Sequence record: MW812342.1
Reading direction: 5' to 3' (one strand)
DNA length: 64,000 nucleotides
In this document: in pieces, positions 1 through 64,000 of the stretch
Position numbering within the stretch: the stretch's first letter is position 1
Layout: every line of letters starts with the position of its first letter
Position numbers and translations under genes: made by a program
The notes under the pieces: model-generated
The model's database searches: none
What the model saw: the letters and a program-made list of their open reading frames with translations, nothing else
Told to the model about the DNA's origin: nothing

Positions 1-1
1 G

Positions 2-586
2 TAAGTTGAAAGATTCCATCGCTTTTGCGACAACCGTTTTGACAGCTTGGAAAGTGTCAACCGGCATGATGGGCATCTGCACTTCAATTTCCCAGCCAAG
101 ATAGTCTTGATCAAAATCAGCGTCTGAGAACCAAACCATAATTTGGTTATCAACATCGGATGGACTTTCTACTTTGTCCGCCGTGGTTTCGAATTTCCAG
201 CTCACCCAGCGTGGGAACCAGTTACCGTTTGCCTGAATCATGGCACCCGTCTGCACATTGCTGATTGTGGTTTGGAATTGTCCCACTAACAAACGCTGAA
301 ACTCTGACTCGTCATTTTTCGTGTTGCCCAGAATCGCTTGGTTATAAATCCACTGGGTCAGTCCGAGGACGTGGTCAGTAAAGAGTGCCGGTACCTTTAT
401 CTTCGTCTCATCGCGAAGATACGTGAACGCCACTAATTCAACCTGAAGGTTAGCCTTAGCGAATTTTTGTTTGTTCTTCGCAAAAGACCAACTTTGATCG
501 GATAACTCACCTACTGGAGCAACTGCACCTTCAGGAGCGTTATCGATTAGTGCCGGTATTTCGATGAAGCCTTGTAAATTGAACAT
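2..586 (-). CDS. Conserved phiKZ-like virion structural protein, partial (runs off left edge)
   Basis: Not in ORF track. Manual minus-strand translation from ATG at 586 is stop-free to the window edge (MFNLQGFIEIPALIDNAPEGAVAPVGELSDQSWSFAK...). The N-terminal L-x-GF...DN...AP-x-GELS pattern recalls conserved phiKZ-like virion proteins. Confidence 0.75.
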   Translation of the reverse strand, partial: MFNLQGFIEIPALIDNAPEGAVAPVGELSDQSWSFAKNKQKFAKANLQVELVAFTYLRDETKIKVPALFTDHVLGLTQWIYNQAILGNTKNDESEFQRLLVGQFQTTISNVQTGAMIQANGNWFPRWVSWKFETTADKVESPSDVDNQIMVWFSDADFDQDYLGWEIEVQMPIMPVDTFQAVKTVVAKAMESFNL

Positions 587-608
587 AAAAATAAACTCCG
601 AGGTGAGC

Positions 609-1097
609 ATGATAGCTGCAATTATTAAACTGCTTCCTTTTCTCCAGTTGCTTTTAGAAGCATTCAAGCCGGGGGATGGAGAAAAGGTAACCCGAGCCAA
701 TAAAATCACAGCACTCGCAATCGTTTTACTTCTGACGTATTCACTCTTTGTGTCGTACGCCTACGTTGACCAGTTTCATAAATTGGTTCAGATTCGAGAA
801 CACGACCAGTACGTCGCTCGCCAGAACGAGGAGCGTGGAGAGACCATCAAAACGCAGGCGGATGAGTTACGGACGCTCTACAGCCGCATTTTCGAATGCT
901 TGAGCAATCGACCATATGATGGCGCGAAGGGCGCAGCAAGCGTCCCTCCACCTGCACCAGTAGCGGTACCTCAAACGCCGGTTCACACCGAAACCAAAAC
1001 CACCGACAACAAACGCGAAGCTGCGGCGAAGCCGGTAGGTGTAGTAGATATGAGTCAGTTCCGTCAAGAACTGCTCAGGAACCTAAACGAGGAGTGA
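609..1097 (+). CDS. Membrane protein, putative i-spanin-like
   Basis: RBS GAGGTG at 600-605 favours ATG 609 over the ORF-track start 564. One hydrophobic TM segment (ITALAIVLLLTYSLFVSYAYV), then a helical/coiled-coil region and a Pro-rich tail. Directly upstream of a lipoprotein gene. Confidence 0.5.
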   Translation: MIAAIIKLLPFLQLLLEAFKPGDGEKVTRANKITALAIVLLLTYSLFVSYAYVDQFHKLVQIREHDQYVARQNEERGETIKTQADELRTLYSRIFECLSNRPYDGAKGAASVPPPAPVAVPQTPVHTETKTTDNKREAAAKPVGVVDMSQFRQELLRNLNEE

Positions 1098-1099
1098 AA

Positions 1100-1564
1100 A
1101 TGAGGGTCATGCTAATTTGCTTATCGCTGTTGCTCGCAGCGTGTAGCAGCTGGGCACCCGTCAAACCGGCCACTGTCAATACGGAGTGGTCGGTGCGTGA
1201 ACTTGGACCGCCCCCTGTCTATCCGCAAGGGGTTGTAAGTCTGGAAGACCCGCGTTATCGGGCGTGGGTGGCAGACGTTAATGCGTATGCGTACTACGTG
1301 TTCGTGTACGCCCGTAATCTTAACGATTACGCCAGAGTTCACGGGTGGCGGCCACCGCAGGTTGCGCCCATTTGTGAGAAGTTTGATTTGTGGGTGGTTC
1401 ATCCCATACCACAACGCATTACCTTGGACGAACGTGCTCGCCGTCCTGAGGACATCTCACGCGATTTGGCAACGCAGCTCAAGCGCATCCTACTGAACTA
1501 CCGTGAAGATCGTAAGTCTTTCCAAAAAGCATACGAAGCCCACCTTAGCACATGCCTTAACTAA
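1100..1564 (+). CDS. Lipoprotein, putative o-spanin-like
   Basis: Signal peptide with lipobox LLLAAC (Cys15 from ATG 1100); RBS GAGGAG at 1089-1094; Pro-rich periplasmic part with further Cys residues. Confidence 0.55.
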   Translation: MRVMLICLSLLLAACSSWAPVKPATVNTEWSVRELGPPPVYPQGVVSLEDPRYRAWVADVNAYAYYVFVYARNLNDYARVHGWRPPQVAPICEKFDLWVVHPIPQRITLDERARRPEDISRDLATQLKRILLNYREDRKSFQKAYEAHLSTCLN

Positions 1565-1568
1565 ACAC

Positions 1569-1607
1569 GACACCTATTCCTTCGGGGGTAGGTGTCGCTT
1601 TATTTTT
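1569..1607 (+). terminator. Intrinsic terminator, UUCG loop
   Basis: Hairpin CGACACCTATTCC-TTCG-GGGGTAGGTGTCG followed by a T-rich tract after the lipoprotein stop. Confidence 0.8.
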
Positions 1608-1632
1608 ACACAACCAACCCATCTAATGTATA
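1603..1632 (+). promoter_or_regulatory. Putative middle-class phage promoter TTTTTACA-N14-AATGTATA
   Basis: Same bipartite motif and 14-nt spacing as at 9431 and 17948; the ATG-like core lies 27 nt upstream of the exonuclease start. Confidence 0.6.
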
Positions 1633-1651
1633 CCCACAGGAGAGTTTAATC

Positions 1652-2407
1652 ATGACCGAAGTCACCCCAACCAAACGCACGCCGAATATCTTCGATGCAC
1701 CCGATATCCATATCCCGACCATCGTTATCGGCATTGATGCCGAAACCAAGTCAACCCGTGCCGATGCGTATCCGGTTGCTATCGGGGCAGGGGCGTGGGA
1801 CATCGCCACTATGCGTCTTATCGCTACGCATTATCAAACCATCGACCCGAACGATGAGAAAGCCAAGGCCATCTTCCATGAAGATCCGTACACCATGGCA
1901 TGGTGGCGTGGCGAAGGGGATAACCCTGACTACGCACCGTCGCGTGAAGCGTACGCCGAAGCCTTCTCCGGCACGATGCCGATGCCCGAAGCGCTCTGGG
2001 GGATGTACAACTTCCTTGAGAAGTTCAAATCTCACAAGGTTGCACTGACTATGCGCGGCCCAGAGTTTGACCAACCGATTCTGATGAACGCGTTTGCCCA
2101 GTGTGATGTCCCAACGAGTCTCTTAAAACGTTTCTCAATGTTGGACTCTGACCGGACGGCCGAGCGTATTATGCACGCCTTCAACCTGACGCCGGACTAC
2201 CGTGCGGAGTCACACAACTGGACACGCGGGAAAGACGCTTATCTGCACCATGCCTGTTTTGATGCGGCGCGTGAAGGTTACATTACTGCTCGTATTTATC
2301 ACTTAGCGTTGATTGCACGTCTGCACGGCTTTGACCGTATGCTGGAAGCGCACAACCAACTGATGACCGGTGAATATACGGCTGTGGATTATCTGAGAGA
2401 GGAATAA
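1652..2407 (+). CDS. DEDDh 3'-5' exonuclease (DnaQ-like)
   Basis: ExoI IGIDAET, ExoII RGPEFDQPIL, ExoIII HHACFDA; RBS AGGAG supports ATG 1652. Confidence 0.85.
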   Translation: MTEVTPTKRTPNIFDAPDIHIPTIVIGIDAETKSTRADAYPVAIGAGAWDIATMRLIATHYQTIDPNDEKAKAIFHEDPYTMAWWRGEGDNPDYAPSREAYAEAFSGTMPMPEALWGMYNFLEKFKSHKVALTMRGPEFDQPILMNAFAQCDVPTSLLKRFSMLDSDRTAERIMHAFNLTPDYRAESHNWTRGKDAYLHHACFDAAREGYITARIYHLALIARLHGFDRMLEAHNQLMTGEYTAVDYLREE

Positions 2408-3927
2408 TGGACGTTAAAGAGTACGATCATGTCGTCGTCTATACGGACGGTAGTCGTGTGGGCCCTCCTAATGGTACGGGGGGCGGTATCCATGGATACG
2501 CTTTCAACAGTGGGGTGTTAAATGAAAACACCCCATACAGCCTGCCGGACGTAGAGGAGTGTGTCACGACCAACGGGTACAAGAAGTTCCCGAAGGACAT
2601 TAAGAAGCCCACGGTACCCGAAACAGTTGATTTCTTTGACTGTGTAATTCCCGTTCCGGCGGAGTTCTGGTCAGACGTGGCAGAACTGATGGCATTTATC
2701 AGTCTCTTTGAAAACTCACCCATTCTTGCCAAGAACTACACCATCTATATTGATGCGTCATACGTGGTCAACGCGTGGAATGATTGGATGGATGGCTGGC
2801 GTAAGCGCGGTTGGACGAAAGCAGACGGTACCCCGATTGCTAACGTGAATCTCATCAAGAAGATGGATGAGATTAAAGCCCGCTTGCGTCAAGAAGGCCG
2901 TTCTATCCGCGTGATCAAAATCAAAGGCCACGCAGGGTTCTACGGTAACGAGCGGGCGGACATGATGGCGCGTAAAGCCTCGTCAATGGTCGCGGCGGGG
3001 CAAGGGGTTGAGTACCGTCCGTTGTGGAGTGTCTCCGGCGAGCTGCCAGCAGAACCCGAAGCTGAGGTGATGGGTACTGACGGCAGTTTACTCAACATGC
3101 CGAAAATCACCAACACGAAGTTCTGTTATCCGTTGGTGAATGAAGAACACCCGACCATGACCATTAACGGCGAGAGCTGGAAATACATGTTCGGTGGGAA
3201 CCACGCAAAGAACAAGGAAGATATCGTGTTCATCGGGAAGATGATTCCCGATGCGCAGTTTGCGGTGTTCCTGAGCAAAGAGGGTTGGGATAACGTTTAC
3301 CAGTTGGTCAATAAGCACAACGAGCTGGCGTGGGATAATGTTCCACCAATGAAGCGTTACGACCCGATTGCCATTGTGTACAACACGATGATTAAGCGCA
3401 AGAAGTTCCAAGATGCCGCCAAAGAAGGGTTGCCGGTTAACCTGATGAAATTCAGTGAAGACGGTAACCTGTGGCTATATGAAGACCTTGCGATTACCCG
3501 TGTCGTGCGCCCTGCGCTGCTTTCTTACCGTGCGTTGGAAATCCGTGATGAACTGGCTGCCTTTTTGCGTGACGGCGTAGAAGACCGCCCAAGTGTTGTG
3601 CTGAACGATATCACTCATCTGCTGTTCGATGAGAAAGACAAACCGGTGAAGACCTTCTACCGTAATGTCGATGTCAGCTTCAACGTGAAGGTGAATTACC
3701 CCGAAAGTGACAAGCAGATTCCGATTATCCTGACTCGTAATATCGACATGCCGGATCGTACCGACATGAACCGTATCATGGAGCCTGGCGGTAAATGGTA
3801 CGTGGCTTGTCGTCGTCCCCAGAAACGTTGCGTGGAATTTGCTGTGGTCTATATCGGTAAGGAGTACCATGGACTGTGGTGTGGCTATTATGCCAACAAA
3901 CGCATCCTGAAAGAAGAGGAAGTGTAA
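2407..3927 (+). CDS. rnhA: Ribonuclease HI with long C-terminal extension (phiKZ gp155-like)
   Basis: RNase HI motifs VYTDGS, AELMAF, IYIDASYV, W..RGW.KADG.PI.N, IKGHAGFYGNERAD; TAATG coupling to the exonuclease. Confidence 0.92.
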   Translation: MDVKEYDHVVVYTDGSRVGPPNGTGGGIHGYAFNSGVLNENTPYSLPDVEECVTTNGYKKFPKDIKKPTVPETVDFFDCVIPVPAEFWSDVAELMAFISLFENSPILAKNYTIYIDASYVVNAWNDWMDGWRKRGWTKADGTPIANVNLIKKMDEIKARLRQEGRSIRVIKIKGHAGFYGNERADMMARKASSMVAAGQGVEYRPLWSVSGELPAEPEAEVMGTDGSLLNMPKITNTKFCYPLVNEEHPTMTINGESWKYMFGGNHAKNKEDIVFIGKMIPDAQFAVFLSKEGWDNVYQLVNKHNELAWDNVPPMKRYDPIAIVYNTMIKRKKFQDAAKEGLPVNLMKFSEDGNLWLYEDLAITRVVRPALLSYRALEIRDELAAFLRDGVEDRPSVVLNDITHLLFDEKDKPVKTFYRNVDVSFNVKVNYPESDKQIPIILTRNIDMPDRTDMNRIMEPGGKWYVACRRPQKRCVEFAVVYIGKEYHGLWCGYYANKRILKEEEV

Positions 3928-4682
3928 TGCGCAAGGTATTCAGTGAAGTCTTAACGATGCACACGGATAGCCTGATGAAGGGGTTGTGTGATTACGCATA
4001 CATGACCTACATCAAAGGGCGCGCCGAGGTGGGGATTGGCGACGCAATACCGAATTTCGATTGTGCGGCAATCAGTCGTAAAGCGATGGCAGAAGTGGTA
4101 GCCCAGTTATTGATAGATGCGATTGCTTCCATCAACGGCAACACTGGATACGATTTCCATCAACGTTTGATGATTCCTCGTGTTCCAACTGCCAAATACA
4201 AAGCGTGGCGGGAATCAGGGAACTGTGGGATGTTCACCATCGAAGAGATGTTTGACGCCCACTGTCGTGAACTCCCCGCATCCGAGCTAGTTATCGGCGC
4301 AATGAAATGGTACACCACCCGTTTCGTGGATGAGATTTACAATCTCTTCGGCAGTGATGACCAAATCGGTTGGGAAGGCGCGGCGGTTATCTTTACGCAA
4401 CGCGACATGTTGGTGCAGCAGATATTGGATGATCGCGTTTGTCTGGCGTTGCTGGAGCACGGCGACTACGAGTTTGCTGCCGAGGCGGAAGACATTGCAG
4501 ACTTGCGCGATGAACTGTTCCAGTGGCCATTCTCTTTTGTGATGCAGGACGACATTCGGGCGCTACAAGAAAGTATCCCGACGTATATCCTGCCCGCAGA
4601 AGACCAAGACTCTGAGGAAAAACTGGGGGTCGAACTCTACGTCTTAAAACCGGAGGTTATTGATAAAATCAAAAAACTCTGA
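3927..4682 (+). CDS. Hypothetical acidic protein
   Basis: 251-aa ORF, TAATG-coupled start at 3927 rather than 3876; no recognised motif. Confidence 0.75.
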   Translation: MRKVFSEVLTMHTDSLMKGLCDYAYMTYIKGRAEVGIGDAIPNFDCAAISRKAMAEVVAQLLIDAIASINGNTGYDFHQRLMIPRVPTAKYKAWRESGNCGMFTIEEMFDAHCRELPASELVIGAMKWYTTRFVDEIYNLFGSDDQIGWEGAAVIFTQRDMLVQQILDDRVCLALLEHGDYEFAAEAEDIADLRDELFQWPFSFVMQDDIRALQESIPTYILPAEDQDSEEKLGVELYVLKPEVIDKIKKL

Positions 4683-4685
4683 GAT

Positions 4686-4702
4686 AGATATTATCTTGGT
4701 GA
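4686..4702 (+). promoter_or_regulatory. Putative early (virion-RNAP) promoter AGATATTATC-N4-TGA
   Basis: One of five copies of A(G/T)ATATTA(C/T)C-N4-TGA; resembles the phiKZ early TATATTAC motif. Confidence 0.65.
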
Positions 4703-4724
4703 GTAGTCTATAAGGAGTATCAAC

Positions 4725-5459
4725 ATGCTTCGTGTCAACACCCCCGAACTCCTGCTCTTTAACCCCTCGCTCGTCGAGGGGTTGTTCGACAAGATGTGGG
4801 AGCGGTACTTTAGAGAGGAGATGAATTCTGACCCGTGGTGGGAACGCTATCGTGGTGACTTCTTTCTGGACTCTTCGCAGATTACGCTGGACGTGTTCAG
4901 CCGGTGTGTGGAGGAAGTAGTACAAGCTGCAAACTTGCGTCGTCCGATGGACTTCAATTACATCACGTTTGATTTTTCATGGTACATGGACAATTACAAC
5001 TACGAATGTGATTTGGGGATAGATGACCAAGAGAAGATTGAAAACAAAATGTTTGATTTCTTCCACTTTGCAATTAATCAATTGGTTTCGCAGGAGTTCT
5101 TAGATGCGGCATGCAAACGACTGACCCCCACATGGGAATCCTTAACGGAACTCGTGGGTCAACGTGGCATTGTGGGCTTCTGGTACGAACCCTGTCAAGG
5201 CCAGCTGCACATGGACTCAGGACGCGACCACGTCTGGGCAGTGCAAGAAGGGGATTACGACGCTGAGCTGTATGCCGAATGGCAAGGTGCGGTGGCAGGC
5301 ACACTCTTTTACCACGCCACCATTGGCGATGGTAATGAGTTTTATTTATTTAATGGGTCGCTTATCCAAGACGGACAAACACTTGACCACATCCCCCTTG
5401 GGGAGATGGTGACGCTGTGTCGTCTGACTGAACAAGCACAAACTACAATTGACCTTTAA
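4725..5459 (+). CDS. Hypothetical protein (likely early)
   Basis: 244-aa ORF, RBS TAAGGAG, downstream of early promoter motif. Confidence 0.8.
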   Translation: MLRVNTPELLLFNPSLVEGLFDKMWERYFREEMNSDPWWERYRGDFFLDSSQITLDVFSRCVEEVVQAANLRRPMDFNYITFDFSWYMDNYNYECDLGIDDQEKIENKMFDFFHFAINQLVSQEFLDAACKRLTPTWESLTELVGQRGIVGFWYEPCQGQLHMDSGRDHVWAVQEGDYDAELYAEWQGAVAGTLFYHATIGDGNEFYLFNGSLIQDGQTLDHIPLGEMVTLCRLTEQAQTTIDL

Positions 5460-5471
5460 GGAGTATCTACC

Positions 5472-5840
5472 ATGAAACTTGATCAAGCTATCCAACAGTA
5501 TGTTACCCAATTTGACCGCCATGGTCTGTTCCTGCTGCGCTTCACTAACGAAACTCAACTGCTGGAACACAACCCAAAAACGTTCGCAGTCGTGTATGAG
5601 AACGACGGTATCGGTGAGCCGGAGCGTATGACACTGCGTAAACTGCGTCAGGACGCCATCGAAGCCAAGGTCGTTCATGTACAGCCGGTTGTCTGTGCCC
5701 AAGGTTGGCCGGGTAAGCTCGATGTCGAAGCGGACGTGGTATTGAATGTCGTGCAAGACGGTGATGCTCGCCGACTGGTGCCGGTAAAATGGCGTACTCT
5801 CGATACCCTGCCAGACGCCGTTGAATTCACGGAGCTGTAA
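5472..5840 (+). CDS. Hypothetical protein
   Basis: 122-aa ORF with RBS TAAGGAG in a tight operon. Confidence 0.8.
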   Translation: MKLDQAIQQYVTQFDRHGLFLLRFTNETQLLEHNPKTFAVVYENDGIGEPERMTLRKLRQDAIEAKVVHVQPVVCAQGWPGKLDVEADVVLNVVQDGDARRLVPVKWRTLDTLPDAVEFTEL

Positions 5841-5842
5841 AT

Positions 5843-6583
5843 ATGGATATGCGTCCAGTCAGGTTATACCTGCTGACGGCGCTTCACGATCACTTGATGC
5901 GTCTCGGTGAGGCGCATCATATCGCGAAGACAGCATACCTGATGATTGCGCGAGAAATCGCGCGATCTGACTTACGCTGCCGTCACAAATGGTTGTTAAC
6001 GGATGTGTGTGAACGTTTGAAACAGCAAGTGGTCGGGGGCCAATCGCTCAACCATGCTCTATCCTACGTTTGGGTTTACGATGACATTCGGGACGAGATG
6101 TACGTAGATAATGCGCATCGTGTTGTGAAACTAATCGAACGGGTGACGAACGATTACTACGCAACCACCGGCGGGCTGACAACGGAGGTGAATATCCAAA
6201 GCACCATTTTGGATTCGCTTCGTGAAACGGCCAATCATCTCGATGCCCCCATTCTTTTTTCTACCGACTACGACCTGTTGCGTTTTCGTATCTGGTTTAC
6301 GGGGGAAATGGATGACGTCGATATGCACGAGTTGTGGTGTCATGACGTGCACAGCATGGACGAATGGACTGGCCTCCTTACGACCTACCCATCGGAGAAG
6401 TACCTGTGGCGGCAAGATCACGAGCCGTTAATTCCAGAACGTCTGAATGATGAAGGTTACGACGTCGAAGCATTCTGGAAAAATATCTCGATTCTCAGTT
6501 TGGACAAGCTCTACGTTATGGCGAAGGAGCGTCTGTGTTCCGAGGATGACGACCGATGCGAACTGTACACAGCTATGCACTGA
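5843..6583 (+). CDS. Hypothetical protein
   Basis: 246-aa ORF abutting its neighbours. Confidence 0.75.
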   Translation: MDMRPVRLYLLTALHDHLMRLGEAHHIAKTAYLMIAREIARSDLRCRHKWLLTDVCERLKQQVVGGQSLNHALSYVWVYDDIRDEMYVDNAHRVVKLIERVTNDYYATTGGLTTEVNIQSTILDSLRETANHLDAPILFSTDYDLLRFRIWFTGEMDDVDMHELWCHDVHSMDEWTGLLTTYPSEKYLWRQDHEPLIPERLNDEGYDVEAFWKNISILSLDKLYVMAKERLCSEDDDRCELYTAMH

Positions 6584-6972
6584 TGATGTTTCAGGCGTGG
6601 TGGCCCAAACTCACGGAAGGGATTGTCGGCGTTTCCGGGTGGGAATATGTGCTCGTGACCTCGTACCTGATAGAGTGTGCGAAGAACGGCCTTATTCTCC
6701 CCAGTGAGCGTCGACAAATGCTGCTCATGGAAAAGCTGGACTCCATGTACCCCGCAGCCATGTTCCAACATCGCAAGCATCTGTTTCATTCTGCGCTTGT
6801 TGAGTTGGGTGAAGAACGCACCGCGGTTATCGTAAAGAAAATACGCGATGAGATGGTTAATGTGTCACGCGAACTTAATCTGGTTTGGGTCGGTGTGTCT
6901 TATACGCCGTTAGATGTTGTTCGTTGTCGCTACCAAGTTAATTTCGCAGCCACAACCCGAGGTGTTGCATGA
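6583..6972 (+). CDS. Hypothetical protein
   Basis: TGATG coupling to the upstream stop gives start 6583. Confidence 0.7.
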   Translation: MMFQAWWPKLTEGIVGVSGWEYVLVTSYLIECAKNGLILPSERRQMLLMEKLDSMYPAAMFQHRKHLFHSALVELGEERTAVIVKKIRDEMVNVSRELNLVWVGVSYTPLDVVRCRYQVNFAATTRGVA

Positions 6973-7508
6973 AAGTGTTATTAGACTTCTCGTTATCCGA
7001 ATCTCGAGCCAAGCTCGATGCGGTTTTGCTAACGATGAAGAAGTCATTGGAGTTTGAAGTCCACAACGCACTCGCCGAATATGAGCGTTCGTTAAAAGTG
7101 GAAACGGGCGATACCTATTGTCTGGTCGATGCCGAGGGGATTGTCAAAACCACGGTCGACTCGATGATTGATAAAGTCCGTAACGTCCTCAGTACCCCGC
7201 TGCCGGTAATGGTAGCCCACTGGGACGATGGGGCCGATGTGCTTGACCTGATTCGTGATGCCTTTGAAAAAGGTGCGGCGAACATGGAAAGTATGGCGCT
7301 GGGTGATGCTACCGAGGTGTACGTGACTGTCCCCATGAAAGAGGGCGGGAACAACTTTGAGATGGTGTCGCTGCACGATGTGCTGAACACGGCCAATTCG
7401 CAGGCGATTGACAAGATACTGAATGATGCGTGCGTTAAAGTGCGCGACATCTGTATCAAGGAGATTGTCTACATTCAGGAAAAACTCTTAAAGGGAGCTA
7501 CCTGGTGA
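6969..7508 (+). CDS. Hypothetical helical protein (possible paralog array member)
   Basis: ATGA overlap, RBS GAGGTG; N-terminus similar to the next two ORFs. Confidence 0.8.
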   Translation: MKVLLDFSLSESRAKLDAVLLTMKKSLEFEVHNALAEYERSLKVETGDTYCLVDAEGIVKTTVDSMIDKVRNVLSTPLPVMVAHWDDGADVLDLIRDAFEKGAANMESMALGDATEVYVTVPMKEGGNNFEMVSLHDVLNTANSQAIDKILNDACVKVRDICIKEIVYIQEKLLKGATW

Positions 7509-8110
7509 AACTCCACATTAACCTGACCCCCGGTAACTTTGAAAAGCACTGGCCGGAAATGATGATGCAAATCCGTGAATCTATGGATGCGTTTCTTCAT
7601 GATCACAATGAGTTATCGGTTGAGGACAACAAACTCCTCACCATGTTACTCTGGTCAACGATGTTTCATCCTATATCACAACTGTCTAAATCCATGCTGA
7701 CGTTTGAATTTGACAATACCGATGTCAAAGACAAGCGTATCGAGAAGAACATCGAGATTATCACCCTCGATACCAAACTCGACAGCGTACTGGAAGACAT
7801 TCGTGACGAGCTGAATGTGGAGCTGTTGAAGTTCCACAAAGAAGCCATCACGGAAAATGAAACGCTCAACGCGTGGGTGCAGACATGGACGGACGAGGCC
7901 CGCAATAAACTGCGTGATGATCTGGTCGAGTTAGTTCATCGCCATATCTCGACACTGCTTGACGTGTTGTTCGCACAGCTGACGGTGGAAATCATCGAAA
8001 TCTCCTTCCGCTTCCGCCCGCGTCCGGTGTTAGTATCAACAGACGGTGGCGCGAAGATGGTCGGGCGTATGTCGGATATGATTCAGGACGTCCCTGACGA
8101 ACCGGCTTAG
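7505..8110 (+). CDS. Hypothetical helical protein (possible paralog array member)
   Basis: GTGA overlap, RBS GGGAG. Confidence 0.8.
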   Translation: MKLHINLTPGNFEKHWPEMMMQIRESMDAFLHDHNELSVEDNKLLTMLLWSTMFHPISQLSKSMLTFEFDNTDVKDKRIEKNIEIITLDTKLDSVLEDIRDELNVELLKFHKEAITENETLNAWVQTWTDEARNKLRDDLVELVHRHISTLLDVLFAQLTVEIIEISFRFRPRPVLVSTDGGAKMVGRMSDMIQDVPDEPA

Positions 8111-8112
8111 CC

Positions 8113-8595
8113 ATGAACGTTTATTTCGATTACGACGATTCGCACATCCGACAGATGTGGGTGGATGCATTTGACAGTATCCGCATTGAGCTACAGGAAT
8201 ACCTGCGGGAACAGATGCGTGGTGGCTGTTCACACACAGAGTCGGTGGTTTTGGCGCAAACGTTGTTACAACCCACCTATCAAGTGTTTTACAAGTTGCA
8301 CAATGGGGTATTTCGGACGATCGTCGAAAAGGAAGACTTGGATGCCGAAGAGTATTCTTTTGAGATTGACGACGAACCATACCGGAAACTGATCTGCGAG
8401 TGCATCGAGAAGTCGGTTGCCGATACAAAAACGGCGTGGAATGTCAGAACACTCCCCGTACTGTTTGATCGGGATACTGTCTGCCACAAAATCGGGGACA
8501 TCCTCACTGAGCATCTGGATGAGTTTATCATCGAGTTGATTGGGTACATGGAAGTCTTTGTCAATGAGCAGATAGAGCAACGTCGAAATAAATAA
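8113..8595 (+). CDS. Hypothetical helical protein (possible paralog array member)
   Basis: 160-aa ORF ending at a bidirectional terminator. Confidence 0.8.
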   Translation: MNVYFDYDDSHIRQMWVDAFDSIRIELQEYLREQMRGGCSHTESVVLAQTLLQPTYQVFYKLHNGVFRTIVEKEDLDAEEYSFEIDDEPYRKLICECIEKSVADTKTAWNVRTLPVLFDRDTVCHKIGDILTEHLDEFIIELIGYMEVFVNEQIEQRRNK

Positions 8596-8640
8596 AAAGC
8601 CTACCTACTCCCGAAGGAGTAGGTAGCTTTATTTTTTTTT
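8589..8640. terminator. Bidirectional intrinsic terminator
   Basis: A-tract, hairpin CTACCTACTCC-CGAA-GGAGTAGGTAG, T-tract, between convergent genes; identical to 25380-25430. Confidence 0.9.
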
Positions 8641-9394
8641 ATTTTGAATTGGCCTTTAAGGCTTTCAGTCTATCCCCGGTCTGGCTTAATGCTTGAATCA
8701 GCTCGTTGTTCTGTTTCATGAACAGACCAAACAGCTCAACCCAATCGGATGCCATATCCAGCATCTTGACGATTTCAGCAGCACACTGCGGGTGTACCGG
8801 TGTTTCTGCTAACTCATCTGTGCTGGCACCGATGCTGGCAATCAGCTTATCGATGTTACGCTTGAGCTTTTCGGTAATCTCTTTGCTCAGTGCTTTGCTG
8901 CGGTTGAACGCCACATCAATTTCACCGGCATTGTGGAAGACCTTCTCAATCGGACGTTGGTCGACCGACGTTGTGGTGTAAGACACGGCCAATTTCTTGA
9001 CGAGGTCTTTCGGGTCAACGTTTTTGAGGGGGTACTTCAAATCTTTGAAGCGGAACCCGACAGGAATGGTAAGCATCCCTTTGTCATGGGTAAATGCGGC
9101 CAGTTGGCGGTTCACCGGTTCCAGCACACCGTCAATCAGGTTGTCCAGTACCGACCAGACCGATTCCAGACGCTGGATATGGTCAATCATGTACACGTTC
9201 AGGCCCGGTGGTACGGTGACAAGCATCCCAGAGAAGTGCAGGAACTTCTCTTGCTGCATCCACTTGGACATTGCCGACATGTCATCGTAGTTTGCCGGTT
9301 TGATTTCTTGTTCGCTTCCGTTAAACGTTTTAGGAAGCACAGCCGACACTTTCGAGGCAAAAGTAGAAAGCGCGGCAATCGGGTTCAGGTTCAT
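8639..9394 (-). CDS. Conserved helical protein, probable virion/head component (phiKZ gp153-like position)
   Basis: About 250-aa helical ORF divergent from the uvsX operon. Assignment by recalled synteny between RNase H and UvsX. Confidence 0.55.
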   Translation of the reverse strand: MNLNPIAALSTFASKVSAVLPKTFNGSEQEIKPANYDDMSAMSKWMQQEKFLHFSGMLVTVPPGLNVYMIDHIQRLESVWSVLDNLIDGVLEPVNRQLAAFTHDKGMLTIPVGFRFKDLKYPLKNVDPKDLVKKLAVSYTTTSVDQRPIEKVFHNAGEIDVAFNRSKALSKEITEKLKRNIDKLIASIGASTDELAETPVHPQCAAEIVKMLDMASDWVELFGLFMKQNNELIQALSQTGDRLKALKANSK

Positions 9395-9430
9395 TTTCAC
9401 CTCGGTGGAAGGGTAGGCTACATACTAAGT

Positions 9431-9461
9431 CTTTTTACGGTTAAGCCCTGTGTTATGTAGA
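9431..9461 (+). promoter_or_regulatory. Putative middle-class phage promoter CTTTTTACG-N14-TATGTAGA
   Basis: Both boxes identical to, and spaced as, 17948-17978; upstream of the uvsX operon. Confidence 0.7.
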
Positions 9462-9486
9462 CGACTAACCCCCTGAGGAATTCAAG

Positions 9487-9762
9487 ATGCAAATCAAAAT
9501 GTTTACGCGTGCCTTGTCCGCGAAATTCGAACCTGAAATCTATTTTACCCCCCTGCGCAAAGACAATGAGGGTAACCGTCTGGTGGTTGGCCGCGTCCTT
9601 AAATCTGAAACGCTGGCTGACGGTAAGCGTCAGTTGACGATTGAAATCGACGATCGCAACAAAAACCGTTTCAAAGACGTTGGCGAAGAAGCCTGGGTCG
9701 AACAACACTTCGAAATCAATAACAAGCGTCGTCTGATGCTGCCTACCAAAAAACGCAGCTAA
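9487..9762 (+). CDS. Small hypothetical protein upstream of uvsX
   Basis: 91-aa ORF, RBS GAGGA, codon usage typical of highly expressed genes. Confidence 0.8.
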   Translation: MQIKMFTRALSAKFEPEIYFTPLRKDNEGNRLVVGRVLKSETLADGKRQLTIEIDDRNKNRFKDVGEEAWVEQHFEINNKRRLMLPTKKRS

Positions 9763-9774
9763 CGGAGCATCGAC

Positions 9775-11274
9775 ATGGCAGGTCCAGCAAAACAAGTTAT
9801 GGGCGAAGTGATTCGTCCACGCTTTAACGTCTACACCATTATGGATCACGCACTCGGTACGTACGTGAAAGGTGAAGACGGTCTCTACTACCTGAACGGT
9901 GGTTTTGCCCACATCATGGGCTTTGCGGGTCGCGGTAACACCTTTAAGTCGACGTTGATGGATTTCTGCATCTTCCAGATGCTGATTCGTTACCGTGCTG
10001 CATGGGGGTCGAAGTTTGATACCGAGGTCTCAGCAGCACTCGATCGTTTAGAGCAGGGTTACATCTCTGCGCAGAACGCCAACGGCATCCATGACGGGTC
10101 TTCTGTTCTGAGCCTCATTGAGGATCAGCGTTATAACCTCGTCGGCTCTGACGTGATGCCGGGTGAAGAATATTACGCCAACTACATCCGTGATGAAGTA
10201 GAAGGTCGTTTCAAAGCGTATATGGGTGGCAAGGGTGTGCGTGAGACGCCGTTCCCTGACCCGGTACGTAAACGCAATAAAACCATGAATGACCCGTGGT
10301 ATTATTCCATCGACTCCCTGTCTGAGTGGCACTCGTCTAAGATTGAAGACAAACACTCTGAAACCAAAGTCGGTGACTCTGAGCAGAACGCCCTGAACAT
10401 GCGTGACTCACTGGAGAAATCCAACATGATGTCTCGCTGGCCGTCTGCGCTGGCGCGTGGCGGTTTCTTCCTAGCCTTCGTTGCACAGCTTGCCGACGAT
10501 TCCGGTAAAGCAATGTCGCAGGGTGGCAGCAAAGCGAAACCGGCTAACGCCAAACTGCTCGATGATGCAGGCGATGATCTGAAATTCGCCGGTATCCCAC
10601 GTCGTCAGATTTCCTTCCTGACCAACTCCCTGCTGGTAGCAACCAAATCGGGCGAGCTGAAACACGAAGGTAGTTACGACGCGAAGACCGGTGTCAACGA
10701 AGAGTTGTACCCAACCAAGCGTTCGAAGGCAATGAATGCCTCGGTGAACGACCTGAAAGAAATCGTCTTCACGCAGTATCGTGCGAAGGGCGGACATACG
10801 GGTGTGAAATTCCGTATGGTGTTCTCTCAGGAGATGGGTCTGCTGTATCACCTGTCGCTGTGGCATTACCTCGATAAGGTACTGAAAACCGAATACGGTT
10901 ACACCAGTGCCGGTTCCGGTGGTGCGATTAAAGAGCTGGCGATTCTGCCGGGTCTCAAATTCGGTCGTACAACGATTCGCGATCTCTGCGATGAGAATGT
11001 CCGTCTGCGTCGTGCGCTGGAGATTACCGCAGCACTGGCGTACATGCAGAACAACTACCACCGTCTGGAAATGAAGTACCATATCTCTCCTCAGGAATTG
11101 TATGAGAAGATCAACGAGAAATGGGACTGGGATGAAATCCTGGATAACACCGTTGAGTATTGGATGTTCAAAGACCAGGAAGTCAAAGGTGGTAAACGCA
11201 CACTGACGGCGATGTCTCTGCTGGCAATGGCGGTGGATGGTCTGGAACCGAAGTTCTTAACCAAGAAAAAGTAA
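9775..11274 (+). CDS. uvsX: UvsX/RecA-like recombinase (phiKZ gp152-like)
   Basis: Walker A GFAGRGNTFKST, Walker B-like YYSIDSLS, 499 aa, conserved position near RNase H and vRNAP beta-C. Confidence 0.85.
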   Translation: MAGPAKQVMGEVIRPRFNVYTIMDHALGTYVKGEDGLYYLNGGFAHIMGFAGRGNTFKSTLMDFCIFQMLIRYRAAWGSKFDTEVSAALDRLEQGYISAQNANGIHDGSSVLSLIEDQRYNLVGSDVMPGEEYYANYIRDEVEGRFKAYMGGKGVRETPFPDPVRKRNKTMNDPWYYSIDSLSEWHSSKIEDKHSETKVGDSEQNALNMRDSLEKSNMMSRWPSALARGGFFLAFVAQLADDSGKAMSQGGSKAKPANAKLLDDAGDDLKFAGIPRRQISFLTNSLLVATKSGELKHEGSYDAKTGVNEELYPTKRSKAMNASVNDLKEIVFTQYRAKGGHTGVKFRMVFSQEMGLLYHLSLWHYLDKVLKTEYGYTSAGSGGAIKELAILPGLKFGRTTIRDLCDENVRLRRALEITAALAYMQNNYHRLEMKYHISPQELYEKINEKWDWDEILDNTVEYWMFKDQEVKGGKRTLTAMSLLAMAVDGLEPKFLTKKK

Positions 11275-11280
11275 TCTGTT

Positions 11281-11300
11281 GTGGCGGGGCAACCCGCCAC
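11281..11300 (+). promoter_or_regulatory. GNRA hairpin without U-tract
   Basis: GTGGCGGG-GCAA-CCCGCCAC, an 8-bp stem between the uvsX stop and the next RBS. Confidence 0.55.
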
Positions 11301-11314
11301 TTGAGGAGCAACCC

Positions 11315-11596
11315 ATGCGTTATCAAAATGATATTGTCGAGCGGTTGCGTCAAGGTATTGCAGCAGTAAATCGTGAGGTGAGTGATCAGCTGGTTGTTGA
11401 GCTGAGTAAACCCCACCACAACCTCTCCGATTTTGCACAGTGTACGAATCAGTTCTACACCAAGCTGCTCGGTACGAATGGCGCTAACCAACACGCGTTC
11501 AGTATTCCTGAGAATACGGACGCCATCCCGTTCTGGATTGAAGATCTGGAATCCGCAGTCTTGCCTGTCCTGCGTGTCGCGGGGGCAATGCAATGA
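11315..11596 (+). CDS. Small conserved hypothetical protein upstream of vRNAP beta-C
   Basis: RBS GAGGAG then ATG 11315; ATGA overlap with the next gene. Confidence 0.75.
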   Translation: MRYQNDIVERLRQGIAAVNREVSDQLVVELSKPHHNLSDFAQCTNQFYTKLLGTNGANQHAFSIPENTDAIPFWIEDLESAVLPVLRVAGAMQ

Positions 11597-12261
11597 AATT
11601 AGATCCTGCACGCCGTAAGAAGGCCGAAGCGTTTATCTATCAGCTGTTAACACTCATCGACCCGTCAGGGATTAACACCGAAGCCGCGAAAGCGTCGATT
11701 CCGGGGTTAAGCGACGAAGACTTTAACAAGCTACGCCACGGCATTCCGATTTATAACCCGGCGGGCAGTAAGGTGCAAATCGACCACATGCGCAACGTAG
11801 AAATTTGTCGTGCGCTGGGGTTAGAGTTGTGCCAGCGTCTGTACTTTACGGAACCGAAGACGGGGCTTGTGCACCGGACTCGTTGGCCGCATATTGTCGT
11901 GCCCTTACCGGTACGCCGACAGACGCAGATGCGAGAAAAGAAAATTGCTGTTGCGAAGAACGACCGTGTTCGCGACAAACTCTCTGGCCAAGTGGTCGGT
12001 CCATCCAAAGCGTCCGGGGTCTCCTTCCCTGAGTCGTACATTATGTTCTCGGATGGTCTGGACAACAGCTTGGAAGAGTTCTTGCATGCGCGTGGAGGTA
12101 ACGAAGCACTGCAACGTGCGTTCTACCAATCCATCCGACTAACTGGCCAAGGCCGTATCAAGATACCCGGTGCAGAGCGCACCTCCAGTAAAGCCACTCG
12201 TACGTGGAGTGCCTATTACAAAGCCATGGGTATCGGTAACAGCATAGGTTCCCCGCAATGA
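11593..12261 (+). CDS. rpoB: Virion RNA polymerase beta subunit, C-terminal fragment (phiKZ gp149 / SPN3US gp218-like)
   Basis: 222 aa with RpoB C-terminal-like segment R..QM..KK...DKLSGQVVG..KASGVSFPE...LEEFL.ARGG. Confidence 0.8.
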   Translation: MKLDPARRKKAEAFIYQLLTLIDPSGINTEAAKASIPGLSDEDFNKLRHGIPIYNPAGSKVQIDHMRNVEICRALGLELCQRLYFTEPKTGLVHRTRWPHIVVPLPVRRQTQMREKKIAVAKNDRVRDKLSGQVVGPSKASGVSFPESYIMFSDGLDNSLEEFLHARGGNEALQRAFYQSIRLTGQGRIKIPGAERTSSKATRTWSAYYKAMGIGNSIGSPQ

Positions 12262-12986
12262 GAACAGGACGTCGCTATCTGGTAGATATAGATACACTTT
12301 TCGACACCCGCTTAGGTTGGGCGAAGGTCATTGCACCTGAGGCGTTAGAGAAACTCGAGTTAGATGCTTTCCGTAAACGTCACACCGATATCTGGGCAGA
12401 AGCGATTGGTATCCAAAACTGGTCTGAACAACTCAAACAACGTGACAAACGCGCGTTGTTCATGTCAGACCCGACAGAGTTTCTGTTGGGTTTGAAGAAT
12501 CAGGTGCTCGTTGACTTGACCACATTAGTAATGTCGTCGCCGATTGACCGACCGACTGTTACGATTAACATGTGGCCTTACACCGACCTCACGGCTGAGC
12601 AATCGGACACGTTCTTACAGAACTTCCGTCAGCTGTACAACGAGGTTAAGGTGGACATGGTCTATATCGATCACAAAGATCTTTCTCCCGGACGTCTCGA
12701 CAGCATGTGGGACATCTGGTACATGTTCGACTGGTTTAATTGGGTCACTGTCCACGCGGGAAATTTTGCGAAAAAAATACCCCAGTTTAAAATCCACCCG
12801 CCAGCGTTGCTGACGGACGGACTTACGACTGAGGCGATTGAAGCGATAGAGCGCGATGGGGTGAACCCGTTTAGCGCATTGACACGGTTCATGGAAGAAC
12901 TGGTCACTATCGATCCGGTGGATGCCCGGCTGTATTCTATTCTTCGTCCGCTGAACCCCCAGGACGAGCAAACGCCACAGCCATAA
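12258..12986 (+). CDS. Conserved phiKZ-like protein with HAD-like N-terminal DxD motif
   Basis: YLVDIDTLFDTRLG at the N-terminus; ATGA-coupled to beta-C. Function uncertain. Confidence 0.6.
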   Translation: MRTGRRYLVDIDTLFDTRLGWAKVIAPEALEKLELDAFRKRHTDIWAEAIGIQNWSEQLKQRDKRALFMSDPTEFLLGLKNQVLVDLTTLVMSSPIDRPTVTINMWPYTDLTAEQSDTFLQNFRQLYNEVKVDMVYIDHKDLSPGRLDSMWDIWYMFDWFNWVTVHAGNFAKKIPQFKIHPPALLTDGLTTEAIEAIERDGVNPFSALTRFMEELVTIDPVDARLYSILRPLNPQDEQTPQP

Positions 12987-13401
12987 TGGCATTCACGTCA
13001 ATCTTTTCGCCAACGGGTGCCAGCTCGCCTTCTTTGTGTTCCTGTTTAGGGACGTTAGGAAGTGCGGGTTGGTACCCGGTGTTTTCTTCGTTGTTATCGT
13101 CGTGTCGTTGGATACGCACACCCGGACGGCCCAGCACGACGGAGTTCAGTGCATTGGCCACGTCTTGTGCAGCCCCGGCGGTTTTCTGTGCCGCTTCGGC
13201 ACGACGCTTACCGAGGATTTGCCTGTCGACACCCGACAGCATTTTCTCAAGGGAATTGACGAGGTCTTTGTCTTTATGGACGTTCTCGTCTTCCATAATG
13301 AGGTTAGCCACGCGAATACGGGCTTGGCGGGTTTGGCGGAGAAGCGACTCTTCGTCATCAACATCTCCGTCGAAGGCTTGGTACTTCACTTCTTCGCTCA
13401 T
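12937..13401 (-). CDS. Conserved hypothetical protein
   Basis: 154-aa ORF with an upstream GAGGA RBS on the minus strand; 3' end overlaps the convergent gene by 50 bp. Confidence 0.7.
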   Translation of the reverse strand: MSEEVKYQAFDGDVDDEESLLRQTRQARIRVANLIMEDENVHKDKDLVNSLEKMLSGVDRQILGKRRAEAAQKTAGAAQDVANALNSVVLGRPGVRIQRHDDNNEENTGYQPALPNVPKQEHKEGELAPVGEKIDVNAIMAVAFARPGGSADEE

Positions 13402-13433
13402 GGGTATTCCTCTTTTTAAAAAAGAACTCAGAC

Positions 13434-13450
13434 AGATATTATCTTGATGA
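13434..13450 (+). promoter_or_regulatory. Putative early promoter AGATATTATC-N4-TGA
   Basis: Motif copy 26 nt before ATG 13476. Confidence 0.65.
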
Positions 13451-13475
13451 GATTATCTCAACTAAGGATCAACTT

Positions 13476-14009
13476 ATGTTGTTCGAATGGCTCACGTTTC
13501 CTTTAAAGCGATACGCCCATAAGCGGCGTAGAAGCTATTTAGAGGCCGAGTTCCATAAGAATACCCAGAATACTTATCAGAGGGTCCTAATAGGCTTAGC
13601 GTTGCTTACAGAACCTCTGGAGTATAACGGTGCTACTTACCGTAGTATTGACCTGATGGGTAATCTGGAACTCCGGTGTAAAAGCTTCGATATCGTTCAT
13701 CAGCGGTTTGCATTTCTGCTGCGTGAATACGATCGGGTGCTGAACACCACTGGACGCAATCCAGACTGGAGTCCCTATCCTGCGGTGATTGACCCGCAGC
13801 AGGATAAACCGTTGTTGCGCTGGTTCGATGAGTATTTCGGCACAAGCAGCACGGATGTCGTACGGCAGAAGTTACGTCGAACGTACGAACTGTTAGAGAC
13901 TTATCGAGACGTGTATAGCAGTAAAACCAACCCGGAACAGGATGTGCTGTTTAACCTGACACGCCATCTCGTTCGTGAGTTAGAGACCATAGTGGAACAC
14001 TACCTCTGA
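13476..14009 (+). CDS. Conserved hypothetical protein
   Basis: 177-aa ORF, RBS TAAGGA. Confidence 0.8.
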   Translation: MLFEWLTFPLKRYAHKRRRSYLEAEFHKNTQNTYQRVLIGLALLTEPLEYNGATYRSIDLMGNLELRCKSFDIVHQRFAFLLREYDRVLNTTGRNPDWSPYPAVIDPQQDKPLLRWFDEYFGTSSTDVVRQKLRRTYELLETYRDVYSSKTNPEQDVLFNLTRHLVRELETIVEHYL

Positions 14010-14040
14010 CTCGTTCATCTCCTTGGAACAAGGGCGAACT

Positions 14041-14883
14041 ATGAGTAAGAAAAATAGCAAGTTGAAAAAGTTGCTGGCAGAAGGCGTCCCAGACGATACC
14101 CCGATTGGGATATACCTTCGTACAGCGTACTGGAATCTCGTGAAACACGAAATGCGTTTAGCTCCGGTGGACTGGATGGTGTTGTTGAAAGCGTACGTGG
14201 CGGATGAGCGCTTCGTGGGCCGTTCAACAGCAGAGCCAAAGGAGCGTGAAAGTCGACTGATTAACGCCTTAACCGGTGGTTCGGTAAGGGGCGTCAGTGT
14301 TGACTTCACTTGGGTGCGATTCATTGAAAGTTTGGTGATGTTGCGCATCGAAACGTTAACGTTAACTGCGAAAGCAACCCGTGGGAAATTTGGGGCAGAG
14401 AAAGTCGTGCACGGCTCATGCAGTCCCAAACAGGATTTACTGCGGATTGTCAACGGAGAGGCGGACGAAGACCTGAAAGGGTCAGCGAGTCAAACGTTAA
14501 ACGCGTTCTTCAAAGACCGGCAGCGTACGGCGTCGCAGGTCATGGAGCACATCTTACTCAAAGTCTTATGGGGTTTCTTTGTTGAATACAACATCGACTC
14601 TGAGATGTGGCGCAAACTGTCAACGGCTTATGTTAATAACCCGAAGAACTGTCCGGCTCTGTCTAACCGACGCAACGACAAGCGGCACAATTTGCAATCA
14701 GCGATTCGTTACACGAAGAAGATTTCGTGGAAGAAGTTCCTTGAGGCGCTGAAAGCGATTGATGTTCGTGAGTTCCGTTGTGCGTTCTTGTGTACCAACG
14801 ACAAGAACCAGTCCTTCGAGACAGAAATCGTCGTTGACCTAACCCAACTCGTTTTCTGGAGTAACCGCAATGAGTCTGAATAA
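14041..14883 (+). CDS. Conserved basic hypothetical protein (phiKZ gp147-like position)
   Basis: 280-aa K/R-rich ORF with two internally similar halves (LL.AYV.../W.KF.E.L); start 14041 preferred. Confidence 0.7.
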   Translation: MSKKNSKLKKLLAEGVPDDTPIGIYLRTAYWNLVKHEMRLAPVDWMVLLKAYVADERFVGRSTAEPKERESRLINALTGGSVRGVSVDFTWVRFIESLVMLRIETLTLTAKATRGKFGAEKVVHGSCSPKQDLLRIVNGEADEDLKGSASQTLNAFFKDRQRTASQVMEHILLKVLWGFFVEYNIDSEMWRKLSTAYVNNPKNCPALSNRRNDKRHNLQSAIRYTKKISWKKFLEALKAIDVREFRCAFLCTNDKNQSFETEIVVDLTQLVFWSNRNESE

Positions 14884-16198
14884 ACTGAGCGGGTTTTCTA
14901 GCTCGCTTGAAAGCAAAGCGAGTGGTGCGATCGACCGGGTCAACAATGTCCAAAATGCGGCGGTCAACACCGTCAATAATGTACAGAACGGGGTGAACAA
15001 CGCCGTTAACCGTGTGCAGGATACCGTGGATGGTGTAGAACGGGGCGTTCAAACCGCCCAGAACCTCTACAACGACACGGTGGACAAGGCCGGGAAAGCC
15101 TATGACAGCCTGACCAATGGGGCCAGCAGTATTAAGGATAAGCTCGGCAACCTGTTTGGGGGAAGCGATTTAGCCACCTCCAATGCGGTCAAGGCACCGG
15201 GGTCGGCGGAATCGGGTACCTCGCCCGGTAGCCGTATCGCGGGCTTCTCAACCGATCCGAAAGAAACGCTTCCGAGCATCAACCCGTTAAACCGTGAAGT
15301 AGCTGAGCCGTTCAAGCCCAAGAACGAAGCGGCCACTGGGGTGCTCGATTACCTGAAACCCGGTAAGGCAGGCAGTCTGCTGTCACAAGGGTTCAGCAAG
15401 CTTACCGCGTTGCGTGACAGTGCGCTGGGTGCGATTGGTACCGACTATGCTTCCGTCAAGAAGCGCATTGAGTCGACCATGCAAGTCGCAGGCCAGTTAG
15501 CCCGTCTGCCGGGTGAGGTGCAGCAAGAGATTAACTCGTATGTCTCTGCCGTTAACCAAGCCCGTAACGAAATCACCGCGGTGATTGATGGGGCAACCCA
15601 AACCTTCAAGTCCTTCAAAGACTTCGATGATTATCTGGCAATCGATAGTTTCATTGAAAGCTTCAAGGGCAGTAACAGTCTGGCCAATTTTGATATTGGT
15701 ACAACCTCTGGTCTCATCTACGGCTTATCCAGCAAACTGTCTGAGTACGGTCTGCCGGAGAAAACCGTGTCCATGGTCGATGCCATTACTGACCCGGTTG
15801 CCAAACGCGCCATGTATGGCGAGTTACTGGTACAGGCAGCCAGCGTTGGGAACATCGACACCGTGGAGTTCTATCTGACCAAACTCGAACCCGGTCAAGG
15901 GTTGGAGCTGGCCAACGATGTTATCCAGAAATTGTTCGGGAGCCTCCAAGTCGACACTGGCGTGGGATTAAAATCTTACGGCACACGCTTGCTGAGCATC
16001 TGTAATTCACTCGATCCGAAATGGGACAAGACAAAAGTCGCCCCGATACGTACCGAGTTGCTGAATTACACGTACTGCAATATCAACGCATTGCAGGCAC
16101 TGTTAACAACCGACAAACGCAAGTATGTGTGTGCGGCGGGTAGCCGTCGTCTGCAACGTGCGGATGTGTTAGTTAACCAGTTCTTCCCGGCAGCCTGA
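14870..16198 (+). CDS. Probable virion structural protein with N-terminal 11-aa repeats
   Basis: 442 aa with a low-complexity N/V/Q-rich N-terminus. Virion role by recalled synteny. Confidence 0.6.
   Translation: MSLNKLSGFSSSLESKASGAIDRVNNVQNAAVNTVNNVQNGVNNAVNRVQDTVDGVERGVQTAQNLYNDTVDKAGKAYDSLTNGASSIKDKLGNLFGGSDLATSNAVKAPGSAESGTSPGSRIAGFSTDPKETLPSINPLNREVAEPFKPKNEAATGVLDYLKPGKAGSLLSQGFSKLTALRDSALGAIGTDYASVKKRIESTMQVAGQLARLPGEVQQEINSYVSAVNQARNEITAVIDGATQTFKSFKDFDDYLAIDSFIESFKGSNSLANFDIGTTSGLIYGLSSKLSEYGLPEKTVSMVDAITDPVAKRAMYGELLVQAASVGNIDTVEFYLTKLEPGQGLELANDVIQKLFGSLQVDTGVGLKSYGTRLLSICNSLDPKWDKTKVAPIRTELLNYTYCNINALQALLTTDKRKYVCAAGSRRLQRADVLVNQFFPAA
14915..15112 (+). repeat. Coding tandem repeat, about six 33-nt (11-aa) units
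   Basis: KASGAIDRVNN / VQNAAVNTVNN / VQNGVNNAVNR / VQDTVDGVERG / VQTAQNLYNDT / VDKAGKAYDSL. Confidence 0.75.
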
Positions 16199-16210
16199 AG
16201 GTAAAAGATT

Positions 16211-17245
16211 ATGACAAACGTTGAAATGAGAGAACTGCGTGACCTGATTGCACTGGTACGCGGTTCGGACTGGGAACCCGAAGTACGCGATCGCATTGTG
16301 GCACGGTTAATACTGGCGCAGCTTCAAGGGCCAAACTGGACACATGCGTTCAACAAATCACTGCCACTCGAACAGCGGGTGATGGGGTTTGATTCAAGCG
16401 CAATGGATAGAACGTTAGCGAGTAGACTGGCGACATCGCTGGGCTTGTCGTTGGTCGAGAAAATCGGCCAGTTCGATCCGATTTGGTTTGATGGGGAACT
16501 CTCCTACCTGTCTGCGAATCCCCAGTTCCGTGAGAAGATTGTGCGTCGTTTACGCTCAGTCGGTTATCGGAGCTTGGCCACAGACGCGATACCGTCAACC
16601 GACGGTCTCAACCATTACAACATTTATTCGCAGTCTCGCAACCCGGTAGGTCAACTGGCAAGTAACTTTGCCTCCAGCCCTGATGGGTCGTACTTTGATA
16701 CCCCGCATGGCCCGTATCGTACGCTGGAAGGTTATTACCACGTCCTGCGTGTGCTGGATTACTTTCTGCACATTGATGCCGAGGAGGAAATCTCTGATTA
16801 CCCCCTCCATCAGTTCAATGGCGATCCTGTCGAGCGTGACCTGTTTATCCTTGAATGCTTCAGCATGAAGTTTCCTGAGATTGGCCGGATGCGTGAGGTA
16901 GATGGGGCAGAAGGGATACGGGCAGGTCGGCTGTTGAAGAAAGCGGTTTACGGTGGGTCACGTTACCGTCCGGGTGCATTCTCTGAGCATGTCGAGCGCT
17001 GTTTTATGAAGGCGGTCGTGCACAAGTTGCATAAACTTAAACTGGATGGCGTGTGTCTTGGGAATATCATGGCTGAGATTCATCAGCAAGGCATTCCGTT
17101 TGAGCACTACTACGTGATGAACGGGAAGATTCACATTCCAAACCATGCGGACTGGTTACCCGGTCTGTATACGCGGATTGTGGAAAACATCGACCCGTAT
17201 GCCGTGGACTTCGACCCAGAGGACGTCATCAAACAACTGGGGTAA
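16211..17245 (+). CDS. NADAR-like (T4 gp30.3-type) domain protein with N-terminal extension
   Basis: LASNFA...F.TPHG.Y.TLEGYY and later GAEGIRAGR parallel the recalled T4 gp30.3 pattern LSNFA..PF..DG..F..LEGF...GLAAQQAGR. Confidence 0.55.
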   Translation: MTNVEMRELRDLIALVRGSDWEPEVRDRIVARLILAQLQGPNWTHAFNKSLPLEQRVMGFDSSAMDRTLASRLATSLGLSLVEKIGQFDPIWFDGELSYLSANPQFREKIVRRLRSVGYRSLATDAIPSTDGLNHYNIYSQSRNPVGQLASNFASSPDGSYFDTPHGPYRTLEGYYHVLRVLDYFLHIDAEEEISDYPLHQFNGDPVERDLFILECFSMKFPEIGRMREVDGAEGIRAGRLLKKAVYGGSRYRPGAFSEHVERCFMKAVVHKLHKLKLDGVCLGNIMAEIHQQGIPFEHYYVMNGKIHIPNHADWLPGLYTRIVENIDPYAVDFDPEDVIKQLG

Positions 17246-17251
17246 ATCGAT

Positions 17252-17911
17252 ATGTCATTTCTTGACACCATTGATGAACTGGAACGGGGTGAAGAAGAAG
17301 GTGTCATGAAAGTGGCACGGGAATCTATCTCGACCGAAACTGAGAAAGAGTATTGTCTTTGGGTGAAGCCAACCGAAGAAGGCTGGAACTGGTTACGTGA
17401 GCAGCAGGGGTCGATGTATATTGATACCCTGATGCCCATTAACCGGGGCAAGCGTCGCGTGCGGTTAACCGAAGACCATAAAGCCGTGCTGACCGTGAAG
17501 CGTTTTGCCGATGAAGGGTGTATCGAAGAAAACTCCGATATTGGGTTTGACACGGCGCTCACCTTTTATCAGGACGACTTCGTGTCGCATTTGGTCAAAC
17601 GCATCCATTTACCTGCGGGTGAGTTAGAAGTCAAGGGTGGTAAGCACTGGGACATCGACGTGTTCTATCGCGCCGGTGGACATCCCCAATTGCTGAGCAC
17701 CGACGACTACGATGCGCTGCTTAACACCATGAAGCAAGGTAGCTCGTATGGCGAATGGGTGAAGGTCGAGTTGGAAGTTGAGCGGTTTGAAATGGAATCG
17801 ATTCGCGAACATATCCCGTTCGCGGTTGAGGACGTCATTCCCTCACGCCCAACGAAGCCGGAAGACCAGGAGTTCATTCGTAACTACTGGGACGTGGAAA
17901 CACGTCTGTAA
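17252..17911 (+). CDS. CYTH-domain (triphosphate tunnel metalloenzyme) protein
   Basis: N-terminal ExExEY (TETEKEY), RVR, LTVK, IEE, WDIDVF and C-terminal VELEV motifs. Confidence 0.8.
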   Translation: MSFLDTIDELERGEEEGVMKVARESISTETEKEYCLWVKPTEEGWNWLREQQGSMYIDTLMPINRGKRRVRLTEDHKAVLTVKRFADEGCIEENSDIGFDTALTFYQDDFVSHLVKRIHLPAGELEVKGGKHWDIDVFYRAGGHPQLLSTDDYDALLNTMKQGSSYGEWVKVELEVERFEMESIREHIPFAVEDVIPSRPTKPEDQEFIRNYWDVETRL

Positions 17912-17917
17912 TAGATG

Positions 17918-17950
17918 ACCACTCCTTCGGGAGTGGTTTTCTTTTTTCTT
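17918..17950 (+). terminator. Intrinsic terminator, UUCG loop
   Basis: ACCACTCC-TTCG-GGAGTGGT followed by a T-rich tract. Confidence 0.85.
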
Positions 17951-17978
17951 TTTACGCCATGATGGCTAACTATGTAGA
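17948..17978 (+). promoter_or_regulatory. Putative middle-class phage promoter CTTTTTACG-N14-TATGTAGA
   Basis: Identical boxes and spacing to 9431-9461; heads the thyA operon. Confidence 0.7.
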
Positions 17979-17998
17979 AATCCTAAGGAATAACTAAA

Positions 17999-18427
17999 AT
18001 GAATACACTGTCTTTCGAAGCGGGTAAAGGGTTAAGCGTTAACGGCCATCTGGTACCGGATACCAACAACCACCATTTTGAGAAGCTCTATCGCCGTATC
18101 GGCGTGGGGCGCAAGGTCAACCTGAAAGTCACCAACGAGATTGCCCTCAATGGCAACGTGGCGGACTTAGGGCCGATGTATGGCTTCCGCCCAAGCCAAG
18201 ATGCTGCGGCTGCGCTGTTGCAACACGGAGAGTTCAGCAGCGGCGTGTACGCGTTCCGTTTACTCGGTTCGCTGCGCCGTGTGTCGAACAAACACGTTGG
18301 TCAGGGCATGACACCCACCGTTTTACAATCCGGCGAAATTATCGTCCTCGTACATTCCAATCACGAACACGCTTCGGGCTTGGATTTCATGATTAGCTAT
18401 TCCGAAGTGGAGAGTGCAGATGTCTGA
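17999..18427 (+). CDS. Hypothetical protein
   Basis: 142-aa ORF, RBS TAAGGA. Confidence 0.8.
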   Translation: MNTLSFEAGKGLSVNGHLVPDTNNHHFEKLYRRIGVGRKVNLKVTNEIALNGNVADLGPMYGFRPSQDAAAALLQHGEFSSGVYAFRLLGSLRRVSNKHVGQGMTPTVLQSGEIIVLVHSNHEHASGLDFMISYSEVESADV

Positions 18428-19283
18428 TAGAACTTACCCTGTCTTAAACAACTTTGAACGTGTCGATGCATGGAACACCGAATCCGACATTTATCGCCAC
18501 GGTAATGTTCATCACCAATCTCTGAAAATGTACCGCCATCTCGGCGAACTGTGCGAAGGTGTCCAGAAGATGAAGCAGCTGGATGTGGCCTCAGCGATGG
18601 GCAAGTTTGTGGTAGCACTGGTCGGGGTTGCCTCCTTCGCAGGTATCGACGCACAGGAGCTAGATGAGCTTTACAGCTACGCGGGCAGAAAGGCTACCGC
18701 ATGTACCCCAGCACAGGCTGCGTGCAATCTGGTGCGTTCTACGACGTCTATGGTTAATGATATCAACCAGTGGCTGTCACCTGCCGGTACACAGATGGCG
18801 AGAGCCATTGCAACATCTTCCATTTGCGAAGTTTTCTGTCTGTTGAAGCAAAATGCTTCAATCAATGCGGTTGTTCTAGACCGCACCATTGAGAACGCCA
18901 CTAATACCCTTTGTGCAAAAAGGGGCAAGATGGATGAATTTGGCATTTTCCATCCCGAAGAAGCTAAGTTTGTGGGCCGGTCTTCCGGAGAGTGGGCTTA
19001 CCTTGCCATTTCCAAAGGGCTGGAATCACGCTTTGCTGAACTCAATGCGCGCTTTCAGTACGAAAACCTAACTGGCGACCTCACCGAAGTTATCGGCCAG
19101 GAAATGAATAACAAACTCAACGAGTTGTTAGAAAAACATGTTCGAATGAAGACCGAGTTAAAGCATCATCTCACTGGCCTCAATCCATCTATTGAGGTGA
19201 CTCGAAATGCCGGTGTGGTCAATATCGTAATGAACAGCGATCTGTACCAATTACTTGCTGTATTAGGAAAGGTAAAAGACTGA
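18420..19283 (+). CDS. MazG-like NTP-pyrophosphohydrolase paralog with degenerate active site plus C-terminal domain
   Basis: Aligns by eye to 22748-23581 (W..E..I...G....Q..K.Y...GE...GV.K...; R/KG.....G.F..E) but the metal-binding acidic residues are replaced. Confidence 0.6.
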
Positions 19284-20338
19284 TGAAACAGTATTTAGAG
19301 TTAATCCATACGGTGTTGAATGAAGGTCATGAGAAGGCTGACCGTACCGGCACGGGCACCATTTCTATCTTTGGCCACCAGATGCGTTTTGACCTGCGTA
19401 AGGGATTCCCGCTGGTCACGACCAAAAAGCTGCATCTGCGCTCTATCATCCACGAACTGTTGTGGTTCCTGAAAGGCGATACGAACATCCAGTATCTGAA
19501 GGACAACAACGTCAGTATCTGGGATGAGTGGGCCGACGAAAACGGTGATCTTGGTCCGGTCTATGGTAAGCAGTGGCGTGAATGGAACGCGGACAAAATG
19601 GTGTCGATTGACGACATTAATCTTCGCCAGCATCTGGAAGATGAAGGGTACGTTGAACGCGACATGATGTCTATCGAGGGTGAGCATTATTTCCTGTACA
19701 CCAAGGTCATTGACCAGATTCAAACCGTCATCGACCAACTGCGTAACGATCCCGACAGTCGCCGTATCATCGTCAGTGCGTGGAACGTGGGTGAGCTGGA
19801 CCAGATGGCTCTAGCGCCGTGTCATTCTTTCTTTCAGTTCTATTCTCGTCCAATGATGGGTAAAGAGCTGGATAGTTATTTGGCCAAATACCTTAAAACC
19901 GACGCTCGATTGGCTGCGAAACATGCCGAACAGGTTGCCCTTTGTGAAGCCGATCCAGAAGGGAGTCACGTCAGTGCTCACATGTTCTGCCTGACCAATG
20001 ATATCCCAACGCGGGTGCTGTCCTGCCAGCTCTATCAGCGCAGTGCAGATGTCTTCCTCGGCGTGCCGTTCAACATCGCTTCCTACGCACTGCTGGTTCA
20101 CATGGTGGCACAGCAAGTGGGCATGGTAGCGGGCGATTTCATCTGGACGGGTGGTGATACCCATCTGTACAAGAACCATCTGGAGCAGGCCACATTGCAG
20201 CTTTCCCGTGTGCCGCACGATCTGCCGAAGCTTGTCATCAAAAACAAACCCGACACTATCTTCGACTATAAGTTTGAAGATTTTGAAATCGTGGGTTATG
20301 AAAGTCACCCGGCGATTAAGGCACCCGTTGCCATCTAA
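19283..20338 (+). CDS. thyA: Thymidylate synthase
   Basis: DRTGTGT, PLVTTK, ALAPCH (catalytic Cys), [34 protein letters not shown]-terminus; two large insertions. Confidence 0.98.
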
Positions 20339-20347
20339 GGAGCACGT

Positions 20348-20848
20348 ATGACCGACAACGTACTGAAGTTTCCCGGCAAACCGAATGCTCACCCAGTCGT
20401 TGTCGCGCCTCGTGAGCATCGTGCCCATTTTCCCATTCAGGCCCGTAACGGGAATGTGGGTTCGTTTACAGTACCGGCGTGTGATATGTATTGGTGGGCA
20501 GCAATTTACGAACAGGTTGCTGCTACCAACCCGTATTTCGAAAACGTCTTTTACTTTTACTCCGAACCTTACGGCTGGCAAAATCAATCCTTTACGAAAC
20601 GTAAGACGTCGTGTGAGTTGACGATTGACCGCCGAACTTTGATAGAGATTCTGAAAGCGGTGGCGTACACGCACATTCTGTCTCTTGATAGTTACCTGAA
20701 CGATGACGATTACGAATTAGTTCACGACAATGCTTTGATGGTATTGGGTGACGATTTGGAAATCGATTATGCGATGGGGATATTCATGTCCCCCACAACG
20801 AACCCTGACCGGTTCATCATTAATTTCGTGGAATGCCATAATGACTGA
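20348..20848 (+). CDS. Hypothetical protein
   Basis: 166-aa ORF, RBS TAAGGAG. Confidence 0.8.
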   Translation: MTDNVLKFPGKPNAHPVVVAPREHRAHFPIQARNGNVGSFTVPACDMYWWAAIYEQVAATNPYFENVFYFYSEPYGWQNQSFTKRKTSCELTIDRRTLIEILKAVAYTHILSLDSYLNDDDYELVHDNALMVLGDDLEIDYAMGIFMSPTTNPDRFIINFVECHND

Positions 20849-21716
20849 CAAGCAAAACACCCTGTACTTCTTCTCTGACCGCTTCTACACCATGCCGGGC
20901 GACAGCTATAGCTTTGGTATCGTGGCAGCGAAAGACACCGCTGAAGCCAAACTGATGTTGGGCACCGAGCTGGTCGATGGTTTGCCGTTGGGTAAAACCG
21001 ACGTGAGTGGTCAGGTTCTGTGTGCTGAAGAAATTCGCCACATCGATCCGCGTACCGACAGCGTCGCGAAAACCGTCACCGCTGAGCTGTGGAAACTGAA
21101 TGACGGTGTGGACGTTTCCGAGCGGGTGAAATACCTGCGCGAAACCATTTCGAAAATGCAGGGTATTGATTGCAGCAATCTGGAAGTTGACTTCACGCGC
21201 TGTCTGCGTATTCCGGGCGGTTGCACCAGTACCGGCAGCGACCTGTGGCGTGTGATGGTGAAGCACCCAGACTTCCCGAACACCGTACCGATCATGTTGT
21301 CTGCACAAGGCGACGGTTCCATCACCGGTAACGACGACGTTAACTTCACCAAACTCGGTGAGAGCGAGGAATACACCTACCACGAAAACGTAGACCGTGT
21401 TCTGACGCCTGAGTGGCTGTTACTGGACTTGCTGGAACAACACGGCCTGACCCCAGAAGACTGGTACGTTATCGCCGGTACAGCGCGCGCAGCGGCGTAT
21501 AGTGCCACTCCTGTTGATGGCTGGGAAGAAGTGGACGAAGTGTACGGACAGAACGAAAGCGCGCACGTCATTCGCTTCTGGCTGAACCCAGACTGGCAGA
21601 ACCTGATTGTGGCTGCGGTGGCAAAAGTGGTTGAATCCATGCCAAAAGAACCGCTGCCAGAAAACCTCGCTGAAGAACTGGCGGGATCTGAATCTGCGGA
21701 CGAAGCCGCAGAGTAA
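20841..21716 (+). CDS. Hypothetical acidic protein
   Basis: Start 20841 overlaps the upstream stop; N-terminal segment shared with 23614. Confidence 0.75.
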   Translation: MTDKQNTLYFFSDRFYTMPGDSYSFGIVAAKDTAEAKLMLGTELVDGLPLGKTDVSGQVLCAEEIRHIDPRTDSVAKTVTAELWKLNDGVDVSERVKYLRETISKMQGIDCSNLEVDFTRCLRIPGGCTSTGSDLWRVMVKHPDFPNTVPIMLSAQGDGSITGNDDVNFTKLGESEEYTYHENVDRVLTPEWLLLDLLEQHGLTPEDWYVIAGTARAAAYSATPVDGWEEVDEVYGQNESAHVIRFWLNPDWQNLIVAAVAKVVESMPKEPLPENLAEELAGSESADEAAE

Positions 21717-21738
21717 CTTAACGATAAAGGTGAATAAA

Positions 21739-22191
21739 GTGTCTAAGACTCTAATCAACTATGATTTAGTAGTGCAAGAACTCTCCAAAGGACTGGTTGC
21801 GTTAGACAGCAGAACTGCTATTGATTGCCACATGTTACCCCATATCGCACTAAGCGAGTTCCGCACCATCCGTTATGGAGCGGGACGGCAAAAAGGTGTA
21901 ACGGAAACTGCCGCGCAGCTGGCAGGGAAGCATAACGGTCCTGCTTTGGTGCTCACACACGCAGTCGTGCTACGGGATAGCTTTGTTGTACGCTACGCAG
22001 AAAGGTTCCCTGGTAAGAGCAACGCAACCGTTCATTGTGGTTATTTGCCTGAGAACTGGCGAACTGAAAAGTTTAGTCTCGTCGTTATTGATGAAGCGGG
22101 TTTCTTTTTCAAGAAATTTGGATACGACAAAATCTATCGGTCTCTGGTACCAGTGGTGACTGACGATGTGGTAATTCACCTTATTAACTGA
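21739..22191 (+). CDS. Small P-loop/terminase-ATPase-like protein with degenerate Walker A
   Basis: GTG start after AAAGGTG; GAGRQKGVT (Walker A-like) and LVVIDEAG (Walker B). Confidence 0.55.
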   Translation: MSKTLINYDLVVQELSKGLVALDSRTAIDCHMLPHIALSEFRTIRYGAGRQKGVTETAAQLAGKHNGPALVLTHAVVLRDSFVVRYAERFPGKSNATVHCGYLPENWRTEKFSLVVIDEAGFFFKKFGYDKIYRSLVPVVTDDVVIHLIN

Positions 22192-22199
22192 GGTTGCTG

Positions 22200-22529
22200 A
22201 TGCGTCAAATTGAAAACTTTGGGCGCGGTGAACCCACGCCTGCGCCGTGGGACGGTGAGGGACTTCCACCAGTTAACGAAATGGTGATGGTTTCAGCCAA
22301 CCAAGGTTACACATGGTTCCCAATTTGCTTATTGTGGATTGGCGAGAAATCTTTTGTCTGGCGTAATATGCAGAGTGTGGCTCATGAGGGGAATGAAATC
22401 TTCCACCAAGCCCACTACTCATGTTGGCTGTATCGTCCGTTCGTGGACGGTATGGAACGCCGTTCGTATCACCGTATTGAGGAAACAGACGATGTCTGGA
22501 AAAGATTTAAGTTCACATCTGAAGCCTGA
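22200..22529 (+). CDS. Hypothetical protein
   Basis: RBS GAGGT, ATG 22200; W..EGLPP.G/N-type phage N-terminal motif. Confidence 0.7.
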   Translation: MRQIENFGRGEPTPAPWDGEGLPPVNEMVMVSANQGYTWFPICLLWIGEKSFVWRNMQSVAHEGNEIFHQAHYSCWLYRPFVDGMERRSYHRIEETDDVWKRFKFTSEA

Positions 22530-22692
22530 GGGCGCACTGTCAGAAACCATCGCAGAACATAACCGTCAGGTTGATGAGATGGATTTGTTTAACGGTGACG
22601 TGCCGGGCGTTGGCGATGATGTGTTTGTCGAAGGCGGCGCTGATGTAGGTGCCGAAGACGACAACTGTGCAGGCGGTGCCTGCAAAATTTAA
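22492..22692 (+). CDS. 66-aa acidic micro-protein ending in an NrdA-like redox tail (DDNCAGGACKI)
   Basis: RBS GAGGA at 22479-22483, ATG 22492 (in frame with track ORF 22339-22692), followed immediately by a terminator. Confidence 0.75.
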   Translation: MSGKDLSSHLKPEGALSETIAEHNRQVDEMDLFNGDVPGVGDDVFVEGGADVGAEDDNCAGGACKI

Positions 22693-22699
22693 CAAGAGC

Positions 22700-22733
22700 G
22701 GGTGTCCTTATGGACACCCCTATTTCATTTTTT
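22700..22733 (+). terminator. Intrinsic terminator ending the thyA operon
   Basis: GGGTGTCC-TTAT-GGACACCC followed by a T-rich tract. Confidence 0.8.
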
Positions 22734-22747
22734 AAGGACTATCAGAA

Positions 22748-23581
22748 ATGCAACAGACTTTTGAGTTACCGATTGAGCATAAATCCATTATCCTGAACGG
22801 CGCGGTCATCGACTTCGTCATGCCGCAGCTGGCAGTAATCGGTAAGCGCATGTCCCGCATCACTCGTCTGGCACTCAGCAGCGAGAGTCCATTGACACTG
22901 GTTAACGGCTTTACCTTCGAAGGTGAACCTGCTGAGTTCCATGCACCATTGCGTTACCACACCAGTCTGGATTTCCACAAAGAGCCCGTCTTCCATAACC
23001 GTACCGTGCCGCTCTATCGCGTGTCGCAGTGTGTGGCCAAAGTCATCGGTTGGTCAACTGACCGCGGTATTCTGGAAAACGGCCGTTGGGACTCGCAGGG
23101 TACCAAGCTGTATGAAGAAGACGGCGAAGCAGCCACCGGCGTGGGTAAAAACAAAAAGCGTCTGATAATCGACGGCATCGGTGATGCGCTGGTTGTGCTG
23201 GTCAACGTACTGGAATTGACCAGCATCGATGCGGCAGAAATTGCCCACATCTATCAGTTGGTGCGCGACACCAAAACTGTGGTGGACAACCCGCACTACC
23301 ATTTCCACAAAATGCGTAAGAACCTGACCGAAGTGGTGGATGTGGTTTACGAATGCGAAGCCATCGATTCACCGAAGAAAGTCGAAATCGGCCGCTTAAC
23401 GCACGACGAGCGTCAGCAGATGTTGGGTCATGCCCAGCAGGCGATTCACCACGCTAACCAACTGGCCCGCCATTACGATTACTCGCTCGACGAGTGCTTC
23501 TCTCTGGCGTGGGATGAAATCAAAGACCGTAAAGGTTTCCTGAACGCCGACGGCGTGTTCATCAAAGAAGCCGACGCTTAA
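22748..23581 (+). CDS. MazG-like nucleotide pyrophosphohydrolase
   Basis: KLYEEDGEA...IIDGIGDALVVL (EE..E / D..GD metal-binding motif) and C-terminal AWDEIKDRKG...DGVFIKE typical of phage MazG-like proteins. Confidence 0.85.
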   Translation: MQQTFELPIEHKSIILNGAVIDFVMPQLAVIGKRMSRITRLALSSESPLTLVNGFTFEGEPAEFHAPLRYHTSLDFHKEPVFHNRTVPLYRVSQCVAKVIGWSTDRGILENGRWDSQGTKLYEEDGEAATGVGKNKKRLIIDGIGDALVVLVNVLELTSIDAAEIAHIYQLVRDTKTVVDNPHYHFHKMRKNLTEVVDVVYECEAIDSPKKVEIGRLTHDERQQMLGHAQQAIHHANQLARHYDYSLDECFSLAWDEIKDRKGFLNADGVFIKEADA

Positions 23582-23613
23582 TTCTCGTCCACTAACAATG
23601 CAGGAGTAGGACA

Positions 23614-24468
23614 ATGGAATACCAATTATTTCTCATCACGAACGACTTCACCAAATCCTTTGTGGATGAATCGTTTCATGCCACGGTTGTCGCACCGACA
23701 GAAGCGGCAGCGCGTTGGATTGTTGCTCAACAGTGTACTGACCTTCCGATGGAAGAAGTGCGTACTGCGGCAGCTTTTGCAGTGGGTAGCATCGAAGCCC
23801 CTGCCGAGGGAATAATTTCGTTCGAGTTCGGTCGTCGTAACCGTTTCCCGGTCGTCAGTCTCGACCCGTATAAACGTCGGGAAGAGTTCGTCGAAGTTGA
23901 GCTGCACGGTGGGATACAACCGGCGCACGGCATCAACCCGCCCGTGCCGGGTGCAGTGGTCAAATGCTTCGCGAGTCGCGAACATCCGCGTGTCGTGCTG
24001 ATCCGTTCGACCCTCAAGACCGATGTCGAAACGGTGATTGAACACGTTGGGGTGACGCAGGAAGCAACGTCGATTCAGTTGTATTCGGTACATGCGCCGA
24101 CCGCGTACAAAGAGGTAGCGAAAGGTGAGGTCTTCACGACCGAATACGTCAACCTCTTTGGCGTAGACGATTTGCTGCTCGCCCGCTCACTGATTATCCG
24201 TAATACTGAACTGGCGTACCAGAACAAACGGACTGAGGACGTCTTGCTCGAACTCCAATCTTTCCTTACGGAAAAGGGTGATCACAACAGCGGCGACGCG
24301 GGAATCAGTTTCTACCCCGGTCAGAAGCTGTCGGTTCCCGATTACGGCAAGATGTCACTTTGGGTCATGTCGTTACCGCAGGTCGTTACGCTCGATCGTA
24401 CGATTACGCAAGAGAGCCTCAAACCGATTCCGAATACTAACTGCCAAACCCTGAACACAGGAGAGTAG
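23614..24468 (+). CDS. Hypothetical protein
   Basis: 284 aa, RBS AGGAG; N-terminal segment resembles that of 20841. Confidence 0.8.
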   Translation: MEYQLFLITNDFTKSFVDESFHATVVAPTEAAARWIVAQQCTDLPMEEVRTAAAFAVGSIEAPAEGIISFEFGRRNRFPVVSLDPYKRREEFVEVELHGGIQPAHGINPPVPGAVVKCFASREHPRVVLIRSTLKTDVETVIEHVGVTQEATSIQLYSVHAPTAYKEVAKGEVFTTEYVNLFGVDDLLLARSLIIRNTELAYQNKRTEDVLLELQSFLTEKGDHNSGDAGISFYPGQKLSVPDYGKMSLWVMSLPQVVTLDRTITQESLKPIPNTNCQTLNTGE

Positions 24469-24469
24469 T

Positions 24470-24970
24470 ATGTTTGATGTGAACGTCGTCCCCCATGGGG
24501 ACGAGTTCGCAGTACAGATAAACGGCGTCACCATCTGTGTCTGCGACGAACAACGGGCTAACTTCTGGCGTTGCTGCACGAGCCCGGATAAAGTCTTCGT
24601 CAGCTGTGACCTCGGTATCTCGTTTGGGGAAGAACCGCTGCGGTTGTGCAAGTTCCGTATTACCGAAACGGAGATGCGCACGTTCCTCGGTCAGGTGCTC
24701 TACACGTACGATCATCTCGACCATGAGAACCGTGTGGGCTGGGTGGAAATCGACCCGACCATCATGCGGACATTGCGACAGGGTGCTGACGAGATTGTCG
24801 AGTCACAAAGCATGTGGCTTGATGAAGATGATGTGTACCCGAAAGGGGTGCCGTTTATCCTCATCCACCCTGAACGCAACAGCCGTACCGGGGAAACCTT
24901 TATTGAGTTGATGTTCATCGAAATGCCGGAGGTTGATGATGTCGAAGAAAAAGAATCAGCTGACCTTTAA
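24470..24970 (+). CDS. Hypothetical protein
   Basis: 166 aa, RBS AGGAG. Confidence 0.8.
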   Translation: MFDVNVVPHGDEFAVQINGVTICVCDEQRANFWRCCTSPDKVFVSCDLGISFGEEPLRLCKFRITETEMRTFLGQVLYTYDHLDHENRVGWVEIDPTIMRTLRQGADEIVESQSMWLDEDDVYPKGVPFILIHPERNSRTGETFIELMFIEMPEVDDVEEKESADL

Positions 24971-25382
24971 CGCTGATAGTCAGACCATCAGTGTGAACGG
25001 CAAAAACTGGGGAAACCTCGGTTTGGCCGCATGGGTATTGGAGCGACTGGCTAACCGTTCTGCGCATTACGGTGGGTTGGATTTCGTTGTTATTGACACG
25101 CCCATCCAGTACGCGCCTTGGCAAAATTTCCATGCCATCGAAATGTACAGCGCGATTCCGAACATGATTGTGGCGAAAGTGTTGGCAGATGAGAACTACC
25201 GCGGTGGGTTTACGAACCACCACTTTGCGCTGACGTCCAGTCAGAAGTACGGCACGGCTGTCCCGCTGCTGAACAAAGTCCCGACGGACATCGGTGAGGA
25301 CGCTCTGGTCTTCTTCTTCTCGTATGACCATGCGGAACCGAACAGCGAGTTCCAGTGGACGATGCTGCATCAGATGCGTTAA
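24939..25382 (+). CDS. Hypothetical protein
   Basis: RBS GGAGG at 24928-24932; last gene before a bidirectional terminator. Confidence 0.75.
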   Translation: MSKKKNQLTFNADSQTISVNGKNWGNLGLAAWVLERLANRSAHYGGLDFVVIDTPIQYAPWQNFHAIEMYSAIPNMIVAKVLADENYRGGFTNHHFALTSSQKYGTAVPLLNKVPTDIGEDALVFFFSYDHAEPNSEFQWTMLHQMR

Positions 25383-25430
25383 ATAAAAAGCCTACCTACT
25401 CCCGAAGGAGTAGGTAGCTTTATTTTTTTT
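25380..25430. terminator. Bidirectional intrinsic terminator
   Basis: 51-bp exact copy of 8589-8639 between convergent genes. Confidence 0.9.
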
Positions 25431-25432
25431 GC

Positions 25433-27622
25433 TTACAGGTCACCACGGGCCGTACCGGTGAACGCCGTGAAGACGTTCGCCACCATACGGGCAGGAGGGA
25501 GGTCGAAGAACTTGTTCATGATTGCACCCTGCGAGAAGGCAGACTTCCATGACTGGAACTGCACATTCGCATTCTGCGTGGCTTTCGCCCAACCACTGGT
25601 ACGTTGGTGTAAGGTCGCAGAGCCCAACACTGCCATGAAGTCGGAGAACTTGTTATCGTCATCCCACACGCCGGTATCGGTTACGATAGGCATGTACATG
25701 GTACGCGACATGTCACGAATGGTAACACTGATGTCACACGACAGGGGTACGCCGTCAGTACGCCAACCCAGACCACCAACACCGAAATTCAGACTCACGT
25801 TCGTCACCATGGCGTTACGCATCGAGTAGCGACCTCGAGAGTAGGCTTCCAGATAGAACGGGTGTGTGAACGACTGCTTACCGGTGGCTAATGGGCAGAC
25901 TGCGGCCAGCCAGAAGGCCACAGGGAGAATCAGGTCTTGGAAGACGTCCAAATCTCCCCCCGACCAACAACGACACGGAATGGTGAAGGATATGTCATCA
26001 CCGGAGGTATCCGATGAATCCCACACTTCTGGGAAGTCAATCACCGACGAGTTGTACAGCGACATAATCCCTGACAAATGCAGGAAGTCCAACGCCCCGG
26101 CAAAGGCCGATTTCAACCCGGTGATTAAACCGTCCACACCGTCAATCCCGGTTTTCCCGCCTGCCAGACTCACTTCGAGTGAACGGGCTTTCTGCGTGGC
26201 GGAGTTAACCGTACCCGAAATCTCAGGCTCTTTGGTGGAGTTACTGAACGTACGGGTTGTGGTATCACGGCCGTTAATCTTCCATGTCACCCACTGGGAG
26301 CCGTTACTCAGTTCATCACCGGCCTGCTGCACGACACCGTCGGTAATCTTCGAGAACTCGCCGAACATGGTTCCGAAGGTACTCTTCTCCCCCTCGCGCA
26401 TCCAGTTCTCAATTTTCCCGGTGTCTTTCGCCAACGCTTCTCCATTGTCATCCGCTCCATTGTTGTTCGCCATGGTTTGGGCTTGGAGTTGCTGTTGGGC
26501 AACGTCTGCCGATTTTAAGAACTGTTGCTCACCACCCCCTGCACTGTCTGCGTCTGCAAACTTCGCGGTCATGTTATCCAACACTTGGTCTTCAGTCATG
26601 TCCGGGTTTTCAACCCCTTTATAACCCGCACTGGTACGCGCGAGTTGTTCAAGGGTTGACAGCGAGACTTCAAACGAGGCAGCTTTGTCCAGATACTGGC
26701 GGCTGTACGTCATGGTCTTGTAGAACGACTGAATCTTCGTGGCCATCTCGGCTTCGGTGTTCGAGGTGGCTTTGATTTCTGCAATCGTCTTCGCCTGGAA
26801 GTTCGCAAGGGTCTGGTAACGGTTAATCATTCGATAGATATCGAACTCGCCGTTAGACTTCCAGATATCCGGCAGACCGGCGTAGATGTCTTCCTTGTTC
26901 GCGTTGAAGTTCTTATTTTTGTCTTCGTCGTTTTTCGCTAAGCCAAACGACGCCAAGATATTGGTTGGCACCAGACGACGATAGAGCAGCTGCGTGTTGA
27001 CAATGTTCTGCACTGCACGTAGGTACAGGTGCATGGTCGGCTTCACGTAGTAATACTTCGAAGACTGCTTGTCGAGTACGGCTTTCATGATGCGTGGGGT
27101 AATCAGGATAAGCGCGAACGCGACCGTACCCACGGTGGCCCAGATAGCTGCCGCTGCGGTGTACGACGCCAGTGAACGAATGACGCCCGGATAATCACCC
27201 GTACGGGCAAGATACGCGAGCTTCGAGTCGTACATGTTGGCAAAGAAGGCCGCCACACCGAGGTAGCGTGGCTTACCAAAACGGCAATGCAGATAGAAGG
27301 CGTTCTGCTCAATGGATTCGTAATAGTACGCGCCTAAGCGATACGACCCTTGTGCGGAGAACGACTCAAACCACCGGCGATTACTCTGCGGGCCGGGGGC
27401 TTCTTTGGGAACCGCCAACGCACCGGTAATCGGTGGGTCAGCAAAGAACGTAAATTGGGGTGGTGCATTTAACGCGGCGTTACCGCCCACGGTGGTGTCA
27501 CTGAAGGACAGCAGCGCGTCGGAGTACGTGCGTGTGTTGTAGAAACGGGTATCCCGTGGCAACTTCATACTGCCAAACAATCCGTTCACCCACGTTGTGT
27601 CGTTGAGCGATCGTGTATCCAC
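25433..27622 (-). CDS. Baseplate/tail hub-type virion protein (phiKZ gp182 / SPN3US gp238-like)
   Basis: 729 aa directly downstream of the tape measure gene; N-terminal GGN.A.N.PPQFT.FADP and RFGKP motifs recalled for this family. Confidence 0.75.
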   Translation of the reverse strand: MDTRSLNDTTWVNGLFGSMKLPRDTRFYNTRTYSDALLSFSDTTVGGNAALNAPPQFTFFADPPITGALAVPKEAPGPQSNRRWFESFSAQGSYRLGAYYYESIEQNAFYLHCRFGKPRYLGVAAFFANMYDSKLAYLARTGDYPGVIRSLASYTAAAAIWATVGTVAFALILITPRIMKAVLDKQSSKYYYVKPTMHLYLRAVQNIVNTQLLYRRLVPTNILASFGLAKNDEDKNKNFNANKEDIYAGLPDIWKSNGEFDIYRMINRYQTLANFQAKTIAEIKATSNTEAEMATKIQSFYKTMTYSRQYLDKAASFEVSLSTLEQLARTSAGYKGVENPDMTEDQVLDNMTAKFADADSAGGGEQQFLKSADVAQQQLQAQTMANNNGADDNGEALAKDTGKIENWMREGEKSTFGTMFGEFSKITDGVVQQAGDELSNGSQWVTWKINGRDTTTRTFSNSTKEPEISGTVNSATQKARSLEVSLAGGKTGIDGVDGLITGLKSAFAGALDFLHLSGIMSLYNSSVIDFPEVWDSSDTSGDDISFTIPCRCWSGGDLDVFQDLILPVAFWLAAVCPLATGKQSFTHPFYLEAYSRGRYSMRNAMVTNVSLNFGVGGLGWRTDGVPLSCDISVTIRDMSRTMYMPIVTDTGVWDDDNKFSDFMAVLGSATLHQRTSGWAKATQNANVQFQSWKSAFSQGAIMNKFFDLPPARMVANVFTAFTGTARGDL

Positions 27623-27667
27623 GTTAACCTCACTTATGGAAATGGGGGAGGTTTCCCTCCCCCGTTG

Positions 27668-30600
27668 TTAGCCCGTCTTACGTGAGACGTTCAGACTTGG
27701 GGCCGGTTGTGGGTATGTCTGTGTTCCTTTCGGTGCAGGGCCACTCGGTGGGCTGGACGGCCCCAACGGTGCTCCTGTCTGCATCAGTTTCCGCATGTCC
27801 TCCAGAATCGCTTTGATGTCCTTCGTGACTTGCAGTTGCTGATCGGCAACCGTGGCGTTTGAGAATCCGCCAGCGGCTGGAGACATATCCGAAGACAACG
27901 GTGCTTGACCTCCGCCTCCGGTTTGTGCAGTGCGTTGTGCCGCGCCCGCTTTGACCTTCTCCACATCCTTCGGAGAGAGGCCATCTGCGGCCGCTTGCTT
28001 CGCAACCTCGTCGGCAACGTTTGACATATCGGAACTGCCTGACGCCGTACCACCCGGTAGTGCAGGGCCATTGGACATGGTGGCGACTGCATTGTCTGCG
28101 GCCATCGCCCCTTTTGTCTCTAATGCCCCGTCTCGGCGGTTTTCGTTATCGGAGGGCAGGTTTTGGCCTGCGCCCGCCGCGGTACCTTCCATGGACGGGT
28201 CGTTTGCAGCAGCACCCGAGGAAACCGCAGGACTCGATGACGTCGGTGCATTCGGAGACAACCCACTGATAGCTTGTTTTGTCTTCGACGGGTCAGCCGT
28301 CATTTCGCTCGCGGTTACCGAACCCATACGGCCATTCAGTTCACGAATGACCTCATCCAGCGTACGAAGTCTTCCTTGTTTGGTGTAGAACACACTCTGG
28401 TTCCCAGCCAGCACTTTCCGGGTAACCGGCGGTGCTGCGGTAGCAGGTGCGTTCGGGTTCTTCGCCCATGCTTGCATGAACTGACGTCCACCACCCGGAC
28501 CTAAGAAGTGGTAGAGGTAGGCCACCGCAGGCGGTGGTGCCTTACCACCCAAGTCTTTCTGGGCTTTCATGATGTTATCACGAATGAACTGCACACCCAG
28601 AATGGTGTTCGCGTGTGGGTCGAATTGCCCCCCGGAACTCGCCATCAGCTGTCCCGGAATACCGAACTGTCGTCCATATTGCCCCAGCTGGGAATCCCAA
28701 GTGGAGTTAATGAACTGGAAGAGACCAGCGGCAGACGCATACGGGTTTTTCGCCTTGTAGTTAAACTTCGACTCGGCGTACGCCATCCCCAATGCCACAC
28801 TCGGTGGTACCCCCATGGAACGCGCAACATCAGAAATCATCTGCTTGATGCGCTCCTCACTGTTCAGCGAGCCAATCGGATACTTCTCCGCCAACTGCTT
28901 ATAACTACCCGGTTCCACATCCCCGAGCTTGATACCGACACTGCCCGTGGAAATAGCCGCATAGTTCTTCGCACCCCCCATCGCATCCACAGCTTGGTTG
29001 ATGTCCGTTGGAGTACCGGTGAAGGTACCGCCCCCGAAGTTCCCCGCTGCTTTTGCGGCCTTCTGGTCTTCTGCCGTAAAGAACGTTGACTCACCATCGT
29101 CCTTGGTCTGGTAGAAGCTCGTGTTGGTGTTCTTGTCCGCCCACTTCGCACGTTTGCCCATCGGCTTTTTGTCGTTGAGTAAGTTGCGTACCGCAAGGTC
29201 AGCCTCTTTCGAGAGCACCTTCAAGGTTTCCAGTTCTTTCGAGACAGAACTCGGGTCCATGTTGGGGTCTTGACCAAACGGGTTAATCGCCACTTCCCAG
29301 ACGGACTGACGGATATCCGCTTTCATGTTGTAAGCACGGCTGGTCAGTAAGCCCAGCTCAAACAGATACCCACCGGTCAGTTTCACGTTCAACGGATCGC
29401 CCGTTGGGACGAACCGATGATAGCCACAGACGTAGAACATAAAGGTCGGTAGGAAACGACTGGTGAACCACAGGCGCAGCTTCTCGCTACGGTGTGGGTC
29501 TTTCCATCCCTGAGGTTCGATAACATCCATTGCCTCAGTCCATTTCCCTTTGTACGAAGCATTTTTAATGTCGATGTTCGGCAACACGAAACGTTCCAGC
29601 ATTTTCAGCTGGCCCACAATCGCGGGGTCGAGTTCCTTCAAACCGTACGTTTTGAAACGAATCGATTCGAGGGCATCCACATCTTTCTGATTCAAGACCG
29701 CAAACTGATCGACCTGAATCTGAATCTGCTCCGTACCGTCCTCCCACCCGTTTGGACGTGGGGCGTTCTCACGGGTCTCTTTGTCAGTGGCTGCAAGTGC
29801 GGTGAAGGCTTCTTTCACACCCGACTCTTCAATCCCACGGGCTTCCATTGCGCCTTTGTTGAACTTCCGGTTCTTCTTGTCTTCCATACGGCGGTTAATG
29901 CCACGGAGCACATCTTCCTGAATGTCCATGACATCGTCGGCGTCGAGTAAGTCAGGCGAGGTGAAAGTCACCGCGTCCTTGAACTTCTGCCACAAACTCC
30001 GGTCAATGTTACGAGGGTCGGTCAGCGCACGCAGATGTGGGGCATCTTTGGTGAGCTGGACTTTGTTGAAGATGGACTTCATCTCGTCTTTACTGACTTT
30101 GTTTGCGTTACCGACATCGGCTAACTGGATATCCCGCTCTTGACTGTAGAGCGCAGACAACCAACGCAGGTAAATCGGAATGAAACGCTGGAGCATCATC
30201 GCTTGGAAGGCGAGCATTCCGGACTTGTCGTCCTCAGCCACACCAAATCCAACGGCTAACTCCTGCACCTCTTTCCCGCCTAAACCGCGACAAGTGGCTT
30301 GTCCCGTTTCGTTGAAGCTCACGTACTGCTTCAATTGCTTCTCAAGGTAGCGTGCTTTGGCACCGTCATCCGACGACCACTTATCGTAGTCTTGGAAACC
30401 GTACTGCGCCAGACGTAAGGTGTCGAGGTATTCCGTGTAGGTTGTGGTGGCAATCTTAAAGGCAGCCCATGTCAGGCCGACTACTGCACCCACAGCCAGA
30501 ATCACTGGCCAACCCACCGCGGTGACCACCGCACCCGCTGCGGTTGCAACCGGCATGATAAGTCCACGCATTGCGGCACCCCCGAGCATACGGGCACCCC

Positions 30601-33600
30601 CTTTCGCTAACCACCACGCACCCTGACCCAACAGCTTCGCCGGTTTCATAATGCCCCATTTTGCAATGGTGCCCATGACCGATGCCACTGTCCCCAGAAT
30701 GCTCACCAATGGCCCAATGACCGGAATGGACTTGAACAGATCCATCACGCCTTTGACTTTTCCACCGGAGCGACCACCAGAAGACGCAGCGGCCCCTTCG
30801 TGGTCAGCACGTTTACGGCGGAACCATTGGAGGTAGTCGCGTTTCTCACCCCCCTCTTTGAACTTCATGCGACGCGAGAACTTGGCATACATGCCACGGA
30901 TGAACCCTTCTTGGGCCCCGCTCTCTTCCAGCGACGAACGCATGGTGTTGAACCAGCTTACTTCTTGCAGGTTCACCATCCGATTCATACGGTCTAAAAG
31001 CTTCGACCCGATAGACTGGGCTTTGCCTTTGGCCGCATTGAGCGCCTCTGAACCGGCTTCACCGGCTGCGGAGATATCGTCGTGGATCGCATCTTTGAAC
31101 TTGTTCCGGCTGAACTTGCCTTTACGGTGCAAACGACTGCGATAGAAGTCCGCAGTCTCATCATCACGTCCCGCTAAACGACGTTCAACTTCATAACGGG
31201 TGGCGAGGTCATGTTCAGACTCGCGCATGGAATCACTGAAATGGTTAAAGCGGTCACGTACCCCACCTGCCCAACCCAACAACCCATCGCGTTTACCCCG
31301 GAACCAATCGGACACACTGGCACGGCCGTTACGGAAACGGCGACCCCAACGACGGTTCAGGCGGGCTTTTACCCCACGACCGAAACGTTGTGCGGATTTG
31401 AATGCATCCTTCACACCCTTCCCGCCCCCGGTGCCCTTTTCCATTTCCTCTGTCCAGCCTTCATCCTCTGGTTCCCCCGGCATGCGGCGGTTCAAGAGTT
31501 TGTAGATACGGATAAGGATATGGTTGGTTTTCTTGCCGGTGGTGTTCAGTCCACCGAACAGGGAGTTGTTACTGAAGAAGTCGCCCCCTCCTTTCCCTTT
31601 AAACCAGTTGGCAATCGGGTTGTTGGTTGCCAGATGTTTGAGTCGCCCTGCCCCTTTACGGAGCATGTCCGGGATACCCATCACAAGGTCTTTGCCACGA
31701 GACAACAGACTGCCGACCCGCCCGATGATACGCTGGAGTGGTGATTTGATATCACGCCCCCATTTGTCCACCAGTTTAAAGTCCGGGTTCTGCATCTCTT
31801 GCGCGGTAATAATGTCGTTACCGGCATCGTCCACAATTGGCCCGGTGATATCCTTAACAGAGAAGACCGGGGTCTTTGTGGCTTTGAGCAGGTATTTGCC
31901 TTGGCGCATCAGCATGGACGTCATACGTGGGAAGGTTTCCCCTTTCACGTAGATGTCAGGTGCCGTGGTAAACCACTCTTTGATGCTCTTGGCTTTCGGG
32001 GACAGGCGGTCGAGTACCTTCTTCGGTGCCTCGATAACCTTGCGCAGGAAGCTGCCGGATTTGTGGGACATCGCTTTGAACAGCGACTGGAGTTTCCCGC
32101 CTTTGTAGTAACTGAGTTTCCCTGCTGCTGCTAAATCTGCCGCAGAGAGAATCACGTTACCGGCATTATCGAGAATGTCCATTCCCAACTGAATTTCATC
32201 CAGCGTTTTCGGGTTGTGCAGGTGGTTGCCGTCTTCGCTCAGTTGCCAGTATTCCCCGGCTTCTAAACGCTTCCCTTGCAAGACCACCTTGCCCCGCTCG
32301 TCGTACACATCACGTACGCCCAGCAACCCTTTCCCGAATTCCAGCGCCGAACCAAAGGCACCCGAGATACCGCCTGTCGCCAAACCTTTGAGTTTGGAGA
32401 AGATGCCGGGGCCGTCGCCCGCTGCAAACTTACCCTTCGCCCAACTGCCGAACTTCCCTAAGCGGTCTTTGGCACCCATGACGCCACGCTTGGCCAGATT
32501 GAACCCGCCACTGGCCGTATCGAACAGGATACCGCCCCAACGACGCAACAATCCTGATTCACCGAGGATGATACGACGGCGGCGTGGGCCACCCCCGCGG
32601 GGAGTCGGGCCATCACCATCCCCACCGCCAGTGCCGCCGCCCTCTGGGCCACTTCCCCCTTCCAACGACGCCAGCAGAACCCCTTCTTCATCCATGTTCT
32701 TCACATGTTTGAGGATTTCCTGGACGTAGGTGGTTACGTTCGTGGCACGGATGGCCTCTATAAGCCTGTCAGTCTCCCCTGACGCGTTTTTACGGTCTTG
32801 ACCACCTAACAGGTCGACTAAGTTCGTCTCGGTCTCTCCGTAGAGCACACGCGCCATTTGACGGGCTGTAATCCCGCCACCGTAACGACCTTTACCTCCG
32901 GCCACATCGTTCAGTGCAGAACCGGCAGAAAGTGTGTCTTCTATTCCAGCGTCTTCGCCGAACTTACGACGGATGTAGTCCGCCGTCGCCGAACCGTTTT
33001 GCAGTTTGCGTTGCAGCTCCTGCTCACGCGTCAACGCACGACCGGAACGGGTCTTGCCCATGCGGGTGTCATTGAACATCGTGTACGGGTCAACGAAGTC
33101 TTTATCCACGCCAAAGACATTGTTCTTCTTGTCGTAGTTAAAGATACCGGCATCACGAAGGATACGCTCCCCGTAGATGGTTGCAGCTTGGTCAACGGCT
33201 TCCTGACGGCGTTTGTAATGCACCTGCACCGACGAGATACGATCGTGTAACTCGTTCGACAGACCCCAGTTCTCACCCGCCGTTCCGGCTGCCACATGTT
33301 TCAGGGCATCGACAACCTTACGCGCCGTGGTACCTCCCATGTAACGGTGGAGTTGGGACTGGTCTTTGATAATGGCATCGACATCCATGGACTTGCCGGT
33401 CGCGGCACGCGACTCGATGTAGTCCGCCAGTTGTTGACGCTCTTTAGGTTCAAGCGTCTTCTGCTGGTCGATGTAATCCACAACACTGTTGATGGACTCC
33501 TGCGTTCTCTGACGGCCTTTATCGTCCGCCAATCCTTTACGGACACGGTCGGCTAAATCCCGACGGCTGGTAATGCCGCGGGTCGTCATGTCGTATTCAA

Positions 33601-35056
33601 CATCGGCGTGTTCGCCGTAACCACGACGAATAGATTTGTTGATTTCCGACAGCAAGGCAGGGAGTGATTCTACCACGGTGAGATAGAACTTGCGGTCAAA
33701 CTTCGCGGAGCGGTTCAGGTTCTCGACATTACGTTCGTCGAGAAACACGTTCTCACGTTTCAGCGGATCGACCACACCGAGGGTGTTCCCCATGCGGAAC
33801 AGGTTGGCTAGGAACCCTTCGCTTTCTCCGGCAATCGCAGAGTTCGCAATCGTACCGTCGGTGGCACCACGGGCAAGGAACTTCGCCCGCTCAATCGCGG
33901 ACATCGCCTGCGGATTATCTTCTAACCACGCTTTGGATTTCCCTTGGCCTTTTTCAACCAACGGCCCCAACAGCTTTTTGGCGAGGAACTTGGTTGCCCA
34001 CCCGGTGGCTTTGTCTCGACCGTTCTTCTTACGGGCATCCGGTGACAGGGAGGAACTGTCTTCCATCCCAAAGTCATCTTCAACACCCATCCCCATTATC
34101 GTCTCAAGAATCCCACGTCCGTCAGAGAAAGCACCCGATATTTTCTTCGTAGCTTTCTGACGAATGCTGTCCATGAACCCTTCGGCATATTTCAGGGGGT
34201 TCATCCACTCTGCTGCCTGACGACGAACATGTGCCCAACGAACTTCTGAGAAGTCCTCTTTGGCATAGTCCGGCAGCGCGGTGTTTTTGACGATGGCTTC
34301 AAGAGCCGGGGTATTACGGTCAAACTCGGTTTGTTTGAGTTTGGATAAATCTTGCAACGCAAACAGAGTACGATACTGGAGTTCCAGTTGCTTACGTTCA
34401 ACGTTGAGCAGCACCCCACGGGTTAACGCCGCCGTGGAGTTGGTATCGCGGGCAATACTCAATACCGCATTGAGCATCGCATCGGACTTCATGTCCTTCA
34501 CGCCATCGCGGATGCGATCTTCGGTCGCCTGTTGCTGCGCATCGCGTTGTTCTTGCGCGGTCATTGGGGATTCACCACCCCCACCTTGACCGTTAAAGAC
34601 CTCCGCCATCATGCGGTCTAGACCGGCCTGTTCAGGATCGTATTTACCGCCCTGAATCTCGTCACTGCGTGCCCACTTATCCACACGACGCGTAATGGCA
34701 TCGGGTAAATATTTCTTCATTGTTGGGCCAAGCTGACGGGCTTGGTTCTTAATTACACGCTCTGTCTTGACCAGCTCGTCTTTGGTATGAGCGTAAACAT
34801 CTTTTGCGACCGATTTGGCGTCTTGATAGCCCTTGTACGCATCGGTGGCAGAATCGGGCATACCTTTTAAAATGACCTGGTCGCGTTTGCCTTCTGGCCA
34901 AATAGCTGACAGCGCGGAACGCTTAATCGTGCGACCGGTCTCCAAGATTGGGTTACGTTTTTTGTCTTTGTTCCGAGGCGGCTCGTCAAAGTCATTCCAA
35001 TCAAGATCAAGGTTGTCGAAGTTAAAATCATCGACACCATTTTTCTTTTTTGCCAT
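27668..35056 (-). CDS. Tail tape-measure-like giant protein with lytic transglycosylase domain (phiKZ gp181 / SPN3US gp239-like)
   Basis: About 2460 aa; SLT/lysozyme-like motif ALGMAYAESKFN...SAAGLFQFINSTW near 28330-28860; start 35056 with GGAAGT RBS. Confidence 0.9.
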   Translation of the reverse strand: MAKKKNGVDDFNFDNLDLDWNDFDEPPRNKDKKRNPILETGRTIKRSALSAIWPEGKRDQVILKGMPDSATDAYKGYQDAKSVAKDVYAHTKDELVKTERVIKNQARQLGPTMKKYLPDAITRRVDKWARSDEIQGGKYDPEQAGLDRMMAEVFNGQGGGGESPMTAQEQRDAQQQATEDRIRDGVKDMKSDAMLNAVLSIARDTNSTAALTRGVLLNVERKQLELQYRTLFALQDLSKLKQTEFDRNTPALEAIVKNTALPDYAKEDFSEVRWAHVRRQAAEWMNPLKYAEGFMDSIRQKATKKISGAFSDGRGILETIMGMGVEDDFGMEDSSSLSPDARKKNGRDKATGWATKFLAKKLLGPLVEKGQGKSKAWLEDNPQAMSAIERAKFLARGATDGTIANSAIAGESEGFLANLFRMGNTLGVVDPLKRENVFLDERNVENLNRSAKFDRKFYLTVVESLPALLSEINKSIRRGYGEHADVEYDMTTRGITSRRDLADRVRKGLADDKGRQRTQESINSVVDYIDQQKTLEPKERQQLADYIESRAATGKSMDVDAIIKDQSQLHRYMGGTTARKVVDALKHVAAGTAGENWGLSNELHDRISSVQVHYKRRQEAVDQAATIYGERILRDAGIFNYDKKNNVFGVDKDFVDPYTMFNDTRMGKTRSGRALTREQELQRKLQNGSATADYIRRKFGEDAGIEDTLSAGSALNDVAGGKGRYGGGITARQMARVLYGETETNLVDLLGGQDRKNASGETDRLIEAIRATNVTTYVQEILKHVKNMDEEGVLLASLEGGSGPEGGGTGGGDGDGPTPRGGGPRRRRIILGESGLLRRWGGILFDTASGGFNLAKRGVMGAKDRLGKFGSWAKGKFAAGDGPGIFSKLKGLATGGISGAFGSALEFGKGLLGVRDVYDERGKVVLQGKRLEAGEYWQLSEDGNHLHNPKTLDEIQLGMDILDNAGNVILSAADLAAAGKLSYYKGGKLQSLFKAMSHKSGSFLRKVIEAPKKVLDRLSPKAKSIKEWFTTAPDIYVKGETFPRMTSMLMRQGKYLLKATKTPVFSVKDITGPIVDDAGNDIITAQEMQNPDFKLVDKWGRDIKSPLQRIIGRVGSLLSRGKDLVMGIPDMLRKGAGRLKHLATNNPIANWFKGKGGGDFFSNNSLFGGLNTTGKKTNHILIRIYKLLNRRMPGEPEDEGWTEEMEKGTGGGKGVKDAFKSAQRFGRGVKARLNRRWGRRFRNGRASVSDWFRGKRDGLLGWAGGVRDRFNHFSDSMRESEHDLATRYEVERRLAGRDDETADFYRSRLHRKGKFSRNKFKDAIHDDISAAGEAGSEALNAAKGKAQSIGSKLLDRMNRMVNLQEVSWFNTMRSSLEESGAQEGFIRGMYAKFSRRMKFKEGGEKRDYLQWFRRKRADHEGAAASSGGRSGGKVKGVMDLFKSIPVIGPLVSILGTVASVMGTIAKWGIMKPAKLLGQGAWWLAKGGARMLGGAAMRGLIMPVATAAGAVVTAVGWPVILAVGAVVGLTWAAFKIATTTYTEYLDTLRLAQYGFQDYDKWSSDDGAKARYLEKQLKQYVSFNETGQATCRGLGGKEVQELAVGFGVAEDDKSGMLAFQAMMLQRFIPIYLRWLSALYSQERDIQLADVGNANKVSKDEMKSIFNKVQLTKDAPHLRALTDPRNIDRSLWQKFKDAVTFTSPDLLDADDVMDIQEDVLRGINRRMEDKKNRKFNKGAMEARGIEESGVKEAFTALAATDKETRENAPRPNGWEDGTEQIQIQVDQFAVLNQKDVDALESIRFKTYGLKELDPAIVGQLKMLERFVLPNIDIKNASYKGKWTEAMDVIEPQGWKDPHRSEKLRLWFTSRFLPTFMFYVCGYHRFVPTGDPLNVKLTGGYLFELGLLTSRAYNMKADIRQSVWEVAINPFGQDPNMDPSSVSKELETLKVLSKEADLAVRNLLNDKKPMGKRAKWADKNTNTSFYQTKDDGESTFFTAEDQKAAKAAGNFGGGTFTGTPTDINQAVDAMGGAKNYAAISTGSVGIKLGDVEPGSYKQLAEKYPIGSLNSEERIKQMISDVARSMGVPPSVALGMAYAESKFNYKAKNPYASAAGLFQFINSTWDSQLGQYGRQFGIPGQLMASSGGQFDPHANTILGVQFIRDNIMKAQKDLGGKAPPPAVAYLYHFLGPGGGRQFMQAWAKNPNAPATAAPPVTRKVLAGNQSVFYTKQGRLRTLDEVIRELNGRMGSVTASEMTADPSKTKQAISGLSPNAPTSSSPAVSSGAAANDPSMEGTAAGAGQNLPSDNENRRDGALETKGAMAADNAVATMSNGPALPGGTASGSSDMSNVADEVAKQAAADGLSPKDVEKVKAGAAQRTAQTGGGGQAPLSSDMSPAAGGFSNATVADQQLQVTKDIKAILEDMRKLMQTGAPLGPSSPPSGPAPKGTQTYPQPAPSLNVSRKTG

Positions 35057-35085
35057 TGTATTTACTTCCAATTCAGGAGCTTAAC

Positions 35086-36699
35086 GTGAAGAAGCTAAAC
35101 TGGGTTGACATTTACTTGTTAAACGTCAACAAGTCCCTGGTGTCTCAGCTAAGACAAATTACTACTACCGACACGTTCCAGGGCATGACGAAAAACTTCC
35201 ACCCGGAAGGACTTTACTCAACCGAAATCTTCGGCCTGACAGGTAGCGAGCAACGTGACGCAAGCTGGGCATACATCGATGTTAAATTAGACATCATTTC
35301 TCCGACAGTTTGCTTAGGGCTGTTTGGCCTAAAGAAACTTTATGAGGATATTTGCGCAGGCAAACGCTTTGCGGTATGGAATGAGAAAGAAAAAGATTTT
35401 GAACCGGCCCTGCCCAGTGATAAAGGCGCAGACACCGGTTATAATTTCTTCTTGTCCCACTACAAGGAACTGGCCCCCGCCCGTAACGACTCGTTACGCC
35501 GTGACGACTCACTCGACTTCTTCTTCAAATTCCGCGACGTCAGCCTCAGCCGCTATGTGCTGGTTCTGCCCGCAGGTCTGCGTGACCTGATTGTGCGCGA
35601 AGACGGCCGTGACCAAGAAGAAGAAATTGGGGGGATGTATCGCCGACTCATTTCGTTGGCGCGTGCAGTGCCTGACCGCAACGTCCGTACCGAATTGACT
35701 GACCCGGTTCGCTGGAAACTCCAACAAGCGTACAACGACATCTGGATGTACTTCTTTAACATCCTCGATGGGAAAGGCGGCTTTGCGCGACGCAAGGTCA
35801 CCTCTCGTAAGTTGCAGAACGGCACACGTAACGTGTTGTCCTCGTTCTCGACCGGGTCGAAGGTCATGGGTCGTGAAGACCAAGTGCGTGCCACAGACAC
35901 CCGTATCGGTTTGTACCAAGGTTTGAAATCACTCTTGCCGGTGGCGCAGTATAACATTCGCGAACGTTATCTGTCCCAAATCCGTGCCGGTGATGGCAAC
36001 CTGTATGGCATCAACACCAAAACGCTCAAACGCGAACTCCTCGAAGTGCGCGGGAAGGTCTATGACCTGTTTACCACCGATGACGGTATTGAGCGATTGA
36101 TTAACCGACTGGAAGTGACTGAGGCGCGCCACCAACCGTTGATGATTGACAAAGACCACTACGTTGCGCTGATTTATCAGGACAACAAACACTTCAAAGT
36201 GTTCTTCGACATCAACGATTTGCCAGAAGCCTTCGACCGTAAAAACGTTCGGGGCATCAGTTTAGGTGAACTGCTATACCTGTCAGGGTATGACCTCTGG
36301 AATGACTACTTCATGTTCGTGACGCGCTACCCGATTATCGGGCGCGGTTCGACGTACTCCTCGACCATAAGATTGGAGACCACCATCTCTTCCCTCTATA
36401 TTCACGAGCTGGAAGACGACTGGTTAACGCCCAAGAAGAAAGGGGCAATCTCCTTCCCCGACAACCGCGTTGCGACGTGGGTCGAATCTATGGCACCACA
36501 CCCTTCACGACTGAAAGGGTTGAACGGGGACTACGACGGCGATATGGGTTCAGGCAACGTGCCGTTCTCAATTGAAGCATTAGAGGAAAACCGTCGTTGG
36601 GTAAACTCCAAGAACTACTGGTTCTCGACGGATGGCAGTTTTAAAGTGCAGCCTATAAATGACGTGATAGAACGGTCGATTAACGCGCTGTTATTGTAA
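35086..36699 (+). CDS. rpoC: Virion RNA polymerase beta-prime subunit, catalytic part (phiKZ gp180 / SPN3US gp240-like)
   Basis: Catalytic NGDYDGD at 36523-36543; FHPEGLYSTEIFG, VLPAGLRD, GKGGFAR, RNV, TRYP motifs; GTG 35086 after AGGAG. Confidence 0.92.
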   Translation: MKKLNWVDIYLLNVNKSLVSQLRQITTTDTFQGMTKNFHPEGLYSTEIFGLTGSEQRDASWAYIDVKLDIISPTVCLGLFGLKKLYEDICAGKRFAVWNEKEKDFEPALPSDKGADTGYNFFLSHYKELAPARNDSLRRDDSLDFFFKFRDVSLSRYVLVLPAGLRDLIVREDGRDQEEEIGGMYRRLISLARAVPDRNVRTELTDPVRWKLQQAYNDIWMYFFNILDGKGGFARRKVTSRKLQNGTRNVLSSFSTGSKVMGREDQVRATDTRIGLYQGLKSLLPVAQYNIRERYLSQIRAGDGNLYGINTKTLKRELLEVRGKVYDLFTTDDGIERLINRLEVTEARHQPLMIDKDHYVALIYQDNKHFKVFFDINDLPEAFDRKNVRGISLGELLYLSGYDLWNDYFMFVTRYPIIGRGSTYSSTIRLETTISSLYIHELEDDWLTPKKKGAISFPDNRVATWVESMAPHPSRLKGLNGDYDGDMGSGNVPFSIEALEENRRWVNSKNYWFSTDGSFKVQPINDVIERSINALLL

Positions 36700-36719
36700 C
36701 GTCTCTTTAAGGACTACCA

Positions 36720-39700
36720 ATGCTTCTCATCAAACAATTCAACCAGCGTTTCTCAGTGCGGCGCACCGACGAGTTCGGGAAACCGCGCATCATCCCGCTT
36801 GAGAAACTCCAGATCCCGCGTGGGTCTGTTTTCCACACGGTCGACCTTGACCAAGTGGTGCTGGCTCCGCCGGTGACCACGCCGTATTTTCAAGAGCTGG
36901 AGAAGCCTGCTCAGATTCGCCACCACTATCGTCTGCCGGAAGATGGGATTTCCGGTAAACCGATCCCGGTACCGGTACAGGGGCAAGAGCGTCAGATTCT
37001 GGCCTACCACCGCGCGAACCGCCGTTTCCGTCGTCTGACGGATGACACCTTAGTCCGCCGCGATCCAAAAGTGCTGCTCATCGAGAACTACACGCCGATG
37101 CTGCCGCACTACCGCTACCCTGACACCCTGCTGTCGTGGTACGATCGCCTGCGTAACATTCAGGTGTTGATTGCGAACCAGTTTAAGTACGACACCGCAG
37201 AGTATCTGCGTCAGAACTACATCATCGTTAACCTCGGTTCTACCTTGCCGTCGTTTGATAAGTTCAAAACCACGTACAACAACCGTATCAAGAACAAACT
37301 GGAGCACTTCCAGTCTATCGAGCTGCTGTGGCTGCTTGATCTGTTCGGTTGGGCACGCGGTGACCAGAAAGATACCCTGTTTGCAGGCATGGACATGACC
37401 CAACTGTCCCGCATGAACTTCATCTTCACCCACAACAGCGGCTTTACGTCGATGAACATGGGTGTGGTGGAACGTATGCGTAAGTCTGCCGGTGGCCGTT
37501 TAACCGATGATGTCATGTCACGTCACTTCTATCGCACGCTGATTCAAGTGATGACCACCCAACCGTCAGACAAGTTCGAAACCGAATTTGTGACGCCGGA
37601 AGGGGAAGAACAGACTGTCATGCACGATGTTGAAAACGACGACATTGTGGAAGGGTCTGACGACATCACCGACGAAGATATCGTCAACGATGAACCAGTT
37701 GTGAATGATGATGACGTGGACTTTGACACCAACGAAGACTTGGTGATTGAAGCGCCGAAAGAAGACATCAAGCCGACCACCATCGTCGTTGAGAAAACCA
37801 TTGATCACGCGGCAGTGATTAAGCAAGAAGTCGAGAAGTTAGCCGAGGCAGGACGTGTCACTGCGAAAGCGTACAAGTTCCTGAACGAATCTAACCAACG
37901 CTTCAACCAATTGCCGAACCCGTACAACCCGAAAGAGACGTACGAGCAAGCGTTAACGTATTCGGTGAAAGACATTGAAGTCAAGCCGAAGAAAACGCTG
38001 GTTAAACCACTGGTAACGACCGAAGACTGGACGCAGTCAACTGTTGATGCCATCGACAAGCAGTACAACAGCGTCGTGTTGCCGAAAGACATCCTGTCTG
38101 CTGTTGCGTCTTCCCAGCGTTTAGGGATGGCGATTCATGACCACAAAGTGGAGAAAGAAGTTTCCGTTACCGGGAATATCGAACACCACACGGTTCGTCT
38201 TCAACCAATCGGCGGGGAGCCAGTAACGGTCCGTTTCCAGACTCCTGCATTGACCGAAGATGGAACGTGGATTGCGAATGGTACTGAATACACCATGCGC
38301 CGTCAACGTGTTGATTTACCGATTCGTAAAATTGATTTCGACACGGTCGCTTTAACCACTGCCTACGGTAAAAACTTTGTAAGGCGTAGCGATAAGGTTG
38401 CAAACGACTACGGTCGTTGGTTGACCAACGCGATTATCGTGCAGGCGGTTGACCCGAAAAACACCAGCGTCACCGATGCTAAATTGGCAAACGTGTTCGA
38501 CCCGCTCAATACCCTACCGCGACAATACACCATGGTTGCGCGTCGTGTGTCGAGTTTCAACGCCATGGGTTATCAGTGGAACTTCGATTCGAAGAAACTC
38601 AATGAGTTCTTCGGCGAAGAGGGCGTGAAGAATCTGGAAGCGAAAGAACTGTTGCCGGTTGCGAAGATGCGTGGGAATAAGTTTATCGGGATGGATGAGA
38701 ACTCGCAACTCTATAAAGTCGACGGCGACAAGATGGAACCGCAGGGTGACCTGGCCGACTTCTTAGGGGTGGATGCGTCGAAGTCTCCACGCGAGATGAC
38801 CGAGTTGTCATTGATGGGTACATCGTTGACACTGGGCTTTATCTTCTCCTACTACCTCGGCCTTACCGGGATGCTCAAACACTTCGGGATTCGTTACGAG
38901 GTGTTGCCGCCGGGTAACCGCATCGATAAAACGCTGTACGATTCTGTTATTCGTTTAGCAGACTCGAAAATTGTAGTGATTTGTGACAATGACAAACAAC
39001 GGATGATTGTCAATGGTCTGGATAAGTATCTGAAACTCCTGACCACCTACACGGAATCGGAAGTCGATCGTGAAGACATTTACCTGAACTTGATTCGGGA
39101 TGCAGATGGCCTGACACCACGGTACATCAATGAGCTTCGATTAATGCGGACCGCGTTCGTCGATGACATGCACGCTCGTATCCTCAGGAAGATGGGGGAA
39201 CCGGAAACCTTTATCGGGTTGTTAGAACGCGCGAACGAAATGCTGCTGACTGACTACACGAAACCGGAAATCAACGGCGATGAAATGATGTTCGTCGGCA
39301 ACCAACGTATTGCGTATCATGTCTACACGGCAATGGTGCGGGCAATGCGTAACTATCAAAACGCACCGGGCAGTAACCGTCGCTTTGAATTGAGTCAGGA
39401 TATGGTGTGGGGCGCTATTAACTCTGACCCAAGTGTGTTGTTGGCACCGGGCGCAAACCCGGTTCAGTGCACCAAAGAAAAAGACGTTGTTACCATGGGC
39501 GGGACGGGCGGTCGTAACCGTAAGACGATGGTGTATCATACGCGTGAGTTCCAAGAATCTGACTTGGGCATCGTGTCGGGTAACACAGTCGATAACGGGG
39601 ACGTTGGTATTACTGCCTTCCTGACCAACAACCCGCGCTTTGATACGGTTGACGGCACCACCTTCATTCGCAGTAAAGAGGGTGAAGATCACAAACCGGG

Positions 39701-40907
39701 TGAGGTGCTGTCATTTATCGATGGTCTCGTACCGGACACGCTGATGGATGATGCGAAGCGTCAAAACTTCGTGGGTATCCAATACGGTTCGACCACAACG
39801 GTCGTGGGGGCAATGGTACCACCTTATCGAACTGAACAGGAGAAAGCGGCTGCGCATCGTACGTCTGTGAAGCACGCCCGTGGTATCGATAAGCCGGGTA
39901 AAATTGTGATGAAGACGGATGAGTTTATCCGTATCAAATACGACGATGGTGAAGAGGAAACCTTCCAACTGGGTCGCTGGTATGGGGCGCATGAAGGTAC
40001 CTATTACCCGCACACGGTTATCAGTAAATGGAAGCAGGGAGACAAACTGCCTGCGGGGTCTATCATCACCTTTAATGGTGATCACTTCGAACCGGATCTC
40101 TACGATCCAACTCAGGTTTGCTTGAAAGAATCTATTCTGGCTAATGTCGCGTTGATTGAAGCGGAAGAGGTTATTGAAGACTCGAATGCGATTAGTGAGC
40201 GGTTCGCTGCGAAAGCACAGTCTGATGTGACCAAAATCAAAGAAGTCACGATTGGCTTTAACCAGAACATGATGGAAATGGTGAAAGAAGGCGACCATGT
40301 AGATGTGGAGTCAATTCTATGCACCTTCAGCGACAACCTGAACGACGATATGAGCGGCTTCAGTAAAGAAGCAGCCCAAACCCTGTACGAACTCAGTTCG
40401 TTCTCACCGCAAGCCGGTGTGCGGGGACACGTCGATAAAATCGAAGTGGTTTACCATGGTGACCCAGAAGACCTGACTCCATCGCTGAAAACGTTGGTGA
40501 ATGGGAAAGACCGTCAACGTCGTAAACTGGCAAACGCACTGGGCAAGGACATTCCAACGTCCGGTAGCGTGAATGGGGATTACCGTGTCGACGGTGTGCC
40601 GCTGGCGTACAACACGTTGTGTGTGAAGTTCTATATCACACACCGAGTGGGTATGGCGGCTGCTGACAAAATGGTTATCGCTAACCAGTTGAAAACAACG
40701 GTACAAGAATTGATGCGCGGTGAAAACTACACTGAACGTGGAGAGGAACTGGACATCATCTTTGGCCGTAACTCGGTGGATGCCCGTATCGTAGGTTCAC
40801 TGATGCGTATCGGAACATGTAACGCCGCTGGTTTCCATGGCGGTCTTTGTGTCGGGAAGATTTTAGACGGTGAGGCCGTTCCTGAACTCCCTGCTAAAAT
40901 CAAATAA
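36720..40907 (+). CDS. rpoB: Virion RNA polymerase beta subunit, N-terminal part (phiKZ gp178 / SPN3US gp241-like)
   Basis: 1395 aa; WIANGTEY..RRQR, GGTGGR, DDAKRQNF, EDS..ISE, DKMVIANQLKTTV, DIIFG..SVDARIV RpoB-like motifs. Confidence 0.92.
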   Translation: MLLIKQFNQRFSVRRTDEFGKPRIIPLEKLQIPRGSVFHTVDLDQVVLAPPVTTPYFQELEKPAQIRHHYRLPEDGISGKPIPVPVQGQERQILAYHRANRRFRRLTDDTLVRRDPKVLLIENYTPMLPHYRYPDTLLSWYDRLRNIQVLIANQFKYDTAEYLRQNYIIVNLGSTLPSFDKFKTTYNNRIKNKLEHFQSIELLWLLDLFGWARGDQKDTLFAGMDMTQLSRMNFIFTHNSGFTSMNMGVVERMRKSAGGRLTDDVMSRHFYRTLIQVMTTQPSDKFETEFVTPEGEEQTVMHDVENDDIVEGSDDITDEDIVNDEPVVNDDDVDFDTNEDLVIEAPKEDIKPTTIVVEKTIDHAAVIKQEVEKLAEAGRVTAKAYKFLNESNQRFNQLPNPYNPKETYEQALTYSVKDIEVKPKKTLVKPLVTTEDWTQSTVDAIDKQYNSVVLPKDILSAVASSQRLGMAIHDHKVEKEVSVTGNIEHHTVRLQPIGGEPVTVRFQTPALTEDGTWIANGTEYTMRRQRVDLPIRKIDFDTVALTTAYGKNFVRRSDKVANDYGRWLTNAIIVQAVDPKNTSVTDAKLANVFDPLNTLPRQYTMVARRVSSFNAMGYQWNFDSKKLNEFFGEEGVKNLEAKELLPVAKMRGNKFIGMDENSQLYKVDGDKMEPQGDLADFLGVDASKSPREMTELSLMGTSLTLGFIFSYYLGLTGMLKHFGIRYEVLPPGNRIDKTLYDSVIRLADSKIVVICDNDKQRMIVNGLDKYLKLLTTYTESEVDREDIYLNLIRDADGLTPRYINELRLMRTAFVDDMHARILRKMGEPETFIGLLERANEMLLTDYTKPEINGDEMMFVGNQRIAYHVYTAMVRAMRNYQNAPGSNRRFELSQDMVWGAINSDPSVLLAPGANPVQCTKEKDVVTMGGTGGRNRKTMVYHTREFQESDLGIVSGNTVDNGDVGITAFLTNNPRFDTVDGTTFIRSKEGEDHKPGEVLSFIDGLVPDTLMDDAKRQNFVGIQYGSTTTVVGAMVPPYRTEQEKAAAHRTSVKHARGIDKPGKIVMKTDEFIRIKYDDGEEETFQLGRWYGAHEGTYYPHTVISKWKQGDKLPAGSIITFNGDHFEPDLYDPTQVCLKESILANVALIEAEEVIEDSNAISERFAAKAQSDVTKIKEVTIGFNQNMMEMVKEGDHVDVESILCTFSDNLNDDMSGFSKEAAQTLYELSSFSPQAGVRGHVDKIEVVYHGDPEDLTPSLKTLVNGKDRQRRKLANALGKDIPTSGSVNGDYRVDGVPLAYNTLCVKFYITHRVGMAAADKMVIANQLKTTVQELMRGENYTERGEELDIIFGRNSVDARIVGSLMRIGTCNAAGFHGGLCVGKILDGEAVPELPAKIK

Positions 40908-40953
40908 CACTCTGGGCGGGTCGCTACCGCCCAGTCAAACTCCGGAGTAAGGT

Positions 40954-41247
40954 ATGTCAATTTTAGAACAAATCCGTATGCGCCACAATTTGCCGGTCAC
41001 CGACAATGTGCAGTCGCAAGAGACGGACAGCTTTTCACCGGTGCAACGCATGAATGCGATTACACTGGCCAATGCCGTGGAACTGACCACGGAAGTTATC
41101 CACGGGTTAATGCGTGGGAATAACGGCCTCGATGGTCACATGGGCGAGCAGCGTTTGCTCAAGCGTGATATTGCCGACATGGTCGGTGGTCGTCTGGCAG
41201 GTCGTGTGCAGGATGTTATCAGCACCGTGAAGGGGAACAACCAATGA
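40954..41247 (+). CDS. Small conserved virion-operon protein (SPN3US gp242-like)
   Basis: 97 aa between the RNAP beta and head protein genes; RBS GGAG. Confidence 0.75.
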   Translation: MSILEQIRMRHNLPVTDNVQSQETDSFSPVQRMNAITLANAVELTTEVIHGLMRGNNGLDGHMGEQRLLKRDIADMVGGRLAGRVQDVISTVKGNNQ

Positions 41248-42707
41248 TCAATCTGTACTCTGTTAACGCCACTACCAACGCCATGCGTTTGCTGAAACAG
41301 GCAAGCCTGCGTTTAAGTGCGGATGAAGGTTCTCCGATCGCGCTGCTGAACAAAGCCACGAATCAAGGGTCGGTGTTTGACTCTGCCATCACTGATGAGC
41401 AGTTCTTCCAAACCCTGCCGCAAATCACGGCGCTGCGTCAGCCTGCGCACGGCACAGGCGAAGACAACGTTGTCGTTGATACAGCTGCCGGTGCAGAATC
41501 TATTCGTGTGGAAGACCACGAACCGACCCTGTACGAACTGAAGCGCATGATCAGTCAGCGTTGTGCGGGGATGCTGGACTTCTCCCGTAACGTGATTCAG
41601 CCGTTTGTGCAGGATGTGTTGAAGAACAACCAGATTGCGCCGGTGCAGGAAGTAAAAGAAGATTGGCAGCTGGTTCCGGTGGATACCGATCCGTGCATCA
41701 ACGAACCTATCGTGCAAGCGCTGATTAACAAACTGGACAACCCGACCGGTCTGGGCTTCTCGCACGAAGCACTGGATGTGAGCGTGCCGGATGTGATTGA
41801 CCTGCCTGAAACGGGTCGTAAGACCTTTGACCAGTTGGTGAGCAAACTGCTGACCGAACTGGGGCTGTCCATGTCCGAAGCGATGCGTACGCTGTGTGCA
41901 GGTAATGCGGTTGTACCGAACTCGGCACAGGCTCCGCATTACATGAAGCAGAACGTGCTGTTCCTGCTGCTCAGCGCGTACTTCCTGGAGAACCCGTGGG
42001 CAAACTCCGGCGTCAGCGTTGACCGCTGGAAAGCCCAGTTCACCAAAGCACACTACAGCTATTGCGGTTGGGTGTACCTGTACGCCGAAGCCGTTGTGGT
42101 GCGCACCAAACTCGGTAACATCGTTTACTCTTACGATGCCAACGACAAGAAAGTGTACATCTGTCAGGAAGCGCTGGATAGCTACCTGAACGAAAACGGC
42201 ACAGTTGAAGCGCTGTTGGGTGCACTCTATCTGCTGGATGATGGGGACACTTCGGCATCAACCAACAAGCAGTCGCTGTTGGAGAAGCAGGATGCGTATG
42301 TGGCCGCGTGGGATCGTCGCAGCTCCATTCGTCGTATGGCTGCCGATACCGATTGGTTGACCACTAACCGTCAGGCGCTGAAGACAGCGTTTAATCTGTC
42401 CATCGATACCCTCGATCCGGATTACCTGTCCTCTATCGGCGAAAACAAAAAGCTGACCCCGGCGGAAGCGAAGCTGGCGTGTGCGTCGTCTATCGACCAC
42501 CTGTTCAATCGCAGCACCACCGACATCACCGCATTCATTATTCGTACTGCGTGCTGTGAAGTGTTTGGTGAGTATGAACTTTCCAATCTGATGCTCTCTA
42601 TCCACGAAGGCATGATTGAAGGTCAGAAACCGGACGCGGTTGCCTCAACGTGGATTACCAACTACGTTCTGGATTGGCTGTTACAGGGTGTGCTGATCGA
42701 AGAATAA
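41244..42707 (+). CDS. Virion head/ejection protein (phiKZ gp177 / SPN3US gp243-like)
   Basis: 487 aa; assigned by recalled synteny in the RNAP-protease operon. Confidence 0.65.
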   Translation: MINLYSVNATTNAMRLLKQASLRLSADEGSPIALLNKATNQGSVFDSAITDEQFFQTLPQITALRQPAHGTGEDNVVVDTAAGAESIRVEDHEPTLYELKRMISQRCAGMLDFSRNVIQPFVQDVLKNNQIAPVQEVKEDWQLVPVDTDPCINEPIVQALINKLDNPTGLGFSHEALDVSVPDVIDLPETGRKTFDQLVSKLLTELGLSMSEAMRTLCAGNAVVPNSAQAPHYMKQNVLFLLLSAYFLENPWANSGVSVDRWKAQFTKAHYSYCGWVYLYAEAVVVRTKLGNIVYSYDANDKKVYICQEALDSYLNENGTVEALLGALYLLDDGDTSASTNKQSLLEKQDAYVAAWDRRSSIRRMAADTDWLTTNRQALKTAFNLSIDTLDPDYLSSIGENKKLTPAEAKLACASSIDHLFNRSTTDITAFIIRTACCEVFGEYELSNLMLSIHEGMIEGQKPDAVASTWITNYVLDWLLQGVLIEE

Positions 42708-42720
42708 CGGAGGGTGTGGC

Positions 42721-43443
42721 ATGAGTGCCATTGAAACCGCACGCCGCGATCCGCGAAAGATCCATGCTGACTTGGTCGACGAGGGCACCGCCACAATTAC
42801 CAAAGGGGGATGTTATCTTTACATCCCTGTTGGGTACACCTCGAAAGAACTGGCGTTCATTTCTTCAACGATTGAAATCGTGGGGATGTTCGCCATTTCG
42901 ACTGACCGTAAAACGTACGGTGTCTCGAACGTCACGACGTTTATTGAGATTACACCGTCTTCGTTTGAAGAAGTGGATGTTGCAGGCGAGCCTTACTACG
43001 AGTTCCGCTTTGACCCCGGTACGGTTGTGTTCCCGAACCGTATGTTACAAGTGGTTTCCAACCCGGTGTATAACATCGCCTCCTACGTATACGACTTTGG
43101 TAACCGTCCGTTTTGGTTTACCATCGTAGACGATGCTGAGCTGTTGTCCGATGCACCGCTGTGGAATGGTTTTCGGGTCTTTGCTGACCAGATAACCGCA
43201 GACTGTTACGCGGCACACACCCAACGCAAGAAAGGTGACCCCCGTACATTCTTCCGTTATACGCTGAAAAAAGACAGCGATATGTTTGGTCCCGTCCAGT
43301 ACATCCCTCTTCGAGATGGTTCGCTTAACAAAACCTCTCGACTGGCGAAGCTCGCTGACGTAGAGCTGAAACGCGGGATTCGTTCTGCGCTCAGTGTCGA
43401 TCCGATTCGTGCTGAACCGCTTGAGGATCTCTTCATGAGATAA
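42721..43443 (+). CDS. Virion RNAP-associated subunit (phiKZ gp176 / SPN3US gp244-like)
   Basis: 240 aa immediately upstream of the protease; RD..KI...L, I.IP..Y..K.LA and E.LL-type end are recalled family features. Confidence 0.65.
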   Translation: MSAIETARRDPRKIHADLVDEGTATITKGGCYLYIPVGYTSKELAFISSTIEIVGMFAISTDRKTYGVSNVTTFIEITPSSFEEVDVAGEPYYEFRFDPGTVVFPNRMLQVVSNPVYNIASYVYDFGNRPFWFTIVDDAELLSDAPLWNGFRVFADQITADCYAAHTQRKKGDPRTFFRYTLKKDSDMFGPVQYIPLRDGSLNKTSRLAKLADVELKRGIRSALSVDPIRAEPLEDLFMR

Positions 43444-43499
43444 TGGGTAACGGCACTTTGCCGGTGCCGTTATTCACCGACAATTAACTGGGGTAAAAA

Positions 43500-44306
43500 A
43501 TGGATTCGAATTTAACCATGCGTTACAACTGCGTAGCGCTTGCGGGGGTAAACAAAGGGCAGACGCTCCAGAAGGACGCGGACGGGTATTACTACGTTCT
43601 GCTGGGTGCGTTGAACATTTTCAACTCGGAAGGTATCTTCTACGCGTTTAACGAATCGAAGCACGTCTTCGACCGCTCAAGCGTGTTCATGCGCAAGGTA
43701 CAAGCCGGTAACCTGTTTGGTGAAGAAGACCACCCGCCATTTGAGCCGGGGATGTCGGAAGCCCAATGGATTGAACGCAACGAATGGATTGAAACCAAAA
43801 ACGTTGCCATGCACATTCGTGAAGTCGAGTTAAAACCGACCGACCAGGTGTGTAACGGCATGCCGGTGGTGGAAATCTGGGGCTGGATTAAACCGAACCG
43901 CGATCGTGGTCCGTATCTGGCTGAGGCATTGGAGAACCCACACCAGAACGTGTGCTTCTCTCTGCGTGCCATCGTTCGTGAAGGGCGTATTGGTGGTACC
44001 CTGTGTCGTCGTATTGACCGTATGGTCACCTTCGACTGGGTTATCGAAGACGGCCTGCAAATCTGCAACAAATACTCGGCGATAGAGCGCGGCAGTAAAG
44101 TTGCCCGTGAAAGTACCCGTACGTTTGTTGACCGTCCTATCCATCGTCGTACGTTGGAAGAGATGGCCTTCAACCCGCATGCGACGTCTAAGATTGCGAC
44201 AGAGTCCCGTCGTGGTGCAGCACGTCAAATCGCACGCGAGTACCTGAACTATTCCGAGGCCCGTCCACATACGCGTGTTGTGGGGTTAGGGAAGGGGAGC
44301 TGGTAA
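43500..44306 (+). CDS. Prohead protease (phiKZ gp175 / SPN3US gp245-like)
   Basis: GYYYVLLGALNIFNS.G..Y, LFGEEDHP (catalytic His), FSLR (catalytic Ser), VTFDWV. Confidence 0.88.
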   Translation: MDSNLTMRYNCVALAGVNKGQTLQKDADGYYYVLLGALNIFNSEGIFYAFNESKHVFDRSSVFMRKVQAGNLFGEEDHPPFEPGMSEAQWIERNEWIETKNVAMHIREVELKPTDQVCNGMPVVEIWGWIKPNRDRGPYLAEALENPHQNVCFSLRAIVREGRIGGTLCRRIDRMVTFDWVIEDGLQICNKYSAIERGSKVARESTRTFVDRPIHRRTLEEMAFNPHATSKIATESRRGAARQIAREYLNYSEARPHTRVVGLGKGSW

Positions 44307-44921
44307 ATGGCTGAACATGATGCTTCCTTAGATAAGTGGTTTGAAAACCAGCTACCTCGTGTCGCGAAGAAACTCACGATAAAAGGGATAGAGACCCCAC
44401 CTTTACACATCGGCGGTAAGGTGCGTGTCTTTACACCGCGGTTGCCCAACAACCCGGCACCTGGGGAAGATCAGACCATTCCACGCGTTTGTTGTTCATT
44501 GACAATCATGAACTGTTGTGTGGGCGCTCGCCACAACTTTCAGTTCGCAAACGAAAACCCCCGGTTGTTCATCTATGCGTTCGATGAACGTAGCATTGTT
44601 CAGCCGTCCGTTGAGGTCACAAAGGAACCGAATCGGGCAGGGGAAGTTTGGATTGTTCCACACCGTATGGCTAACTGGGAAATCAAGCCTCGTGTGATTG
44701 GTGAGATGCGCCTGGCCAATATGGCGAAGGACTACACTGAATTGGACTATGTCCTGATGGTGTCCGAACCCACGGTATGGGAAAATGGCACGACATTGAA
44801 ACCCGACACGGCTTATCACTTCAAAGTGACATGGTCGCCAGAGTTTCGTTTTACGGAACCTAAAGCGGTGCCTGTGGATGTTTATCACGATGCCCTGAAT
44901 GCGTATACCGTCACCCGTTAA
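44307..44921 (+). CDS. Conserved phiKZ-like protein (gp174-like)
   Basis: FTPRLP, ED.TIPRVC, P.VE...E....GE.WIV motifs; adjacent to the protease. Confidence 0.65.
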   Translation: MAEHDASLDKWFENQLPRVAKKLTIKGIETPPLHIGGKVRVFTPRLPNNPAPGEDQTIPRVCCSLTIMNCCVGARHNFQFANENPRLFIYAFDERSIVQPSVEVTKEPNRAGEVWIVPHRMANWEIKPRVIGEMRLANMAKDYTELDYVLMVSEPTVWENGTTLKPDTAYHFKVTWSPEFRFTEPKAVPVDVYHDALNAYTVTR

Positions 44922-44969
44922 GTAAGTTCGTGGTCTGCAAATCACACTTACTACACTGGAGGCAGTAAC

Positions 44970-45266
44970 ATGAAAGCGGTAAACATTGTGATACCTCCTA
45001 GCCTTAACATGTTTTCCCCGGAAGAGTTGAGGGCAGTCGCCCTTCATGCGATTCAGGGAAGAGTGGGTAAAAACGTCTTAGCCGAAGTGTTGTCTGTACG
45101 GTTGGATACGAAGCGGAAGATCAATAATGTCATCGCATCGATCCCCCAGCAAGACCTCACGAATTTCTATCTCGACCTGCAAACAGCCGGTGCGACGATT
45201 GACTATAGCCGGACGTTCTTCTTACACACCGAGCTATACCGCCGTATTGTTACTGTGAAGCAGTAA
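44970..45266 (+). CDS. Hypothetical protein
   Basis: 98 aa, RBS GGAGG. Confidence 0.7.
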   Translation: MKAVNIVIPPSLNMFSPEELRAVALHAIQGRVGKNVLAEVLSVRLDTKRKINNVIASIPQQDLTNFYLDLQTAGATIDYSRTFFLHTELYRRIVTVKQ

Positions 45267-45269
45267 TAA

Positions 45270-45296
45270 AAAAATACAGCACTACATGTTTTTGTG
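45270..45296 (+). promoter_or_regulatory. Possible middle-class promoter variant AAAAATACA-N14-TGTG
   Basis: Same TAC-to-core spacing as the other copies; core 30 nt upstream of the nucleotidase. Confidence 0.4.
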
Positions 45297-45322
45297 CGGG
45301 GACTTTTTAAGGATAACAAGAA

Positions 45323-45880
45323 ATGATTTATTTGGATAGCGACGGCGTGTTCGCCGGTTGGCGCTTGTACGCACTGCCCAAATACTTTCCGACGATGACT
45401 TCACACGAGTTTAACAAACTGCCAGAACTGAAGCGCCGGGGGTTGATGCGAGACATGTATCAACAGGAGCCTAACCTCTTCTATAACCTGCCACCCAATA
45501 AAGCAATGATTCAAGTTCTTGAATTCATTGAGAAAGAATGCTTACCGTGGTCTATTCTAACCTCCGGGTCAGAAGATCACTTTGATCATGATTTGGTGGT
45601 AGATTGCAAAGAGCGCTGGTTTGATAAACACTTTGGTGTTCCAGCCGACAAAATCATCGTAACTGAAAACTCAGGAGCGAAGGCGGCGTTTGCGGGACGA
45701 GGGAAACTGCTTGTTGACGATTTCGGTCGCAATTGTCGCGAGTGGGCACTCAATGGTGGGACTGCATACTGGGTTCACACAGATGAACCGAACGTGCGGG
45801 ATCTTGTTCGCCACATTGGTGCTTTTGCAGAAGATCCTAACATGCTCTGTGGGTCTATCCTACAGATACAAGCCGGTTAG
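45323..45880 (+). CDS. HAD-superfamily 5'(3')-deoxyribonucleotidase (NT5C-like)
   Basis: MIYLDSDGV (motif I), ILTS (II), K..WF..HFG and K..FA (III), LLVDDFGRN..EW...GG (IV). Confidence 0.88.
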   Translation: MIYLDSDGVFAGWRLYALPKYFPTMTSHEFNKLPELKRRGLMRDMYQQEPNLFYNLPPNKAMIQVLEFIEKECLPWSILTSGSEDHFDHDLVVDCKERWFDKHFGVPADKIIVTENSGAKAAFAGRGKLLVDDFGRNCREWALNGGTAYWVHTDEPNVRDLVRHIGAFAEDPNMLCGSILQIQAG

Positions 45881-45935
45881 GTGTTAAGGTGGCCATCCCT
45901 CAAAAGGTGGCCACGTATTCTATATTTTTTTGGAT

Positions 45936-45952
45936 ATATATTACCTAGGTGA
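45936..45952 (+). promoter_or_regulatory. Putative early promoter ATATATTACC-N4-TGA
   Basis: Contains TATATTAC; follows a hairpin and T-tract; upstream of 45997. Confidence 0.75.
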
Positions 45953-45996
45953 ACTTGCATCCGTAAGTTTTTCAATCGACTATCAAGGAGTACATC

Positions 45997-46188
45997 ATGA
46001 GCGAATTATTACGCAGCTTTCTAAGATTGCATGACGGTTCCAAAGACGCTTGCAAGGCTTTCGAATCACAGTCCGCTATGGACGAGCGTGCAGTTCTGGT
46101 CAGGAAACTGGCGATTGCCGTAAACGACAAAGACACTGTACGTGAAACTGAAATCCGCAAACAACTTTTTGGGACTGTAAACAAATGA
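45997..46188 (+). CDS. Small hypothetical early protein
   Basis: 63 aa, RBS AAGGAG, ATGA overlap with the HD gene. Confidence 0.75.
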   Translation: MSELLRSFLRLHDGSKDACKAFESQSAMDERAVLVRKLAIAVNDKDTVRETEIRKQLFGTVNK

Positions 46189-46862
46189 ATCCACAAGACG
46201 TACGTAAACTGACCGAACAAGTTATCCGCCACTTCTACGATTTCTACCGTTACACGGATAGCGCCCATCGCATCGACCATATCCGTTCGGTTATCAGCAA
46301 TGTGATTCGCATCTGCTACACCAACGGTTGGCAAGAGCATCTCAAGCTGGCTATCATCGCTGCCGGTGCGCATGACATCTTCTCTACCAAAGAGCTGCGT
46401 GCTGAACACCACATCAAAGGCTTCACTTGGGTGCTGGATAATAAGCCGCTGCTGATGCGGAAATATAAACTGACCTCGGATGAGTGTTACACTATCGCGT
46501 ATGCGGTGATGGAACACCGAGGGAGTTTCAAAGGGAACTACAACAGCATCGTCTCGGAGATTGTGGCGGCTGCTGACCGTGGGATTCCGTCTAAGGATGA
46601 TGTGACCAACTACATCAGTCGCAGCTACTTGTATGCGCGCGACAACTTAGAGAAAAGTGTTTCGAATGCGAAGTTCCACGCTGTGGCTCACATTCAGGAT
46701 AAGTTTGGACGCAACGCGTATGCGAAGGTTCCAGACTGGTACAACGATATGTTCGCCAGAGAGCTGGCTGAACGTCGTGACATTATCGACATGCTCGATA
46801 TCGACTTCTTTACACCAGACCTGGTGGAAGATTTAGAAAGTAAACTCAATAACAACCCGTAA
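46185..46862 (+). CDS. HD-domain phosphohydrolase
   Basis: DSAHRIDH, AAGAHDI, EHH, EHRGS, AAADRG (H...HD...D signature). Confidence 0.85.
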   Translation: MNPQDVRKLTEQVIRHFYDFYRYTDSAHRIDHIRSVISNVIRICYTNGWQEHLKLAIIAAGAHDIFSTKELRAEHHIKGFTWVLDNKPLLMRKYKLTSDECYTIAYAVMEHRGSFKGNYNSIVSEIVAAADRGIPSKDDVTNYISRSYLYARDNLEKSVSNAKFHAVAHIQDKFGRNAYAKVPDWYNDMFARELAERRDIIDMLDIDFFTPDLVEDLESKLNNNP

Positions 46863-46874
46863 GGATTATCAAAG

Positions 46875-47375
46875 ATGGCCAAAATGACTTCTGTTAAAGA
46901 CCTGATCGCAGACCTGAACGCTGGCGCTAAAACTGAGCTGGTAGAACGTCGCCTGACCGAAGAGTCCGTTACCAATCTGGTGCGTGGCTTCGAAGCGATG
47001 GCACCGTCTATCAAAGTCACCCCGAACGAAAAGGGTGAGCACAAACTGACTATCGCGGACATGGACACCATGGACCAGTACCGCGCCAACTTCCACGAAG
47101 CGTTCGGTAGCATCACCAAAGACCTGATCGGTGAAGAAGCGCGTAAAGACCCGGAACTGGGTGCGATGGAAGTGACGCTGGATATCGGTAAGACCACCTT
47201 CTCCACTGCGTTCGCCCGCCCCACCGGTGACAACCCTTCTCAGAAAGAGTGGGCTGCCGCTATCGGCTTCGGCTACAGCACCGTCAAGAACAAGTCTCTC
47301 GAAGGCGCGCTGCGTCGTGACTTCGCCAAGGGCTTCCTCGAGGTTGAAGAGGAAGAAGAGGAAGACGAAGAGTAA
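46875..47375 (+). CDS. Conserved, probably abundant protein with acidic C-terminal tail
   Basis: 166 aa with strong optimal-codon bias; ends EVEEEEEEDEE. Confidence 0.8.
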   Translation: MAKMTSVKDLIADLNAGAKTELVERRLTEESVTNLVRGFEAMAPSIKVTPNEKGEHKLTIADMDTMDQYRANFHEAFGSITKDLIGEEARKDPELGAMEVTLDIGKTTFSTAFARPTGDNPSQKEWAAAIGFGYSTVKNKSLEGALRRDFAKGFLEVEEEEEEDEE

Positions 47376-47548
47376 TGGTCAAGATAGTCATCGACCATCA
47401 CCCTGACGTTATTCCGTTCACGGCGTTTCGAAAGGACGGCACGATTGCACCACCCGAGCAGTTGGGTATGACAATCCGTGTTGTTCCTTCTCTAACGCCT
47501 AAACCTCTGGACGGGGTAGCAAAACTCTATCACCGGAAACGGCGATAG
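47375..47548 (+). CDS. 57-aa small protein (below ORF-track cutoff)
   Basis: TAATG coupling; MVKIVIDHHPDVIPF...YHRKRR; followed by a terminator. Confidence 0.55.
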   Translation: MVKIVIDHHPDVIPFTAFRKDGTIAPPEQLGMTIRVVPSLTPKPLDGVAKLYHRKRR

Positions 47549-47561
47549 GGTTACAGAAGAG

Positions 47562-47591
47562 AGCTGTCTTATGACAGCTTTCTTTTTTTTT
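47562..47591 (+). terminator. Intrinsic terminator
   Basis: AGCTGTC-TTAT-GACAGCT plus T-tract. Confidence 0.85.
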
Positions 47592-47608
47592 GATCTTGAG
47601 AGAACATT

Positions 47609-48145
47609 ATGAACGAAATGATGAGTCCAATTACCAATGGGGCGCTACCGTGTACGTTGTCCCGTGAAGAAATCATTGCCCGTGTTGGTTTGCTGGCAGA
47701 AATCCACATTCGTGGTTTGCTCTCTTCTTTGACCTTACCCGAATTCACGGAGATTGCTGAGTACCCGGTCGAGATCATGACCTGCACCGCTAACGGTTAC
47801 CAGCGCTTCTTATCTGAAACCACCGCGACCATCATTCAGAAAACCGCTGGGTTCATTCTGCGTTACAAATCCGCGCTGGTCTATGAGCTGGGTGAGAATG
47901 TGATGAATGTGCTGGAAAAAGAGCACATCAAGCTGAACGGTTCTGACTTAGCCAAACTCGAAGGCGGTGACAAACACCTGTTGACCCTCTGGACGGTTGC
48001 TAACCCGACCCTGTCTGACGTTGCCCCTTCTTCGCGTTACGATGTCTTTGCCACCTTCTTGTTTATCAGCCATGTCAAGTGGTTGGTTATCCGACTGGAA
48101 GCAGAAGGTGAGAAACCGGCTGCCGTACCAGAACAGAAAAAATAA
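47609..48145 (+). CDS. Hypothetical protein
   Basis: 178-aa ORF ending at a bidirectional terminator. Confidence 0.7.
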   Translation: MNEMMSPITNGALPCTLSREEIIARVGLLAEIHIRGLLSSLTLPEFTEIAEYPVEIMTCTANGYQRFLSETTATIIQKTAGFILRYKSALVYELGENVMNVLEKEHIKLNGSDLAKLEGGDKHLLTLWTVANPTLSDVAPSSRYDVFATFLFISHVKWLVIRLEAEGEKPAAVPEQKK

Positions 48146-48190
48146 AAAGCCACCCACTCCCGAAGGAGTGGGTAAGCTTATCTTTTTTTG
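48140..48190. terminator. Bidirectional intrinsic terminator
   Basis: Variant of the 8589/25380 element: ACCCACTCC-CGAA-GGAGTGGGT with a compensatory T-A to C-G change. Confidence 0.85.
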
Positions 48191-48192
48191 CC

Positions 48193-49068
48193 TTAGGCCA
48201 GCTGGTTCGCTTTCTGTTCTTCGGAAACAGAGTTGAAACCACCCGCAGTCGCTTGGACATCCGGGTTGATACCATCGTACTGCTGAGACGGAGTCAGCCA
48301 CAGCTTACGCGTCATCGGACGCAGGCCGTAGAGCTTCATACGTTCCAGTTCAGACTGAGCGGCCTGCATCGGACCCCAACCCGTCCATTGCTGGCTGGTG
48401 AAGGTGATGGACAGTTCGTTCGTCTGAGGACCGGCGTTCGGATCACGCTCACCGGTATCCTGACCCGCAGTTTCAGGAATCATGTTGGTCAACCACCAAG
48501 CGTTCTGCGCTTTACGCTGATAGGCATCCGGCTCAATGTACAGCACAGTGAGGCTATACATATCCGGCAGGTGGTCTGGTACGTTCGGGTTGATTGCCAC
48601 AATACCCGGATGACCGGTTTGTGGGTCACAGATCCCGTAGACCAGCCACGCCGCCAGCATGTTCTGGAACACTTTACCGTACTTATCAGGACTGGTGTGG
48701 GTCACAGAGGACTGTGCTTCCGTTACCAGACCGGCTTCGTACTGAATACGGTTGTTACGACCCTGTTGGGTCTGAACCGCTTCGTGGCTCAGTGTTTTAT
48801 CCAGACCGGTGATGGTGGTGTGGACTTCGATGAAGGACTTAATAGCCTGACGCCACAGGGACGGGTTCGGCATGTAGTCCACCCAGCGCGGGAATTCCAT
48901 GACGCGCGCGATAACATTACGACGCAGGCGGTGGGCGTTCGTGACGAACTTACCGACCTGTCCGACCGGGCCGTTCTGGCCCGATGCGAATGGGTTAACC
49001 ATGTCGTAAGTACCACCGTCAAAGTGGAACCCCTGGTTGGGTTGAATCAAACGATCTTTGATAGCCAT
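48193..49068 (-). CDS. Tail tube protein (phiKZ gp30 / SPN3US gp255-like)
   Basis: 291 aa directly downstream of the sheath; DKYG..F, LYIEPD...K...AW..TNM.P..AG, SITFT motifs. Confidence 0.85.
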   Translation of the reverse strand: MAIKDRLIQPNQGFHFDGGTYDMVNPFASGQNGPVGQVGKFVTNAHRLRRNVIARVMEFPRWVDYMPNPSLWRQAIKSFIEVHTTITGLDKTLSHEAVQTQQGRNNRIQYEAGLVTEAQSSVTHTSPDKYGKVFQNMLAAWLVYGICDPQTGHPGIVAINPNVPDHLPDMYSLTVLYIEPDAYQRKAQNAWWLTNMIPETAGQDTGERDPNAGPQTNELSITFTSQQWTGWGPMQAAQSELERMKLYGLRPMTRKLWLTPSQQYDGINPDVQATAGGFNSVSEEQKANQLA

Positions 49069-49071
49069 TTA

Positions 49072-51114
49072 TCAGCTCTCCCGACGGTAGACTTTGATAG
49101 TGGTGTTGACCTGAGTCAGCAGCACGCCACCGTAAGCGAGCAGATCCAGCGTTACAGAGTAACCGTTCGATTTGTCTTCTGCGGTGAAGTACGCTTTCGG
49201 TACAATATCCGCGATACCGTCCAGACGACCTTCCAGCGCTTCGATAATCTTATCTTCCAGCATCTTCGCGCGTTCCGCATCAGTCATGCGGTCTTCACCC
49301 GACATTGCCGCCCACACACGGTCAGAGACACGGTAGACGTATGCCATGATGAAGTTGAACATCGCGTTGTTCAGGACAGATCGTTCTTCGTTGTAGATGG
49401 ACTGAATCGCCGGGATGAAGTCACGGTAGTAGTCGTAGCTACGCGCAGTGATCAGGGACACGTCCCAGTCAGAAGCGTACACGTCCATACCTTTCCACGG
49501 CATACTCAGGTCAGTCAGGTCGGTGATAATGGTGAGTTCGCCGCGCCCGAAACGTTTCTCCGGTTTAGCGTAACCATTGCCTGCACCCAGATACTGCGAG
49601 AACATGTTCGCCAGGGTGTAGTTCATCGGCACCGGCTTCTTGTAAGAGGAGCCGCGGATGAATGCAGATTGACCGGTGACCATACCACGCGCTGCTGGGG
49701 TACCGTATTTCACGGACTCCGGCACGGAGGTGATCATCTCAATCAGGGCCACCTTCGCACTCTCCTCCGTTTGGAGGTCATTGCGGCCTTCGTTATAAAC
49801 GTGGGTCGCCAGAGTGAGGAAGGTATTGCGTGACTTACCGATAAAGTTCACACAAGCCGATTTGGTGTCGAAGCTGAAACCGGAGTCCCAGAAACAACCC
49901 AGTGAGTATTTCAGTTCGTTGTCGTAACGAACTTGGCCACGGTCGGGGAACAGCAGCATTTCGCGACGAACGAGTTCATCGAATGCGTCGTTACCCATCG
50001 TGCCATCGGAGCCGCCTTGCAGGAAGTGAATGTTGCTGCTGCCGAAGACCGCTTTACCGGTTTCCGTTGCAGGGTTCACTTGCAGACCGTCGTACGGCTG
50101 ACCGATCAGATCCAGACCACCGAAGATATCGATGAGATATTTGTCGGTAGGCGCGTTGATCATGCTACCCGCAGCCAGGTCGAGCACGGCTTCAAGTTGG
50201 TCATGATAAACGTGGAACGTTTTGAACGGACCGTAGTTTGGCAGCTCGCCAACATCCGGGCTAACCTTACGGTAAGCATCGGCAACAACCACTTCGAAGT
50301 CCAGCTGCGTTCTCATCGGCTGATAGTATGCGTCAGGTAAGAAACTGAAGTTCACACTTGACATACTGTTCAGGGTCTTCCAGATAACCGCAGACGAGAC
50401 ACCCGCCAGCGTTTCAAACCACTGGAGGTTGTAAACACGTCCACCGACTTTCGTCTGGTAGGCCGAACCCAGTGCCGGAGAGGATTTCTCACTCAACGGT
50501 ACCAGTTTGAAACCGAAGCCGTTCGCATCTGCACCCGCGTAAGGCGCTTCGATATCGAACAGTGGGTACATCTTCGACTTCGCGCCGCCGTCACCGGTCA
50601 GCGTACCGTCGATAGGTACCGCAGCGCCGATGGCTGGAGAGTTGCTGTCGATCACCACGCTGCGCAGCACGATGAGCAGGCCATCAACCTGTGTCTCGAT
50701 CTTCGCTTTGCCGGTGTTATCGTACTGGACGGTACCGCCAGCATCACGCACATACTTCGGCACTTTCGTGGCAAGTACGTCAGCGTAGAAGCGGATGGTC
50801 GCCGTCTTCGCGTCGTCAGGGATAAGACGCTGATACATCCCCTCGTTGGCGTTGGCATTGAACATCGCCTGGTACGGTGTATTGAACGTCGCGTATGGGC
50901 CGCGGAGATCGAAGATGCCTCGGCCCATTAAGTCGAGGGCGTTGTCGCCACTCAACGGGAACGCTTCGTCACCAACGCCGCGTGCGCCAAAGGTGAAGAT
51001 CAGCGGCTTATGAATCGGGTCACCCGTAGGTGCCCTCACAAGGGCGGGTACGGAATTGTCTTCCATCCCTTCCTTGTAGTTCACGGGCGCGCCGTTACGT
51101 GGAATATAGCTCAT
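49072..51114 (-). CDS. Tail sheath protein (phiKZ gp29 / SPN3US gp256-like)
   Basis: 680 aa; LQGGSDGTM, FWDSGFS..TK, PESVKYGTPAARG motifs; precedes the tube gene. Confidence 0.9.
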   Translation of the reverse strand: MSYIPRNGAPVNYKEGMEDNSVPALVRAPTGDPIHKPLIFTFGARGVGDEAFPLSGDNALDLMGRGIFDLRGPYATFNTPYQAMFNANANEGMYQRLIPDDAKTATIRFYADVLATKVPKYVRDAGGTVQYDNTGKAKIETQVDGLLIVLRSVVIDSNSPAIGAAVPIDGTLTGDGGAKSKMYPLFDIEAPYAGADANGFGFKLVPLSEKSSPALGSAYQTKVGGRVYNLQWFETLAGVSSAVIWKTLNSMSSVNFSFLPDAYYQPMRTQLDFEVVVADAYRKVSPDVGELPNYGPFKTFHVYHDQLEAVLDLAAGSMINAPTDKYLIDIFGGLDLIGQPYDGLQVNPATETGKAVFGSSNIHFLQGGSDGTMGNDAFDELVRREMLLFPDRGQVRYDNELKYSLGCFWDSGFSFDTKSACVNFIGKSRNTFLTLATHVYNEGRNDLQTEESAKVALIEMITSVPESVKYGTPAARGMVTGQSAFIRGSSYKKPVPMNYTLANMFSQYLGAGNGYAKPEKRFGRGELTIITDLTDLSMPWKGMDVYASDWDVSLITARSYDYYRDFIPAIQSIYNEERSVLNNAMFNFIMAYVYRVSDRVWAAMSGEDRMTDAERAKMLEDKIIEALEGRLDGIADIVPKAYFTAEDKSNGYSVTLDLLAYGGVLLTQVNTTIKVYRRES

Positions 51115-51172
51115 GGAACATCTCCATAAATTCGTCTTTTAAGACCAAACGGTCATACTAAGGTATCAACTC

Positions 51173-52081
51173 ATGGCACTTGAAAACGCTTACACAGGCA
51201 ACGTCTTCCGTAGCTTTGACCTGAATTCACTCGCGGCCAGCATTGAACTGGCACGTAAACTCAACCAAACTGTCGCGCAATCTGACGAGGTTCACTACGT
51301 TGTTGAGACAGCCGATGTAAAATCGTTTCCTTTACCGATTGTTATCGGCGACGACGTGTATGTAGATGCACGCACGTTTACCTCATTGGACAGAAACAAT
51401 GAGCTAAAAATTCGAAACCCAATCGAACACGCATTGCGTCTCGATCAGGCTCGTTGGGAATTAGTGTGGAAACGAAACAATAGTCGGCTCGGTGCTTTGA
51501 TGGCACAGCTTCCATACCACCATGAGATTTATAGCAAATGGGTAGGCGATGCGATTACACATGCTTACGCACTCACTCCATATCAAAGCGGGCAAATCCG
51601 TGCGGCCGCCGCTTTATTCTCCGTGGGTCAGTTCTACAACAACTTCGAAGACGAGATGAAGATGCTGCGTTTGCAGCAGGAATTGTCCCGTCAACTGGGT
51701 ACGCCATTCGAGATGTTCGAGGCCATCAGCGGTCACACTGACTACCTCTTCCCGCGCAATGTCGAAGAGTTCGTGGAGATGGTGAAGTTGGCTGATATCA
51801 CCCCACGTCTGAACGACTTTAGCGTGCTGGCATTACAGCAAATGCTGAACACCAGTTTCTTCGGGGTTAGCTATGAGAAGCAACTGTGTACCAGCGCGCT
51901 GGAATACCCGCCTTCTTTGCTGGTCATGATTCGCGCCTCACTCGAGAACAACATGTTTAACCGTTCACGTCTGGGTGGCACGATTAAGAAGTCGGACACC
52001 GCGAAGAAGAAAGACAAGTTCTTGTTCACGTACGAACTCATCATGAACCAGAACACCAAACCCACTAACATCAAAGGTTAA
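51173..52081 (+). CDS. Conserved virion protein (phiKZ gp28 / SPN3US gp257-like)
   Basis: 302 aa divergent from the sheath; ALEYPP...M motif; recalled synteny. Confidence 0.65.
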   Translation: MALENAYTGNVFRSFDLNSLAASIELARKLNQTVAQSDEVHYVVETADVKSFPLPIVIGDDVYVDARTFTSLDRNNELKIRNPIEHALRLDQARWELVWKRNNSRLGALMAQLPYHHEIYSKWVGDAITHAYALTPYQSGQIRAAAALFSVGQFYNNFEDEMKMLRLQQELSRQLGTPFEMFEAISGHTDYLFPRNVEEFVEMVKLADITPRLNDFSVLALQQMLNTSFFGVSYEKQLCTSALEYPPSLLVMIRASLENNMFNRSRLGGTIKKSDTAKKKDKFLFTYELIMNQNTKPTNIKG

Positions 52082-52092
52082 GAGGTTCCATT

Positions 52093-54618
52093 ATGGAGAA
52101 CTGGCTGGTCGCCCACGCGGTTGACAACGCTTGGCAGCGTCCGAACCTTGATCGGGCACTGATTATTGAACCGTATCGTATCACGCCAAAAACCGGCGCG
52201 ACCGGCTTTGTCCGTAACGGGCCTGTGTCTGTATCTTTACCTGACACAGGTTGGTGGCACGCATACGTGGTGGATAAACTCCACATGAACTGGGGGAACC
52301 TCAATATTCCCCCGAACCGTTGGAAACGGGTATCCGCTTGTGTGAATGCGTTCAGTACCTTCATGCAGCTGTACAACGAGAACGGCAGAACCTTCCCGGT
52401 GACCAACGCCTTTGTGATGCGTCGTGATACCGGGGAAATCCTGCTGGCGATTCCGCAGACCGAACGCTACAAGTGGTTGGACACCGACGACATCTACTGG
52501 CGCATCTTCCCCGGCTACACCGGGACGATTGTCGCGAATCAAGTACACCCGACATTTGTCGAGTTCTTTGAAACGCCGAATGCCAACAAAATCAAAGATG
52601 CGGTAGACCGCTATAACACACTGGTCGGGCAGAACAACGGCTATGTGAGTTTCTGGGTCAACGGTTCATTGGTTATCAATCCAACCCCGGCGGACATTTC
52701 GACTTGGGATGATGTTGAGATTGTGGTAGACGGTCGTGGGATTCGTGTGGTTGATTTCCGTTGTGGTGATTTGCCGACTTTCCAGTCAACGCTGGATGGG
52801 AAACGTAAATACCTGCTGCACTTCCCGAAAACGGCAGACATGGTGTGGATTTTCAACAATGACGTTGAGATTCAAATCCTGAATGGTCGTGAGGGTCGTT
52901 ACTACCATCGTCACCGTCATCTGGCAATTCGTCAGGTTACCTTCAACGACATTAGCATCCCGACGGATCGGTTAAGCCAACTGCGTAATGCGTTCAGTAA
53001 ACCGATTACCGATTTGGATGATGTGATTATCCGTGTGGTTATCCGCGAAGACTACCTTGCAATGGCTCCGTTGTTCAACGCCAGTCACATTCATGACCTG
53101 TACAAGATGCCTGACAGTGACATCATTGCTGCGATGGTGGGGGCAAACGCCACTGTGCCGGAGTGGACAGCGAAGGTGTTGGAAGATGCCGCCTTCAACA
53201 AGGTTGCTGCCGCGAAGATGTCCAACATCACCCGCGATTTGGCTACCGCAGCGTACGGGTATAATGCAGTAACGCGCTATGCTGCCGATACGCCGCAGAA
53301 GCTGGTGTTGGACAATGGGAAATGGACAACCACGTTACCCGACCTGTTGGCCACACGTTCAGCGGTGTACGAATACGACGCGACTGGACAACTGCTCGGT
53401 TGTTATCCGAACCGCAACACAGCTGTCTACACGGCGAAGAACGCCACCGCACGCTACATCGAGGGGATTGCCGGTGATGTCGATACGGCGATGAACATCA
53501 CGGACAACGCGCCCGATTTCTCAATTGCAGAAGGGGAGAACGTTGCACTGTGGATTCGTAAGGTGGTCAGTGGGGTCGGTACCAACGAATACGCCGAAGC
53601 CGTAGAAGGGACGGACTACAAACGGGAAGGCAACGCCATCCGTTGGAACGTTGACCGTACCCGACGTTGGCCAACCGTGGTGCGTGACGACCGCCACTTG
53701 TTCTTCAGCCAGACCGTGAAGGTCAAAGAAGGGCAACTGCGTATCCCGATTCTGGGGCGTTCAAACAGTGAGGCGATTCGCACGCTGTGGACACCGATGG
53801 AAACGGTGGAGGTTTGGTTAAACAAACGCCCACTGGTCTTTGGGATTGACTATGTCGTTGTCTGGCCAGAGATTGTGATTGTTTGTAAGGTCTGGGCCAG
53901 TGATACCGACGAAAACGTGGTCGATGTTCGTGCGCGTGGCGTGACCGGTAAACTGCATGTGCCGAAGACCGGGTTTGTCTCCAGCGGACTGCTGTCTAAC
54001 AACAGTCACTTCGACGTGCGTGATGACAAAGTCATTCGTATCGTGGCCGGGGGTCGCATCCTGACCCGCAACGAAGTGGTCTTCCGTGAAGACAACACGG
54101 TGGGTACCGATATCGTGCCGGATGGCTTCCCCTTCTCAGTGGATGACCCGACTGTACCGCTGCGGACACTCATCTCTGGGGACACGTACGCGCTACGTGA
54201 CGTAGCGCGCGACATTGATGCGCGTACAGAGGATTATCTGTCGGCTTGGTATCCAACCCCGCCACCGGTCAATCCGGTACCGTTGAAAAGCTGGTATCAT
54301 CTCTACAGTCCACTGTTGAACAAAGTGCTGTGGGATTACAAGCAAGGGTACCTCCATTTGGTAGAAGACGATCCTGAATATCGGATTTCGACTTCACAGC
54401 TGGACATCGTCATGGAGGGTTATCTTGACCTGCTGAACTTTGACCCGGCATTCATTGGCTACGATAAAGCCTTTGTGCGTGTGCATCCGCATTCGCAATA
54501 CCAGGTTGTAGAGGTTGATGAATTGGGCTTTGCTTTCATGGACCGTGTGAATCAACGGTATCTGAAAGGTGAGGTGCAACTTAACCAGTATCTGAAAATC
54601 AAAGGTTCTAAAGCATGA
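52093..54618 (+). CDS. Baseplate/tail virion protein (phiKZ gp27 / SPN3US gp258-like)
   Basis: 841 aa; N-terminal LV.HA..N.W..P..DR; recalled synteny. Confidence 0.7.
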   Translation: MENWLVAHAVDNAWQRPNLDRALIIEPYRITPKTGATGFVRNGPVSVSLPDTGWWHAYVVDKLHMNWGNLNIPPNRWKRVSACVNAFSTFMQLYNENGRTFPVTNAFVMRRDTGEILLAIPQTERYKWLDTDDIYWRIFPGYTGTIVANQVHPTFVEFFETPNANKIKDAVDRYNTLVGQNNGYVSFWVNGSLVINPTPADISTWDDVEIVVDGRGIRVVDFRCGDLPTFQSTLDGKRKYLLHFPKTADMVWIFNNDVEIQILNGREGRYYHRHRHLAIRQVTFNDISIPTDRLSQLRNAFSKPITDLDDVIIRVVIREDYLAMAPLFNASHIHDLYKMPDSDIIAAMVGANATVPEWTAKVLEDAAFNKVAAAKMSNITRDLATAAYGYNAVTRYAADTPQKLVLDNGKWTTTLPDLLATRSAVYEYDATGQLLGCYPNRNTAVYTAKNATARYIEGIAGDVDTAMNITDNAPDFSIAEGENVALWIRKVVSGVGTNEYAEAVEGTDYKREGNAIRWNVDRTRRWPTVVRDDRHLFFSQTVKVKEGQLRIPILGRSNSEAIRTLWTPMETVEVWLNKRPLVFGIDYVVVWPEIVIVCKVWASDTDENVVDVRARGVTGKLHVPKTGFVSSGLLSNNSHFDVRDDKVIRIVAGGRILTRNEVVFREDNTVGTDIVPDGFPFSVDDPTVPLRTLISGDTYALRDVARDIDARTEDYLSAWYPTPPPVNPVPLKSWYHLYSPLLNKVLWDYKQGYLHLVEDDPEYRISTSQLDIVMEGYLDLLNFDPAFIGYDKAFVRVHPHSQYQVVEVDELGFAFMDRVNQRYLKGEVQLNQYLKIKGSKA

Positions 54619-56255
54619 CCACTTTATTGACTGATCTTATCGACAAAGACCGCGGCTTTCGCGTCTGGGGGGAACACGACCTCTATGACGAGAAGACAGG
54701 CACCGGCTTTGTCCCCAATCCAAAAGACTGGATTGTTCACGACGACAACATTGTTGAACGTGTCTTAACGGTGAACTACGCGACCCCGTCTTGGACGGTG
54801 GAAGTGATAAACGCCATTCCGGTGAAGAACACGGACAAGATTAACGGTGGGCACTACCCCCTCCGTTCTGACAAGTACCGCATCTACTTTGACACCACGA
54901 AGAACCCTGCGACGATGGTGGTGGATAACAACATCACCTTCAACGGGCCGGATGTGGACGGGATTCGTATCTTCCGCGGGACGGACATTTCGGACAACGG
55001 GGAGATTTTGTCGGGCTTCTACAAAAACGGACGCCTTGACAAGAACTACCTGCCGATGCAGACCATCTCCAAAGACGGTGTCGATACCGTGGTCAAATCA
55101 CCACTGCCGGGGAGCCTGTTAGCGCCGGTGGAACACGGTGAGTCGTTTAGCTACGTCGTCTATGCTGACTCTGGGGATATCATCGAAATCGGTACCGGGT
55201 ACTTCATCAAGACTAATCTCGTCATGCCGCAAGACACGGCGAGTCGTCAGGTGCTCGATATCAAATTGGTGTCGCCTTTCATCGTGGATGACAACGGTAC
55301 GGTGCTGACGTTGCCGATTAACATCCCGCTGGATTCTATCCCGCTGTCGGTTGTGGTGAAATATTCCGACGGTGAGAAGAAGATGAACATCGACGGTTCG
55401 CGTGTCATTCTGAACGGGATTCGTAACGCCGGTTCCCACGACACGTATTACCTTTCCACCAACGCCGGTAATGAGCTGCCACTGACGCTCAGCTACCTGT
55501 TGGCCAAAGGAGAAACGTACCTTGGGGAAAACCTCATCAACGGGACAATCTTCAAAGATTACACCGCGGTGACGGAAACGGTGGATGGGGCGTACTCGAT
55601 GAAACTGTTTGTGGTGCCGAAGTGGCTCAACGCCAACCAAGGTTATCGCCTCCAGTATTACCTGTACAACCTGACCCGTGGTCAAGTTTACGACGCGACA
55701 GCAGCGTGTACGTTGACGGGCGGTCAAGCGTTTGACCCGATGCTGTACGGGGTTAAACAACGCCTGAATGTCCAATGTGATATTTCCAAAGTGGATGCGA
55801 AGTTCCGTGCGTTTATTCAGGCACAGTCCTTCTCCATCACGCTGGTCAATCCGGGTACAGAACTGAACACCAACTACTTCATCGAGTATCTGCCTGATGG
55901 GCTGAAATACGGTGAAGGGATTTGGGCTACGTTCAAATACTCGAACGTCAACTACTCGGAAATCGACGTGCGTTGTGGTAAAGCGACGAAGGCTGAATGG
56001 CTGGCTGCGCTCTACGACCCATCATACCCGCTGTACGATCGCCGTAACGAATCTGGCCCGCTGGAGCCGACCCACTTCGAAATCCACGTCGGTGGGCAGG
56101 TGGTGACCGCGGCGGTGGACGACTGGATGAGTGCCAAGGTGGTGAACTACAAAGTGGGACTCGACGATACACTGGTGATTCGCTGGTTACGTCGTACTCC
56201 GACGGACACCCTGCAACTCGCTTGCTCACCGATGTTGGCGCACAACATCAGCTAA
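54615..56255 (+). CDS. Baseplate/tail virion protein (phiKZ gp26 / SPN3US gp259-like)
   Basis: 546 aa beta-rich protein immediately upstream of terminase. Confidence 0.7.
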   Translation: MTTLLTDLIDKDRGFRVWGEHDLYDEKTGTGFVPNPKDWIVHDDNIVERVLTVNYATPSWTVEVINAIPVKNTDKINGGHYPLRSDKYRIYFDTTKNPATMVVDNNITFNGPDVDGIRIFRGTDISDNGEILSGFYKNGRLDKNYLPMQTISKDGVDTVVKSPLPGSLLAPVEHGESFSYVVYADSGDIIEIGTGYFIKTNLVMPQDTASRQVLDIKLVSPFIVDDNGTVLTLPINIPLDSIPLSVVVKYSDGEKKMNIDGSRVILNGIRNAGSHDTYYLSTNAGNELPLTLSYLLAKGETYLGENLINGTIFKDYTAVTETVDGAYSMKLFVVPKWLNANQGYRLQYYLYNLTRGQVYDATAACTLTGGQAFDPMLYGVKQRLNVQCDISKVDAKFRAFIQAQSFSITLVNPGTELNTNYFIEYLPDGLKYGEGIWATFKYSNVNYSEIDVRCGKATKAEWLAALYDPSYPLYDRRNESGPLEPTHFEIHVGGQVVTAAVDDWMSAKVVNYKVGLDDTLVIRWLRRTPTDTLQLACSPMLAHNIS

Positions 56256-56259
56256 CACC

Positions 56260-56295
56260 TTCCTCCTCCCCGGCCGGGGAGGAGGCTAGGAGGAA
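56260..56295 (+). promoter_or_regulatory. Hairpin with anti-SD and tandem AGGAGG boxes ahead of terminase
   Basis: CCTCCTCCCC-GGCC-GGGGAGGAGG 10-bp stem; second AGGAGGAA at 56288-56295 is complementary to TTCCTCCT at 56260-56267. Confidence 0.55.
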
Positions 56296-56297
56296 CC

Positions 56298-58409
56298 ATG
56301 ATATTACGTGAACGTGATTGGGGTTTTTATCCGGGCGCTTTGGCGGATGATACCACCAAGAACAAACACTTTATGTATTTCGCCGATACTTTAAAAGGAC
56401 TCGGTGTAAAGCACTGGTATTTGCATCTTGCACTTCTCGACCCGGAACTGCAAGGTGTTGATCCGCACGACCCACACCTGACTGTTGAACAACAGGCGCG
56501 TGTGATTGCAGAATGTGCACGTAACCCATGGTACTACATCCGTGAATGTCTGCGCGTTCCTGCGGATGGTACTGACGGTGTACCCTTTAAGATTGACCGC
56601 GGTAACTTTGCGATGTTTTGGATCTTCTTCAACAACATCGACGTGGCCATCGAATTCCTTCGTCAGCACGGTAAGACTGTCGGGATGTGTTCGCTCCTGA
56701 GCTGGCTGCTGCGTTTTCTTGAAAAGTCACGTACGATTCTGGTCACCAAAGGGCCGGTGCTGCGTGAGGAAACCATCACCAAACTGAAAGAGCTGCGGAA
56801 CTGCCTGCCGAAATACCTGTGGCCTATCCACCCGGATGACCCTGACAACAAGGAAGCCTTTGCGTGTATGGCGCAGGGCAACAAACTGATTACCGCGATT
56901 GGTCAGAACGATGAGCAATCTGCAAACGGTGTGGGCCGTGGTCTAACCGCCGGTCGTCTGTTCTCGGATGAGGGCCCCTTCACCAACAACATCCACATCA
57001 TTCTTCCGGCCGCACTGGCATCCGGTACGGCCGCCCGTAACATCAACGAAGAATCCGGTGTGCCTTACGGTAACGTGTTCGCAACAACGCCCGGCGATCT
57101 GGCAACCCCGGAAGGTCAGTACATGTACGACCTGATGACCTCGGGGATTAACTGGGATGAGCGTTACATTGATATCCCAACCCGTCAGCAGTTGATTGAC
57201 CTGATTCGACACAACTCCACGTCGAAGATGCCACGTATCATGTTTTACGCGAAGTTCAACCACCGACAACTGGGTACCTCCGATGCGAAGCTCGCAGACA
57301 TGATTGCGAACGCCACGGGTAGCCCAGACCAAATCCGCCGTGACTTCGGTGGTGAATGGACAACTGGTGGTTTCAACAAACCGTTCTCCGGTGACGATGC
57401 CCGTCGCATGAACGGCTCGCGTATGCGTGCCACGTACAAAGATATCAGTCCGGCCAACTACATCACCGATTGGTATTACAGCGAAATGGAGATGGCGACG
57501 AAACTCCACGACCGCCACATCATCGGACTGGATACGTCTGAGGCAGTAGGTCGAGATGCGATTGCGATGTCGATTGTCAACTCGGTCACAGCGGAGTATG
57601 CCGGGAAGATGACCGTGAACGAAACCAACGTTATCGGTTTTGCCATTCACTTGGCGGACTTCATGGAGCGCTTCCCGAATACGGTACTTATCCTCGAGCG
57701 TAAGTCGACCGGTTCGTCGGTTGCGGATGCTATCATCCTTCAATTGCAATCCCGTGTTCGTGACTTACACCGCCGTCTGTACGTCAGGATAACGGACACC
57801 AACAGCCGTAACGACGATTTGTATAAGGAGTATGCTCGCGGTCCGGCAGGTGGTAACGCTGAACGGTTCTGGGACAAATTCCGTAAATACATTGGCTTCA
57901 CTACGGACGGCGATAAACGTCGGAAATTATATGGTGAGGTCTTCACCATGGCTCTCCGTTTATCAGCCCACTTATTACGCAGTGGCGAACTCATCGACCA
58001 GATCCTTGGTTTGGTGGAGCGCAGCGGACGTATTGACCACCAGAAATCCGGTCACGATGACTTGGTCATTTCTTGGTTACTGGCAATGTGGCTGCTCTTG
58101 TTTGGTAAGAACCTGAACCACTATGGGATTACCAACAACCGGCTAATGATTCGAAATCGCAATATCCTTGTAGGTGGAGATGTTACTGGAGACGAGGACG
58201 CGATGGTTGAAGAGGAGGAGAAGCAACAGCAACTGATGGGTGAGATTGAAGAAGTGATGAAACAAAGTGTGGGCGTGACGTGTCCTGTTCGCCAAATGAC
58301 CTTGCGTAATCGCCTCCAGTCCCTTATCGCTCAACTTAACACTGATATGCGCAACGTCGCATCGATGGAAAGCTTGAAAGAGCTTATCCAACGCCAGAGG
58401 ATGAAGTAA
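56298..58409 (+). CDS. terL: Terminase large subunit (phiKZ gp25 / SPN3US gp260-like)
   Basis: NPWYYIRE, Walker A RQHGKT, Walker B FSDEG, ATTPG (motif C), nuclease GLDTSEAVGRD and HDDLVISWL. Confidence 0.95.
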   Translation: MILRERDWGFYPGALADDTTKNKHFMYFADTLKGLGVKHWYLHLALLDPELQGVDPHDPHLTVEQQARVIAECARNPWYYIRECLRVPADGTDGVPFKIDRGNFAMFWIFFNNIDVAIEFLRQHGKTVGMCSLLSWLLRFLEKSRTILVTKGPVLREETITKLKELRNCLPKYLWPIHPDDPDNKEAFACMAQGNKLITAIGQNDEQSANGVGRGLTAGRLFSDEGPFTNNIHIILPAALASGTAARNINEESGVPYGNVFATTPGDLATPEGQYMYDLMTSGINWDERYIDIPTRQQLIDLIRHNSTSKMPRIMFYAKFNHRQLGTSDAKLADMIANATGSPDQIRRDFGGEWTTGGFNKPFSGDDARRMNGSRMRATYKDISPANYITDWYYSEMEMATKLHDRHIIGLDTSEAVGRDAIAMSIVNSVTAEYAGKMTVNETNVIGFAIHLADFMERFPNTVLILERKSTGSSVADAIILQLQSRVRDLHRRLYVRITDTNSRNDDLYKEYARGPAGGNAERFWDKFRKYIGFTTDGDKRRKLYGEVFTMALRLSAHLLRSGELIDQILGLVERSGRIDHQKSGHDDLVISWLLAMWLLLFGKNLNHYGITNNRLMIRNRNILVGGDVTGDEDAMVEEEEKQQQLMGEIEEVMKQSVGVTCPVRQMTLRNRLQSLIAQLNTDMRNVASMESLKELIQRQRMK

Positions 58410-58636
58410 TGACTCAACTCTTTTATTTAGCGGTAGCAATCGTTTGGATCGCCATGTTTGTGTCCATACACCACATTCACGGCGTTGTTAAACAACATGC
58501 CATTCAGAACAATCTCTCTACGATGGTCTTGCTTCGATCGCAAGCCTTTGCGATTACCGGGATGATTGTACTGGGTGCCATCGCGACATCAGGGATGCAT
58601 TACGTTTACACATTACACCAACTCTCGGTTCTGTAA
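58409..58636 (+). CDS. Small two-TM membrane protein
   Basis: 75 aa, TAATG-coupled to terminase, two hydrophobic segments. Confidence 0.65.
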   Translation: MTQLFYLAVAIVWIAMFVSIHHIHGVVKQHAIQNNLSTMVLLRSQAFAITGMIVLGAIATSGMHYVYTLHQLSVL

Positions 58637-58655
58637 GTCCGGCTGCTGGCACGAT

Positions 58656-58711
58656 AAAAAAGAATAGGCACCTACCCCAAAAGGAGTAGGTGCCGTTCTT
58701 TTATTTTTTTT
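58656..58711. terminator. Bidirectional intrinsic terminator
   Basis: A-tract, GGCACCTAC...GTAGGTGCC stem, T-tract, between convergent genes. Confidence 0.85.
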
Positions 58712-60090
58712 TAGCTTGCAATCGCTCGCACGAGGAAGTAGAGCAACAAGGCATTACGCACCGCAGCGAGTGCCGCGGTATGCGTCAGGTGAGTTTCCTT
58801 CTTCACCAGTTTCTCTAAGCGGTCACGCAACGACAAGACATATTCGTTGGTGGACTTTGAGGACTGGTACAGCGCACGCATTCGGTTCAACAAGAACGCC
58901 ACGTCTTTGAAGTTGATGCGGTTGGTCACAATCAAATCAAAGGCATGGGCCAGCGCATCGTTCATGATGGCTTCAACTTCGCTGCGCTGCTTACCAAGCG
59001 GCAAGGAGGCGATGTAGAACAACACCGTCTTCATGGCCACCGGTGACGCCTTTGGCACCATCTCAAGTGCCACGCGCGCCAACTCTTCTTTGTAGAAGTT
59101 ATTGATGTCGTACGACGAATCAATCAGCGTTTGTTTCGCGGTGTTCAGTGCGGTGACTTTATCGCGGATAATCGACTCCCCGTCCAAATCGATACGGGAC
59201 GACTGACTCAACACACGGGCATTAGACCGGCGTACCGCATCCAGAACGGCGTAGTAGTCTTTCACCGTTTGTTTGGTACGGGTGTTCAAGTCCGTGATAA
59301 AGCGGATGAGCAGATCGGGGTGGTTGAACGCTTTCACCTCGTTGTAGTGCGGGCACTCTTTGGAGACGAAGTATTCCGCACGATCGGTCATGTGCAAGCC
59401 CCAATTCCCCATGCGACGAATATCGAACTTCAACGACAGCATGGAGTACGCCGCCTCAGCGGCCGGAAGGTCAACCGGTTTTGGGAAGAAGTGGTAATAG
59501 ATACTCGAGTAGAATTTAAACTGGAGTAGTTTCACCAAATCCACCGCGGCTCCGTAAATCTCTTTGTCGGAGAATTTCGGGTACATGCTGTGAATCATGA
59601 AGGCGATGGTCAGGTTGAACGTGTTACCTGCCACGGCCCAGTCCGCATTAATGGTTTTGGTTTGGGCAATCTCGGCTTCCAGCAAATCCTCGTCGATCTC
59701 GAGCACCTCATCGAACAATCGGTTACGGTCACTGTCGTAGAAGCGGATGGTGTGCACCCCCAAGAGGTTGGAGCCGAACCACTCGACATTCCCTTCGCGG
59801 TTAAACACGCCGGAAACGTACAAGCGAATTTTGGTGGCGAGACGTCGGTCGAACGTCACGTTCTTAAAGACGCCTTCGAACGCCTTGCGAAGGGCTTCGG
59901 TCTTGACCGCCTCGGAGGCGACAAGCTGACCGGCAGGGATATACCCGCCTAAACCGTAGTCGTAAATCAACCCGTTATCCAGAGGAATGTCCCACTCATC
60001 TGGAATGCGATTACGAGACGATTCGCCGACCGCTAACTCTTTTCCATCACGATAGCAACCCGTCGTGAAGTCAAAAACAAGCTCGGACAT
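58711..60090 (-). CDS. Conserved virion structural protein (SPN3US gp262-like)
   Basis: 459 aa; FGSNLLGV..IRF, SLKFDI...GNW motifs recalled for phiKZ-like virion proteins. Confidence 0.7.
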   Translation of the reverse strand: MSELVFDFTTGCYRDGKELAVGESSRNRIPDEWDIPLDNGLIYDYGLGGYIPAGQLVASEAVKTEALRKAFEGVFKNVTFDRRLATKIRLYVSGVFNREGNVEWFGSNLLGVHTIRFYDSDRNRLFDEVLEIDEDLLEAEIAQTKTINADWAVAGNTFNLTIAFMIHSMYPKFSDKEIYGAAVDLVKLLQFKFYSSIYYHFFPKPVDLPAAEAAYSMLSLKFDIRRMGNWGLHMTDRAEYFVSKECPHYNEVKAFNHPDLLIRFITDLNTRTKQTVKDYYAVLDAVRRSNARVLSQSSRIDLDGESIIRDKVTALNTAKQTLIDSSYDINNFYKEELARVALEMVPKASPVAMKTVLFYIASLPLGKQRSEVEAIMNDALAHAFDLIVTNRINFKDVAFLLNRMRALYQSSKSTNEYVLSLRDRLEKLVKKETHLTHTAALAAVRNALLLYFLVRAIAS

Positions 60091-60116
60091 AACGATTCCT
60101 CTAAATTTTTACGGAT

Positions 60117-60133
60117 AGATATTATCATTTTGA
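60117..60133 (+). promoter_or_regulatory. Putative early promoter AGATATTATC-N4-TGA
   Basis: Motif copy upstream of 60159. Confidence 0.6.
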
Positions 60134-60158
60134 TAATACCATAAGGAGTTTTTAAACC

Positions 60159-61289
60159 ATGAAGAAATTACTCAGAAAACAAGACTGGAATCAAAAGTAC
60201 CATTCCCCGGATTTCGACAAATCCACACCGGTGATTGTCTGGAAACTCGACCACGGCTGCTTGTGCACATTGCGTAACGTGGGTGGAATGGTCGTAATTG
60301 AAAATGGCACCTATTCTGCCGCCAACACCCTACTGGCTCGCTTGCTGTCCGAAGCGGGTATCACCGGCGACATCACTATTCATACCACAGCACTGATTCC
60401 ACAGAACGTGTCTCGTTGGTTGACATGGTGGTTGTCAACAGAGCCGGAAGAGGATGACCCGCATCTGCGGACACTCACCGTTTCAACAATGGGGCAGATT
60501 CCGACAAAGAAACTGCCTTTCCAAGTAAACGTCATTAAACCTGCGACAATGGAAGCCAACGGAGTCCTCGACTACGTACGCCAAAGTTCTCGCAACCCCT
60601 CTGTCTCACAATTCCTTGTGGAGCACGGGGGACAGGTATATCGTCTGGAACCAGAACGTCGGACGGAGGCAAAGATTGTAGACTGTACGTCACGCGGATA
60701 TGTTTTACGTACCCAGTCCAATCACGTCTTCTTAACGAATATGGTCTCGAGACGGATACAGGCGCAACTCAAGGCTAAGAACTTGAGGCCCGAAAACCTC
60801 ATCGGTGCCACCGTGAGGGTAGAGTACACAATGTTTACTGACGGGAACCGTCTGTGTAACTATAAGTCACCCATTGTGTATCGCTGTACCGATTTGGACA
60901 CATTGTGTCCAGATGCCATCCCCCCATACGATGGTCCCTTCATGTTCATTAGTAACCAGCCATCCAACAACGCGCTGTTGACAGCCACTCGATGTGGACG
61001 GGCGAGGATTACGCAAAACGGGGATTCTATCATTGGGTGCGATGGGGAGTCCGATCTGCAACTGTTCCGCTTCACCAGGGGCGTTGAGGACGGCTGCTAT
61101 GCAGCTACCCTCGAACGACAAGGGCAGTCGGAGGATTGGCGTTTTGAATCTGATTTGGCCACGGACGCACTCGATCCTGATGCGTTTGTACGCTGTGTGG
61201 AAAACCACCTTTACCACACAACGGGGTATCGCCTACAGGGAATCAGACTCAAATACGTTGATAGGACAAACACCCCAACGATGACATAG
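60159..61289 (+). CDS. Protein with degenerate ATP-dependent DNA ligase-like (NTase + OB) architecture
   Basis: WKLDHG (motif I-like), ITGDI (motif III-like), EAKIVD and LIGATVRVEYTMFTDGNRL...SPIVYR (ligase OB-fold-like C-terminal pattern); extra C-terminal region. Confidence 0.45.
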   Translation: MKKLLRKQDWNQKYHSPDFDKSTPVIVWKLDHGCLCTLRNVGGMVVIENGTYSAANTLLARLLSEAGITGDITIHTTALIPQNVSRWLTWWLSTEPEEDDPHLRTLTVSTMGQIPTKKLPFQVNVIKPATMEANGVLDYVRQSSRNPSVSQFLVEHGGQVYRLEPERRTEAKIVDCTSRGYVLRTQSNHVFLTNMVSRRIQAQLKAKNLRPENLIGATVRVEYTMFTDGNRLCNYKSPIVYRCTDLDTLCPDAIPPYDGPFMFISNQPSNNALLTATRCGRARITQNGDSIIGCDGESDLQLFRFTRGVEDGCYAATLERQGQSEDWRFESDLATDALDPDAFVRCVENHLYHTTGYRLQGIRLKYVDRTNTPTMT

Positions 61290-61300
61290 GAGTAAACGCT

Positions 61301-61822
61301 ATGCTTGCTACACCTACCTGTACTGCCCAAAACGTAATCGGTCTGCGTGTAGTTTGTCAGGATAATAGACTGGCAAATCTGTGTGATGAAGGAATCATCA
61401 CCGCCATGATGAACTATAACCCATTGGGAGACTATGGTCGCCGCAACCCCACCGAACTGCTATCTATCGCAGCGGTAATCAAGCGCATCTTTGGGAGCCT
61501 CACGGTTGCCGAATTTAGTCGCTTCATCGACAGCCGAGAAGACATCTCGGTCGGTTTCTTAGCCCTGCTGCAAGACGGTGCAGCCTCGTTCGAAATGGGC
61601 TTGGGTAACTTCCTTGACTTTGAGTCAGGATTCGAAAATGGGGTCTTCTTTGTAAGTCGCGACCGCTACAATGGGGTTTGGGATTATCTGGCTAGATCAG
61701 GCGTCAACGTTCCGCCCAGTATCCGCAATATGCAGCTGTATGATGTCAACATCTTCGGGGAGCCGGGGCTGTGGATCAAACCTGTGTATCTAGGAACTGA
61801 CGGTTCTAGTATCCGTTCTTAA
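61301..61822 (+). CDS. Hypothetical protein
   Basis: 173 aa, RBS AGGAG. Confidence 0.75.
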   Translation: MLATPTCTAQNVIGLRVVCQDNRLANLCDEGIITAMMNYNPLGDYGRRNPTELLSIAAVIKRIFGSLTVAEFSRFIDSREDISVGFLALLQDGAASFEMGLGNFLDFESGFENGVFFVSRDRYNGVWDYLARSGVNVPPSIRNMQLYDVNIFGEPGLWIKPVYLGTDGSSIRS

Positions 61823-61827
61823 CGGCT

Positions 61828-61871
61828 GACTGTGCTGCCTTCGGGTGGCACAGTCTATTTTTTTGTTTGTT
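61828..61871 (+). terminator. Intrinsic terminator, UUCG loop
   Basis: GACTGTGCTGCC-TTCG-GGTGGCACAGTC plus T-tract. Confidence 0.9.
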
Positions 61872-61892
61872 TGAATAAAAAAGATTTCAGAT

Positions 61893-61909
61893 ATATATTA
61901 CCTTAGTGA
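61893..61909 (+). promoter_or_regulatory. Putative early promoter ATATATTACC-N4-TGA
   Basis: Contains TATATTAC, preceded by an A/T tract. Confidence 0.75.
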
Positions 61910-61959
61910 GATTGGCCTATCAATCTTAACTCAACCTATTGACTATCGAGGAAAACTTC

Positions 61960-62604
61960 ATGACTAACTTCACCCGCGTTGAATCCCTGAAAGCTGTACT
62001 TCCATCCGATTTCGAGTCAGCGTTCTTGGAGGCCATTGACCGTGTCGAAAACGTGGCCAGTGATTCGGCCATTCTCACCCGTTGGGTATTGATGAACGAA
62101 GGGCGTCCTGAGAAGGTCGCTATGGCCCTTCAGGAAGGCAACAACGTGACGTTCCCCTTCTTCCTAGGGGTTACCCTTCCTGAGATGGAAGACATCGCCA
62201 AAGCGGCTTACAGCGACGTTAAGCATGTGGTCGTCTTTACCAAAGACCAACTGCCGAATGCGGAAGGCTGGCGGATGCTCACCTGTAACTACACCCCGCT
62301 GAAGAAATTCACCACCGACCAACCGTACACTGTCACGAAGAAAGAGGGTGGCGTGCTGGCTGAGGTTACTACCGTAGTAGGTGGTGCACTGATGGTAATG
62401 GCACCGGGATGTAGTGCGCTGGTGTTGGGCGACGAACAGCCGACTGACCAAGTCTGGGCATTGGTTGAAGAACTTGCAGCCGTCTCAAATGCGGAGGGTC
62501 TGGAGTTCTCAGTACAAGCCATGAATCCACAGTGGTCAATGCTGTTGGATGAGCATCCTGACTACGACCTGAACAATGTCACCTTGGCAAAAACCATCCA
62601 CTAA
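61960..62604 (+). CDS. Hypothetical early protein (monocistronic)
   Basis: RBS GAGGA at 61948-61952, ATG 61960; own promoter and terminator. Confidence 0.8.
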   Translation: MTNFTRVESLKAVLPSDFESAFLEAIDRVENVASDSAILTRWVLMNEGRPEKVAMALQEGNNVTFPFFLGVTLPEMEDIAKAAYSDVKHVVVFTKDQLPNAEGWRMLTCNYTPLKKFTTDQPYTVTKKEGGVLAEVTTVVGGALMVMAPGCSALVLGDEQPTDQVWALVEELAAVSNAEGLEFSVQAMNPQWSMLLDEHPDYDLNNVTLAKTIH

Positions 62605-62610
62605 AAAACG

Positions 62611-62637
62611 GGGAGCTTCGGCTCCCTATTTTTTTTT
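62611..62637 (+). terminator. Intrinsic terminator, UUCG loop
   Basis: GGGAGC-TTCG-GCTCCC plus long T-tract. Confidence 0.9.
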
Positions 62638-62734
62638 GTTTTTTGTTGTCCGGCGGTGATGTCCCGCCTGAAATTGTACACTTTTTAACCATGGGGCAAA
62701 TTCGCTCTAAAACGGTTTCTGAGGTGCCTCATTA

Positions 62735-62929
62735 ATGACCCAGTACACTTGGGTTCCCACTACCCCATTCGTGCAGCAGGGAATCGTACAGCGCGAAATT
62801 GGACGGGTTGCAAATCGGTTTCCGGGTGCAGGGCCGACGGCGCGACCGCCGATGCCGATCAAACGTTGGGGTGCGCTTGCGCGTTTTCAGGATCAAATAC
62901 GGGAATTCAGGGCAAACGAATCTTCGTGA
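62735..62929 (+). CDS. Possible 64-aa small protein
   Basis: GAGGTG about 9 nt upstream of the ATG; no homology cue, may be spurious. Confidence 0.3.
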   Translation: MTQYTWVPTTPFVQQGIVQREIGRVANRFPGAGPTARPPMPIKRWGALARFQDQIREFRANESS

Positions 62930-62959
62930 GTTTGGCTGAATTTGGTTGTTTTTTAACCA

Positions 62960-63280
62960 CTCACTCTCCCCGGCTCCTAGCCGGGATCGAGATCGACTTA
63001 ATTTAAAAATTTTTATTTTAAAAACAATCACTTAAACCAGATCCTGCCCCCGATCCTGAACCCCCTCTGGGGTTCAGTTAAAAAGTCCTTTCATTATACG
63101 CGTGCACGCGCACGCCATTTCCTACAGGATCTTTTAAAAGAATTAATAATATTATTAAATATATATATCCCGTAGGGATAATATTAATAATTAAATATAT
63201 ATAAACCCTACGGGTTTTAAATAACTAACGCGCGTGATCCTTATTACGAGATCTGATCCGGGAACCGGGGATCGGGGGTA
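62960..63280. other. Origin-like non-coding locus: AT-rich core, nested inverted repeats, GATC cluster
   Basis: AT-rich 63132-63230 core; CCCGTAGGG (63169-63177) and its reverse complement CCCTACGGG (63206-63214); CCCCCGATCC (63047-63056) / GGATCGGGGG (63269-63278); nine GATC in 62985-63273. Confidence 0.55.
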
Positions 63281-63284
63281 AGTC

Positions 63285-63310
63285 GAATTACAAGTTTTCC
63301 CAGTTCTATG
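63285..63310 (+). promoter_or_regulatory. Putative middle-class promoter GAATTACA-N14-TATG
   Basis: Same TAC-N-N14-TATG geometry as 1603, 9431 and 17948, but no gene start within about 30 nt. Confidence 0.45.
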
Positions 63311-63722
63311 CACGACGAACCAAACGCTTGCCCGAATCATCCTCGGGCCTTTTTCGAGAATCCACGATGCGGGTTCTGGACAAAGCCAGCGGGACAGCCT
63401 AACACTTCCCAACGCGTTTCAGGTTTCGGTCAGCGACTCGGACTTCGCATTCCGACGAGACCGGTACCGTGGTAGCCTCACGGGAGACTCACCGCTTTCG
63501 GGCCGTCACCCGATACGACGCCATGGAACTTACCCGTGGCCTGCGTGTGAACTCTCCCTGGGGTGTGACCAAATTCGAATTCGGCTTGCGGCCGATACCC
63601 GTACACGGTTTAGCCCCGTGTACACCGGAGTAATCTCCAACGGGAGGTTGATCCACATCTTGGCGGCTCGGAAAGACGAGAGGGGGATGTCCCCACGCTG
63701 TGAAGCGCTGGGATGTCGCTGA
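63310..63722 (+). ncRNA. Candidate structured ncRNA or long 5' leader
   Basis: Series of short stable hairpins (63330-63348, 63521-63539, 63601-63623, 63632-63649, 63692-63712 with GTGA GNRA loop) between a promoter motif and the RBS of 63749. Confidence 0.35.
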
Positions 63723-63748
63723 ATTAAATTCTAACCAGGAGTGTGACC

Positions 63749-64000
63749 ATGTCTGCCATGACGCTTGAAGAACTCATGCCTACCCGTATGCCCGACCCAG
63801 TGACTTTCCCACGCAACGGTGAACCGGTGCCTGTGGCCGACGTGGTTGCTTGGTTACGCACCGGTTGCCCGAATATCCACCACCTGACCGCCGCAGTCCT
63901 CGAAAAACATTTCGAGACGGTTGCCTTCCAGCCATTCCCCAACGAACTGGCTATGGCCGCTGTGGGTAAACTCAAACCCGAATGTGGGAATTACCACATC
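63749..64000 (+). CDS. Hypothetical protein, partial (runs off right edge)
   Basis: Not in ORF track. RBS AGGAG, ATG 63749, stop-free to the window end (MSAMTLEELMPTRMPDPVTFP...). Confidence 0.75.
   Translation, partial: MSAMTLEELMPTRMPDPVTFPRNGEPVPVADVVAWLRTGCPNIHHLTAAVLEKHFETVAFQPFPNELAMAAVGKLKPECGNYHI

What the first reader, a model, noticed from the sequence alone, without database searches (positions are those of the whole stretch)
18420..19283. Catalytically eroded MazG paralog (pseudo-enzyme) paired with an intact copy 3.5 kb away
Seen: KMYRHLGEL...[12 protein letters not shown] versus intact KLYEEDGEA...IIDGIGDALVVL (22748 gene). EE to RH, D to S and D to K remove most metal ligands while the scaffold and C-terminal K/RG...G.F..E are kept, and an ~100-aa C-terminal domain is added; it is TGATG-coupled to thyA. 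Established: MazG-like enzymes are oligomers needing these acidic residues. Inference: a regulatory subunit, a nucleotide sponge, or a decoy for defence systems that sense or target phage MazG/dUTPase-fold proteins.
Basis: partly seen in the sequence, partly recalled or inferred. Interest (0 to 1): 0.65.

Follow-up and report, generated by a model that had tools for sequence, protein, structure and literature searches.

The report
Dead MazG-like protein beside phage thyA
A giant Erwinia phage keeps, just in front of its thymidylate synthase gene, an old and still selected copy of a nucleotide-pyrophosphatase fold that has lost every metal-binding residue; it is a modest new viral pseudoenzyme whose job is still unknown.

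Summary
The window is Erwinia phage pEa_SNUABM_10, an SPN3US-like jumbo phage. ORF 18420-19283 (X, 287 aa, phrog_10269, unknown function) is homologous to phage MazG-like NTP pyrophosphatases (hhalign 99.5%, E 3e-22). Its model is closest to dimeric dUTPases (Z 10.7, 10.3, 9.2).

All four acidic metal ligands, kept in 94-97 of 97 canonical relatives and in all 10 orthologues of the intact copy M (22748-23581), are missing in all 18 X-family clusters. R22, W161, K165 and K179 are also lost. New invariant polar residues (Y25, R39, E46, Q49, D154, R155, N159) line the old catalytic helices.

The N-domain is under strong purifying selection (omega 0.04-0.13). X lies directly upstream of thyA in four genera and one divergent contig, but is absent from Derbicusvirus.

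The ~105-aa C-terminal domain is a separate module: fused, absent, split off or duplicated. It is swapped as a cassette between near-identical phages, as are two inserts in the E. coli-like ThyA.

Best reading: a non-hydrolytic binding or adaptor protein of the thymidylate module. Function is inferred, not shown. The hetero-oligomer test could not be run. This scan made the same call earlier on SPN3US (s1-160653).

The parts
17919..17947 (+). Terminator-like hairpin (CCACTCC-TTCG-GGAGTGG followed by a T run) that closes the upstream unit
   Evidence: Read directly from the sequence.
17949..17976 (+). Promoter-like motif TTTTTAC-N15-TATGTA, the likely start of the unit holding the 142-aa gene, X and thyA
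   Evidence: Sequence. It matches the motif another first-stage note gave for this phage (s1-415298). Not tested for function.
17999..18427 (+). 142-aa gene of unknown function (phrog_9744). Its stop overlaps the X start by 8 nt. It precedes X in most relatives.
   Evidence: Omega 0.03-0.07.
18420..18962 (+). X N-domain (residues 1-181): all-alpha NTP-pyrophosphatase fold (MazG / dimeric-dUTPase-like) without the metal ligands and with a remodelled, conserved cleft face
   Evidence: hhalign 99.5%. VIA-align: 1w2y Z 10.7, 5myd Z 10.3, 2yay Z 9.2, then 1vmg Z 7.2. Column counts. Omega 0.04-0.13.
18966..19283 (+). X C-terminal module (residues 183-287 plus stop): two long helices, a beta-hairpin and a helix. 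It is cassette-like and has no clear known fold.
   Evidence: Model pLDDT 86.9. Best PDB Z 6.2, with no separation from unrelated rows. Three alleles at ~40% identity in a 90-100% identical background. Stand-alone and duplicated copies.
19283..20338 (+). thyA: thymidylate synthase with a core close to that of E. coli and catalytic residues in place
   Evidence: Pfam PF00303 E 2e-118. phmmer against E. coli ThyA structures E 1e-130, aligned in three blocks.
19589..19705 (+). ThyA insert 1 (residues 103-141, in place of E. coli 103-107). Hypervariable cassette: three alleles among five Machinavirus genomes.
19847..20014 (+). ThyA insert 2 (residues 189-244, in place of E. coli 155-157). Hypervariable cassette: two alleles among five Machinavirus genomes.
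22748..23581 (+). M: the intact MazG-like NTP pyrophosphatase (277 aa, phrog_7855) with YEEDGE...DGxGD kept in all 10 orthologues. It and X are the only two copies of this fold in the phage.
   Evidence: Omega 0.02-0.07.

Best explanation
X is a selected, non-hydrolytic derivative of the phage MazG-like (all-alpha NTP-pyrophosphatase, dimeric-dUTPase-like) fold.

Shown:
- The four acidic residues that hold the catalytic Mg2+ ions in active relatives are gone in the whole family.
- Several basic and aromatic residues of the canonical pocket are gone too.
- The polar face of the old catalytic helices is nevertheless the best-conserved part of the protein, now with a new invariant set: Y25, R39, E46, Q49, D154, R155 and N159, beside the retained W18, Q33, K36 and K50.

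Inferred:
- The cleft is still used, but for binding rather than for Mg-dependent pyrophosphohydrolysis. Arg39 and Arg155 would take the place of the metals towards a phosphate-bearing ligand or a partner surface.
- Because X sits directly in front of thyA in every genome that has it, it most likely acts as an accessory (binding or adaptor) subunit of the phage's thymidylate-supply module. Possible roles are holding a pyrimidine deoxynucleotide or tethering ThyA to other enzymes.
- The real NTP-PPase chemistry is left to M.
- The C-terminal ~105 residues are a separate, exchangeable module that also keeps to the thyA-proximal position and probably supplies a lineage-specific contact.
For: - Homology and fold.
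- Loss of ligands in 18 of 18 X clusters, against 94-97 of 97 kept in canonical relatives and 10 of 10 in M.
- X-specific invariant polar residues on helix 2 and the last helix.
- Purifying selection on the N-domain (omega 0.04-0.13, as low as neighbouring genes).
- X directly upstream of thyA in Machina-, Seoul-, Erskine- and Wellingtonvirus and in metagenomic relatives, including one contig whose upstream genes differ.
- C-module always on the thyA side: as its own ORF between X-N and thyA (L033), and as an extra copy between X and thyA (L032).
- A weakly similar module in the gene just upstream of thyA in Risingsunvirus (Foldseek E 7.8e-4, TM 0.69; hhalign E 1.5e-4, probability only 51%).
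- The phage has no trimeric dUTPase, no PF08761 match, and only X and M of this fold.
Against: - No binding, activity or interaction was measured or modelled.
- The whole gene block is syntenic in these phages, so adjacency is weaker evidence than it looks. X is just as tightly coupled to the unknown gene upstream.
- Derbicusvirus phages have a similar insert-bearing ThyA and an M orthologue but no X, so ThyA does not need X.
- The X C-domain alleles do not co-segregate with the alleles of either ThyA insert, which argues against a specific C-domain/insert interface.
- The most divergent members (P0016, P0019, P0021, and the 181-aa gene in L033) lose even R39, E46, Q49 or K50, so the new motif is not absolutely required.
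Confidence: 0.5

Rival explanations
1. X is a regulatory or structural partner of the intact MazG-like enzyme M. The two related folds form a hetero-oligomer with fewer active sites or altered specificity.
For: Both proteins share the fold and co-occur in every X-bearing genome. Enzymes of this superfamily act as dimers or tetramers (established knowledge). BFVD Foldseek aligns X to a 277-aa protein, probably the M orthologue of a sister phage, over 184 columns at rmsd 2.9 A.
Against: M is far more conserved than X (mean pairwise identity 56% against 36%), which is unlike an obligate co-evolving pair. The genes are 3.5 kb apart with variable gene content between them, while X never leaves thyA. 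Derbicusvirus keeps M without X. The tree does not place X beside M. No complex model could be made.
Confidence: 0.15
2. X is still an enzyme. The catalytic site has migrated or changed chemistry, for example a new metal or general-acid site built from E46, D154, E173, R39 and R155, acting on a different phosphate ester or nucleotide.
For: X-specific invariant polar and charged residues sit on the helices of the old active site. Purifying selection is as strong as on real enzymes. Some 'pseudoenzymes' are known to have relocated catalytic residues (review PMC10211241, abstract seen).
Against: Divergent family members lack R39, E46, Q49 and K50. The canonical phosphate-binding K165 and K179 are lost and R167 is only partly kept as Lys. 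No known family shares the new motif: the PDB sequence search, Pfam and NCBIfam were blank.
Confidence: 0.12
3. X, and especially its swappable C-module, is a player in phage-host conflict. It could be a decoy, sponge or inhibitor aimed at a host factor or defence system that senses or targets the phage's nucleotide-metabolism proteins.
For: There is cassette-like replacement of the X C-domain and of two ThyA inserts between phages whose flanks are 90-100% identical, with alleles at ~40% identity or unalignable. The C-module is gained, lost, split and duplicated. Phage MazG-like proteins can be anti-defence factors (Atd1, bioRxiv 10.1101/2022.06.09.495361).
Against: C-domain omega is 0.2-0.5, not above 1, and dS is saturated. 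The pattern can arise from recombination between old lineages at conserved flanks without diversifying selection. PADLOC is blank. The conserved N-domain, not the variable module, is the constant part. Several lineages lack the C-module altogether.
Confidence: 0.15
4. X is a decaying relic with no function of its own, kept only because of its position in an operon.
For: It evolves faster than M. It is absent from Derbicusvirus and further degraded in one lineage (L033).
Against: The frame is intact in every genome seen, across at least four genera and 18 clusters. N-domain omega is 0.04-0.13. There are 15-26 invariant columns, including polar surface residues.
Confidence: 0.03

Closest known systems
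Phage MazG-like NTP pyrophosphatases (phrog_715, phrog_1992, phrog_7855), including the window's own M and the anti-defence enzyme Atd1
   Same: Same fold and the same family by profile comparison (99.5%). Shared W18, Q33, K36, G42, K50 and G61, and the C-terminal G...G.F hairpin.
   Different: All four metal ligands and R22, W161, K165 and K179 are lost. X has a new invariant set (Y25, R39, E46, Q49, D154, R155, N159), an extra C-terminal module and a fixed position before thyA.
Dimeric (all-alpha) dUTPases: Campylobacter jejuni 1w2y, Leishmania 2yay, staphylococcal phage Duts 5myd
   Same: Best structural matches of the N-domain (Z 10.7, 9.2 and 10.3; 140-151 residues aligned). A dUTPase next to thyA would make metabolic sense. 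Staphylococcal phage Duts also have non-catalytic, protein-binding roles, going by the titles of the PDB entries 5myd and 5mil and by own knowledge.
   Different: No sequence-level membership: PF08761 finds nothing in the phage. Identity is 7-11%. Metal ligands are absent. No evidence that X binds dUTP or a repressor.
Tandem-domain E. coli MazG (3cra), in which only one of two MazG domains is reported to carry the activity (own knowledge; not checked in a paper here)
   Same: A pairing of a less active or degenerate MazG-type domain with an active one.
   Different: There the two domains are in one chain and both keep the EExxE-type motif (alignment). Here they are separate genes 3.5 kb apart and the motif is erased.
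Viral pseudoenzymes, for example herpesvirus dUTPase-related proteins (own knowledge) and those reviewed in PMC7605207 (abstract seen)
   Same: A virus keeps a catalytically dead copy of a nucleotide-metabolism fold under selection for a new role.
   Different: Different fold (trimeric beta dUTPase there), different hosts and known immune-modulating roles. No role is known for X.
T4 dNTP-synthetase complex, in which the dCTPase-dUTPase gp56 associates with thymidylate synthase and dCMP hydroxymethylase (own knowledge)
   Same: An all-alpha NTP-PPase-type protein functionally and physically tied to thymidylate synthesis. This is the model for the adaptor reading.
   Different: gp56 is an active enzyme. 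No interaction has been shown for X.

Membership tests
All-alpha NTP pyrophosphatase superfamily (MazG / HisE / dimeric dUTPase) | Helical-bundle fold recognisable by structure comparison | tested here: met
   AF2 model pLDDT 82.9. The top three of 48,161 chains are dimeric dUTPases (Z 10.7, 10.3, 9.2), followed by Sulfolobus MazG (Z 7.2), with HisE, YpjD and M. tuberculosis MazG further down among unrelated rows (Z 5.5-6.1). The tool warns that Z under about 13 for helical bundles may reflect only a common arrangement, so the fold call leans on the profile result. BFVD hits are NTP-PPase-like proteins.
All-alpha NTP pyrophosphatase superfamily (MazG / HisE / dimeric dUTPase) | Sequence or profile homology to bona fide members | tested here: met
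   hhalign X family against the canonical phage family: 99.5%, E 3e-22. The canonical family hits E. coli MazG at E 2e-6. PHROG MazG families hit X at E 1e-12 to 1e-7. Pfam MazG itself does not hit X.
Catalytically competent MazG-type enzyme | Acidic metal-ligand motif: E-x-x-E on helix 2 and D/E-x-x-D on helix 3 (the EExxE...ExxD signature) | tested here: not met
   Positions 40, 43, 58 and 62 are E, E, D, D in 94-97 of 97 canonical hits and 10 of 10 M orthologues. In X they are H, E, S, K. Across the X family they are H/Y/T/C, variable, A/S/K and N/K/R/Q.
Catalytically competent MazG-type enzyme | Mg2+-dependent NTP pyrophosphohydrolase activity | not testable with these tools
   Needs a purified-protein assay.
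Dimeric dUTPase (Pfam PF08761) | Match to the family profile and its conserved motifs | tested here: not met
   PF08761 finds nothing in the whole phage record at E <= 1. The similarity is at fold level only.
phrog_10269 (phage protein family of unknown function) | Full-length match to the family profile | tested here: met
   E 1.3e-113, residues 1-285 against profile positions 1-297 of 299.
Pseudoenzyme (sequence definition) | Homologue of an enzyme family lacking the catalytic residues, yet maintained by selection | tested here: met
   Homology. Loss of ligands. Omega 0.04-0.13 for the N-domain and 0.10-0.38 for the whole gene. Intact in 18 clusters.
Enzyme-pseudoenzyme hetero-oligomer (X with M) or ThyA-bound accessory subunit | Physical association with the proposed partner | not tested
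No experimental data were found.

The most novel reading that the evidence does not exclude
X and its movable C-module form a ThyA-directed accessory system. Its hypervariable cassettes (the X C-domain and the two ThyA inserts) would be shuffled between co-circulating jumbo phages because a host factor or defence system recognises, or is blocked by, the phage's thymidylate-synthesis proteins. That would make a dead NTP-PPase fold an immune-evasion or targeting adaptor for a core metabolic enzyme.
Probability: 0.12. Interest if true: 0.75.

Novelty: new variant of a known kind. Interest (0 to 1): 0.42.

Why it matters
Phage MazG-like enzymes are usually annotated by fold alone and assumed to be house-cleaning or alarmone-degrading pyrophosphatases.

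This family shows that a jumbo-phage lineage keeps two copies with different fates. One is an intact enzyme. The other is a long-lived, selected copy with an erased metal site and a rebuilt polar cleft, always placed before thymidylate synthase. It should therefore not be annotated as a pyrophosphatase.

If it proves to be a nucleotide-binding or ThyA-tethering subunit, it would give a first handle on how nucleus-forming jumbo phages organise dTMP supply.

The cassette-like exchange of the X C-module and of two inserts in a host-like ThyA is a separate, testable hint. It suggests that surfaces of these metabolic proteins are under lineage-specific pressure.

On present evidence it remains a modest addition to known viral pseudoenzymes.

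Tried and rejected
Neither the X-ThyA nor the X-M hetero-oligomer idea was tested.
- RNA evidence: no listed sequencing run is on record as RNA.
- Sequence search of PDB with the X profile and with M: only chance-level hits.
- Pfam and NCBIfam on X: nothing significant. PADLOC: nothing.
- ESM Atlas: busy for the C-domain and no usable hit for the upstream 142-aa gene.
- Foldseek against PDB with the full model: no match at E <= 0.001, although dimeric dUTPases were among the top rows.
- C-domain against PDB: best Z 6.2 with no separation. Recurring tail-sheath C-terminal domains at Z 5-5.8 were judged non-specific.
- Tree to test whether X is a duplicate of M: X is a long branch attached deep in the family, so this is unresolved.
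- Co-segregation of X C-domain alleles with ThyA insert alleles: not seen. A specific C-domain/insert interface was therefore rejected as the simple explanation.
- Idea that the gene upstream of thyA in Derbicusvirus is a cryptic X or a homologue of the 142-aa gene: rejected.
- Literature: no paper in the library discusses SPN3US gp228 or its orthologues.
- The word-index protein search found only close relatives. The full library search was needed to define the family.

Full report
**Identity of the window.** Bases 17000-24000 are 100% identical to Erwinia phage pEa_SNUABM_10 (MW812342.1, 238.9 kb), a Machinavirus of the SPN3US-like jumbo phages. In that record the finding's ORF is annotated only as 'hypothetical protein'.

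**The ORF.** X runs from ATG 18420 to the TGA ending at 19283 (287 aa), with a GGAG 6-11 nt upstream.
- Its stop overlaps the thyA start by one base (TGATG).
- Its start overlaps the stop of a 142-aa gene of unknown function by 8 nt.
- A terminator-like hairpin (17919-17947) and a TTTTTAC-N15-TATGTA motif (17949-17976) precede that gene.
- So the 142-aa gene, X and thyA look like the head of one transcription unit. Tight coupling is therefore not specific to the X/thyA junction.

**Homology.**
- X belongs to phrog_10269 (unknown function, E 1e-113). It also hits three MazG-like PHROGs at E 1e-12 to 1e-7. The second copy, M (22748-23581), belongs to phrog_7855 'mazG' at E 6e-118.
- X and M align at 27% identity over 110 residues (E 1e-6).
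- A profile search of 1.84 billion representatives found 17 clusters at E <= 1e-10 (16 at <= 1e-30). These plus the window's own sequence make the 18-row X-family alignment. After a gap come about 100 canonical MazG-like proteins at E 1e-10 to 1e-3.
- Profile-profile comparison of the X family with 30 of those canonical proteins gives 99.5% probability, E 3e-22, over 174 columns.
- The canonical profile reaches E. coli MazG (3cra, E 2e-6), Sulfolobus MazG, a Thermotoga MazG-related protein and YpjD.
- One public annotation (pSal-SNUABM-04) already notes a CDD NTP-PPase_SsMazG domain in the orthologue.

**Structure.**
- An AlphaFold2 model of X on an 11-row alignment has mean pLDDT 82.9.
- Aligned against 48,161 PDB representatives, the three best chains are dimeric dUTPases: C. 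jejuni 1w2y (Z 10.7, 151 residues), staphylococcal phage 5myd (Z 10.3, 141 of 160) and Leishmania 2yay (Z 9.2). They stand above Sulfolobus MazG (Z 7.2) and unrelated helical proteins.
- The tool cautions that Z under about 13 for helical bundles may reflect only a common arrangement, so the fold assignment leans on the profile homology as well.
- Among predicted viral structures X matches its orthologues and NTP-PPase-like phage proteins. One match is a 277-aa protein, probably the M orthologue of a sister phage (184 columns, rmsd 2.9 A). That serves as the structural alignment of the two copies.

**Catalytic erosion is family-wide.** Sequences were aligned to the X-family HMM.
- Canonical relatives keep E40 (97/97), E43 (96/97), D58 (94/97) and D62 (97/97). 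All 10 M orthologues keep YEEDGE...DGxGD.
- The 18 X-family clusters have H/Y/T/C at position 40, anything at 43, A/S/K at 58 and N/K/R/Q at 62. None has the motif.
- X has also lost other near-invariant canonical residues: R22, the aromatic at 161, K165 and K179. R167 survives only as Lys in 13 of 18. The canonical triphosphate/base pocket is therefore probably not preserved. This weakens a simple 'binds NTP but cannot cut it' picture.
- X keeps W18, Q33, K36, G42, K50, G61 and the G169...G175-x-F177 hairpin.
- X has gained its own invariant polar set: Y25, R39, E46, Q49, L54, D154, R155 and N159.
- By helical periodicity, K36, R39, E43, E46 and K50 lie on one face of helix 2, the old catalytic face. 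That face is still the most constrained surface, so I infer a remodelled binding site rather than a mere scaffold.
- Caveat: the most divergent members (P0016, P0019, P0021, and the 181-aa gene in L033) lose even parts of the new motif.

**Selection.**
- Among five Machinavirus genomes, whole-gene omega for X is 0.10-0.38. It is 0.02-0.07 for M and 0.04-0.27 for thyA.
- Split by domain, the X N-domain has omega 0.04-0.13. The C-domain has 0.2-0.5 between alleles, with saturated dS.
- Across genera, the shared domain is 36% identical on average in X and 56% in M.
- X is thus selected, but less tightly than M. Neutral evolution is excluded.

**Genomic context.**
- X lies directly upstream of thyA in Machinavirus, Seoulvirus (SPN3US gp228/gp229), Erskinevirus and Wellingtonvirus. 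Junctions range from a 29-nt overlap to a 3-nt gap.
- The same holds in metagenomic relatives, including a small contig whose upstream genes differ (L025).
- M lies 3-4 kb downstream, with variable genes between.
- The phage has no trimeric dUTPase and no PF08761 match. It has a thymidylate kinase elsewhere, and only X and M of this fold.
- Derbicusvirus phages (Phobos, CR5) have a similar ThyA and an M orthologue but no X. The gene before their thyA is unrelated.
- X is therefore lineage-specific and not a universal requirement of this ThyA.

**Origin.** X is monophyletic (support 0.999) on a long branch that joins the canonical family deep in the tree, not next to M. 'Paralog of M' in the sense of a duplication within this phage lineage is not shown.

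**The C-terminal domain is a separate module.**
- Folded alone, residues 183-287 give pLDDT 86.9 and pTM 0.80: two long helices, a beta-hairpin and a helix. There is no convincing PDB relative (best Z 6.2).
- The module is missing in Wellingtonvirus and several metagenomic clusters (181-191 aa) and replaced by a short tail in Caitlin.
- It is encoded as its own 102-aa ORF between a degenerate X-N gene and thyA in L033. It is present as an extra 112-aa ORF between a full-length X and thyA in L032.
- In Risingsunvirus, the gene just upstream of thyA (gp185) begins with a weakly similar module (Foldseek E 7.8e-4, TM 0.69; profile E 0.003; hhalign E 1.5e-4, probability only 51%). That thyA is itself split by a GIY-YIG endonuclease gene. 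I treat this as a lead, not a finding.

**Cassette exchange.** Five Machinavirus genomes are 90-100% identical in the flanks, but three short segments drop to 27-68% nucleotide identity.
- X C-domain: alleles {S10, S6}, {Huxley, pSal-04} and {Machina}, about 40% amino-acid identity between them.
- ThyA insert 1: alleles {S10, S6, Huxley}, {Machina} and {pSal-04}.
- ThyA insert 2: alleles {S10, Huxley, Machina, pSal-04} and {S6}.
- The ThyA core matches E. coli ThyA structures at E 1e-130. The inserts replace E. coli residues 103-107 and 155-157. They are hypervariable in all genera.
- The three cassettes do not co-segregate. A one-to-one interface between the X C-domain and a ThyA insert is therefore unlikely.
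- The pattern may reflect recombination at conserved flanks between old lineages, or diversifying pressure on these surfaces. The data do not decide.

**Interpretation.**
- Firmly shown: X is a real, expressed-looking, selected member of the phage MazG-like fold that cannot carry out canonical Mg-dependent hydrolysis.
- Most likely (about 0.5): it is a non-hydrolytic binding or adaptor protein of the thymidylate module.
- Less likely: a partner of M (0.15), a conflict decoy or sponge (0.15), a re-tooled enzyme (0.12), or a relic (0.03).
No RNA data or literature on the protein were found.

**Relation to earlier work of this scan.** Note s1-160653 reached the same core call on SPN3US: a dead MazG-like paralog beside thyA, probably binding nucleotides without cutting. 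My tests agree on the pseudoenzyme. They add five points:
- loss of further pocket residues;
- the dimeric-dUTPase-like fold;
- the modular C-domain;
- the cassette exchange;
- the absence from Derbicusvirus.

Noticed in passing
window 19283-20338 (inserts 19589-19705 and 19847-20014): The phage ThyA core matches E. coli ThyA structures at E 1e-130 and looks like a host-derived gene. It carries two phage-specific inserts, at E. coli positions 103-107 and 155-157. These inserts are hypervariable and are exchanged as cassettes between near-identical phages.
   Followed up: partly
window 17919-17976: A terminator-like hairpin is immediately followed by TTTTTAC-N15-TATGTA, the promoter-like motif another first-stage note reported elsewhere in this phage. 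Here it heads the unit holding the 142-aa gene, X and thyA.
   Followed up: partly
window 17999-18427: A 142-aa protein (phrog_9744, omega about 0.05) is translationally overlapped with X and precedes it in most relatives. It has no Pfam or Atlas match. It may belong to the same functional unit.
   Followed up: partly
L039 (RisingSun MF459646) 5524-7749: thyA of Erwinia phage RisingSun is split into two annotated pieces by a GIY-YIG homing-endonuclease gene (intron-like arrangement). The gene just upstream (gp185, 311 aa) starts with a module weakly like the X C-domain.
   Followed up: partly
L032 6001-6339 and L033 5454-6309: Metagenomic SPN3US-like contigs show the X C-module as a free-standing ORF. 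In one it is an extra copy after a full-length X. In the other it follows a strongly degenerate 181-aa X N-domain gene.
   Followed up: partly
L007 8437-9819 (Kwan) and L008 9116-10450 (pEa_SNUABM_11): In Wellingtonvirus the intact MazG-like protein M is 444-460 aa instead of about 280, so it carries a large extra region. The same phages have the shortest X (191 aa, no C-module).
   Followed up: no
L040 3072-3491 (Phobos) and L041 3069-3491 (CR5): Derbicusvirus phages lack X. A 139-140-aa gene unrelated to X or to the 142-aa gene sits directly before their thyA, and could be a non-homologous replacement.
   Followed up: partly
window 16211-17245 and 22492-22692: Other first-stage notes on this window (a NADAR-like protein; a 66-aa micro-protein with a ribonucleotide-reductase redox tail) lie in the same nucleotide-metabolism gene block. 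They were not examined here.
   Followed up: no

What the first reader, a model, noticed from the sequence alone, without database searches (positions are those of the whole stretch)
22492..22692. Free-standing ribonucleotide-reductase redox tail encoded as a 66-aa micro-protein
Seen: a hidden gene with its own RBS, last in the thyA operon and followed by a terminator, encoding MSGKDLSSHLKPEGALSETIAEHNRQVDEMDLFNGDVPGVGDDVFVEGGADVGAEDDNCAGGACKI. Established: E. coli class Ia NrdA ends in DDGCESGACKI, whose Cys754/Cys759 pair on a flexible acidic tail shuttles electrons from thioredoxin/glutaredoxin to the active site; 8 of the last 11 residues match. No nrdA is adjacent or in this window. Inference: the phage supplies this swinging arm in trans to accelerate re-reduction of host RNR, divert or sequester Trx/Grx, or mimic the tail as a decoy. 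This would be an undescribed way of steering dNTP supply.
Basis: partly seen in the sequence, partly recalled or inferred. Interest (0 to 1): 0.88.

Follow-up and report, generated by a model that had tools for sequence, protein, structure and literature searches.

The report
Detached ribonucleotide-reductase redox tail, phage micro-protein
A real, conserved 66-residue phage protein carries at its very end the cysteine-pair "tail" that normally belongs to the large subunit of bacterial ribonucleotide reductase. Relatives in other phages and in bacteria suggest this tail is a portable module that can work apart from the enzyme, which has not been described before.

Summary
The ORF at 22492-22692 (+) is real, and the window is Erwinia phage pEa_SNUABM_10. 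The gene is not hidden: GenBank already lists it as a hypothetical protein, and it matches three PHROG families of unknown function.

- **Tail likeness:** its last 11 residues match E. coli NrdA at 8 of 11, a solved NrdA (7mdi) at 10 of 11, and a Colwellia NrdA at 12 of 12. The match is always at the extreme C-terminus.
- **Motif specificity:** of 120 bacterial genome sites with the motif, 109 are NrdA ends. The other 11 are free-standing acidic micro-proteins of 42-55 aa.
- **No phage RNR:** the whole phage genome has no NrdA or NrdB homologue.
- **Conservation:** the gene is present in 57 SPN3US-like jumbo-phage records. In all eight genomes whose locus was read it lies between a thyA-linked block and mazG.
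- **Fusions:** in relatives the same module is the C-terminus of the gp244-like neighbour (twice), of a MazG-like pyrophosphohydrolase, and of a deoxyribonucleotidase.
- **Key case:** that deoxyribonucleotidase gene lies directly upstream of a phage nrdA. This nrdA keeps all catalytic residues but has no tail.

My best reading is a trans-acting NrdA-type redox or docking arm aimed at host RNR. Whether it boosts, tethers or blocks the enzyme is unknown, and nothing has been tested experimentally.

The parts
22492..22692 (+). Micro-protein gene (66 aa plus stop). Homologue of SPN3US gp234 and Parshik gp246.
   Evidence: Matches phrog_14561 at E 7e-17. Family alignments. Against pEa_SNUABM_6 there is 1 synonymous and 0 non-synonymous difference.
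22654..22689 (+). NrdA-type tail, residues 55-66. The two Cys codons are at 22666-22668 and 22681-22683, with four residues between them. The protein ends Lys-Ile.
   Evidence: The 12 residues are identical to the end of Colwellia NrdA (L021). 8 of the last 11 match E. coli and Erwinia spp. NrdA.
22627..22644 (+). Conserved Val-Glu-Gly-Gly-Ala-Asp stretch just before the tail. It is shared by the phage members and the Neisseria-type members.
   Evidence: Its ankyrin-like PDB hits are short chance matches.
22492..22626 (+). Acidic, variable N-terminal part. The equivalent segment is predicted disordered in the fused relative.
   Evidence: In P0012, residues 269-314 have pLDDT about 30. A test for likeness to the NrdB tail was negative.
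22479..22483 (+). Shine-Dalgarno-like GAGGA, 8 nt upstream of the ATG.
   Evidence: Read directly from the sequence.
22700..22733 (+). Terminator-like hairpin (22700-22719) plus a T-rich run. Identical in Parshik.
20841..21716 (+). gp244-like gene (291 aa, phrog_10453, function unknown). In two relatives its product carries the tail module as its own C-terminus.
   Evidence: Fusions L013:9275-10204 and P0012. No invariant Cys. No fold match.
21739..22191 (+). gp245-like gene (150 aa, phrog_2586). It separates gp244-like from the micro-protein gene in all eight SPN3US-like genomes whose locus was read, and is absent where the two are fused in L013.
22200..22529 (+). Extra 109-aa ORF present only in pEa_SNUABM_10 and pEa_SNUABM_6. 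It overlaps the start of the micro-protein gene by 38 nt.
   Evidence: Partial match to phrog_22315.
19283..20338 (+). Thymidylate synthase gene, head of the conserved module.
   Evidence: Pfam PF00303, E 2e-118.
20348..20848 (+). gp243-like gene (166 aa, phrog_9376), a conserved member of the module.
22748..23581 (+). MazG-type nucleotide pyrophosphohydrolase gene, immediately downstream.
   Evidence: phrog_7855, E 6e-118. In the relative P0065 a MazG-like enzyme from another PHROG carries the tail module.

Best explanation
The gene encodes a small, acidic, intrinsically disordered protein. Its last 12 residues or so are a copy of the C-terminal dithiol tail of class Ia ribonucleotide reductase alpha (NrdA). 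That tail normally swings into the active site, reduces the catalytic disulfide, and is itself re-reduced by thioredoxin or glutaredoxin.

The protein belongs to an unannotated family in which this tail is a portable module. The module occurs free-standing in SPN3US-like jumbo phages, in small phages with an SU10-type portal, and in several Proteobacteria. It also occurs attached to nucleotide-metabolism proteins.

In this phage, which has no RNR, I infer that the module engages the host NrdA and its redoxin relay in trans. The arm would be reduced by host Trx/Grx and would reach the NrdA active-site region. I further infer that it couples the neighbouring phage proteins (gp244-like, possibly MazG) to host RNR, so that host deoxynucleotide output feeds the phage thyA/mazG block.

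Shown: the sequence identity of the tail, conservation, synteny, the fusions, the tail-less nrdA next to a tail-bearing neighbour, and the absence of a phage RNR.

Inferred: binding to NrdA or Trx/Grx, electron transfer, and a productive rather than an inhibitory effect.
For: - **Tail identity and position:**. In 94 of 95 NrdA hits the match ends exactly at the C-terminus.
- **Motif specificity:** the motif is almost diagnostic of NrdA. 109 of 120 genome sites are NrdA ends and the rest belong to this family.
- **Conservation:** 57 SPN3US-like phage records carry it. All eight genomes whose locus was read, from three genera, have the same order thyA, gp243, gp244-like, gp245-like, micro-protein, mazG. 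Both Cys, their spacing and the Gly-Ala-Cys-Lys stretch are invariant in all 25 family members compared.
- **Fusions:** gp244-like plus tail occurs twice, independently. MazG-like plus tail and deoxyribonucleotidase plus tail each occur once.
- **Natural split:** the gene for the tail-bearing deoxyribonucleotidase lies directly upstream of a class Ia nrdA-nrdB pair. That NrdA is 70% identical to E. coli NrdA and keeps the equivalents of C225, N437, C439, E441, C462, Y730 and Y731. It stops before the Cys pair.
- **No phage RNR or redoxin:**
- **Established role of the NrdA tail:** bioRxiv 10.1101/2021.07.31.454598 and PMC9669993.
- **Disorder:** the tail segment of the fused relative is predicted disordered.
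Against: - No experiment bears on this.
- Host NrdA (Erwinia spp., E. coli) has its own tethered tail, so the gain from a free copy is unclear. The phage tail differs from it at 3 of the last 11 residues.
- The similarity to NrdA covers only 11-20 residues.
- The bacterial homologues do not lie next to nrdAB. They sit in the isc operon, upstream of catalase, or next to a pyrC-like gene.
- Small phages place the gene after the portal gene.
- The tail-less nrdA arrangement was seen in one lineage only. Five contigs carry it; the two shown come from two samples with neighbouring run accessions. No further cases turned up in IMG/VR or the JGI metagenomes.
- gp244-like has no invariant Cys and no recognisable fold, so its link to RNR rests on gene neighbourhood alone.
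Confidence: 0.45

Rival explanations
1. Decoy or inhibitor. The free tail competes with the native NrdA tail for the active-site region or for the redoxins, and so slows re-reduction of host RNR. This would be a bacterial and phage counterpart of the small disordered eukaryotic RNR inhibitors. In bacteria it would act as a brake under oxidative or iron stress. In phages it would help shut down or re-route host metabolism.
For: The tail evidence is the same as for the main explanation. The protein is small and disordered. The bacterial copies sit in stress or redox neighbourhoods: the isc operon and catalase. The host enzyme already has a tail, so a competitor is the simplest consequence of adding a free copy.
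Against: The phage has no RNR of its own and a 239-kb genome to replicate, so blocking host RNR looks costly. The tail-less nrdA with the tail on its neighbour argues that the module can serve the enzyme productively. Fusion to MazG and nucleotidase enzymes fits tethering better than inhibition.
Confidence: 0.2
2. Redoxin-directed module, independent of RNR. The tail is a bait for thioredoxin or glutaredoxin. It would recruit or sequester these host proteins, or use them to keep partner proteins reduced, for purposes other than deoxynucleotide synthesis.
For: The NrdA tail is a natural Trx/Grx substrate. The phage encodes no redoxin with a CGPC or CPYC motif. The contexts outside nucleotide metabolism, namely the portal-adjacent position in small phages and the isc and catalase neighbourhoods in bacteria, are easier to explain with a general redox partner.
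Against: All four kinds of fusion partner or neighbour in phages are nucleotide-metabolism proteins. The strict conservation of the last residues, up to the free carboxyl end, is shared with NrdA. That suggests a common specific docking site rather than the loose substrate recognition expected of redoxins; this last point is inference.
Confidence: 0.15
3. Metal- or sulfur-handling peptide. The two cysteines bind a metal or carry a persulfide, for example in Fe-S cluster assembly, and the likeness to NrdA is convergent.
For: In Neisseria the gene lies between iscS and iscU. The protein is very acidic with two thiols.
Against: The identity to NrdA tails runs to 12 of 12 residues, and the motif was found nowhere else in 120 genome sites. 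Convergence that exact is unlikely. The phage contexts are nucleotide metabolism, not Fe-S assembly.
Confidence: 0.08
4. Decayed 3' end of a lost nrdA gene, or a chance ORF with no function.
For: It is short and shares only the tail with NrdA. It also overlaps the upstream ORF.
Against: It has its own start codon and ribosome-binding site. There is no NrdA-derived sequence anywhere else in the genome. It is conserved at the same position in three phage genera, with the tail invariant while the flanks diverge. Independent bacterial and phage lineages carry it, and 54 clusters at 50% identity exist.
Confidence: 0.02

Closest known systems
C-terminal redox tail of class Ia RNR alpha (E. coli NrdA C754/C759)
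   Same: Same residues at the same place. Both have an acidic run, two Cys with four residues between them, and Gly-Ala-Cys-Lys-Ile at the free C-terminus. Both are disordered. Identity to real NrdA ends is 8 of 11 to 12 of 12.
   Different: It is not attached to an RNR body. Here it is a 66-aa protein of its own. Elsewhere it is attached to a gp244-like protein, a MazG-like enzyme or a deoxyribonucleotidase.
PHROG families 14561, 38753 and 24014 (unknown function)
   Same: The window protein is a member (E 7e-17, 1e-7 and 3e-7). All three match through their C-terminal ends.
   Different: Those families carry no annotation, and their likeness to NrdA has not been noted in the sources I could search.
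Small disordered RNR regulators of eukaryotes (yeast Sml1, fission-yeast Spd1); from my own knowledge, not tested here
   Same: Small, disordered proteins that act on the RNR large subunit. Sml1 is reported to interfere with the role of the large subunit's C-terminal region in regeneration.
   Different: No sequence relation was found (no Pfam hit). They are not copies of the tail and are eukaryotic.
RNR genes split into separate polypeptides in phages (for example nrdA split by a homing-endonuclease gene in Aeromonas phage Aeh1); from my own knowledge
   Same: One RNR function is supplied by two gene products. The L149 contig shows such a division between the body and the tail.
   Different: Here only the last 12-20 residues are detached. 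They are carried by an unrelated enzyme or stand alone, and in this window no RNR body exists at all.
Phage-encoded redoxins for RNR (T4 NrdC thioredoxin, NrdH)
   Same: Accessory electron-relay components for RNR encoded by phages.
   Different: Those are folded thioredoxin-fold proteins with a CxxC motif. This protein is a disordered peptide with C-x4-C and has no redoxin domain.

Membership tests
Class Ia RNR alpha subunit (NrdA) | Catalytic alpha/beta-barrel body (Pfam Ribonuc_red_lgN and lgC) | tested here: not met
   66 aa with 0 Pfam families. tblastn with E. coli NrdA and a phage NrdA finds no body anywhere in the phage genome.
Class Ia RNR alpha subunit (NrdA) | Disordered C-terminal tail with a Cys pair at the extreme end | tested here: met
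   Disorder seen in the fused relative.
Class Ia RNR alpha subunit (NrdA) | Partner gene nrdB in the genome | tested here: not met
   No NrdB homologue in pEa_SNUABM_10 or Parshik.
NrdA-tail micro-protein family (phrog_14561, phrog_38753, phrog_24014) | Profile match that runs to the C-terminus | tested here: met
   Residues 24-66 match profile positions 9-51 of 51.
NrdA-tail micro-protein family (phrog_14561, phrog_38753, phrog_24014) | Position between gp245-like and mazG in SPN3US-like phages | tested here: met
Thioredoxin-fold redoxins (Trx, Grx, NrdH) | Thioredoxin fold with a CxxC active site | tested here: not met
   No Pfam or NCBIfam domain. The Cys spacing is four residues. The equivalent segment is predicted disordered.
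RiPP precursor peptide | Adjacent maturase, protease or transporter genes | tested here: not met
   The neighbours are thyA, MazG and proteins of unknown function. Bacterial neighbourhoods vary and show no shared maturase. No NCBIfam precursor model matches.
Sml1/Spd1-type RNR inhibitors | Sequence membership in those families | tested here: not met
   No Pfam family at E up to 0.1. A functional analogy cannot be tested with these tools.
nrdA pseudogene remnant | Flanking nrdA-derived sequence, no start or RBS of its own, no conservation | tested here: not met

The most novel reading that the evidence does not exclude
The NrdA C-terminal dithiol tail is a portable, trans-acting module, in effect an optional third component of class Ia RNR. 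Bacteria keep it as a free micro-protein. Phages use it to plug their own nucleotide enzymes, or just the arm itself, into the host reductase. In some phages it has fully replaced the enzyme's own tail.
Probability: 0.35. Interest if true: 0.9.

Novelty: new variant of a known kind. Interest (0 to 1): 0.8.

Why it matters
Class Ia RNR is among the best-studied enzymes, and its C-terminal tail has been treated as an integral part of the alpha subunit. If the tail exists as a stand-alone or transplantable module, three things follow.

- It points to a layer of control or coupling of deoxynucleotide supply that has not been described.
- It gives a concrete hypothesis for a conserved core gene of SPN3US-like jumbo phages (SPN3US gp234) and for two neighbouring genes of unknown function.
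- It identifies an unannotated micro-protein in Neisseria and other Proteobacteria.

The contig with a tail-less nrdA makes the idea directly checkable by survey, structure and expression data.

Tried and rejected
**Searches that led nowhere**
- A single-sequence phmmer search of the PDB found nothing relevant. Only profiles of the family reached NrdA.
- No Pfam or NCBIfam family matches the micro-protein, gp243-like, gp244-like or gp245-like proteins.
- A profile of gp244-like against PDB sequences found nothing.
A second model of the window protein (pLDDT 66.5) gave no fold match; the best hit had E 0.2 and TM 0.15.
- I looked for more loci like L149 in IMG/VR and the JGI metagenomes and found none. 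The tail-less nucleotidase of Vibrio phage EniLVp02 is not next to RNR genes.
- Literature searches found no description of free-standing NrdA-type tails and no data on SPN3US gp234. The SPN3US infection proteome paper was not in the searchable library.

**Ideas tested and rejected**
- The acidic N-terminal motif is not a mimic of the NrdB C-terminal peptide that binds NrdA. A position matrix built from 65 distinct NrdB ends scored no better than shuffles (median p 0.39; 2 of 25 below 0.05).
- The likeness to NrdA does not extend upstream to the Gly-Ala-acidic stretch. The aligned part is mostly the last 12-15 residues.
- gp244-like is not a thiol enzyme served by the tail, because it has no invariant Cys.
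- The apparent second, start-less copy of the tail in Salmonella phage SPFM8 is an artefact. That database record has its 60-base lines in reversed order.

- I also recalled a herpesvirus R2-derived inhibitory peptide. Neither recalled string was used. The NrdA tail was later fetched with the tools.
- In one search my script printed a consensus line of the family profile.

Full report
**1.

The window is the last 64 kb of Erwinia phage pEa_SNUABM_10 (MW812342.1). This is a Machinavirus, an SPN3US-like jumbo phage of 238,920 bp, and the match is 100% identical.

The ORF at 22492-22692 (+) exists and translates to the quoted 66 residues.
- GAGGA lies 8 nt upstream of the ATG.
- A hairpin at 22700-22719 (8 pairs, 6 of them G-C) with a T-rich run follows the stop codon.
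- The gene is already annotated as hypothetical protein QVW56113.1, so it is not hidden.
- It overlaps by 38 nt a 109-aa ORF (22200-22529). That ORF is present only in this phage and in pEa_SNUABM_6 and is absent from Parshik.

**2. The likeness to the NrdA tail is real**

I fetched E. coli K-12 nrdA using an accession seen in papers and translated its end.

A profile of the family, searched against all PDB chain sequences, returned designed ankyrin repeats plus a single other protein. The ankyrin hits are short chance matches to the Gly-Ala-Asp stretch. The other protein is an RNR alpha chain (7mdi_A, 773 aa), matched over its last 11 residues with 10 of 11 identical.

- 107 sites are the C-terminus of an NrdA homologue, and 2 more are NrdA genes cut by the edge of the locus.
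- The remaining 11 are free-standing micro-proteins of the same kind. None lies in an unrelated protein.
- One Colwellia NrdA ends with the same 12 residues as the window protein.
- Two Erwinia species have the E. coli type of tail, which matches the micro-protein at 8 of 11.

A family profile searched against all 15,589 open segments of those loci hit 95 long segments, which I take to be NrdA on the evidence. In 94 of them the match ends exactly at the C-terminus, and the aligned part is mostly the last 12-15 residues. The shared piece is therefore short, but it is specific and fixed in position.

**3. It is a conserved gene, not a remnant**

Among cultured phages, 57 records carry it, and all are SPN3US-like jumbo phages of Salmonella, Erwinia, Cronobacter, Escherichia and Proteus.

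I read the locus in eight genomes: this phage, pEa_SNUABM_6, Parshik, Caitlin, ChrisDB, Asesino, SPLA3/SPN3US and Proteus phage 7. In all of them the order is thyA, gp243-like, gp244-like, gp245-like, micro-protein, mazG. SPN3US gp234 is the homologue.

The N-terminal halves diverge strongly and the length ranges from 47 to 69 aa. In all 25 family members I compared, both Cys, their spacing and the Gly-Ala-Cys-Lys stretch are invariant. The last residue is Ile in 23 and Leu in 2.

The protein matches three PHROG families of unknown function. It matches no Pfam or NCBIfam model. A full HMMER search of 1.84 billion representative proteins found 54 clusters, nearly all 40-100 aa long with the match at their C-terminus.

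**4. The phage has no RNR**

The Parshik annotation lists thymidylate synthase, dihydrofolate reductase, thymidylate kinase and MazG, but no RNR and no redoxin.

tblastn with E. coli NrdA and NrdB, and with a phage NrdA and NrdB, found no homologue. I searched all of Parshik and all of pEa_SNUABM_10, the latter as separate pieces. No ORF carries a CGPC or CPYC redoxin motif. Any RNR the tail acts on must therefore be the host's.

**5. The module is portable**

- In a related 237-kb phage contig (L013) and in a metagenome protein (P0012), the same segment is the C-terminus of the gp244-like protein. In this window that protein's gene lies two genes upstream, at 20841-21716. In L013 the gp245-like gene is absent.
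- P0065 is a MazG-like nucleotide pyrophosphohydrolase (phrog_671, E 2e-30) with the tail module at its end.
- P0069 is a 5'-3' deoxyribonucleotidase (phrog_2643, E 3e-15) with the tail module at its end.

Every fusion partner found is a nucleotide-metabolism protein or lies in a nucleotide-metabolism block.

**6. A natural split between RNR body and tail**

The P0069 gene lies directly upstream of a class Ia nrdA-nrdB pair, next to a DHFR gene. Five contigs carry the gene; the two shown come from two samples.

That NrdA is 70% identical to E. coli NrdA and carries an intein. It keeps the equivalents of C225, N437, C439, E441, C462, Y730 and Y731. Its product stops about two residues after E. 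coli position 740, so it has no C-terminal Cys pair. The nrdB gene starts 46 nt later.

An otherwise intact reductase has thus lost exactly the piece that its upstream neighbour has gained. This is the strongest pointer that the module can serve RNR in trans.

**7. Observations that do not fit neatly**

- Bacteria whose NrdA has its own tail still keep free copies.
  - In Neisseria the copy lies between iscS and iscU.
  - In two Rheinheimera genomes it lies upstream of catalase.
  - In the Alishewanella/Chromatiaceae group it lies next to a pyrC-like gene.
  - In one metagenome contig it lies between pspC and tag.
- A group of small phages with an SU10-type portal places it right after the portal gene.
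- gp244-like has no invariant Cys. The AlphaFold models are of moderate confidence, with the tail disordered, and there is no fold match.
- The acidic N-terminal motif does not resemble the NrdB C-terminal peptide once composition is controlled for.

**8. Interpretation**

The established role of the NrdA tail is to reduce the active-site disulfide and to be re-reduced by thioredoxin or glutaredoxin.

My best reading (0.45) is that the micro-protein is a trans-acting arm, or docking tag, of that kind. It would be aimed at host NrdA and its redoxin relay, and in SPN3US-like phages it would work together with gp244-like and the thyA/mazG block.

The rivals are a competitive decoy (0.2), a redoxin bait unrelated to RNR (0.15), a metal or sulfur carrier (0.08), and a remnant (0.02). 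The direction of the effect cannot be decided from sequence.

**9. Novelty**

I found no description of free-standing or transplanted NrdA-type tails. I class the finding as a new variant of a known kind. The part itself is known; its detachment, spread and fusions are not.

**10. Slips**

- I also recalled a herpesvirus R2-derived peptide. Neither recalled string was used.

Noticed in passing
L003 (LR535906.1, Salmonella phage SPFM8, 36718-44753): Compared with SPLA3, the deposited sequence matches only in blocks of about 60 bases, and those blocks run in reverse order on the same strand. It looks as if the lines of the record were reversed. This produced an apparent start-less second copy of the tail and odd ORF calls (P0019-P0023).
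   Followed up: partly
L004 (NZ_CP173450.1, E. coli strain 98232 'plasmid' p98232-contig_4, 221,873 bp): This record is labelled a plasmid of a clinical urine isolate. It carries the thyA ... micro-protein ... mazG-like block and large SPN3US-like genes, so it looks like a jumbo-phage genome rather than a plasmid.
   Followed up: no
L013:6613-8510: In this related 237-kb phage contig thyA is interrupted. A 416-aa ORF holds the N-terminal part of ThyA plus an inserted segment, and a separate 99-aa ORF holds the C-terminal part. This looks like an intron or a mobile insert.
   Followed up: no
window 22200-22529: A 109-aa ORF is present only in pEa_SNUABM_10 and pEa_SNUABM_6, between the gp245-like gene and the micro-protein gene. 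It matches only the C-terminal part of phrog_22315 and overlaps the micro-protein start by 38 nt.
   Followed up: partly
window 21739-22191: The gp245-like protein has an invariant Gly-Ala-Gly-Arg-Gln-x-Gly-x-Thr stretch. In five of the six sequences aligned it also has a hydrophobic run ending Asp-Glu-Ala-Gly. Together these recall Walker A and B motifs, so it may be a small NTP-binding protein.
   Followed up: no
L030:500-625 and L060:7771-7896 (Neisseria): A 42-aa member of the family lies inside the isc operon, between iscS and iscU, next to a 232-aa ORF with no Pfam match. One database representative (P0052) reads as the IscU N-terminus joined to the micro-protein and is probably a chimera.
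   Followed up: partly
L149:1944-4970: The tail-less phage NrdA carries an intein inserted at the catalytic Cys439 equivalent.
   Followed up: partly
window 18000-25500: There are no sigma-70-type promoter-like sites, where 5.7 are expected from shuffles. This fits transcription by the phage's own RNA polymerases.
   Followed up: no
L114 (JYOE01000079.1, 'Terrabacter sp. 28', 778 bp): A tiny contig in an actinobacterial assembly carries a Neisseria-type micro-protein. It is probably contamination.
   Followed up: no
window 18420-19283 and 22748-23581: Two MazG-like genes flank the thyA block. The upstream one matches MazG PHROGs only weakly (E 1e-12) and its best hit is phrog_10269, of unknown function.
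   Followed up: no

Follow-up and report, generated by a model that had tools for sequence, protein, structure and literature searches.

A conserved A/T-rich core ringed by GATC sites: a candidate replication origin element in the nucleus-forming phage pEa_SNUABM_10 and its relatives

The stretch of DNA analyzed here (the window, 64,000 bp) is the final part of the circular, 238,920-bp record MW812342.1 of Erwinia phage pEa_SNUABM_10, and a window position equals the record position minus 174,920. Close to the end of the window, at record position ~238.1 kb, we find a single-copy element in which an A/T-rich core is framed by two conserved boundary blocks and surrounded by a dense cluster of GATC sites. 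Comparison with related phages supports the view that the element is a real, unique cis-acting DNA under strong selection. With regard to its function, we tentatively propose that the core and the two boundary blocks could be the unwinding element of the lytic replication origin of the phage, with Dam-marked flanks and an activating promoter directed outward, a reading that we regard as quite possible while stopping short of calling it probable.

The genus Machinavirus is now placed in the Chimalliviridae, the nucleus-forming jumbo phages. In the literature searched, neither an origin of replication nor a site of packaging is defined for any jumbo phage that builds a nucleus, and for this group that literature describes no origin, pac site, termini, or methylome, in agreement with the original prediction, made from the sequence of the window, which knew of no defined origin for these phages. 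That prediction had seen in the locus an origin, a site of packaging initiation, or an anchor for the nucleus or spindle. What our analysis retains of it is a unique, conserved cis element that coincides with a minimum of duplex stability; the accompanying analogy with Escherichia coli oriC fails at the sequence level. We consider the locus to be the best candidate yet for the place where this phage group may begin copying, or possibly packaging, its DNA.

Results

The element lies in a large spacer without credible genes

The spacer that contains the element (62605 to 63749, ~1,144 bp) exceeds in length every other tract of the genome that lacks credible genes and tRNAs. It is bordered by two plus-strand genes, the left one with its stop at 62604 and the right one with its start at 63750. 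A bidirectional intrinsic terminator found by a terminator scan (62610 to 62640, both strands) shuts the upstream gene, marks the left end of the spacer, and is kept in all relatives. On the 3' side of the spacer, past the record origin, lie small genes together with 13 annotated tRNA genes in a cluster; no replication initiator gene was recognizable among the neighbors of the element. A coding function of the spacer was considered and rejected, since the open reading frames annotated there vary from record to record, have no conserved start, and are interrupted among close relatives by indels of 1 nt. The one annotated at 62735 to 62929 has neither a conserved start nor a conserved frame across relatives. 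The spacer had originally been described as the only long gene-free stretch, which is accurate in that no larger tract lacks a credible gene and too simple in that this one holds a phage-type promoter, a large covarying RNA, and conserved hairpins on its left side.

The core is the least stable duplex of the genome

Duplex stability, composition, and conservation mark the A/T-rich core (63132 to 63230) as a candidate DNA unwinding element. All the repeats and hairpins listed in the original prediction were found in their places. Within the core, these are two direct repeats, TTAAATATATATA, at 63155 and 63191, and two mini-palindromes, TATCCC-GTA-GGGATA (63166 to 63180) and AAACCC-TAC-GGGTTT (63203 to 63217), the centers of which are mutual reverse complements. 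Elsewhere in the window, a search for TTAAATATATATA with up to two mismatches gave one loose match only; the element is single copy and its repeats are absent from the rest of the genome. The core had been called almost pure A/T. It is A/T-rich, with 82% A+T over 63132 to 63230, and falls below pure A/T because both palindromes carry G/C. An outer inverted repeat, CCCCCGATCC (63047 to 63056) and GGATCGGGGG (63269 to 63278), is present as predicted and is conserved only within close Machinaviruses. The element contains no classical iteron array.

With a nearest-neighbor dG of -100.3 kcal/mol, the core is the least stable 100-bp duplex genome-wide. The genome mean is -142.1 kcal/mol (sd 6.4), which places the core 6.5 sd below the mean, and the runner-up duplex has a dG of -109.8 kcal/mol, the core being lower by 9.5 kcal/mol. 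The most A/T-rich 80-mer of the genome also lies within the core (69 of 80 positions are A or T, against 62 in the next best). Such a stability minimum is as expected for an unwinding element. Folded as a single strand, the core shows no unusual stability (z = -1.3, not significant), and we therefore discarded the idea of an exceptional stability of hairpins in its single-stranded DNA.

GATC sites are depleted genome-wide and cluster around the core

Eleven GATC sites lie within 417 bp (62857 to 63273), seven to the left of the A/T core and four to its right, which is exactly the count originally reported. The window as a whole contains 140 GATC sites, against 260 expected from dinucleotide shuffles, and the genome contains 435, an observed/expected ratio of 0.36 under a second-order Markov model; this 2.8-fold depletion makes GATC, tied with CTAG, the most depleted 4-bp palindrome. 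Because GATC is depleted genome-wide, ~0.8 site is expected per 417 bp, and the finding of 11 has a Poisson P of ~2e-9, or ~3e-7 after correction for the positions scanned. The runner-up among 420-bp segments of the genome has six sites, so that the locus, whose GATC density might have proved unremarkable genome-wide, is the top cluster in 239 kb. The palindrome enrichment in the locus is specific to GATC, A/T-only palindromes alone being otherwise enriched. Eight of the 11 sites read GGATC, and the heptamer CAGGATC is found there four times, in two direct copies (62888 and 63125, plus strand) and two inverted ones (63040 and 63052, minus strand). These represent 4 of the 15 copies in the genome, and one of them coincides with the invariant left edge described below.

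Among relatives, individual sites turn over, and a cluster of 8 to 11 GATC sites persists around the core in most clades; the flanks of ~1.5 to 3 kb contain 0 to 5 only. In the Caitlin/ChrisDB/pEa_9 clade, the cluster is thinned to 2 to 4 sites, and most of it is therefore dispensable there. A link between this thinning and a loss of Dam was considered and rejected, as the clade retains Dam.

The phage Dam homolog (record position 98256 to 99077) shares 39% identity with its E. coli counterpart across 271 residues (E 1e-60) and has a DPPY motif. All clades examined, including the one with the thinned cluster, carry it at a syntenic position. With a predicted GATC specificity, the sites can therefore be methylated by a phage enzyme. 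That the phage supplies the enzyme is relevant, since the chimallin shell probably keeps host Dam away from the DNA; host SeqA, too, is probably excluded from the DNA in the phage nucleus. E. coli SeqA and MutH gave no tblastn match in the phage genome at E values up to 1, and any reader of the methylation state must, as far as the genome sequence tells, be a phage protein of an unrecognized kind. Of the suggestion that the locus is possibly read through its Dam methylation state, the methylation itself is supported as plausible by the Dam homolog that this phage and each of its relatives have.

Two GATC groups around a ~100-bp center, in a phage that encodes Dam, correspond to the layout that Sternberg and Coulby are said to have described for P1 pac. 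The element might accordingly be a pac site, recognized by the terminase on concatemers through its GATC-flanked structure and receiving the first cut there, with a Dam license as at P1 pac. The gene of the large terminase subunit, TerL (56298 to 58409, plus strand; PHROG phrog_2, E 4e-62), lies just 4.5 kb upstream of the element, and the element is single copy. Moreover, a pac site is compatible with the present view of packaging in this group, since headful packaging was assigned by terminase homology only and base 1 of the record was set by convention (PMC6256631). However, P1-type TGATCA/G is not enriched (one TGATCR in the spacer versus 0.6 expected), and four unrelated genes, two of them preceded by the class-A promoters described below, separate TerL from the element. 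No small terminase was recognized, and packaging requires neither an extreme A/T melting region nor a linked outward promoter. We therefore doubt that the element is a pac site.

The skeleton of the element is conserved across at least five clades

A homologous spacer is syntenic in every relative fetched, over at least five clades, and the element is itself syntenic and single copy in all the clades sampled. These comprise Machinavirus proper (Huxley, Machina, Parshik, pSal-SNUABM-04, pEa_43, and pEa_6), the Caitlin/ChrisDB/pEa_9 clade, Erskinevirus (phiEaH2, Stratton, and Asesino), Seoulvirus (SPN3US-like SaP7, SPAsTU, and pEa_29), Wellington-like phages, and several metagenomic contigs. In alignments that are approximate in the variable parts across genera, a constant skeleton is found, which consists, in order, of a GC-rich alternating purine-pyrimidine tract, the left edge, the A/T core, a GC tract, and the right edge.

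The left boundary block (63087 to 63136) is invariant in all five clades. It runs from CCTTTCATTATA through a GC tract of alternating purines and pyrimidines (63097 to 63115) to the invariant edge TTTCCTACAGGATCTTTTA, which holds a GATC at 63128 that is universal across relatives; the edge follows the pattern TTTCCTnCAGG(G)ATCTTTT. As an IMG/VR probe, the 17-nt left-edge pattern (16 specified bases) returned mostly chance matches. In the right boundary block (63226 to 63279), a GC tract is followed by GTGATCCTTATTACGAGATC and then by further GATC sites and G-runs (GGGGATCGGGGG). The right edge, GTGATCyTTATTA, is present in all clades except the ChrisDB/pEa_9 branch. The left and right edges occupy 63118 to 63136 and 63233 to 63246, respectively. 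The G-runs after the last GATC were considered as a universal R-loop signal and rejected, since SaP7/SPN3US, pEa_29, and the Caitlin clade lack them.

Between these edges, the A/T core measures 63 to 106 bp with 83 to 96% A+T in all clades, and its sequence is divergent. A core constrained in composition between edges constrained in sequence is the pattern that would be expected of a melting region between protein-binding sites. The mini-palindromes vary in sequence yet stay symmetric and in place, at ~42 to 46 and 83 nt from the left edge, as exemplified by TATCCC-GTA-GGGATA, TAATATC-TTTA-GATATTA, ATAATACC-TTTA-GGTATTAT, and TACTAC-GTA-GTAGTA. Since SPN3US contains a single mini-palindrome and Wellington-like phages lack them altogether, we consider the mini-palindromes to be accessory.

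Conservation extends to the left of the element. Alignments across relatives delineate an upstream noncoding module (62668 to 62997, plus strand) with invariant islands, in which G-U pairs favor the plus strand and no convincing global fold was found. It contains the locus-specific repeat TTTTTAACCA at 62683 and 62951, the invariant hairpin GACCCAGTACACTTGGGTTCC (~62739 to 62759), and covarying hairpins at ~62873 to 62884 and ~62968 to 62984. The motif TTTTTAACC was considered as a third promoter class and rejected, being confined to this locus and not found genome-wide. Next to the module lie a block of phased A-tracts and T-tracts, TTTAAAAATTTTTATTTTAAAAACA..ACTTA (62998 to 63035), with columns that are invariant across genera, and a GC-rich hairpin, CTGAACCCC-CTCT-GGGGTTCAG (63056 to 63077), which varies in sequence by clade and is visible in most.

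Intergenic DNA tends to be A/T rich, and the element might in principle be a compositional accident in a noncoding gap, devoid of function. However, the GATC cluster, with a P value of about 1e-7, is maintained through the turnover of its sites, and the edges of the element are invariant over five clades while the adjacent protein genes have diverged past detection at the DNA level, to the point that blastn between genera detects noncoding blocks only. Because of these conservation data, we regard an accident as effectively refuted, with a virtually negligible probability.

In a family of nucleus-forming phages, a unique and conserved DNA element with palindromes could also serve another role, as a centromere-like site or an anchor to the shell or spindle, as a hotspot of recombination or resolution, or as an insulator between transcription units. 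Seoul-like phages have been reported to persist at few copies per cell (10.1101/2024.12.31.630880), and low-copy persistence would need maintenance functions. We nevertheless consider such roles very unlikely, since neither partition-type repeats nor partner genes were seen near the element and nothing specific for any of these roles was found.

A phage promoter and a large structured RNA are linked to the element

Two classes of promoter were recognized in the genome. Class A, with a consensus derived from the genome itself (AAA..T.TcAGATAkATATTAyCT..GTGA), has 16 exact seed matches and ~25 position-weight-matrix sites, all on the plus strand; 23 of them are well supported (at least 28.9 bits) and two are weaker (17 to 19 bits). 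The class-A sites inspected lie after terminators, roughly 50 nt before ribosome-binding sites. Class A matches the early, A/T-rich type of promoter used by the virion RNA polymerase, a type described for all jumbo phages that encode RNA polymerases (PMC7598289). In the genome as a whole, class B (TTTTTTAC-N15-TRTG) is found 39 times, 30 of these on the plus strand, when 12 occurrences are expected. It unites the A/T element that phiKZ middle promoters have at -24 with the TATG that phiKZ late promoters have at the start site; the motifs of phiKZ for the non-virion RNA polymerase are known (PMC7598289).

The core itself did not qualify as a promoter. Its repeats share with jumbo-phage early promoters an A/T-rich motif of ~10 nt and weakly resemble AGATAkATATTAyC (rank 26 genome-wide). 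Unlike these promoters, they lack the flanks AAA...T.T upstream and CT..GTGA downstream, and with scores of 11.3 and 6.9 bits they were rejected as ordinary class-A promoters. A class-B promoter was also rejected, as there is no TTAC-N15-TRTG motif inside the core, and the core matches sigma-70-like patterns no more than its A/T richness by itself would predict. None of the promoters of known classes is directed into the core.

To the right of the element, a class-B promoter, TTAC-N15-TATG (63288 to 63310, plus strand), has its predicted start at ~63310 and is directed away from the core. In the 13 relatives with a pattern match, the distance of such a promoter from the right edge is 47 to 70 bp; two Wellington-like contigs have no such match, and TTTTTTAC-N15-TATG is visible in them by eye.

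This promoter is predicted to drive a large structured RNA of ~420 nt (63310 to 63732, plus strand), the extent of which is itself a prediction. RNAalifold covariation on 12 sequences from five clades gave 67 consensus pairs, of which 26 or 27 show compensatory double changes, and a long-range helix formed by two invariant blocks (63350 to 63358 with 63667 to 63675) closes the structure. In the alignment, 94.6% of the cells are paired, compared to 34 to 52% when the partners are slid by 1 to 3 columns, and G-U pairs account for 149 of 804 cells. The consensus energy is -61.8 kcal/mol on the plus strand versus -35.3 kcal/mol on the minus strand. Rfam gave no match at E values up to 1 for this phage and four relatives, and ARAGORN found no tRNA or tmRNA in the region. 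A likeness to the conserved regions of RNase P was considered and dropped, being unsupported by covariance models. The invariant 24-mer of the RNA occurs in no GTDB bacterial genome and only in related phage contigs.

In Seoul- and Erskineviruses, the RNA reaches up to ~550 nt with extra modules, in a noncoding tract of ~940 nt that appears to be built of units in tandem, with a separate class-B promoter for every unit and a terminator in one of them. A natural deletion of ~135 nt lies inside the RNA of pEa_6. The RNA and the element co-occur in every case. Restricted to these phages, with 420 to 550 nt, 27 covarying pairs, and a long-range closing helix, the RNA defines a new family of large structured RNAs.

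This arrangement raises the possibility that the core and its GATC flanks form an upstream control region whose response to methylation turns the class-B promoter, and with it the large RNA, on or off. The DNA would be bent or looped there and bind a phage regulator, and the switch could, for instance, separate genomes that enter fully methylated by injection from those just replicated. The promoter stands 47 to 70 bp from the right edge in every scorable relative, four GATC sites fall between roughly -40 and -75 relative to the predicted start, the phage has its own Dam, and the RNA and the element always occur together. Regulators that compete with Dam usually act at such promoter-proximal positions, as in pap, agn43, and IS10. 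On the other hand, the extreme A/T tract and the seven GATC sites that extend to 450 bp upstream exceed what is seen at the other 38 class-B matches, and the ChrisDB/pEa_9 branch, which is without promoter-proximal GATC sites, has yet kept the promoter and the RNA. A control region is, in our opinion, rather unlikely, and we rank it second, behind an origin and ahead of a pac site.

Discussion

Our current working hypothesis is that the element functions in the initiation of lytic replication. Phage proteins would bind the conserved edges and perhaps also the CAGGATC heptamers and the palindromes of the core, and the ~100-bp A/T tract, with GC-rich alternating tracts at both ends, would melt. 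Outward transcription by the non-virion RNA polymerase from the start at ~63310 could assist melting through the negative supercoiling generated behind the polymerase or, alternatively, through an R-loop. Phage Dam would methylate the GATC sites that ring the core, and their full, hemi-, or unmethylated state would mark a copy that has just been replicated and might time reinitiation or later steps. Initiation at the element, methylation of its sites by Dam, and the reading of their methylation state are the parts of this scheme that we infer.

In favor of an origin, the element is unique, extremely unstable, and deeply conserved, and it comes with a GATC cluster, a phage Dam, and a linked promoter and RNA; the outward promoter is tightly linked to it in every relative that could be scored. 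Against an origin, we count that the linked promoter is directed away from the core and not through it as in T7 or in T4 oriF/oriG, that the cluster is thinned in Caitlin/ChrisDB/pEa_9, and that the palindromes are missing from Wellington-like phages. GC skew, which had been suggested as a check, shows no switch at the locus, the cumulative curve rising almost monotonically. Since the skew follows gene orientation, it is uninformative as an indicator of an origin.

A bolder form of the origin hypothesis can be considered, in which the spacer would be a compound region resembling oriLyt, with a Dam-marked unwinding element coupled to the RNA as an activator, primer, or licensing factor. It would then represent the first identifiable lytic origin of a chimalli-phage, with methylation distinguishing injected, replicating, and packaging-ready genomes within the phage nucleus. 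We mention this form as a speculation that is, on balance, improbable.

The locus bears on the question of how replication starts inside a protein shell that excludes host factors. It provides a precise, conserved, single-copy target of ~180 bp in tractable phages, namely, SPN3US of Salmonella and Machina, Huxley, and pEa_SNUABM_10 of Erwinia. It also offers a concrete job for the conserved phage Dam gene, and a Dam-marked element may explain why GATC has been purged genome-wide and yet kept here. If the element is an origin, it would further bear on the low-copy persistence reported for Seoul-like phages in bacterial isolates.

Comparison with known systems

The element resembles E. coli oriC and the other enterobacterial origins under Dam/SeqA control in its A/T-rich unwinding region, in its dense GATC cluster, and in its occurrence in a genome that encodes a Dam methylase. 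The 245-bp oriC also carries 11 GATC sites, and gid transcription, which is directed away from the unwinding region, activates oriC. Of the Dam/SeqA/oriC analogy drawn in the original prediction, the GATC cluster and Dam are borne out, and DnaA boxes, GATC 13-mers, and a phage SeqA or MutH are lacking. The ~1,145-bp spacer contains no exact DnaA box (TTATNCACA) and one with a single mismatch, when 0.1 and 0.9 are expected, no match to the oriC 13-mers (GATCTnTTnTTTT) with up to two mismatches, and no excess of IHF sites; with the oriC 13-mer GATCTnTTnTTTT, the invariant GATCTTTTAAAAG agrees in no more than its first 9 bases. In contrast to oriC, the element belongs to a genome otherwise depleted of GATC, and its replication takes place in a shell that probably excludes host factors.

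With P1 pac/oriR, where the methylation state gates a DNA transaction, the element has in common a phage-encoded Dam and a unique GATC cluster in two groups around a central region. It differs by the absence of the TGATCA/G hexamers and 7-mer repeats, by its location outside a pacase or rep gene, by a center that is far more A/T rich, and by the linked promoter and RNA.

The tight coupling of a phage-polymerase promoter to an A/T-rich unwinding element recalls the primary origin of T7 and T4 oriF/oriG, whereas the promoter described here lies on the downstream side of the A/T tract, with transcription directed away from the tract. R-loop origins contain G-runs that stabilize the hybrid, and the G-runs that adjoin the A/T region in many relatives, though not in all, resemble those of ColE1-type R-loop origins.

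Finally, herpesvirus oriLyt regions share with the locus a complex noncoding setting of 1 to 2 kb in a large double-stranded DNA virus with a nucleus-like compartment for replication. The two regions have no evolutionary relationship, and a part for the phage RNA in initiation would be purely speculative. As a functional analogy, and only as such, both may be described as an A/T-rich palindromic core placed beside a promoter and a noncoding RNA.

A conserved structured RNA and its variation

To the right of the A/T core, the plus strand encodes a large structured RNA (window 63310-63732), defined by consensus pairing and compensatory changes. The consensus fold comprises 67 pairs, 26-27 of which show compensatory changes, and it is closed by a long-range helix that pairs two invariant blocks. 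Homologs were found in sequences L003, L005, L007, L008, L010-L015, and L020; the RNA was detected in SPN3US-like jumbo phages only, and it is absent from Rfam.

A natural deletion of ∼135 nt in pEa_SNUABM_6 (L006), equivalent to about 63478-63611 of the window and with the short repeats GTAGCC and TTAGCC as its apparent endpoints, removes an internal sub-domain of the RNA. Either the RNA can do without this sub-domain, or it does not function in pEa_SNUABM_6, or the deletion is an assembly artifact. In the Seoul- and Erskineviruses (L010, L012, L013, and L014), the tract that separates the A/T core from the conserved RNA contains, upstream of the latter, an additional RNA module (about 250-400 nt) that has its own class-B promoter and a terminator. 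The Seoulviruses also have an insert of about 190 nt within the upstream half of the spacer, and in Wellington (L029) the core and the RNA are set apart by another insert, about 600 nt long.

Surroundings of the locus

In the left part of the spacer, the annotated open reading frame pEaSNUABM10_00282 (64 amino acids; 62735-62929, plus strand) is probably spurious, judging from sequence comparison, since its start codon varies even between close relatives and since the reading frames annotated in the spacer of other records differ or are missing. The terminator of the upstream gene (62610-62627) scores on either strand and has T-runs at both sides; it could also end leftward transcription leaving the spacer.

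Directly downstream of the locus, just beyond the window end, lie genes for an HslV-like peptidase (388-876 of L016, the stretch of the record that follows the window) and a TerB-like protein of the tellurite-resistance family (1859-2284), together with 13 annotated tRNA genes in a cluster (1256-6288). Within the window, the large terminase (703 amino acids; 56298-58409) matches a PHROG terminase profile mostly in its first ∼240 residues, beyond which Pfam gave no match.

The phage encodes a Dam-type adenine methylase, annotated as "hypothetical" in MW812342.1 (record 98256-99077, or L017:48256-49077, outside the window) and kept throughout the SPN3US-like group. Genome-wide, the observed/expected ratio is 0.36 for GATC and for CTAG alike.

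Two classes of promoter-like motifs

The class-A motif, AGATAkATATTAyC, is sharply defined and has conserved flanks. Its sites number about 25, all on the plus strand, with five in the window (4669, 13417, 45919, 60100, and 61876) and about 20 outside it, in L016-L019, other stretches of the same record. The sites that were inspected directly follow terminators, and the motif probably represents the early (virion RNA polymerase) promoter class of pEa_SNUABM_10. The class-B motif, TTTTTTAC-N15-T(A/G)TG, occurs on the plus strand of the window at 9435, 17952, and 63288, with others in L016-L019; it was observed 39 times versus 12 expected, with a strong plus-strand bias. This class resembles the middle and late promoters of phiKZ, features of both being united in one motif.
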